A model generated the notes under the pieces. It ran no database searches, had not been told where the DNA came from, and saw only the letters and a program-made list of their open reading frames with translations. Positions 1-64,000 of a stretch of 64,000 bases of DNA are shown here, piece by piece (the first letter of the stretch is position 1; each line of letters opens with the position of its first letter). The position numbers and the translations under genes were made by a program. Source of the DNA: Paragordius varius (taxonomy: Eukaryota; Animalia; Nematomorpha). The stretch spans positions 13,020,001 to 13,084,000 of the forward strand of contig OZ176050.1 in the NCBI GenBank assembly GCA_964247055.1, read 5' to 3'.

Positions 1-154
1 ATTATAAATGAAACGTTTAAATTAATATATATTTAAAGATTCATTTATTATAAGCTAAACTTAAATATATAATTAATTTACATTGAATTTATTAAAATAT
101 AAGTTTAAAAATAATTTTATATCAACCACAAATATATTTTTTGCATATTTTTAG

Positions 155-707
155 GAAAATCGCAAAATCCTGTCTGAACACATTTATTCGCATTTAAGCG
201 AAGAGCAAAGACCAACACTAGACAAAAATCCGTTTACGCCCTTGATTGATATATTGGGAAAATTTTTGACTTTTGTCGAATATTCGGTAAGAATTCATAA
301 AATATATTTTTTGAGTGTCATGTTTTTTTAAAGTTATTTTAATTTAATACCTTCTTGTATTTTATATTTTACATAATTTTTGTTTTTTAATATAATAATA
401 TACAGTATGAGTAAGTATACATTGCTAGAAAGTTATCAATTATTGCCAAATAGTAAATACAATAAAGGGCAGTATTATTGGCTTGTGTAGTTATTTTTTT
501 TCACTTTTTGCTATTATTAACCAATAATACTGCTCTTTGTTGTATTTACTATTTGGCAATAATTTATAACTTTTAGAAATGTATACTTACTCATACTATA
601 TATTTTACTCTAATTTTTGTTTTTTATGTCTATAGACTGCTTGTGGGGTGTCCAGTATAAAGATTGATTCAATAACGCGAATAATTGAAACTTTTAAAAA
701 GTCTTAA
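155..707 (+). CDS. WAPL: 3' end (last two exons) of WAPL cohesin release factor
   Basis: Exons 155-286 and 636-707 joined by a phase-0 GT-AG intron give ENRKILSEHIYSHLSEEQRPTLDKNPFTPLIDILGKFLTFVEYSTACGVSSIKIDSITRIIETFKKS*. This resembles the recalled WAPL C-terminus (F..M.EMLKKFLSFMNLTCAVG...KSISRVIEYL). The 5' part lies outside the window. Confidence 0.7.
401..600. mobile_element. Foldback MITE in WAPL intron
   Basis: About 80-bp inverted arms (TACAGTATGAGTAAGTATACATT... / ...AATGTATACTTACTCATACTATA), TA at both ends, as for Tc1/mariner-type elements. Confidence 0.75.
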
Positions 708-876
708 TATATATATCTTTTCTAATGGAATATATCTATAAATGTGTATTTATTTTGTATTATTTTTTATCATAAATTTGATCCACATATTATATGGCTC
801 AATATTTGAACACGTCATATGAAATATGATTAAAAAAATATTTATTTTTATAATTAATTTACAACATTATCAGTTT

Positions 877-878
<2 letters not shown>

Positions 879-906
<28 letters not shown>
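879..906. repeat. (TA)n microsatellite
   Basis: Pure TA run; similar tracts at about 12404, 34702, 34998, 39167, 40361, 42325 and 59120. Confidence 0.9.
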
Positions 907-911
<5 letters not shown>

Positions 912-1605
912 TAAAAAATATTTAAATTTAGATTTTTAAAATTTGTATGTCCGATTTATAATGATTGATTTCAGTTATTTATTAGTATTTTTGCACCCTA
1001 AATTCACTAATTTATTTTTTATATCTACTTTTTTTGGTCAAACATTTAAAATATTTATATCGATGATCTACTCAAAATTTGTATCATATATAATCTAGTT
1101 GCTTTTTCTTAAACTTTACGGTTTTTTCCTATAAAAACTCTTGGAAATTTAGCATTTTTATACATATTAGATTTTATTATAAAAAAACTCTAAAAAAAAT
1201 TTAATTTTTTTATTATACTATCTAAAAAACCCAAATTTCGAAAACTTTACAACTTGATATTAATCATGATTCCCCAATCCTATTGAGATATTTATGTATG
1301 TATAAGTTCCATCCTTCTTTATATTACAAAACTATTGCTTTCCATATATACACTAATAATTTTGATTATTTAAAAACACATTACACAAAACACAGATACA
1401 TACATATACATTACACTATAAATTAAATTAATATTACAAAAATAAATTTACAATATATATATATAAATATAATTTCTTTGGGAAAAAAAGTAGATTTTCA
1501 CTTTATTATTAAAATGGCTATTAAATGCATTAGTTTGTGCAGAATTTTGGATTATCTCTAGCTAATATTGCAACTAAAAGTTTTTTTGAAACCAATGGGC
1601 TTGTT

Positions 1606-4600
1606 TTAACAATACTCTTGTCGAATACCATCTGGGCACAAGCATTTAGTTAGGGTTGTTGAATTTGGGGTTGAAACGCAAATATGCTTACATCCACCCA
1701 TATTAACTCTACATCCGTTTGTATCTATAAAAATTATTTTTAAAAATAATTAAAGCTGTTTGGGATTATCTATTAATACATAAAATTGATTTTTTTCTTA
1801 TAAACATAAGTGTTAAAAAAGTAAATTGTTTAGTTAAAATATTTTTATTTGATATTGTCAAAAAAATTGAGTAACCTGGAGGACATATGGTAGTTAAATC
1901 ACTAATTCCATATAATCGCCCCTTCCCCGAAGTAGTTAGGGTTAGCGGGGATTTTGAAAAACCGTTTTGCGTTGATGCACTGTAGATTTGGGATCTGGAA
2001 AAATTTATTTAAGAGTGGAATATATATGGAATCAAAATTTTATAAAATTTATCATTAATAATTAATTTGAAAAATTTTGTAAAACAAAACTTTTTCCAAT
2101 CTGTCCAATAAAAGTGTGAACGTTCTGTTTGTACTAAACCAAATGGATAAGTGAGGTTAGATACCAAAATGTTGCGCTGATTTGTTTTGGTGTTTAGGCA
2201 TTCAAGAGTTTTGATCCCTGAAATTAAAGGTTTTTATTAGTGTTGGAATGTGTTGAACCGTTTATAAACCAACTCTCAAATAGCGTTGTTTATAGTGCAT
2301 GCAATGAGATTTGATAACAATAAACCTTATTTCAGAATAATTTTATATTTCGATAAACTAAAAACAATTTGGTAAAGTTTTTCTATGAATGCGGAATAAG
2401 GTGTGATCAATTTAATAAAATTTCAAAACATGATTTTAATTTCATAATTCAAATCATGGCCGTAATACAATAAAATTCTAATTTTAGATTATGCGGTTAT
2501 CTATAGGCTAAAGCCATTAAAAACAGTAAAATTTGAAATTTGTTTGGAGCGGTTTTAAGAAAATAAAGGTTTTGTAACTATAAAATCGGTATTCTTTTCA
2601 TGTCAGCGTATTTCATCATCATACAAGTTTACAAATACTTATAAAAGCACATTGCTTTTCAATTACGTTATAAGGAATAACAAATATATTATTAACATAT
2701 ACCAGCATCGACCCAACATAATTGATCAGTTATATCATCGTATATGAGACTGTTTGGAAGTTTAAGATTTCTGTCAATCAAAACGTGACGCTCTGACCCA
2801 TCCATTAAACACGTTTCAATTTTGGGATAATCTCTATTCCAATCCGTCCAATACAACCGTCTACCCATAACAAAAAATAAATTTTAACCAAATTTACTGA
2901 ATTTTATAAATTCCAATTAAAAGAATCGGGTTTATGAATAATAAATTGCTTTAAATTTGCAATTAAACCCTTATTAAATTACATACGATGGACTATTAGA
3001 TATGTTAGAAAACTTGGGTGAAAAAAATGCTTCAAATTTTTGCTTTATCATAAATGAGCGAAATTATTTGTAAAGAATCTTAGTTACAGTAATACCACAT
3101 ATAAAATTGGCATTACCCTTCCCTCCAATTTAAGGCTATGCCACGTGGATTTATAAGGTTTTCGCTAACAACTATTCTACGTTTGCCCGTATCCAAGCTC
3201 GCCATCTCAATCGTTTGTTTAGCCGAATCAGTCCAAAACAAATTTCGATTTAACCAATCCAAACTTAGTAATTCGGGGGTTATTAAGTCTAGAAATGATT
3301 TTATACATATAAAACTGAAATAACAAAATGACAAATATTTTTTTTAAAAGGACAACCATATTTTTTTAACCTTGATTAATATAAAGAAACTAATCGTTTT
3401 AGCTTATATAAAAGAGATAAGAAATGTGAATACACCCACCCAATCATATGATTCAAAATTATAATTGAATAATTTATGGGGGGAAAATTAGGCTTTAAAA
3501 ATTTTCGAAAATATTTATATTAGAGTTTTTACATATTGTCTGCATATTTCATTTTTATTGTAATATCATAGAAATGTAACAAAGATTACATGCGAGAAAC
3601 TCTAAAATTTTCACTATCCAAAAACCTTATTCAACATTGATTTCAGCAAGAATATTTACCTGTATTGATAAATGTGGATATATGTGATCCATCACGCCAA
3701 GCCTTTTTGATTTGTTTCCCCACCACATCAGTCCAATAAATGTGTCCAGTTTTACAATCACTTGCGACACCAACTGCGATTTGAGTACGATCATTAATAA
3801 GATAAGACGTTTTCATGGTTGGTTGTTTATCCAATCTTTTATGCTTGGAAGCTTTTATTTGAAATATAATACAAATATATGATAAAATATAAACTAAAAT
3901 TTAATCTCGCCTTATACATTCGAAAATATACGGTGAATTAATATGTTTGTAGTTTATTTCCCCATTCAAGGTTTTGCATTTGCTGGTAAAAAAGATAACC
4001 AAACAGCAGTCATGGTCATGAATGTATACATGACCGGTCAAACCTAATTCTAATCTTATTTAGATTTTTTACACAATTTTGACAAGCTGACGAAATATAG
4101 ACATAAAAAACTCAAAAATGTCATAGCATTCATAAGTTAATGGGAAAAAATGCAATTCCATTAACATTTTTTTATTTTTTAATATATTTACCAAATAATG
4201 TGTGACTTTAATCTTGGTAAACATATACGAAAATTTGATTTCAGCTATCTATCATAAGTAGTTTTAACTATTTTTTTAAAATCAGCCTAATCAATAAATA
4301 TTGAATGAAATGCTTACTCTTGTCTATTGCGTTTTGACCAAAAGGGAGTGGTTGTGAATTTTCCAGCGTAAGATGCATAATCGAGCTTCCTTGGGCATAT
4401 ATTAAGCCGTTTGCTGCTAAAAACATAAATTAAAGAATTTTTATCTTTTATTCGATTCATATCGCCTAATATATTATCCCTATTATTCATATCTGTAACT
4501 TCTCTCACAAGCATAATTAATTAATCCAATAAAAAATTTAATATTCAGAATGTTGAAAATTACCAAATCCTCGCCCCAAATATGGTCCCACGCCCACCTC

Positions 4601-7600
4601 ATTCGTTTCCTTTTTGGGGACGCAAGTTTTACCATTGAATTCATGGTGTGGCATGCATTGACATACATGATGGGAAGTGTTTAAATCGTATATGCAGGAT
4701 CCGGCCTCAGGCGGTCCACACACTTGAGGTCTATATCGGCAAGACGTAGTATCTTTGCTGCAAGATAGTACCCCATCCCCCACATACCCGGGATTACAGA
4801 TGCAATCAAATTGATTTCGGGTCGAATCGTAGGTACACATGGCTTTGGCATGACAATAATCCCCAAAACTACAATCTATCATAGTCCAGAAAAATGTTTG
4901 ATAAACACTATTTATTTTTTTGTATTTTAATCACCTGATATATTGATTTGTGAAATCAAGTAGAGATGGATTTAATAATGAACTAACAAATAAAGATTTT
5001 TACTGGTGAGAAAAATGTGCAAAATGTACATTTATCATTTTTACAAATCAAAACATAATTATCAAGAATACGATTTTTACAATAAAGTCCCCACACTTTT
5101 ATGTCTAATTTTTTTAAGGCTGCATTTTATTTAGGCAACTATTGATGTAAAATATGTAAAATAACGGTATATCCTAAACCTAATTTTGGATTGATAGGGT
5201 CGCATTCTTCTCCATTACCCACGAATCCCGGCCTACATCGACATACAAATAAATGCTGTTTGTCACTCCAAATACATTCGCTATTTTTGTGACATAACTC
5301 TGGTCTAACTCGACAATCGTGATGAGGGAGCTCGGGAGCATTCGTTATTGTATAGTTATTTGGTTGTGGTGCATAGGTAACGGTTGATGGTACTGTAAAA
5401 TATAATTATATAATATTTAATATATGATATTTTAGTTATTATACATTCATGTTTGAAATTAGGGTTTGAGAATAAACGGTATAATGTGTTATTGGTTTAC
5501 TAGGGATGGACTTTTGTTTTATTAAAAAGTAGTAAAAGGTCTGACCGCTCATGAATGCGCAAAGAACGGTTCTTATAAGAAAATCACAGATAAAGCAGTT
5601 ATATATTTATTAAATAGCTAGCGTAAATCTCGTGCTGCTACGCAGCCCGAGGAAGTCCTTCGGACTTCTAGGGGGGGGGGGGGGAGGGGGGCTACTTGAA
5701 ATAAGGGACAATAAAATGATCCACATATGTGGATTATTTCGAAACATTATTTAATAGATATGATTTTAGGAATTTTAAAACGGGCATTCATACTAATATA
5801 TTGTTTAATTGGGGGAAAAATAGATTTAAAAAATTATTTTTGTGGACTTGGTTTTTTGAAAAAAATAGCATTTTACGGAGCGGGGAAAAAGAGGGCCTAA
5901 ATCAAAAAAGCGAGACGACTGTGTTCGGCGCAATCGAAAATAAGTAAACAAAAATCATATTTGAAATTGAATGGTCCAACACGTTCTCCAGAAAATTGTC
6001 TCAAAGACACGATTGTGGGCTTCTGTTTTCAAAAAAAACCGTTTTGACACGGGGTGGGCCCGAACTGGTAGCCTATTTCAAAAAAAGGGCGAAGCTATTG
6101 TCGGGGTATTCATTAATGATTATATTTTTTCGATATTTAAATTTGAATGGGTCTACCGGTTTTCCTGTACCAGATCACAAAGCCAGCATTTTCCATTTTT
6201 ATAAATATATAGATTTAGAAATTAAAATGGCGAGTACTTCCTACCACAATGGTTAAATACGTTTAAAATAATGTGCCACATTACATAGTTTTGTTAATTT
6301 TTGCAACTTATCCTGTATCAAATAATTAGTTATGTTCATAAATATGTTGAATAATATTAACACTTAATATCTTTTTTGCCCTGTTGGGTTGGTTTTACAA
6401 TCCCGACATTTTGTAAATAAACTACAGTTAGATACAAAAGCTTATATTTTTTACAGTTTTGTGAGTTCTATAGTCTAAAAATGGGACCGTCCAAAACACG
6501 ATTGCAGCTGATAATTAAATCAAAATATATCATGCTGGTAAAAATGTAGCCTGAAAGCTTTTTAAAATTATTTATTTACTTTTTCTAACCATAAAATAAA
6601 TTTATCTGTTGCATTGGCCATTAAAATTTATAGAAAAAGATTGGTGGCAAAAAAGTTTGATATGAGTATTTTTTTACAATTTAACATTTAAAAAAAAATT
6701 TTGGTAATTCCGTAAAAGACTAAAGAAAGCGTATATTCAAATTTGGCTTAATACCTTAATTACAATTTAAAATATCAAATTTCAAATAGCTTTGGGATAT
6801 AAAACTAACCCAAAAGTAATTGAGCGGGAACAAAATAATTTTGGCAAATATCTTTTGTTAAATTTTTCACAAAAAAGAGCCTTAAATTTAATTTTAAAAT
6901 ACGCCTAATCCAAACACACATACTATCATTGTAAAATTAAGCGTTACACATACATTCAGTAGATTCTAACGTAGTATGATCATCCAATGGATAACATTGG
7001 ATCCCGTTTCCTGTAAATCCAATCTTACATCGACACCTTGGAATGGAAGTTGAAACATCACAAAAAGCTTTTTCATCACACAAACTTTCATCTTGTTGAC
7101 AATCATCTAATAATGTGTAAAAATTAGTTTTAATATTTTACGAAAAAATGGGTTATTTCAATAAATTTACAATAATTTATACTTTGTAATATAATTTAAA
7201 AATTTTATGACAAAAAGTATTGGGGAAAACCTTCTGGTGCTAAAGTTGGAATCGTTATAGGTTGAGTAGCACAATTTATCCCATCTGCCAATATACCATA
7301 TTTACAGCGGCATTTATAGGAGCCGGGTGTGTTGAAACATTCACTTAAATCATCACAGATACTTGTGTTTCGACATTCATTTATATCTGTCACGAAAAAT
7401 GAATATTTTATAAATTACATTGATCTAAGTCTAATTTATAGTTAAAACCTTCAATAAACATTAAATAACTGCTGCAAAAATTGGCAGTTATGGAAAATAA
7501 AACTGTTAAACTATCGTTCATAAATGTAATCCAAATAGTTTAAAAATATTAAATATGAGCTTTCAAAAATTTAAAATATATACCTTGGCACAATTCTCCA

Positions 7601-10600
7601 TTGATAATGAATCCCGATTTACATTCACATGAGTAAGAATTATCTTTATTAACGCAAGTCGAATAGGCCGGACACATTATATCTTTGCATGGATCATCGC
7701 CTTTTATTACAAAAAATAAAATTGTCAAATTTTAATATATATATATATCAAGCAAACATCACTTAACATTCATAAATTTTTTTTATATATTCGTAACTGG
7801 AAATTTTTTCCAATATATACTTTTTAATCTAAACAAAAGTTACAAAATAGTGTAATTTTTGGCAATTAGATTTTTCATCTTATATAGATATCAGGATGTC
7901 ATTAAATAATAATAAAAAATGATTTTTTTGCCTTTAAAACAATAGTTAAACAGTTGTTTTTACCAAAGTTTCTAATTTTGCTTTGAGAGGCAAATCGCAG
8001 GACTTGTTCACGCTGATCATATACGGCGAAATTTCTTGCCACGGAAAGTAGAGAACTTGTGGTGCCTATAAATTTTTTCATTGACAATTAGAATTTTTAT
8101 TATATTTGAAATAACAATAGTTTCGGATATCATAATGAAGTTCCATTATCAATAATAAATATCAATTTAAAAATTCGTAAATACTATTGGTTTTTGCGGC
8201 AGCTTCATACAATTCCGGACATTCTGCATCAAAAGCTATTTCTTGTGAAACAAAATATGCCCTTTCCTCTACCCCAGTCAATCCCGTGATTCGGAAAATA
8301 AGTTTGGATTGGGAATTTATGCGACCTAAATGATATTTTAACTTACAGTAAGATCAATAAATGATTATCACGAAAAAAACAAATGAATATCCTTTGAAAA
8401 AAAAATGATTAACACATTGTTTAATTGGATAATCATTTGTTTTTTTGTTATAATCATTTGATGATATTACTGTAGTATAAAGCTATAGTTTCGAATTTTT
8501 AGATAAAAAAACAGGGGTGTAAGTCCGGTTTTGATTTTAAAATTTAATACTCATTTTTGCTTTACGTTTTGTCCGTATAATTTCAATTTTTACTGTAATA
8601 TTATTGATTATATCCACCGTGTGAAAAAATCTTTTTTTAAAAAGGGTTAATATTTTTATTCAAATTTCTAATTTTGCAACGTTGTTATTTGCCCATTTGG
8701 CACCACCTTGTCATACGTCCGGCGCTTAAAAGGCTTAATGTGCAACTGTACAGACATATGAAAAAAGTAATTTTAACCTGCATCCACTCTCACAAATTCT
8801 TCGACGTAATCCAAAAAATCGATTTGATTGTGACTCTCAAAACGGGGCAAATCTCCCACCACTTCCAAATCCATCTTTAAATTTCCATAAACATCAGGTC
8901 CGTGGAAGTATTCTTTTAAATCCATCTGTTCATTAGTGCCATCAAAGTTTATGGTGGTTGTTCGGTTAAAGACACCCCCTATTTAAATTAATAATAGGTA
9001 TTTATATTAAAAAAGTTAACATAAATATAATGCTAAGATTTTTGGTATAATTGAATTATGCAGGGGATCGGAGTGAAAAAATATTCATTTCATACAACAC
9101 AAATTGCGGCAGCGTGAGTAAACAACAGGATGTTTTTTTTAAATTTTAATTTCACCAGTCTCAATTTTAAAAATCGTCCCGATTCCGTTGAATCCTAAAT
9201 TATTTTATTATTTATCTCAACTTTATGTGGGTTTTTGTCAAAAAAAGCACCGGAGTATTATAGATAAATAATGTATAAAATATAACAAAAGTAAGGCGAT
9301 TATCCAATAAAATAAGATTTTTAACCATTTCATCTTACAGGTCATTTTTAAACAAGTCGTTTCTATTTAACTGCATTATCTTCTATGATTTTAGTGATGG
9401 TATAGTAGGTAGACCACCAGACTCTTACGCTGCGTTCAAGAGTTCGAACCCCGAAACTACGCAATTTTTCCATTATCACTGTCAGCCCTGTTCAGGCAGG
9501 CGAGTGTTAAAGCCTTCACATGTCCGTATACAATGTAAGTCCTTACCCTTTAATAAAAAAAAGGAAAAAGAGACTCTAAACTGTATGTTATTATCTAGAA
9601 ATACCAGTTAAAGAGAAGCCATTGGAGACGTTTGTCGAACCACGTGTGGCAAATAGCCAATTGATAGAATCTGCGATTGGCAGCAGCAGTTTCATATTTT
9701 GACTCAAGTTATGTGGTATGCCACTCAGAGCTGTATACATTCTACCATCGACGGATACCACGTATGAATGTAATTCAATATTTTTCAGTGGTTGTCCATT
9801 CACTAAACCACGGAGAAGACCGTTTATTCTCAAGGGAGTTTCTGAACAAAAACAGGCAGAAATCTTCTTATAAATGTTTTTTACGGTAAGAAAAATTATA
9901 CGGACAGTTGAAAATATAAAGACAAATATTTTTTTCAAAAACACTACCATACTTTTTTAATCTCCATTTTTCAAGTATAATTCATTGTTTTAAACTACAA
10001 AGTAGATTATAAAAATGTCAATTGGTAACACAAAATCAATTATGTATTTTACAATTTTAATTAAATGTTTTTTATAGGATAATTTAAGGTTTTAAAAAGT
10101 ATGGTTGTCTTTGAAAAAAAATTTGTCCCTTTATTTTTACATTTTGACCGTATAATTTCAATTTTTACTGTAAATTTTTTAACCTAAAACAATTAGTTGT
10201 AAAATTTTACTTTCTGCTACACAATGGATCCCATTCCCAAAGTATTCTGGCTTACATTGGCAACAAATACCTGTCGGCTGAACATTTATACAGTGAGAAT
10301 TGATAGGACAACTTTGTTCATTACATTGATCAGGTCCGTCATTATCTCCCATTAGCAGTGTACTATCTAATATACAGTAGCGTATGGCATAAAACATTAT
10401 TAGTCTCCATAAAAGAATAAAAAATGTTGTTTTTATAAAAAGAAGCCTAGTTGAATATACGCATATCCATAATATCCCCCTATTTTATTCTTTAATGACT
10501 AATATTGTTTTATGTCATACGCTACTGTACAGTAAGATAGAAAAATCATTATCACGCAAAAACAAATGGATATCCATATGAAAAAATGATTATCACATGG

Positions 10601-12402
10601 TTCCAGAAATATATATAAATACATCATATCAGACCCTTGATGAATTCTTCCTGTTGTATCTACTTACACATCTAAATTTTTTTCATGTGCTAATCATTTT
10701 TTTATTTGCGGATACTCATTTGTTTTTTCGTGATAATAATTTATTAATCTTACTGTATTTGTAATAAAATATTTTATATATTAAAAGAATTTAAATTGGA
10801 AAAAATATCAAAGAGACAAACTTTTGTGAGCTATTTTAGGTTCTTCAATGTACCGTACAAATCCGATTTTGTAAATCCAAACACCCGGAATCCCTACATT
10901 TGATCGTCTAATTAAAATATTAAAAAATATATTTTATATTCAAATTTAGTTTATTAAGGTATACAAAATTTGGACTTACTCTGTTAGTGTCAGGATACTA
11001 TGTCCTTCAGTGTTTGGTAATTCATAATGCCTAAAACTATCGCCAGCATCAAATCCTGCCTAATAATTTAAAAAATAAATATGGCAAAACTTGTTATTGA
11101 AATGCAGTTTATGAATTATTTTTTTAATGAAATACAGTAAAAATTGAAATTATACGGACAAAACGTAAATATATAAAGACAAATATTTTTATATAAAAGA
11201 CAAACATAATTTTAAAAACCTTAATATTTCTCATATAAGCTATTTATTTACATTTGAAAATAAAGAATTGATTGTGTTAGTAATATATCTCTATTTCAAA
11301 CTTTGCCATTTAAAACGATGAGTTATAGTGAAATAAATCAGGAATTAAAAAGTATGGTTGTCTTTTAGAAAAAAAAATGTTTGTCTAATTATTTTCACGT
11401 TATGTCCATATGATTTCCGTTTTTACTGTAAATCATTCGTACAGATTTCATTTGTAAGTATAAATTTTTGATACTTATATCTATAACTATAATATTTAAC
11501 AATTAATTTCTTTACTAAATATAAAATATATTATTGATTTCGACCTGGGCTATGAGATGTGGTGCATTAGGTACTTTAGATTTTGTAGTATACCAATGTA
11601 ATCCGTTTTCTGGGTAAATAAAAATTGCAAATGTTGTTTCATTCGTACCGCTCGCTAAAATCAATTGAAATGTGTTTCCCTAGATTTTTTTAAAATAATT
11701 GGAACTGATGTATGATATTTTGATATAGATTTATAATTACAGTGGATTAAATAAAAAGAATATTTGTAATAAAGAAATCATTATGAAGAGTAAAAAAATG
11801 AATATCAGTGAAAATAAAAAGAAACAAAGGGCCATGAGTGCACGAGCGAGCATTACCATACCCATTAAATAATAATTATTTTTTTACTATTAATGAAAGA
11901 AAAAAAAGGAAAAGAATGGTATTTATTGAGTATGTAATACCATACTACTACGTAATATTCTTTCCCTTAATTAGTAAATAGTAAAAAATGATTATTATTT
12001 GATGGGCATGGTAATGCTTACTTGTGCACCATGGCCCTTTATTTCTTTTTTATTTTCACTAATATTCATTTTTTTACTTCTAATATTATTACTTTAATAT
12101 AAATATTCTTTTATTTAATCCACTGCATTATAAGATTTAAGAAACTAAACTGGAATATAAATTTAAAGATTGGTTTTGTTAGGGAATGGAAATTTAACAT
12201 TTTGAAAAACCTGTGGCGCGACTTGTAAAAACCCTTTAACATCTTCCCATGTAGCAGCGAATATTCTTGTGACCTGGAAAGGATGTTTTTTCGAAGTGGG
12301 TTTTGTCACATTCTTAGATTTCACGGAATAAAATTTTGTGTTTATCACATCTTCAAAGTACTGTTTGCGCGTTTCATTTGTTTGTAAACTACAAAATGCA
12401 TG

Positions 12403-12437
<35 letters not shown>

Positions 12438-15400
12438 ATTGCATCTATATTTGTTTACCCAAATAATATACCATTTACAGTTCAAATTCACCCTTGAACA
12501 ATTCAAATTTACCCTTGAACAATTCAAATTCACCCTAAAAATAAATTGTGTTTTCGAACTAATATAACTCATTAATATATAAAATATATCTTTATGGCAT
12601 AGTTTATTATTTTTTCAGTATTTTAATTAAAATATTAAAAATATAGGTTTTTAATCCAAAAAACATGTAATTCATTTGAGGGTAAATTTGAATTGTTCAA
12701 GGGTAAATTTAAATTGTAAATGAATTAGGTTTATAATATAAAGATTACTAGTAATTCTAGCCCTATAACAAGATTCTTATAAAAAGAGACATACAATCTA
12801 TTTTCTCTGTATTTATAAAGAATATGGGCGAAATTGTACAAATAGGATTCAAGATAAACAATTGCTGAAACGGTTTCTGGCAAAATATATAAAGTAAAAA
12901 ATAATTTGGAAATAGGAGTAAATATGATTATTTACTATTTTATCAGTAAAAATTCTAAAGCCAACAAAACTACAACTGCCAAAATAAAACCGTTATTTTA
13001 AGATTGATTCCGTTACAAAATATTCGGATCATGAAACTTTGTATTATAAAAATTTATAAAAATCTATCAATCTGATGTATTATATCATGATTATGCGTTT
13101 AAAAGCTTGTATTTACATACCAATAATAGAGACGACCAGCTTTGGACAATGCTATATCACTATACCATACCGCAACGATTGGATAACCCAGTGGGATTCT
13201 CTTATTCACATATGACGGAATTTCCGTATCGAATGATATGAATCCATTGGAGTTCACCTAAATTTAAGCAAAATGATACATGCAAATTTAGACAGATTAT
13301 TATTGATAAGGAATAGTTAAATTAACTTACTGCGAAATATACAGCTAAGGGCCCAGAGGCGTAGTTAAGGGGGTGAAAGGGGGACTTTTGCACCGGGCGC
13401 CATAGTTGAAGGGGCGCCGGATTTTAAAATTTTAATTTTATTTCAAAAAATAGATATTTTAAAGTTATTTAATTACAAAAAAATCACCCATTTATGAGTG
13501 GTCATGACCACGGTTTGAATTTGATGATTAACATTTTAAAATAGGGAGTCGCATAAAGGGGAACGGGGGCACCAGAAATGCAAGCTACGCCTCTGGTGGG
13601 TGAAATGCAAATATGAAAGGAAAAATTAGGAAACGAACCGCATTTTTGTCTTAAGTTCGAGTTCCGAAGAATATTTTTGACAAATTTTCGTTCCAGTCTT
13701 TTTGGCTAAATTATATTAATTTTGGGTATAATTTTTAAAAAAATTTATTACAGACAATCTATTAACGATGTTAGTGAAGAACCAAACATATAAGTATATA
13801 AATTGATTGTAAGAGTTACATTTCTCTTAATCTAAAAAATTAACTTTTTTAGCCTAATTTTAATGGAAAAATGTTAAAAAAAATAAGGTAAACTTTGTAT
13901 AATGTGACCAGATAGGCTGTGTTTCGCAGTATAGTACTGGATTTTCAGAAAAAAACTGTGACTGTACTGCGCCCACTTTTGTACTGCTTTTTGAAATTAA
14001 AAATTTTTTTTATAAATATATATATAAATTACCTTTGATATAGTACCCTTTGTAAAAATAACCCCATAATTTGTAAAGAAATGGTTCATTTTGCGGTAAA
14101 AACTAGATTGGCCTATTTTTAATTGGTTAATATTTTATTTTCTGATCAATTATACATAAAATTTCGAATCAGTCAAACCGCTTATGATTCAGCTTTTCGC
14201 GCAATGCGAAACTACTCGGACTCCACCGTAAGATTCGGGCTAATGGCTCTTTCACTCAAGGCATCGAGGTGCCCCAAAATTTTATATTAACAAAATTAAT
14301 TTATGATATTTATATAAATGTTTGATCAAGTTTAGAAAATTCATTTTTTGTTATAATTATCAAACGGAAAATTATATTGAAAATTGTTATTCCCGTAACA
14401 TATTATTTATTTATTATATATGGCATATGATTTCGAAATAACCTTTTTTCATAATAAAAAATTAGGAGTTTTTACGTTTTCTATACTCATTAGGTGGGAA
14501 GTATGATATTTCTTAATTATTTTTCTAACCTTTAATTTTTATTAGTTTTCTTATTTTTTTGCATAAAAAAATTTGAGATGTTTTGTTGAAGCGTACTTTA
14601 AATTATATTGAAACATGATTTTGAGATATAATATTCTAAATAATTCGATGATGCGGAACATTAATATAGGATCGAGAATTTTAATTTGAAGGTTTGTTTG
14701 CTTGAAAATTTTGGTGAATTTTCGTAAAAAACACAATTTTATTTAACATATTGAAAGCGAACAAATATTTTCATCAAAATTCTCAGTGAGAAAAATATTT
14801 AGCCATATATTGAAATATATATATAAAGTGTTTTAATAACATCCCAATTGTTTATATCCTTTCATCGTGCTCAAAATAGTATGAAGTATGCTTCAACACA
14901 ATTTTGCTAAAAATTAAATTTTTGAAATTATGCATTTTTTAAATAATAATTTAGTTGTTATCATAATTTGGCATATATTTAAAATTATTGCACAATGTCG
15001 GAATCTTGCGTTTATTTTAGGAGAACAGTCCATTTTAAAAGAGCCCAAAAATTTGGGACTTTCAGAGTCCACATCTAATTTAAAATTTTTAAAAATGTTT
15101 TGCTTTTTATAGGTAGTTTATGATATATTTTAGCGATATTCTTTGAAAAGCATTTAGCATTCACCAAAAAATATATTCGAGAAAATTGCGCACCTTTTGC
15201 AATTTTATACGCAGCACTTAACACAAAAGTGTGAATAATTTTCTTTGATAACTCGTAAAGGTTAGCAAAAGCACCATAATAATCCTGATATCTTATAAGA
15301 ATATGTATATATTTCATCAGGATATTTTTTTGTGGAAACTGTGTAATATACCCCACCGGTGGTCTAAAAACAGGCAAAGTATGTTTTAATTTTGTACTGA

Positions 15401-16010
15401 GTCAAAGTTTAAAATATCTTGTCACATTAACTTTGTATTTTTATTAATTTTTAAAACGTCCAAAAAATCTAATCTATCCCGATTCTTAACATTTTCAGTT
15501 TCAATCCCAAGAATAACACATAGATGCCCCTTGAATTAATAATAATAATAAAATTTTGTTAAAAAAAATACCTACATATAAATTTGTGAACTCCCGATCA
15601 TACAAATGGATTGGGGGATTTAATTCAATTTCATTCGAGCTTATTTCATCGATAGAGGGTAATGTGACACAATTGCGACTTTCATAGGGTAACATATAAC
15701 TGCGTGAAACAGCATAGACCCCCATTTGTCCACCAAAAGTGATTACAGTTAGCCATGAAATGAAAAGAATATGTAACAACTGTGGAATAAAAATAAAATC
15801 TGAGGCCCTTAGTTTTTTTGCCCTTGCACGAGGTTTAATAAAAGTATTGTCATATAGCAAATTATTTGAATGGTTGGTGTAGCCTTTAGATAGAATGTCG
15901 CCGTTGTAAAAATATGAAGAAAAATAACCCTGTAATGTAGAAAACAATGAGGATTGATGAATATTTTCAGTAGTGATTGCACTGTTTTTAGATTTTTTTA
16001 GTACTGTCAT
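1606..16010 (-). CDS. NID: Nidogen/entactin: NIDO - EGF - G2F - 6 EGF - G3 YWTD propeller - EGF
   Basis: Phase-compatible exons: 16010-15576, 13257-13121, 12388-12211, 11679-11545, 11059-10980, 10907-10822, 10366-10211, 9841-9605, 8978-8778, 8325-8185, 8065-7964, 7700-7584, 7386-7231, 7106-6954, 5392-5180, 4875-4564, 4501-4318, 3982-3918 (tentative), 3851-3660, 3288-3117, 2860-2703, 2217-2091, 1994-1876, 1724-1606. Motifs: VNSNGFISF, GNTFQLILAS..FAIFIYPENGL, SNVGIPGVWIYKIG (NIDO); PLRINGLL, LSVARNFAVYDQREQVLRF (G2F); DINEC Ca-binding EGF; IYWTD, LFWTD, LYWTDW, FYWTDW (G3). No thyroglobulin repeat seen. Start codon uncertain. Confidence 0.93.
5618..5691 (-). mobile_element. Helitron-like 3' terminus (hairpins plus CTAG) next to a G-tract
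   Basis: The minus strand reads hairpin GAAGTCC-gaa-GGACTTC, then hairpin CTCG-g-GCTGC-gta-GCAGC-a-CGAG, then ATTTACG-CTAG. The adjacent 5700-6260 region is GC-richer non-coding DNA. 5' end not identified. Confidence 0.4.
8344..8474. mobile_element. MITE family B, short copy
   Basis: TA-CAGTAAGAT...ATATTACTG-TA termini; internal AATGATTATCAC.. motif shared with 10528-10757. Confidence 0.65.
9393..9570 (+). mobile_element. tRNA-derived SINE-like element or tRNA pseudogene
   Basis: Pol III A-box-like TGGTATAGTAGG (about 9398) and B-box GTTCGAACC (9442-9450) at tRNA-like spacing, followed by a short body and an A-rich tail. The cloverleaf is degenerate. Confidence 0.5.
9882..10172. mobile_element. 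MITE family A copy
   Basis: TIRs related to CAGTAAAAATTGAAATTATACGGACAAAACG..AAAGACAACCATAC; TA flanks. Confidence 0.8.
10528..10757. mobile_element. MITE family B copy
   Basis: TA-CAGTAAGAT...ATCTTACTG-TA; about 65-bp inverted arms. Confidence 0.7.
11133..11430. mobile_element. MITE family A copy
   Basis: TACAGTAAAAATTGAAATTATACGGACAAAACG ... GATTTCCGTTTTTACTGTA. Confidence 0.85.
11738..12125. mobile_element. Foldback MITE (CAGTGG termini)
   Basis: About 150-bp inverted arms: CAGTGGATTAAATAAAAAGAATATTT...GGGCCATG..GCATTACCAT / ATGGTAATGC..CATGGCCC...AAATATTCTTTTATTTAATCCACTG. Confidence 0.75.
12474..12720. repeat. Foldback element whose arms are tandem 21-bp subrepeats
   Basis: Left arm has about 3 copies of (C)AATTCAAATT(C/T)ACCCTTGAA; right arm has about 2 reverse-complement copies. 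Confidence 0.65.
13353..13596. mobile_element. hAT-like MITE in nidogen intron 1
   Basis: TIR CCAGAGGCGTAG / CTACGCCTCTGG with GC-rich subterminal GGGGCGCC motifs. No clear TSD. Confidence 0.6.
14200..15300. mobile_element. Degenerate ~1-kb element (family D), related to copies at about 41540-43300
   Basis: 15116-15170 (GTTTATGATATATTTTAGCGATATTCTTTGAAAAGCATTTAGC) is a diverged reverse complement of about 41590-41650. Internal inverted pair TTTTGTTGAAGCGTACT / AGTATGCTTCAACACAA. Boundaries approximate. Confidence 0.45.
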
Positions 16011-17573
16011 AACTATTCTTTAAAGATTTTTGGATAATCACAGTAGTATATGTATGAATTTCGATTTCTAATGTTAAATAAATTGAAAAAAAGTATATAG
16101 GGGGGCCGATAAGTTAAAATTAGATATTTGAGTTAAAATAAAAAATTTTATTGTTTACAAGTATACTTTAACTACCATTTGGTAAGCTGATGAAAAAGTT
16201 ATCAATACAAAAACCATAAAAACAGGGAGAAAGGGTTTCACTTTTTTATATACTTTATAATATTAAAATATAAAAAATGCTTAATATATAAATTCCCTTT
16301 TATAAACTCACAGAATTGATCAAACTTTCAATTGCTTCTTCCACACATAATGTAAAACCATGAGTGCGCATGTGTTAATTATATTATTACTATACTTTTT
16401 TTAGCATATTATGCCAATTGAAGTTATCATATTTTAGTATATATCATCATTCATTATATACAGTAGTTTATGATATTTTTAAGGATTCTCATTAAACATA
16501 ATTTTAAACGTAGATAAAAATTTTTTACCTATCAGTTTTTAGATTAATTAACTACACATACTAAAATTAACCTTGCATTCATTCCTTTCAAAAGTATGAA
16601 AATGTGTTAAAAAATTTCAAGGATAAAAATTGGAATCAACCTCATGTAATCTTGGAAAAATTTGTATTTTAACAAAAATCCCAAAAAATATATAATCTTT
16701 AATTAACTTGATGAGCATTAAAGTTTAAAATACCCTAAGGTTTTTTCCTTAAAAAACTATTTTGTTCTGATATAAAAGAAAATTTAAGAAATAGTTGGGT
16801 GAAATAATATTTTATTCACAGGTTTCAGCACCTTTTTTACCATGCTGCACTTATCATCAATTTTTTCTTACAACCCCCTAATAATCTACGTCTGTACTTA
16901 TCTTAAGGGTCTGCAGAACGGTTTCTGATTGATAAAGCTATGTAAGTAACCAATTAAAATTAATTTAAATTTTAATCGTGAAAATAATTTTGATAGAAAT
17001 GATTAAATAAGTAAGTTTAAATGAGAGTTTGATGGTTGAGGATATAGAGAAAGTAAGAATATTTCACTGCTTTCCTTGATCTAATCTATGTTCCCCAGTT
17101 TGACAATCTCTGGCTGAATCTTTTAGTCAGGAAGTTTTTGCGAAACTAATTTGGTCATGGGTTTTTGGCGTTAATTTTTTATATATATTTATATATCCAA
17201 TTTACAGATAAACTAATTTATTCAACTATTGGTGTAGATAGTATTTAAATTATATTAACAAAAGTTTCCGTAGATTTTCGCATAAAAAAGCTTTCAGAAT
17301 GTTAGTTGAGTAAGGGTAACAATCTGTAATATTTTTTAGGTTTTTAAAGATGTCAAATTTTTCGTAAAATGGTCGGTATATTTATCTTATAAGTTATATA
17401 TATCATCAAAGATTTTTTTAATTTATGTCATTTTTCCACAATCGAAATCATTATAGGGGTAGGAAAGGGGACATATATTAAAGCATTTTAGAAAGGTTCT
17501 AAATAAATTAATTTTATGCTGTATTTTTTAAAAAAAAACCTAATTTTAATATAATATATTAATATCTTTTTTA

Positions 17574-20500
17574 ATGGGTACATCAAAACGCAAAAGTAAC
17601 GGAGGCCGAAAATCATCATTGGCTTATCATAAAGTATCCCATTTATATGACACTCGCGACACTTCAGGTATATTACGAAAATTTGATTTTTAAATTTTAT
17701 TTTTTTTTTATAAAAAATATTTTGAAATTAATTAATAAATATTTTTGGAATACATGGCTCAACAGGGGTTCCTGATATGGTTTTACTGGAAAATTATCAG
17801 TCCGAGGATGCTTTTATCGCTAATTTGAAGATTCGTTACGACAATGATATTATTTACGTAACTAACAATTTTTATTTAACTCTGAAAGCGTTAAATATAT
17901 AAAATTAAATAATTTTTTCCAAAAAAAAGTTAAATTTACATATGTATTATAAATACAGTTAAAATTAAATTTATACGGACAAAACGAAAAAATATAAAGA
18001 CAAATATTTTTTTTAAAAGACAACCCCAAACTTTTTGAATCTAAATTTTTATAATGATAACTCATTGTTTTAAACTATAAAGTAGGAAATCAAGTTGTAA
18101 ATTGAGAACACAAGCAATTTATGTAGGATACGATTGAAATTAAATTATTTTAATATAAATTAAGATTTAAAAAAGTAGAGTTGTCTTTTAGATAAAAATA
18201 TTTGTCTTTATATTTTTACTTTTTGTCCGTATAATTTCATTTTTTATATTTTTATTTTGACATATTCATAGACGTACATTGGTTCTGTCCTTATAGCTAT
18301 AAATCCGTACAAAAATATTCCTATTTACTCGCCCGAATTTATAAATAAATATCGTGGGGTCAATTTGTTTGAGATGCCGCCTCATATGTAAACATTTTAT
18401 TTTTATTACTTTATTTTACATTACTTAAAACTATTATTATTAATCCGATTTCTATTTTAATGCGAGATAATTAAATTTTAAATAAAATAAAGGTTTAACA
18501 TACCCAATATCTTATAGTTGAACCTTATTCGAAATAAGGTTAAAAGGTTTTTATACATTTTTAAAGTTATGGAATATCTTTAATTTTAACAAGTTTTTTA
18601 ACTTAGTAAATATTTTAAATTAGCGACATTACGATATAGGGACTTTACTTATGGTTAAAAAGTCTAATAGATAAAAACATAAATATAAAATGTCAGCAAG
18701 TATAGATTTTTTGTCCTTGCTTAATAAATCCCATAAAAAGCATAAACCCGCTTTCAATCTTCCATCCTTTTCAATAATATAACTGTTAATTGTACGATCT
18801 ACCTTTTTAAATATCAAAAATGGAAAAGTTACATATCCTTAATTTTTATTTAAAATTTTTTTTCATAATTCAAATAGATTTGCGCTATCTGACGTGGCCT
18901 ACCGTGCCATGATGGCCAATCAATCGAATCAAAGCGTTTTAATTTCAGGTGAAAGTGGAGCTGGAAAAACCGAATCTATGAAAAGAATAATTTTATATAT
19001 TGCCGCCGCTTCTCATCACACACCTGAAGTTGAACGCATAAGAGAAAAACTTCAAATATCGGTACCTGTCCTTGAAGCCCTGGGTAATGCTAAAACCAAC
19101 AGGAATGATAATTCGAGCAGATTTGGGAAATATATGGATATCCAGTTTAATTATATGGTGAGTGTTTTTAGGCTATTTGTGAACTTTTGGGTTATAAAAT
19201 TATGCGATTTGAGAAAATTGAATATATATTTATGCAGACAAAACGTAAAAACACAAATATAAATATTTGTTTCCCAAAGACTATACTTTTTTAACCTTGA
19301 TTATTCCTATAAAGTTTATTTAATTATAATTGTAAAGTATATACTACTTTTCAATTTAAAACTATAAGTTTACTTAAAAAAATTAAGCTTAAAAAGGAAC
19401 AGCAGTCATTGGAAAATATTTGCCTTTATGTTTCCAAGTTTTGTCTGTCAAATTTCAATTTTCACTGTATATATATAGGGTTCCATTGTCGGTGCCAAAG
19501 TTACCAGTTATTTGTTGGAAAAATCGCGTGTCGTAAACCAGAATAAAGGTGAACGAAATTTCCACATATTTTATCAAATATTCAAGGATCCAGCCATAAC
19601 TGAAGCCCTCTTACTGGATTCGGAACCCGGAAATTACCATTATATTATGCAGGTATTACAGTGATATCTTAAAACATTACGCGTTTCAACTAATTACTAA
19701 ATAGGTATGTTTGAGTTCAAAATAAAAGTATATTTAAATTATATCTCAAATTTTATGGTATGGCCACCGATTAGTTTGCTAATAAATCAACAATTTTTAT
19801 TGGTTTAAACCGTATATTGGACCTTATTTTTTTGCTTTTATGGTGTTTTAGAGGGAAACAATAACGGTAGCCAGTTTAGACGATGCCAAAGACCTTAAAG
19901 TTATCCGGGAAGGTTTTCGTTCTTGTGTATTAACTATTGACGAAGAAAACGTAAAGATTATTAAATTTATTTACCGTTAAAATTGATATTATACAGTCAA
20001 AAAGTAAAAACATATAGTCAAATATTTTTTTTAAAAGACAACCATTCTTTCTAGCCTTTCTTATATTGAAATTTAATTGAATCTAATAGTAGTTCTATGT
20101 TATAGTTAGTAAAAATCAATGAGTTATATTTAAAATATTATAAAAAATATTTGTCCTTACGATTTGTCAATTTTATTATTTAGAAAAATATATAACCACA
20201 CTAAATATGTTTTAGGCACTGTTTAGCGTTATAGGGGCCATTTTACATTTGGGTCAGATAGATTTTGCCGAAAAAAGTGGAAAACTTGAGATGACTAAAA
20301 CTGAACACCTGGAGTACGCTTGTAAGGTATCAATATATAAAATAGACCAAAAGTTTGTTGTGTATGAAATACAATATATTTTAGAATTCTCAAAAAAAAT
20401 TAACCTTTAATATTTATTTTTTAGCTGCTAAATTGCCCTCAAGCTAAAATGTTAAATGCCATGCTTCATCGAAAAATTACCAGTGGAAGGGAAATGGTAA

Positions 20501-23500
20501 GTTTTACCTCTTCGCTTTTAATGCACAATTAATGGAAAAATTCATAAAACGCAAACTATTAAAAAAGATTTAAACGAAAAAATTGGCAAAAAGATTAGAA
20601 TATTTAACCAAATAAAAAATAAAAACCAATTAAAAATAATCTAATGAAACAAGCTCTAGTATAACACAGATTTCTAACTGTTTTTATTGGAATTAGAGCC
20701 AAAACCACAAACCCTTTTTTCAGAATCCTTTCGGAACAAAAAAATTCAAAAACGATTGGAGCACGGTTTTGAATTATTTGGAATTACGCATATTTAATAT
20801 TTTTAATATTTAACACAATGTTAACCTTATATATAAAGCATGAAAATTTTGGGGTTTTTACCTTTATGTGTTGTGTTAACTGTCTCAACCAAAAATTAAA
20901 ATAACGGTTTAAAAATGTGAAACAAAAATCAAAACCATCTAATCAAAAACAATGGAACTGGTAAATAATCTGTTTTGGTTAGAGCCCAAACAATTTTCCA
21001 GGCCTTCCAAAATTTCTGCGGAATGTTGCTTCCAGTTTTTGGAAAAAAATTTAATTACACAAATTTTACATTTGACCAATAAGCGCTCAAGCATTTGTGA
21101 CTTCTGGTGCAGTTTTTATTTAAGTTAATAAATATATATATGTTTATATGTTAAAATCTCAAATTGGCGTCACTTGATAGCGTTTCTTGCATATTACCAA
21201 CCTATATAACCGAAAACCCATTTATTGTTATTGAAATAAATATTTAGACAATTGCGAATCTGACAAAATCGGAAGCATATTATGCTCGTGATGCCTTGGC
21301 CAAAACCATTTATGAAAGATGTTTTCTTTGGTTAGTTGAACGCCTCAATGCAAGTCAAGCATGTCAAGTATAATAATTTTTGGCAATATACAGGTATTAA
21401 ATATAATTTATATTTAAATATAAGTAATTAAGCCAAAAAACCGATATGGTTAGCTAACGACAAAATTATATTAATTACAGTAAAATATTATATTATACGG
21501 ACAAAAGGTAAAAATAGAAGACAAATATTTTTTTTCAAAAAAAGTTGTTTAAACTGATTGTTTAAATGAAAAAGTATGTAGATATGTACAGTAACTGAAA
21601 TTATACGGATAAAACATAAAAAGATAAAGTCAAATATTTTTTTCTAAAAGACAACCATACTGTTTAAGATTTATATCAATATAACTCATTGTTTAAAATG
21701 GAAAAGTGTGAAATAGAGATACATAATACTAACACATCAATTCCATATTTTAAAATTGTAACTAAATAGCTTATATGAAAAAAATTAAGATATTAAAAAT
21801 ATGGTTGTCTTTTTGGCTTTATATTTTTACGATTTGTCCGTATGATTTCAATTTTTACTGTATATTGGTATCAGCTTTTTTACAATTTCAATTTAATAAG
21901 TTGTATAGAAAAAAATTAAGGTTTAAAAGAGTATGGTTGTCTTTTAAAAAATATTTGTCTATATATTAGGATTTATCTGTAAAATTTCATTTTACACTGT
22001 ATATATATGGTTTATAGATTGAAGGCGGATATAAATGTAGATTGGGACTGCTTGACATCTTTGGATTTGAAATATTTACCCTTAATAGGTAACATTAAAT
22101 GTTTCCTACCTAATAAATCACAACCAAAATAATAAATTGCTATTAATTTCAGTTTTGAACAATTATGCATTAATTTTTGCAATGAAAAACTCCATCAATT
22201 ATTTATTGAGAAAACGCTGAAGGAAGAACAGGAAGATTATATGAGGGAAGGAATCGAAGTAAGAAGTTTTAAGTTCATTTACACAAATAGTATTTATTGT
22301 TTTATGTGGCTACATTTTTTTAACCGTTTTATGTTTAAAATTTGATTGATATTACATAAGCGTCTTATCAATCAATATTTTACCACATATTATTTAAATT
22401 GTGAACGCTTTAGCCTTGAAAAAAAACTTGGAATATCCATTAAATTAAATCATTTTCAATCCATTTGCAGATATTTATAATGTCAGAATGTATTAATTTT
22501 GTTTCATTCCAGTAATAATCATCGTTAATCATTTATTTAGTGGATCCCGATCGAATATACCGACAACACTCCAATCTGTTTACTGCTACAGGGATCACCT
22601 AATGGAATTTTATCCTTATTAGTATATACACATATTATAATAAAATTTTGATTTAACTTAAAGCATTTAAGTAATTTTTAATAATGTCCATAATATTAGG
22701 ATGAAGAATGCTTAATGCCTGGAAATCGAACTGATCTCACTTTACATGCCAGGTTTCAAGATAAACTTAAGGAGAATAAGGCTTTTGCGACGCGAACCGC
22801 AGGTGGTTTAGATAAGGAGGCTCGTAAAAATTTGAAACCTGATGTAAGCAAAAATTGAAATACTACGCTTTTTCAATGTTTTATTGCTTACTAATTTATA
22901 ATTAGAAAGTTGGGTTTTTAATCCGTCTGAAAAATAACTGGGGTTAGAGGTTCATGAAGACAATCAAGGGTTATAAACCGTCAATAAGAATCACTAAGCG
23001 TATGCATGTTGCAATTAATAAATTAAAACTAATTTAACCCTTAAATATGTTTCAATAACGTATTTAATATCTTTTAACAATAATTTAATAATTTTTCTAC
23101 TTTTTACTATTCGTAATTTTAAAATCAGGTATTTATCCATTAAATATTTCAGTTATCTATAAAACTCATGTTTTATTTTATTGACTGGTCAGTAAGCAAT
23201 CAGAACGTCATGAATGCGTTTGCAAATGCATCTGGCCTAATCTAACCATACACATATTTATTGGACTTATTTACGGAAACTTTTTTGTAGAATTGTCCAA
23301 TTTTTACCTCACTGTCATCTTAAATATTTAACATTTTGTAAAAAAATTTATACCTTAAATGAAAATTTCTTAATTTATTTATAAATTTATTTAGGAATTC
23401 AAAATAAAGCATTATGCTGGAGAAGTGGTTTACAGTGTCGTTGGTAATTTTTATGTATATTTTGTATATTTATTAAATATATATTTAATGGATCTTTGTT

Positions 23501-26500
23501 TTTTAATAAATTCAATTTTGCTAAAAAATACAGGACTTGGAACCAGTAAAAATTTGACAGCTTTTTAAATTCGAACTGATTTAAGTTCAGTTATTTTGTT
23601 TTTAACAGTCTTATAACAGATTTTTGAAAATGGAATTTTTTATTTATATCCAAAAATTAAATATAGCTTCAGTTTGCCTCATAAAAAGAGGGCAAATCCG
23701 ATTTTTGTAAAATGACTTATTGTTTCAAAATAATTTTTTTAAATAAAATAAACTGTAGTTAATAAAAAATGGATGATTGGTCTCGACATTTTAAAATTTT
23801 TTAAGTCGAAATATAGTATATTTCATAAAATTTTGCATAACGCAAAATAAGTATTCAATTTTAAAAGTATAGGGAAGGGGTTTTAAAGTGGTTATATAGA
23901 GCTCTATTCGATACTTATTCGCCTTAAGCCAAATGTCTATAAATATTTGGTTCGCAACTAGTTCCAGTATATTGTTTTTGTTTTCTACACTTGTGGTTTT
24001 AGCAATAATCAAAAGATTTATATTTTGATAATCTGATTTTAACTATACACGCACACTATTAATTTAACAAAATTTATCAAATAAAATAGGGTCTGAAGTT
24101 TAGATTCAATAATTATTATCAATAGCAGTTCAATTTTTTTATACCAGATTTACATTTTTTTTCAGGGTTTATGGATAAAAATAAGGATTTACTTTTCCGT
24201 GACATCAAAGAAATATTGTGCGACAGTAAACATTTGATACTCAGTGCAATGTTTCATAAAGATGAATTGGATGATAAGAAGCGACCTATATCGGTAGCTA
24301 TATTTTAAGCACCATTTCAATTGTATTTGAAATTCTATATACAATTCCATTTATTACCAATAGGTCGGATTCCAATTCAAAACAAGCCTGGAGAAATTGT
24401 TAACGACTCTTGAGAAAGAGGAATTGCATTATGTGCGCTGTATTAAGCCCAACATGCAAAAGATTCCTGGTTAATATATTATTGCATGCTAAAAGTTAAA
24501 TTATTTAATGATATTTATTAAATTTATTAGAGACTAATATGGTAATTTGACGAAAAAGTAAAAGATGGGATAATAATCACTTTTTACATTTTGTTTGCAA
24601 AAGTATTTCTTTACCAGTATTGACTCTTTTTAAAAACTTATTTCATATTTTACATATGTAATCAAAAAATTAATACAAATATTAAATACCTTTAGATACA
24701 CTAATAAAATCTCCTTTGTTTGGGGACAATGACAATAAATTTTTACCAAAAATATATTCAATGTGCTTAATTTAGATACATTTGATGAAATTACTATTCG
24801 ACACCAAGTAAAATACATGGGACTGGTAGAAAATGTTAGAGTATGTAGAGCGGGTTTTGCATACAAAAGGCCATATGAGTTCTTTCTTAAGAGGTAAATA
24901 TCATCAAAAATACTTTACACCTCGAATTCGCCCTTGAATATTTTTAAATTATTTCACCATTGAACAATATAAATTCACCATATATATAGGTTTTGTGTTT
25001 TAAAAATCAGAATTAACATATATTTTTAATGTTTTAAATAAATGTTGTTTTTAAAAAAACAACAGAAGAATGATAAAGTATGTTATGAAAATATATGAAT
25101 ACAGATTATTGTTACGAATTAGAAATGTTCAAGAGTGATTTTGAAATGTTATAAAGATAGATTTGATATGTATTTGAGGTGTCTTTGTATAAATATTTTG
25201 TTTTTAATGATAATACTATATGTCCAGGTATTACAGTATTTGCCCCCTAACTTGGCCTAAACATTACCAATATTCGGCTACTGAGGCTGTTGATATCATA
25301 TTGAAACATTTTAAATATGTCGATGGTACTGATTATAAATTTGGCAAGACAAAAATATTTGTCAAATCGGCTTGTTCCATATCGGATTTGGAGGCTTTAT
25401 GCGCAAAGCGAAAGATTGAGCTAAGTAAATCATATATAAAAAAAAATTTACGTCTTTTAACCTTTTTCTAACCTTAAGTTTTTATTTTGACATCTAGTAA
25501 CATTAATACAAGCCAATTGGAAACGATATCAAATTCAAGGCCTGTGGAACGATCTAAAGAACTCAGGTAGTTTATAGAGCTTTTGACTTAATAACTTTAT
25601 TATATATATTTTACTAATTATAATAGTGACTTTCATTCAAAAATGGATAAGAACTTTTTTGGCTCAACAGAGGTTGGAAGTAAAGAAAAAAGCTGTTCTA
25701 CGCATACAAAGGTATCCTTAAGACATTTCTTTTGATCAGAAAATTAAAAGTTTTAGCTTTGCCTCTAATAGAATGATGGAGGCAATTATTAATATTAATC
25801 ACTATTTATTTAAACAGCTTAAAATGGTAATGTGCGACATTAATTGATACTATGTATTAATCAAGAGGCCTATAACCTAATTATCATTAATAGGTTTTAC
25901 GGTACCGACTTTATTGTTGGCTAATTTTAGTAATATAAGAGCGCATGGTATGAAACATTCGATTAAATAATGTTTTGAGAAAAAATTGATTTCAACCATT
26001 TGTTGATTTTTACCCATACTTTATTGCAGTGGTACTCAAACCGCGGCTCTAAACGTGCTTTATAGCCCTGAATTTAATTTAATTTATGCATATCTATTTA
26101 GAGTATATTTATCTGCATATGAAATGATTATGCAATATTTTTGTCGGTATTATACGGTGAATCTTGAGGCGAGAAAACTAGCTTATGCTGAATTATCATT
26201 ATAAGTTTAATATCATGCGAAATATTACAAATTTATTTAGTTTTTTTATCTCACAATTAGTCGCCCCTAAGACTTTTCATATCATTCGGTATGCAGTTGT
26301 TTATAACATTTTGAAACTTAATTAGAAAGAATCAAAGCCGAAACCAGTTTTGATTTAAAAATCTAGTGGCCTTTTTAACTATATAGCTTGTAAATTACAG
26401 ACGGTTCATATCATTTTAAAAAAGTTAAACTTATGTTCATATGCTATCAACGTTTGTTACGAGAGACGTATGATATTTCTTTGTAATTGTCAAACTGTAA

Positions 26501-29500
26501 TTTTTTAGATGTCGTTCACCAAAAAAAATACTTTACATGACTCTCTCGGAAAATAGTAATATTTTATCCAGATTAGTTATTTCATAAATTATACCATTAC
26601 TTAGATTTGCCAAGGGTTGTTTGGACATGAAAAACAATCGGACAGAAACCGAATTTTACAAAGATGTAATTATTTTCATGGTATTTGGACAATAGTAAAA
26701 AATATTTGCATAATTAAATATGCAAAACTAATATTTTTTCAAGATTTTCGCTGCCAAATGTCAAAATTACATTAAACGATTATTGGAATGGGCTCAATAC
26801 GAAACCACCCGTGAAAGCCTTAAAGATTGGCCCAAGCCGCCAGATTGTCTAAAAGATGTATCATTCTATTTATTCGTATAAATACAGTATAGGATTTTAA
26901 TGGTTGCTTATTTCACACTATAGGAGGGCAATTTGGAACTCAGGAGTGTATGGAAAAAAGAAAGGAAATAATTGTTTATTCAACATTTTGTTATTTTTTC
27001 CATACACGACTGTGTCGCATATTGCTCTACTATAGTCTAAAATAAGCAAATTAAAATGTATACTGTAATTGGAATATTTTGTTTCAACTATATATTTAAT
27101 ACATTTGCAGTTTTCCGAAGCTTTAAAGAAGTCATGTGAAATAATATTACAAATGCAAGAGAAACAAGTATGTTATTGCCTTGAAATTTATTTAACCGGG
27201 GGTGGAAACGGAACTGTTTGAGAAACCAGGATTAATTAAAAACCCCTAAAGCAAAGCAGAAAATAGAAACGGTTAAACAGAACCGTCGCGGTTCCAACCC
27301 TAAAAAAAATGAATTTTTTAATATTGTTTAGCATTTTTATAAGATACAAAAAAAATAATATATATTTTTTTTTCAGAGAAAAGTAGCATATAATGTATTT
27401 TATTAATTATTTATTCACATGTGCCAAAATACTCAGGCTATATGTATTCTCAGAAAAAATAAACCCAACTGTCAACATTTAAATCAAAAATGAAACCCAA
27501 ACCGGATCCACTTATTTGAAATTATTATAAATCCGATATCGGAAAACAGTTCCGGTCGAGTCTCTGTTTTAAATTTCGTATGCATTATTTTCTAAATTAT
27601 TGTTTGTTTTAGAAAGAGTTGATGGAAAAGGGCCTGGTAAGAACAATAATTTTGCATAATTTTTAAAAGCATGTAAAAAATGTGAATTTATAAAATATTT
27701 TTCAGATTCCGCCTGAGGAATTAGGAAAGCAGATGAAAAAGGAATTAACAGATAAGGAAGCAATAGCAAAGGAACTTTCCAAGGAAAAGTACCAGGCTCA
27801 GAAGGAATGGAGTGACGATCAGGACCAAGTATACATAAATTAATGAAAACTGCCAACATAATTTTTTATAGTTTTTACTTTTATAAAAGTATCTAAAATC
27901 TAAAAGACAATTTTACTAAAAACAGACAGCCATACTTTTTTCCTTTTTAATATAAGTCAACGTTTTGGGTGCGAAAAGGTGATTACAGATGCAAATCGTT
28001 TCACACATCAATTATACGCATTCAAACTGTAATCAAATAGTTTACATAGGCGCAGCATCAAGGTCTAAATAAGTTTGCTTGTTTATTTACAAAAAAATTG
28101 TTTTTACTCCATATTTAAATTTTAATTTTTACTGTCTATTTTTGTTATACCACAGTATCATATAATTTTATTATTTTTATGTCTTTGGGAAAAATTTAAA
28201 TTTATTTAAAACACACATTGTAGTTTGAACAAGAATTTGCCTTAAAATTTGAAAAACTACGTCGCCAACTGGCAACGCAATTCACGCAACTCCGATTAAA
28301 ACTGGTCAATAAAACATTAAAACATGATCGGGAACTCTTGGAACATTTGTACGAAGTTCGAAGTAAAGAATTGGAGGAACAGTTAAACAAAGTATGATCG
28401 ATATTTAACTTATTTATAGCAGGAGATAAATGCATATTTGAATATATTACATGGTGTGGATCATAAAATAATTTCTCTGGCATAAAATGCTGTTTTTTAT
28501 TTAGGGAAATGTTATTTGATAATGACTATAAATTACCATGGCTGAAATAAAAATCATATGTAAGCCAGTTTGAATATGTTTTTATAATACAAAACATAAG
28601 GATGAATTCAAAATTTATTTAGTATACATTCAATACTGGTAACGCTAATTAGAATAAATCTAACTGTAGTTTTGGCACACCAAACCGATTAAAACAATAC
28701 TATAAATCAGTGATAATCAAACTGCCGCTCTAAAAGTGCTCTTATATGGTCCTGAGTTTTCTATTAAATTTTTTGGTACCTATTTTAAGTATAAATATTT
28801 TTAAATAATTCAAACAGCTATTTTTATAAATATTATATGGTGCACGGCTCTTGAAACTAGATAAATATTTTTTCGGCCCTTTAAATTTTTTTGGTAAGTA
28901 TCACTGCTCTAAACCTCTTAACAAATTAAGATAATTTACTATCCATTAAAAATATACATTTAATCCTGAATGATAAATTATTTTAAATTGCAGTGGCTAT
29001 TTATATGTGTCATTAAAATTAAATATAAACCGGAGTTTATAAATCCTTATATAATTATTACAAGGTCCGGTTATCCTAATCAGAATAAATGGGCAAAGGC
29101 CATATAAAAAATTTAATGCCGACCAATATGCACCAAACAGCTGAAAATAATTAAATTGGCTATAACTTTTTGATGTACAACGCTTGAAGTTTTTATCATA
29201 TAATTAATGATATTAATTATGCAAAAAACTTAAAACATCCCTCTAATTCATTTTGGCATTTTAATTAAAATTTTTTTAGTTTACTAAATTTACAAAATTA
29301 TTACAAACGCTTCGATCAAAAGGTAAATTAATATGGTAAAACATATTCAAATTTTGATATATATTAGCTGTACCCACGATTATGTGTAAAAATCTTTGGC
29401 AAGCTTTCGAATATATGGGCTACACTTAACATAATACGTTTGTTAAAAGCGTATGTAATCTTTTATAATTTTACTCAATATTTTGCAATATGTTTTTTAG

Positions 29501-32500
29501 TAATTCAAAAACGTCCTTTTGTAAAACAAATTTAAATTTTGAAACTTCATTTGGTGTTTTACGCATATTTAAGCATCTCATTTATTATAAATATTAATTT
29601 TAAGTGCCACACTATGGCCAAATTATTGGTAATCAACTGTTGGGCGCATTTCGGTTAGCGTTTGGTTTTTTATGGCGTTTGACACCTTTTTTCGGATTAT
29701 TAAAGCTCATCTTTCATTTAAAAAATTGAGTTACCCAAAATGTCACAACCAACCTCTAAATTCGGCAAACTATGCCTTTTTATATATCCCTTATTTTTAT
29801 GCCTAGACCCACAGAAACCTGCAAAATGTTTTAAATAACGATTGGAAACAGGCAAAAGACAAGGCTAAAACAGATTTCAAAAAACAAATTGCACGCTTCG
29901 AAATTTTGGATAAGGAAAAAGGTCGCAAACTTGATGTCAAACGGATGAAAGAATTGGAATGCGAAAAAGATAAACTCGAAAAGGTATCCAATTAATGTAT
30001 TAACCTCAAGCCCAGATTTAAGAACCATGGAAAGAATGAAATTATCACATATTTTAATTTGGTAAAACAAACATTTTCATAAATTAGAGCCAGGCATAAT
30101 ATTAAAATATTTATAAGAAATACATTATTTTAACACTCCATTACCTTTTAGGGTAGTTTTGTATGCCAAAATGATTTAAAATTTGTGTTAACAAATAGTT
30201 AAGGTATTAACCCAAATTTAAAAATTTACTTTAGATTTTAGGCGCATTATACAAATTTATTTAAAAAAATGAAAAATTGTGAAAAAATCCTCAAAACTTT
30301 TTTGCCGTCATTTTTTTCAATAAATAATATTTAATCGCTAATGCAACGGGCAAATAAATGTATATTATGGTTAGAAAATGTAAATAATTACCTTAAGGCT
30401 TTCAGGCTATATTTTACCGGCACAAACTTAATATATTTTTATTTTTATATCAGCTATTCGTTTCAATCGTTATTAGGAGCCTTTTCCCAATTTTAGACTT
30501 TAGAAGTCGCAAAAGCTTTTTATCTAATACGTGAAAACAATGTTTGATGATTTAATTTTAAAATAACTTTTTAAAACTGGATTGTATTTAAAAAATATAG
30601 CTGTGGGATATAATACTATCCCGTTACCTATGACCAAAAAGTGAAATGCTGCAAAAAACATATATATATTTGTTTAAAAATAAAAAATAGTGCAAAATGC
30701 CACACACGCAGAAAAAATGTCATTTTTACAAAATTTTTAACTAATCGCATGGAAATTTTCCGCAAAAAGCAATTCTCCACAGAATTATATAATAAATATA
30801 CTATGATTTATTGTTATGATAAGTATACACAAATCATAAAATAAATTTTAACTCCTACATTGAGATAACTTAAATAAATTTTACTGACAGGAGTGGCGAC
30901 AAAAATTTTTGGGAGCCATGCGGTCTTGGAATGCATTTAGCACAAACACCTTGGAACCAGAAATTGAACAAGAGTGGCAACATGTTAAGAAAAAAGCTAT
31001 GACATCGTTCCAAGAAAGATTACAAAAATCTTTGCAAGTTGGTTATGTGCACTAAAATAATTTTTATTCATATCGAAAACTGAAAAAAGTTTGTTAGATT
31101 TATGTAAAATTATATGAAAACTGTTTTTCATATCGCAGATTATTGATTTGTAAAATAATGATTTGATTTATGGACACTCTTTATTGAAAAACTATACTTT
31201 TATCAGCAAATTATGTAACTTTTAAAATCGAATTAATTTTAATGTTTAAAGGCCACATATTTTTTACATAATAATTTTATAATATCAGGAATTTTCGAAG
31301 GAGCAAAAGAAACAAAAAGATTTGTTTAAAGCCCAAACGGAATATTTGAAAGAATGCGTTTTCAATGATTATGCTGATGAGCGTTGGCGAATACTTTGTG
31401 ACATACAAAAATCCAACACTAAATCAAGATGTGAATTTGAATCCAGCAAAGTAGAAAGTGTTAACCAATATTTTATGCGACAATCTAATTCGTTGGGTAC
31501 TACTTTGCGGTCAAACCGGGAAAAGGATCAAGTACAATTTATAAAAAAGTTATTCTATCTTATTTTCTATTTGATAAATCTTGTTTTTATCATAAAGGAA
31601 TGGGAAGAATATAATATGCGAGCTTTAGCTGGTCTCAAAATCGACCGAGAAGGTGTAATGAATAGCACCCATCCTACTATGGATAAAGAACATTTAGATA
31701 GCATTAGCACTATATATAATCGTGTAAGACAGGATAAATTTTATAACATTTATGGTTGCAATAAGGTTAAAAATATTTAAATTATTAAATATCCTGTAAA
31801 TTTTATTTTAGTTTTTGACGCGATTAGATGACAATCATGTTTTATCAACCGATAACATATCAGCTGAGGTAAAATTATTTATTTTTTATAAAATATGCTT
31901 AACACAGTTATAAACGGCTTTAAAAATATAAAGTTAAAAATAAAGGGTATATTTTAAACCAAATAACATTAAATATTTAACTTTACATGGGTTTATTGCA
32001 ATTTGGTACACAGTTTCAATTAAATTATGACATATTTGGGATATTTTCGATTAATTTATATGTAATTATTAATTTTAGCATGCAAAAACGGACACAGCTC
32101 AAACAACCAATATACAAAGCAAAAACCAGATTGACGAACAACAAAAACCCCATCCTTTAGAGTCTCTAGACAAGATCACAAATAAAACAACTTCAAGGAA
32201 TAATCCAACATTTTACGAAAGCCTTAAAGTTTTGTTAAATTCCAAAGAGACAGCTTGTGTTACCAGCCGATGTTTGGATGATAAGTTAAGTGCAAATGAA
32301 AATATGTTGCGTATGTTAATTGATGGACCTCATATCGATGGTCGTAAAGGCATTCAAAATAAAATGGATGCAAAAAATTATTCGAAATCTTCAGTTTTAA
32401 CAAACAATTCTATAGATGATATGGAATGCCAGATAAAATTTCAGAAAAATTCATCCCTTACTAAAGATTTGTTCAAGATTCAAAGGAGTGTCAGTGATTC

Positions 32501-32609
32501 ACATTTAAATGAAAATAACGATTCTGCTCCAAACGATAAAAATATTATAAACCAACAACATGCGATTAATTCAAATAATTCAAGCAGCTCACTTACTGTA
32601 CTAATTTGA
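17574..32609 (+). CDS. MYO1: Class I (Myo1c-like) myosin: motor, about 3 IQ motifs, post-IQ segment, then a non-TH1 coiled-coil-like tail; about 1380 aa
   Basis: Motor/neck exons: 17574-17667, 17766-17857, 18272-18387, 18878-19157, 19479-19652, 19852-19950, 20216-20326, 20425-20496, 21248-21367, 22018-22088, 22153-22258, 22541-22621, 22700-22843, 23395-23443, 24166-24293, 24364-24469, 24776-24893, 25228-25424, 25498-25566, 25627-25711, 26605-26665, 26744-26857, 27111-27167. Tail exons: 27613-27636, 27706-27828, 28224-28391, 29807-29983, 30891-31037, 31289-31531, 31598-31723, 31812-31868, 32079-32609. Motifs: [76 protein letters not shown]. Motor confidence is high; joining of the tail is less certain. 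Confidence 0.88.
17954..18246. mobile_element. MITE family A copy (myosin intron 2)
   Basis: TACAGTTAAAATTAAATTTATACGGACAAAACG ... TTTTGTCCGTATAATTTCATTTTT. Confidence 0.8.
19207..19469. mobile_element. MITE family A copy (myosin intron 4)
   Basis: ..CAGACAAAACGTAAAAAC ... GTTTTGTCTGTCAAATTTCAATTTTCACTGTA; left end decayed. Confidence 0.65.
19973..20180. mobile_element. Degenerate MITE family A copy (myosin intron 6)
   Basis: TACCGTTAAAATTGATATTATACAGTCAAAAAG..AAAGACAACCAT; right end decayed. Confidence 0.55.
21476..22001. mobile_element. Nested MITE family A pair (inner copy 21587-21862)
   Basis: Outer TIRs at 21476 and 22001. A complete TA-flanked inner copy sits between them and closely resembles 44784-45056. 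Confidence 0.8.
26902..27050. mobile_element. Foldback MITE family E copy
   Basis: TTGCTTATTTCACACTATAG..GGCAATT ... CTATAGTCTAAAATAAGCAA; homologous to 35227-35412. Confidence 0.65.
27194..27556. mobile_element. Small inverted-repeat element in the myosin neck/tail intron
   Basis: CGGAACTGTTT (27209-27219) and AAACAGTTCCG (27544-27554) form an inverted pair, with AACCG/CGGTT motifs inside. Confidence 0.4.
28708..28906. mobile_element. hAT (Charlie-like) MITE
   Basis: TIR CAGTGATA../..TATCACTG; 8-bp flanks CTATAAAT and CTCTAAAC (6/8 match, decayed TSD). A related left end lies at about 26027. Confidence 0.6.
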
Positions 32610-34049
32610 CATACCTAAGATATATTCATAATAAATTGAATAAACTTGATTTATCTTATTACTATACTATATGGTGTTCAAAAAAAATAGTAATTTTGTA
32701 TGTCCATTATTTAAATGCTGGTGTCAAATATTATTTTATATCATATTTTTTTATCAAGAATTTGAGTAACAAATTACTGTTTTAGACGTAATCGCCCTAA
32801 AGATAAAAATTCTTAATAAAAATCTTTCTAATTTAATTTGTTTAGACTTCTGACATCTGAATACACATCAAATTTTTTGATCGATTAAGTTAGGCTAATA
32901 ATTAATAAAAAAGCAAAATTATTGTTGTTATTTAACTGTTTGACCTTCCTATAGGTCTAATATATCTCTCGAACCCTATTTAAATATAAAGTTTAGTGCT
33001 ATAATTCGAAAAAAAACAGATGCTTGATACGTGTTACTTTAATTATCAAGTTGGCGCACTAATTTAGTTTAATGTAATCATAACTTATTTTATGGATAGT
33101 GTCTAAAGTTTTTACTCTTTCTTATTCTCTGATTTATATATGATAAATAAAAAGTCAAGGGCAATAAATAATATAAATTGGAAATCCAAAATATGAATGT
33201 TTTGAGGCAGGATTTTACAAATATTAATCAATTTCATTTTAGAGTAGATATTACCAAAATTCTTTTTTTGCAGGTATCGAATTAATTTCAAAGTAGCCTA
33301 TTATAAAGGCATGGATTAACTAGATAAAAATTTGTATATTTCTTTGAATAAGTAGAATTTTAATCAACCATCAATTTAGCAATCGAGAAAAATTTAAAAA
33401 AAAATTATCAAAAAATATTTTAGAGGTTATTGAACCTGTGAAGGAAAGGCCTTTTCAAATCCATAAAAAAATTTTTTAGATTGATGCACGACTTTTTTTG
33501 TTAAATTTTATTAATTTTTTTATAAGTTTTATCTTTAATCAAAAATCATTCATTATTTATTAATTACATTTTAATTTATTGTCATCAAAAATGATGGTCC
33601 TTCTAAGTGTCATTTTATTTAAAATGCACATTAATTGTATAAAAATTTAATAATAAATCAATTCAATTTTTACAAGTGTTTTTATTAAAAAAATACGTAA
33701 TTACAAGGGAATAAATTTCAAAATTTATTAATTATGTTACTAATACTTTTAGAGTTCGTAAAATATTAATTCAAGAGATAATTTTTTGGAATTTTATAGT
33801 TGTGTTCCAGTAAAATCCAGAAAAGAAAAAAAGTTCCCTAGTTTATAAATATTTAATCATCGTAGTACATATAAATTAACATTTAATATATTTTGCTCTA
33901 AATTTTTTTTTCAAACGGAAAAAACCATAAATTATCCAGAATAAATTTTCCCTACTTTTGTAAAGGGGTTTCATCACATCAGAATTAATTTGATTTTGCT
34001 TTACTTACAAATAATAATTTTATCATTCAATAAATTTTGTTTTATCCGA

Positions 34050-34996
34050 ATGTTTCGACAACCAAAAAATAATTTGAGTGATTTAAAGTTCTTACTTATA
34101 GTTTACGGCTTTTTACTAATACTACGCTTAAATAATGGTTATTTTATAAATTCGGATTCGAATTTGAGTAAAGATGCTAGTTACTTTATGGAAGGTATTC
34201 CAACTGAACAAGTCTCAAATTATGATGAAACATTATACAAGGATGATATATTGGGCAACATAGTAGATTATGACTACAAACCACCTATTGACAATATTTT
34301 ATCATTCACCAATGACCACAATAATAATTATTTGTTGGAAAAACGGAAAAGTATATATGATTGAAAATTGATTACATAACTCATATATTTGTTTAAATTT
34401 AACTGTAACGTTTTACATTAATAGGCTAAACTATAAATTTAAATCATAAAATATGTCGCGTAAAGAGAGACGAACATAATTGAATTACCCGCAGTGCATT
34501 AACCCCTTTACTGGTCATTGAATTAAACAAAACTTATCGAAAAATAAGCCCAAATTTATTATCTCAAAAGAGTGCATAAAATTTTTACCTTCTATTTTTA
34601 ACCAAATTAAAATTATGCTATATATGTTTTTACCAGCTGTGCATATATTATCAACGATCACATGGCCTAACTACAACCAGACCCCGTTAAAAGGCTAAAA
34701 CATATATATATATATATATATATATACCTAGATGATGATACATAGTTTCTAATTTAAAGCAAAATAAATGCACAACTAACACTTTATATAAGAATTGAAA
34801 CAAATTTGAAAAAAAACCCTTACCTACCCTTTCAAAATAATAATTAATTTTTTGATTTATTTGTGTATTCTTTTTTGCCCAGATTCAATTTTGGATCAAA
34901 CACCAAATATGTAATTCATATGTTGGTCATTTATTTTTGATCAATAAAATTTGCATATAAATCGATTATTATTATTATATTTTTGTATCAAGTGTG

Positions 34997-35030
<34 letters not shown>

Positions 35031-38000
35031 ATAAATTAATATATGTTTGTTATAAAAGAAGTGTATTACTTTTTAACCATTTTAGAAAATAATTTGAGAT
35101 TATAATGGTGTATTTGCGCGTAATCAAAAAACCGTTTAAGGGTAATGTATGGTTTAAATATAATTGTTAGATAAGAAAATCTGTAACATAAAATTTAATT
35201 TAAAACAATAATAAAAAGCTTTTATATTGCTTATTCCACGCTATAGTTGGGCAATTTGCAACACAGTTGTGTATGGAAAAAACAACAATAAAATATTGAA
35301 TAAAATCAATAAAGTTATGTAAGAAGGGTATCAAATGTTTATTCAACATTTTGTTATTTTTTCTATACACTACTGTGTTGCGAATTGCCCAGCTATAGTG
35401 TGAAATAAGCAACCATTAAAATGCATCGTATGAAACTAACTTTTCCAAATCAATAACAAGTTTTTCATTCAAGATCAACCTTTTTTTAAAAGCGAAAAAT
35501 CAACATTTTACGCCTAAAAATAAGTAAAAAAGACGTTTAAATATAGTTATGGTATGTTTCATAAAAAGTAATATATTATGCTAGATTCATATGTTAATAG
35601 CTCTAATTTTAAGCATGTAAAGTATTATAAATTGTAATAAAATGATATTAATTTCTTCCTGGAATACATAAATATAAGGTTACAATAATGAGATTTAACA
35701 AAATATTGATGCATATTTTCACTTTTATATAAATAAAACCTTGACAGAGAAAACAAATCCAAGAAGAAAGTGGACAGTTAATTTACGAGCACAGAAAAAA
35801 AAGTTGAAACCCATGGTGGAAACGAGAGGTCCTTTGGAAGGATGCGTTAACGCCATTGATTGTTCTATGAAATTGAGGGATTATGCACTTCTCTTGCATC
35901 GCATGAGTTTAAATGGAAAATGAATGATAATATCAAATCCAAATATGTATATTCACAAGCTTGTGCAACTAAAACATTGTTAACTTTACTAAATTTGTGT
36001 ACTACTTTTTTCAGTTTATTCCTTACAAAATAAATTGTTGGTTGTTTAATATTTAATTGTTTATGAAAACTTTGACTTTTGACTATTTAAAATTATTTAA
36101 TATTAGAAGTTTTAATTATTATCCATTACCATGGCAATAAAAAGACACTAATTTTTTAAACATTTTTAGATATGGTATCATTTTAAACAAATTAGACTTT
36201 TTCCAATGATATTTTTGACATTTCTCTGCTTTTTATAATATCAGGGAAATGGGTTATGATTAAGGTTGTTTAGGCCTTTTTGCATTTTTTGTTATATGAG
36301 GTTTTGTTTCTAAGGCTTATTCTGCCCTCTTTCTAAAATATTCAGCATCTGAATTGTAAGGTAGGCCTTAAATTTAGCAAACCACGAAATATGATCACGA
36401 ATAATTGTATGATCTATGTAATTAAAAATATTTGGAAAATTAAAAAATTAATTATCTGCCTACCGTCTGCAAAATTTGCTATTTTTATTTTTAAAATATT
36501 GATTATTTATTAAAAAATGGCCGTCTCATGATGTTACCACCTCGTGGAACATAAAATTGTAGATGCCATATGTAGGAGATATTACTAGTTATTATGTCAT
36601 GGTAATAATTTCCAAAAAATATATAAATAGAAATATTAATCGTATTGGTTTGATTTTACAATTGTAGTGGCTTAAAAAACCAAGCGCAAAGTCGAAAAGA
36701 ATATTTCTATTATAAAGATAATTTTTTTATAATATACCCACGCATTTATATTTTTGGAAACGGTTTTTTTTCTGTTTTTTTATTAAATTATTTCATTTAA
36801 AATAAAATTCAGCTCTATGTTCATATTTACAGAGGTGTTGAATTAGTCATTAAATTCGTAAAAATCCTTTGCTTAAAATTATTTTTGGAAATGTCAATAA
36901 AATTTTTGGAAAAATATGAAATGTTAGCCCGTTTTCTCCCATACAAAAAAGGTAAAAAATTACAAAATTTTCCAATCTTTTGTTTATTTAGCTGCAGATT
37001 TTTCATATAATTTTCCATTTTTTTGACTTAGTTGCATCATACTTTTCAACGATACGATAACATAGGAGGGCCCATTTTAGCGAAAATAATAACAACTTAA
37101 AAAAGTATAAAAATGAGCAATCAAAAATAAGTAATCACTAAACTTATTTTATTTTATAAATTATTGTAGATATATATATCGATCCCTGTAAAAAATATTT
37201 TTTGCCAATTGTTTCAAAAAAAATGAAGCCCAAAGGTTATTTGATATCATGTTTAATGGTTATGGTTGGATTACGTTTCGCAGGTATACTGTCAAAGCTT
37301 AATTTTTTTTATTATGTCACAAATAATAGTAAAAATATATAAAACATTTTTTATTTTTATTGAAATATATTCTCTAATAATTGACAATTTAAACGATCAA
37401 ATAATAGTAAAATGTAATTTGTGTTTAATCCCATAATATAAAACTTTCTTGAGAATTCAATCTCTATAGACCTATCAAATTTAATTATTCTTATAGCCTG
37501 GTAATTAATTTTAAATCTATCATTACCTATTTTTTTTATATGAAAGTTTGCGAAATACCCACAAAAGAAGAACAACAATTGATATTGAATATGCACAATC
37601 AAGAAAGATCTCTGGTTGGTGCAAAAACTATGCTACAATTGGTAAAATTTTTTTACCAAAATCGCAATAAAATTTAAATTTTGTTAATATTGTCAACGAG
37701 AACGAATATTTTATGTTAAAATAATAATTTGTTTTCTCGTAAAATTTATTAAATTCAAACTATATCCAAAATTTTCGATACATGAGAGTATCTTTTTCAA
37801 TGGATTAACTAAAACAAAAGAAAATAATAATAAGATTAATTAAAACAAAATTTGAAAAATATAATTATTTAATTAATCTTATTATTATTTTCATTTGTTT
37901 TAGTTAATCCATTGAAAAGATACTCTCATGTATCGAAAATTTTGAATATAGTTTGAATTTAATAAATTTTGAGAATACAAATTATTATTTTAAAATTTAA

Positions 38001-39160
38001 ATTCACATGATGTGATCATATATATATATTTACCATTTTAAATGAAAAAATTGCAATTTTTTTATTCAATGGCAAATAGGAATGGTACGATGAAGGGGCT
38101 CAAAAGGCGGAAAATAACGTAAGAAATTGCCATTATCATCATGATTCAACGGCCGATCGCCAAACTTCAGGTAACTCCCATATATAATACCTTTACAAAT
38201 GCGCCTTAAAAAGTTTACTTTTGATGTTTAATTCTTAAATGCCGAATTTTCCAAAAGAACAAACATTGTAAAAATAACTTTGTTAAAGGAAAATTACAAA
38301 TACTTCAACTTAATATCATATATATATGTAGAGTTTAAAAGTGGTGGTGGCCAAAATATTGCAAGGGGGTTTTCCGGTTCCCTGTCGGAATTTATTAATT
38401 CTTGGATCAGGGAAAAAGATATATTTAGGTAAATTTTGTGACAACTTTTAAATTTAATCTGATCTGATGCTTAACTTTTTAAAAGAATCTTTATTATTGT
38501 ATAAAATAGGTATGGTGATAATACTCAAAGTTACGAGACTATTGGACATTACACTCAAGTAATATCAACATAATAATTTTTTTAACATATATATTTTATA
38601 TTTTTATACAAAAAGATAAATGTTAATAATTTTAACAGCGCATAGTTATGCAATATTTGATCATAAATAATTTAAATCATATTATAATATTTTGGTATAG
38701 TAGTCGAAATCAAGGATGTCCAAAACGAATGACTTCGAGGGCCGCATTTTTTGCTTAAAAATTTTCTGCGGGTCCGCATTCGAATATATGGGCATTCATA
38801 AAAATCTATTAAATTTCTAACTAAGACTGTAAAATGCAAACACATAACATTTTTTTCGAGTTTGTTGCCTATTGGATGGACTTATTCAGTATAATTTATT
38901 TCTGAAATATCAATTTTTCCAAGATTTTGTAAGGATATTTTTGCAAATGATATTTTTCCAGACTTTTTTTTGCAGGCCGCACAAAGAGTTTTGGATGGAC
39001 ACACCTGCTATACATAATACATTTTTCAATTTTTTTTACATGTTAAATATAAACCAACATTTGCCAATAGATCGTATGGGCAAGTACGAAAAAGATTGGA
39101 TGTGCCTATAAAGATTGCAATGGTGAACGCCTATTCACTTGCAATTATTATCCAGCGTAA

Positions 39161-39202
<42 letters not shown>

Positions 39203-40360
39203 TTCGGAAGTCAGCGTTTTTTCAATTATTACATTCTTAATTCCTGACACACTTTACAAAGCTAATTATAACATTGCATTAGTGGAAATACGCTTACCTA
39301 TATAGGAGAACCATATGAAAAAGCCGAAAGCGGAGAGAGTTGCGTGTGCCCTAGAAATGGGCAATGTTCGACCCAATACAAAGGCCTATTAAAGACATGT
39401 GGTAAAAAAATATTTGTACCAAATATTTTGCTCTATAGAAAGTAAAATTGTATGACTAATTATTTACCACTGGTATCATATGAGTTTATGTATAATTTTG
39501 ACTAAATACCAGGATAATAAAGTAAATACTTTGCTTTTATATGATTGATGAAAGATAAAAATAAAGAAGACAATTACTTTTAATAATTATAAAAAATTTA
39601 ATTTATAATTTGATGGATCAACTTTTGTCAGTTTTTCATATCTAGATTAGTATAAAGCCTTCAAATAATTAACCACATTCCTTTATTTATCTGATTTAAA
39701 GGATAAAATAGATCATGTATGTCATCAATACTATATCTTTACTTAGACCTCTGTAAAAATGATTTTACCAATTGTGCAACATTGTGTGAATGGTATCCTA
39801 GCAACTGTAGTTTATCATGTGACCCCACCTGCAAAGCCCAAACATGGCCTCCTCATAAAAAAACGAATGTTCCAATGACAGTTCCTGTAAGCGATACGAG
39901 AAATGGGAATCGAAATGTACAAAACACTACTACAAGACCTCGAAATCGAACTCGAAAACCTAATAATCGCAATTATAACGGGAGACGAAGACATAGACCT
40001 AAACCCAATAACAGCAGAAATAATGGTGAATTAGATAAAATATAATTTTGTGCACAAACATTTCTTTGTAATATAATAACAGTTAAAATTTCAAACATAT
40101 GGACAAAACGTAAAATAAAGGCAAATATTTTTATATAAATACAACAATTTTATAAACAATTCACATTTTCTACATAAACTAAATATACACATTTTTGACA
40201 TGTAGAATAAGAGTGTTACCAATTTACATATCTATTTTTTATTTTGCAACTCACAAATATACAAAAATCAAGTTGGTTGTCTTTTTTAAAAAATTTATCT
40301 TGTTTCGTTTGGTCTCAATAATTCATTATTTAATAAGTGTTTTTCTCTTCAAAAATATCG

Positions 40361-40395
<35 letters not shown>

Positions 40396-40711
40396 CTTCA
40401 CAGGATGGAACAGGAATCCACCAAGGTATTTATCATATTTTTCTTTTATTAAAATTTGTCACACTTATCAATACGCTCATGCCTGGAATTTTCAGCAATA
40501 TATACCCCATTCCTTTCGGCTTAAAAAGATTATTTTATGAATTAGCTCTCTATATTATCTTTGTTCTAGCACTTCAAATGCTAACGCTGAAACTGTAACT
40601 GAAAAATGTCGAAGATTATTTAACATGCCTAACATCCCGATAGAAAAAGTCAAGATTGTTGCCAACGGAACTGTCAATAATTTTAGTTGTTCCTACTCGT
40701 TTATAAACTAA
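34050..40711 (+). CDS. Secreted CAP/SCP (CRISP/VAL-like) protein with ShKT-like domain, basic linker and short C-terminal module
   Basis: Exons 34050-34350, 37547-37641, 38080-38170, 38332-38428, 38510-38558, 39071-39156, 39283-39401, 39747-40025, 40404-40425, 40570-40711, all phase-compatible. Hydrophobic N-terminus KFLLIVYGFLLILRL. CAP motifs EEQQLILNMHNQERS..MLQLEWYDEGAQKAE...CHYHH, GQNIA, SWIRE, IGHYTQIVWAST.KIGC, FTCNYYPAGN. Cys hinge, then CKNDFTNCATLC...CSLSCDPTC. Confidence 0.88.
35227..35412. mobile_element. Foldback MITE family E copy
   Basis: About 75-bp inverted arms TTGCTTATTCCACGCTATAGTTGGGCAATTTGCAACACAG / CTGTGTTGCGAATTGCCCAGCTATAGTGTGAAATAAGCAA. Confidence 0.75.
37718..37991. 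repeat. Near-perfect long palindrome in a CAP-gene intron
   Basis: About 125-bp arms (..AAATTTATTAAATTCAAACTATATCCAAAATTTTCGATACATGAGAGTATCTTTT..) with few mismatches and a loop of about 22 nt. Confidence 0.85.
38711..39007. mobile_element. hAT-like MITE
   Basis: CAAGGATGTCCAAAAC..GAGGGCCGC left end and GGCCGCAC..GGACACACCTG right end. Confidence 0.55.
40078..40330. mobile_element. Degenerate MITE family A copy
   Basis: ACAGTTAAAATTTCAAACATATGGACAAAACGTAAAA ... GGTTGTCTTTTTTAAAAAATTT. Confidence 0.5.
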
Positions 40712-41539
40712 TATTAGTTTTATGAATAAATTGTTTGTGCATCACTAATATATATATTAGGAATAACACTAATTACGACTTTGGTTAGAAAAATGTCGAA
40801 AAAATATACTAGAGTGTCAAATCAAATTTACATAGCAAAAAATCCTTATGTTAAAAACAGGATTTGCATTTGTTTTTTATGTATTTTTTATGTGGCCTAC
40901 CCAGACAGCGCCGCTGTGAATTGGACTTAACAATAATTTATTAATCATTTTGTTAAAATAATTTTTCGGAAATAATTTAACGACAAAAAATAATTAAAAA
41001 ACCCAATTTCAAAGGCATGGAATATCAAAAATAAAAAATGGCTCAGTTCCTTTGGCTTATATAAAAAATAAATTTAATGTTTAAACCTTTGATTTAGAAT
41101 GGGCTTAACATATTTTCCAGAAATAAAACAAAGCCACTTTTTGTAAAACCCCCCCCAAATTGATAGGGGGTGAACTAAGGGATTAATTCAAAAAATGGCC
41201 CCCTGACCATCGCGCATAACGTATTATAAAATGGAACAGGTCTATATAATATCCGGAAAATTATTTTAAAACAATTATTAACAAAAGCCTAGGGCAATGG
41301 AGATGAACTAAGGAGCCAAGGAAAAAATGATTACAATATATACCGAGAAAGGAAATATATTCTGATCGATAGATATATCTGGATTATTATGAGCGTGGGG
41401 TGTTGCGTCGTAAAGTTTTTCAATATTGAGATTATACTGGGTCCAAAATCTGTGGGAATAAAAAAATATCCCGATCAGGATTACCATGGTGCTTTTGGTT
41501 TAGGTCCTTACATATGATAGGATTACACTTTTGTGGTAA

Positions 41540-43300
41540 TTGCTCCATATCAGAAAATGGCAAAATTTGCCCACATATTGTTAAATAATTTTTTAGTAAA
41601 AGCTAAATGCTTTATTCCGAAAAATATCATTAAATAATATCATAAACTAAATATAAAAAGCAAAACAATATTTAAACAAATTAAATTTTTAGATGTTGGC
41701 CCCAAAATTTTCAATTTTTTAGATCTTCCATAATGAGTAGCTCCTTTCAATTAAACGCAAAAATGCTGTTGCGCGATAAAAATTATAATTATATGCTAAT
41801 TTGGCAACAACAAAGTTTTTGCTTAAAAATAAAATTTATAGTAAAATTTTGTTGAGCGCATTTCTTACTCTGAGGCCTGATGGAAACCCTGTAAATACGC
41901 TTTTATAATAATTTTAATATAATTCGATGATGCTATTTTATTACCTCAAAATCCTAATTTGGTTTGTATTTGCTTTGAAATTTACGTATATTTTAGGATA
42001 AAATTACAATTTATATTTAAAATTATAAGTTGAACAAATATTTTAATCAAAATTCTAAGGCGATAGAAATGTTTATTTAATGCAGAAAAATGTTTTTATA
42101 ATATCTTAAAGCAAGCATTATACCGTTTCCATCAGGCCTTAAAATAATATGAAGTAATTATTTTGTTATAAATAAAATTTTAAGCAAAATATACATTTTT
42201 AGAAAAATTTGATAACAAAATTTAGCTATTCATTTTTCGCGCTATCTCGGCATTTTTGCTTTTAAAATAGGAAACAGCCCATTTCCCTGTGACCGTTGGG
42301 GGATTTATAAGAAAACTGATGAAATATATATATATATATATATATATTTATTCTGATAGGAAAATAAGAATATTATGATGCTTGTTGTTTTGGCCCTTAC
42401 GAGTGATAAAAGTTATTATTTAGCTGCGACATATCAGAAATCGGTAAAATTTTGGCACCTTTTTAAACAATTTTTTTTGGTAATAGTTAACTGCTTTATT
42501 CCAAAAATTATCACTTAAATATATCAGAAACTAAAGCATAACATTAGTTTCAAAAAATTTAAATTTTTAGATAACAGCTTCTAAAGTCCCAAATTTTTAC
42601 CTCTTCAAAAATGGGCTAATTCTGTTAAATACGCAAAATGCCGGGCTTGGGCGATATTTTAAATATATGCATTTTGGTACCAAATAAAAATGTTTTTTAA
42701 AAAAGTATACCTTTTTCAAAAATTTATTTATTAATATTTTTTGGAAGCTTACTTCATACTTTTGTGGCATAGTGGAAACGGTTAGAAAATTCTTTAAAAT
42801 ATTTAATAACATTTATCTAGATAATTTGATGATGCTGAACATTTTCAAAATTTTTAATTTATAGGTTCGTTTACTTTCAAATTTAGGTTTATTGTATGTT
42901 TTTAACAACTGAAGGCTAAGTAATATATTATGAAAATTCTGAGGTGATAAAAATGTTCATAAGGATCGAATTATATGTGTTTTTATTCCTATCCTGAAAT
43001 ACGCAGTTAATTCATCTTATGATCCAATGAGGTATAAGATGTTTAGTATCGTTGAATTAAATAAGGGATCTTTAAATATTACAGTTTATATACGGTGTCC
43101 AGCATGCTTCAAAAATACTATAAAACTCACTTTTAGAAATTTTATTATTTTTTATAAAAAAAAATTATTTGATGTTATAAACTAGCATATATATTTAAAA
43201 TTATTAATTTTTGCGTTTTGTATTTAAAATACTGGCGCATTTTAGAGTCATTTTGTGGCGCAAAAAAATCTTAATAGATATATTGTTTTTTTAAAATGTA
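41540..43300. mobile_element. Two diverged tandem copies of family D upstream of MCM3
   Basis: CATATCAGAAA..GCTTTATTCC.AAAA.TATCA..GCGATA occurs at about 41545 and about 42432 as direct repeats. Internal inverted pair GGCCTGATGGAAAC / GTTTCCATCAGGCC. Confidence 0.45.
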
Positions 43301-43577
43301 TAAGATGTATAATAATGTTTTTGGAAGAAGCATTATCCTTTTACGAAAAATTTATCAAAAACATAATATGCGCTATTGATTTTTGAATTTACACAGAAGT
43401 AATTAAATAAATTACTCGTAAGGCTTAAAACCAAAAGTACGTTGAAAATATTGATGTTTATTAGTATCAAAATATATATATCTTAGCAAATATTTTTTAT
43501 ATCCCCTTTATGTGTTGTATTGCACTCAGATTATTCATCTGTTTGGTTAGTCATTTTAAAATTTTGCCGGTAAAATC

Positions 43578-60506
<16,929 letters not shown>

Positions 60507-61689
60507 TGAAAATATTAAAATTTTAAATTACTTTATAAATAAAAAAATAAATTATTTACACTTTGTTTTTACCAATATATAATGTATTTAAACGGAAATC
60601 GGACTAAAACTTTGTATAGTGTTTATACGTAATTTTAAGTTTGCACAAAGTTGAGCAAACTTTATCACAAATATACTATTCTGCGGGTTTTTTAGAACTT
60701 TTAAAATAAAAAAATTAAATTTAATTATTTTTTTGTATCTTTTAAATATCTGTAGCATATTATTAATTTTTATAATACAACTTTTTTATACATATACTAT
60801 TAATTAGAAAAAATATTTTTTTAAGAATGAATATTTTTTAAAGAATGATTATGTGGATAACGAACCATACATTATTCCCTAAAACCGAGCCTCCTACATG
60901 GGCTTCCATTGTATATAGTTTGTTAACTGAAAGCTTTTGGATGACGAATTCATAAATGCGATCAAAAAATTAAAAAATCTTAATTAGTTATCACTAAAAC
61001 TTTTTGCACACTAGTGCCTAATAATTTATAATTTAAACGCGTCAGATTATTTTGAGTTATTTGTATGTATTATGGTATCAAAACTAACTATATGAAAGTT
61101 TTTATATTTTGTTTGAAGCTGTTCTAATATTCACAGCGGTTAAAAATGGGAAAGGTGGTTTAAAAATTAAATCGATAAAAATTGCGATTGTGCGGTATGT
61201 TTTAATTTTTATAAACCAATTATGTATATTTAGTCAAAAATTAAGAATGCAATTATAAGGGTATGATGTATGCAGTTATTTGCCTGATTATTCAGAGCAA
61301 TACAGATAATTAAAAATGAAGTTATTTAGATCTCTATTTGATTTAAATCTATGAAATCGAGTCATATGGCTCGGCTTTCAAAGCGTTTCCCTTTCTTAAA
61401 AGTTAGAATATATAGTATAGAAAATAATTTAAGATTCGGAAATATATCATTATATATAGCCTTAACATTAACATGTGTTTATATACACATATATTCTGGA
61501 AACGAAGATCATCGATGTTGGACAAATATGACACACTTTTGTTTGTTTACCAAACTGTATATTTATTTCATACCATAAATCCCCAATAGCTATATTAATG
61601 AGGAAGCTGGGTCTGCAAGAAAAGTGATCTGAAAACTTTACCCAGTTTGGGGAAATATTATAAATAATAAGTTGATTCAACAAACTATT

Positions 61690-62010
61690 ACATTATCTCA
61701 AAGAAAACTCACTAACCTTGGTGTTTGTACTACTGGGGTCTGGCAGATGGTACGCCAAAAATTTGAAGAACAAAAAGATGGACATATTAACTTTAAAAAA
61801 CATTAACTCGTCACCTATCAAGTTATTAAGTTTATTTTTAAATGAAACTTTCTTGGGAAATTCGGCCAAAAAATCGTTTAACTATATAATTAATAAACAT
61901 TTAATATAATGGGAACAAGAAATATCGTTGATTGTTGGTAACAAAATAATATCATCATAAAGGGTAGGACACTGGATTCAGAGTTTTCGTACCATGAAGT
62001 AATTCAAAAT
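61690..62010 (+). pseudogene. Possible decayed Polinton/Maverick-type protein-primed PolB fragment
   Basis: Adjacent frames give ..DILTLKNINSSPIKLLSLFLN.. and FLGKFGQK, resembling K..LNS.WGKFGQ; heavily disrupted. Confidence 0.3.
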
Positions 62011-62189
62011 ATGTAACATATTTTAAATGATGAAGAATTATCTCATTGTTGGAAATATATGGTTGAATGAATTTTAGTTCAAAAATTATCAAATGCTGAA
62101 AATACAGGGATTGTATGAAACACCAAAATATTAGGATGTATATATTGATTTTTGAATTTATAAAAATGATTTTTAGGAATATAGGGTAT

Positions 62190-64000
62190 AATGTTGAAAA
62201 TATCTAACTGTTTGTATAAAAAGTATGATTGATTGTTGGAAATGTATGGCTGATTGTTGGTAATGTAGGGCTGATTGTTGAAATTTCTGGGAAAGTATGA
62301 CTGATTGATGATGTGAATTATTGTTGGAAGGTATCAGTGATTGTTGAAAATGTATGGTTAATTATTTTAAAGTAGAGTTGATAGTTTAAAAGTATGGTTG
62401 ATTATGGGAAATATGTATAATTATTGAAATAATGGTTGATTGTTGAAAATGTATGGTTCATTGTTGGATAATAGGTTTGATTGTGGGAAAGTATATGTTG
62501 TTGGCTATGCATGGCTGATTTGGGAATGTATGGTTGATTGTTTCAAAGTAGGTTGATAGTTGAAAAGTATGGATGATTGTGGGAAATATGGCTGATTGTT
62601 GGGAATCTATGGTTGGAAATGTAAGATTTATGACTGGGAAAGTATAGCAAATTGTTGAAATGTATGGATAATTATTTGAATGTAAGGCTCATTGTTAATA
62701 ATGTATAGCTAATTGTTGGAAATGTATGGTTGATAGTTGCGAAAAAATGGCTGATTGTTGGAAATGTATGGTTGATTGTTGGAAATGTATGGTTGATTGT
62801 TGAAAATGTTTGATTGTCGGGAAAGTATGAATAAATGTGAAAATTTAAGGTTGATTGTTGGGAAAGTATGGCTGATTGTTGGAAATGTATAGTTGATTGT
62901 TTCAAAGTAGGGTTGATATTTGAAAAGTAAGAATGATTGTGGGAAAGTATGGTTGATGGTTTAAAAGTATGGTTGATTGATGGGAAAGTATAACTAATTG
63001 TTGATAATTTCGGGTTGATTGTTGGGGAAGTATGGTGGATGGGTGGAAAGTATGGTTGATTGTTGGGAAAGTATGGTTGATGGTTAGGTATAGTTGATAT
63101 TTGGGAAAGTTTGGCTGATTGTTGAAAATCTATGGCTGATTGTTTGGAAAATACGACTGATTGTTGAAAATGTGTGGTTTATTGTTGGTTAAGTATGATT
63201 GATGGTTGGAAAGTATGGTTGATATTTGGGAAAATTTGGCTGATTGTTGAAAGTTGATTGTTGGGAAAATATGATTAATTGTTGAAAATTTTGGGTTGAT
63301 TGTTGGGAAAGTGTGACAGAATGGCTGATTGTTGAAAATGGGTGGTTGATTGTTGAGAATTTATGGTTGATTGTTGGGAAAGTATGACTGATTGTTGGAA
63401 ATGTGTGGTTGTTGCGAAAGTATGGTAGATGGGTGGAAATGGTTGATGGTTCGGAAGGTATAGCAGATTGTTGAAAATGTGTGGTGGTTTGTTGGGAAAG
63501 TATGGTTGATTGTTGGAAATGTATGACTCATTGTTGAAAATGTGTGGTTGATTGTTAAGAAAGTATGGTGGATGGGTGGAAAGTTTGGTTGATTTTTGGG
63601 AAGGTTTCGCTGATTGTTGAAAATGTGTGGTTGATAGTTCGGAAAGTATGGTTGGTGAAAAGTATGACAGATTGTTGAAAATGTGTGGTTGATTGTTGGG
63701 AAAATATGATAATTATTGATAATTTCGGGTTGATTGTTGAAGAAGTATGGTGGATGGATGGATATGGTTGATTGTTGGGAAAGTATGACTGATTGTTGTA
63801 AATGTGTTGTGGATTGTTGGAAAAGTATATTTGATTGTTAAAAATGTATGGTTGATTGTTGGGAAAGTATGGCTGATTGTTGAAATATGGATAATTATTT
63901 GAATGTAAAGCTCATTGTTGATAATGTATAGCTAATTGTTGGAAATGTATGGTTGATTGTTGGAAAAATTTGACTGATTGTTGAAAATGTGTGGTGAATA
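62190..64000. repeat. 21-bp G/T-rich tandem satellite with higher-order structure, running off the window end
   Basis: Unit GGTTGATTGTTGG(AAAT/GAAA)GTAT, degenerate, about 1.8 kb; very few C on the + strand. Confidence 0.95.

Follow-up and report, generated by a model that had tools for sequence, protein, structure and literature searches.

In the window (the whole stretch of Paragordius varius DNA that was analysed, 64,000 nucleotides in length), which is AT-rich animal DNA with a GC content of ~26%, an in-frame model of 32 exons and 1391 aa could be spliced on the plus strand, running from an ATG at 17574 to a TGA at 32607-32609. Within this model, the motor corresponds to aa 1 to ~715 and the IQ neck to aa ~720-815, and the last 10 exons (27613-32609; 8 to 176 codons each, ~545 aa) form the tail. 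AATAAA hexamers are present 3' of the TGA, at 32630 and 32639. The features of the locus are as follows.

17574-26857, plus strand: myosin exons 1 to 22, with canonical splice sites in the in-frame model
26744-26857, plus strand: exon 22, with the WPKPP motif, closing the block of exons 1 to 22
27111-27167, plus strand: exon 23, the final Myo1c-like exon, with donor CAA/gtatgt (96.9th percentile of background GT sites)
27168-27612, plus strand: linker of 445 nt, either an intron or an intergenic gap
27613-27636, plus strand: exon 24, a micro-exon of 24 nt encoding KELMEKGL and containing the ATG at 27622
27706-27828, plus strand: exon 25, beginning IPPEELGKQ, with an acceptor at the 98.9th percentile
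28224-28391, 29807-29983, 30891-31037 and 31289-31531, plus strand: exons 26 to 29, with canonical phase-0 sites
31598-31765 and 31812-31868, plus strand: exons 30 and 31, with canonical phase-0 sites
32079-32609, plus strand: exon 32, the last exon (176 aa), ending in the TGA at 32607-32609

All 11 exons between 26744 and 32609 have AG and GT borders and lengths that are multiples of three, and all are in phase 0; the chain that the sequence-only reading had drawn through this segment, passing from KELMEKGL into IPPEELGKQ, was therefore verified in its borders, phase, and frame. Stop-free runs in the window have a mean length of 12.9 codons, and a length of 56 codons is reached by only 2.1% of them; against so short a stop-free background, 10 linked open tail exons constitute a chain far beyond chance. 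From the intron between exons 21 and 22 to that between exons 31 and 32, eleven introns in succession are in phase 0, with mixed phases in the motor part, where 13 of the 22 exons (exons 1 to 22) start in phase 0.

The class of the motor was assessed by searching Pfam and PDB with single exons. Myosin_head (PF00063) was found on single exons with E values of 7.8e-39, 1.3e-17, and 3e-09, and an IQ motif was found on exon 20 (E 0.0012), with the IQ-like LRIQRVY also present in the model. The best PDB matches of the P-loop exon were Myo1b, MyoIE, and Myo1c, and the sole myosins matched in PDB by the converter exon were of class I, with Myo1c best. Top named matches in the protein database included "unconventional myosin IC-like" and "myosin-Ic," as well as Ib, Id, Ig, and Ih. 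The best-scoring database matches of the exon-4 open reading frame were 55 to 63% identical and none was more than 72% identical, so that there is no close relative among the database proteins. The motor carries LDIFGFE, and all key motor motifs are kept across the 22 exons. The post-IQ block of exons 22 and 23 was aligned with WPTPPPALREASELLRELC of Myo1c, a reference segment identical to PDB 4R8G_E at 73 of 74 positions, and scored 58 (shuffle mean, 20.5; z, 9.2; 0 of 3000 shuffles as good); the post-IQ segment WPxPP...SELLRELC of the Myo1c/h subclass is present. An almost invariant proline follows GKTKIF and precedes the first IQ in class-1 myosins (Kollmar and Muhlhausen 2017, PMC5583752). 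In the model, the corresponding stretch (model aa 690-745, window 25340-25566, the converter-to-lever junction) is free of proline, and we call the motor a divergent class-I motor. As judged from its predicted protein, the locus encodes an intact class-I (Myo1c/h-like) motor, an IQ neck, and a post-IQ segment. Like the short-tailed Myo1c and Myo1h and the arthropod "myosin IC-like" proteins, the predicted product has a motor without an N-terminal SH3-like domain, IQ motifs, and a post-IQ WPxPP..L...SE.L...C block that matches Myo1c of PDB 4R8G, and its best exon-level matches are class-I chains and "myosin IC-like" proteins. Unlike Myo1c/h, it lacks TH1/PH (PF06017) here and carries ~545 aa of unrelated sequence instead.

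Sebe-Pedros et al. 2014 (PMC3942036) give TH1 (PF06017) as the tail domain of the a/b, c/h, and d/g subclasses. No match to TH1 or PH was obtained in Pfam for the single tail exons (E up to 1) or for 37 other plus-strand open pieces located between 26.9 and 36.1 kb (E up to 0.1), and the TH1 signature and the FxGDY motif were both absent from the six frames of the whole 64 kb. Since pieces of 35 aa sufficed for the detection of Myosin_head, these Pfam scans have some power, even though the motor is better conserved than TH1. The lack of a TH1 exon in the introns and downstream, as claimed beforehand, was thus borne out for the window by both the Pfam scans and the six-frame motif search.

The start of the tail had been described as still echoing Myo1c. 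When exons 24 and 25 were compared with the start of the Myo1c TH1, a z of only 1.5 was obtained and 9% of shuffles were as good (p ~0.09), as opposed to the z of 9.2 for exons 22 and 23, and the echo is not significant. Exon 25 had no match, to myosin or otherwise, in PDB or Pfam. By these comparisons, detectable myosin homology extends no further than 27167, the very position of the proposed fusion junction.

We next considered the composition and predicted structure of the tail. The proportion of E, K, Q, L, and R is 46 to 68% in exons 24 to 29, which have almost no Pro or Gly, and 26 to 31% in exons 30 to 32, and the last exon is 32% Asn, Ser, and Thr. Charged residues make up ~46% of aa 847-1010. 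Exons 26 to 29 (~245 aa) are charged and proline-poor and are probably helical, and the final 176 aa are probably disordered. In single-sequence AlphaFold2 models, which were too poor for a fold search, exons 29 and 30 (31289-31765) were all helix at a pLDDT of 48 and the last exon had a pLDDT of 33 throughout; no beta-rich PH-like fold appeared in these low-confidence models of exons 29 and 30 and of the last exon. A "largely coiled-coil" tail, through which the myosin could dimerize, had also been suggested. The a/d heptad register score of the tail, a crude and unvalidated measure in which a periodicity over ≥28 residues was sought, reached a maximum of 4.5 of 8, compared with a shuffled mean of 5.2, and by this measure the claim is unsupported. 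In being Lys/Glu-rich, proline-poor, probably helical, and without clear heptads by this crude score, the tail stretch after the IQ region resembles the charged single alpha-helices that come after the neck in myosin classes VI, X, and VIIa; unlike those, it belongs to another myosin class and has no known cargo domain after the helix. The charged fraction of typical ER/K helices is above ~46%.

The coding status of the tail was assessed against DNA contigs from a related species, the run being judged to be DNA and not RNA because its contigs cross introns. Among the sequencing runs found to contain the locus, none was of RNA; of four runs whose reads were compared with it, one gave these DNA contigs and three, putatively of RNA, were empty. 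In exons 23 and 26 to 28, seven of eight differences were synonymous third-position changes and one was nonsynonymous; in exons 26 to 29, six were synonymous and one was nonsynonymous. Flanking intron stretches were ~5 to 10% different. This pattern indicates that the tail exons are true coding sequence under purifying selection. The micro-exon (27613-27636) had zero differences from the related species, with diverged sequence just upstream. We also observed that the 69-nt intron at 27637-27705 had no difference from the related species, the intron just upstream being ~10% different. A 29-nt patch of exon 30 (31642-31670) had eight nonsynonymous and two synonymous changes, owing either to a loop that evolves fast or to poor alignment of the contig.

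Searches for relatives of the tail, all at the level of exons, returned nothing. Exons 29 and 30 gave 0 matches among 1.84 billion representative proteins (HMMER), neither Pfam (E up to 1) nor PDB sequences (E up to 10) yielded a homologue for single tail exons, and internal repeats in the tail were no better than those in shuffles. As far as such exon-level searches reach, the tail is without a detectable homologue. The likeness to SLK/TAO and PLC-beta that had been suggested for it found no match in Pfam or PDB with single exons; with the C-terminal helical domains of SLK/TAO STE20 kinases and of PLC-beta, the tail shares only a helical, E/K/Q-rich composition.

Whether myosin and tail exons form one transcription unit depends on the linker (27168-27612). 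Splice sites in and around it were scored by a matrix for which the motor introns served as the training set, and the scores were expressed as percentiles relative to background sites. The donor at 27167 ranked at the 96.9 percentile, the acceptor at 27613 (tgtttgttttag) at the 90.8 percentile, the donor of micro-exon 24 at the 98.6 percentile, and the acceptor at 27706 at the 98.9 percentile. The acceptor at 27377 (t9cag) ranked highest, at the 99.4 percentile; the exon that it opens has 9 codons (RKVAYNVFY) and a stop at 27404-27406, and an AATAAA follows at 27458, 52 nt past that stop. An in-frame TAG lies directly 5' of the micro-exon, with an ATG 9 nt within it. The segment 27505-27591 was ~10% different from the related species, and neutral-level divergence continued to within 22 nt of the micro-exon; there was no CpG enrichment in the linker, and a CGGAA (ETS-like) motif at 27540 was not conserved in the related species. 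Because of this neutral divergence, the lack of CpG enrichment, and the unconserved CGGAA, we see no sign of a promoter in the linker. Neither the ATG at 27622 nor that at 27733 has a purine at −3. Strand composition, compared between introns and intergenic DNA, gave no usable signal.

The reading that we prefer is a single transcription unit joining the myosin and tail exons, for which we consider the chances about even. In this unit, the donor at 27167 would be joined in phase 0 to the acceptor at either 27613 or 27706, with nine or ten exons following, giving a product of ~1391 aa with a motor, three or four IQ motifs, and a post-IQ helix, followed by ~300 aa of charged, probably helical sequence and then by a less charged segment of ~250 aa, rich in Asn, Ser, and Thr, the last 176 aa of which would probably be disordered. 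One gene is favored because an intact motor and neck would otherwise be without a cargo-binding tail, because there is no TH1 or PH anywhere in the window, and because a strong donor (27167) sits exactly at the end of the Myo1c similarity. It is further favored because the next conserved coding exons lie on the same strand, in frame, and only 445 nt away, with good acceptors; because the linker has no promoter sign and both candidate ATGs are without a −3 purine; and because purifying selection acts on the tail exons and the unit ends in a stop codon and two AATAAA hexamers. Compatibility of the reading frame says little, since all introns from that between exons 21 and 22 onward are in phase 0 and so are the starts of more than half of the earlier exons. 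Counting against one gene is the fact that the break in homology coincides with the proposed junction, as is the stronger acceptor at 27377 with its 9-codon terminal exon and AATAAA; merged neighboring genes are, moreover, a frequent source of apparent chimeras.

A two-gene explanation is less probable in our estimation but a serious competitor. Here, a motor-neck myosin without TH1 would be followed by a separate, lineage-restricted tail gene. The myosin transcript would be spliced from 27167 to 27377, encode RKVAYNVFY up to the stop at 27404-27406, and be polyadenylated after the AATAAA at 27458, giving a protein of ~855 aa; the tail protein (~540 aa, helical and disordered) would start near 27613, at Met 27622, as MEKGLIPPEEL. 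Such an arrangement would accommodate an acceptor at 27377 that beats the one at 27613 and is followed by a short open reading frame, a stop, and AATAAA, a Myo1c similarity that ends at 27167 with no myosin likeness in exons 24 and 25, the in-frame TAG right before the micro-exon with its ATG 9 nt inside, and a frame compatibility that is uninformative. However, it would leave a well-kept class-I motor without a cargo or membrane module, and by our estimate a T-rich intron of 445 nt, with its ~18 AG sites, would have a ~10% chance of containing an acceptor as good as that at 27377. The segment 27297-27495 is, in addition, multicopy in the related species (depth, 15.7 versus ~2 to 4), so that the rival exon is possibly part of, or adjacent to, a repeat. 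Upstream of 27613, there is neither a promoter-like signal nor conservation, and both candidate start codons are in a poor context.

If the single transcription unit is correct, it would derive from a divergent Myo1c/h-like class-I myosin that lost its TH1 exons. The most economical origin would be the loss of the TH1 exons, together with the 3' end of the gene, by deletion or rearrangement, with transcription then reading into a downstream lineage-restricted gene and phase-0 exons preserving the frame. The new tail may replace the lipid binding of TH1 by another anchoring or cargo contact. We infer the splice junction, the origin, and the function of such a fusion from genomic sequence. The chimeric myosin I put forward by the sequence-only reading is plausible: a motor and neck without TH1 are followed, in frame, by a conserved and unrelated tail of ~545 aa. 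That this tail is a dimerizing coiled coil is not supported by the crude heptad score. Class-I myosins are functionally defined by TH1-mediated membrane binding; within the myosin superfamily, tails have often changed in particular lineages, and heavy gene loss is known for the phylum Nematomorpha. If true, a conserved class-I motor in which TH1 has been swapped for a helical and disordered tail, or in which the tail has been lost, would be an unusual architecture for an ancient class, and the former would be a clean natural case of tail replacement by gene fusion.

Two further explanations do without such a tail replacement. It is improbable that the locus holds one part of a class-I myosin split by gene fission, with the motor-neck half here and an IQ and TH1 half elsewhere in the genome; the halves would be two separate proteins or would be rejoined by trans-splicing from the donor at 27167, and the downstream exons would be an unrelated neighbor. 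A motor-neck locus without TH1 and with a strong, unused-looking donor at 27167 would be expected from such a split. Least probable of all is an assembly misjoin that juxtaposed two unrelated loci within the repeat-bearing linker, a reading with which the multicopy state of 27297-27495 in the related species agrees, as does the finding that none of the contigs listed from the related species bridges 27230-27505, but against which two same-species runs contain 83 to 84% of the sampled words of 26700-32650 (though these runs are possibly the source data) and nothing else points to a break.

Other repeats were observed in and around the myosin exons. At 26880-27060, in the intron between exons 22 and 23, there is a hairpin-like element with the inverted arms GTGTATGGAAAAAA and TTTTTTCCATACAC; the summed contig depth of this element in the related species is ~1441, compared with a baseline of ~2 to 4, with strand-switch joints, and the element has the look of a MITE-like repeat present in very many copies. 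A dispersed short repeat has eight copies in the window, at 8570, 11160 (minus strand), 11403, 18224, 20152, 21835, 45029, and 55256 (minus strand), several of them within myosin introns. Downstream of the tail exons, the 33- to 43-kb stretch is gene-poor apart from plus-strand open pieces at 33945-34361 and 39272-40042 that resemble a protein with a signal peptide and a protein rich in Cys and in Asn/Arg.
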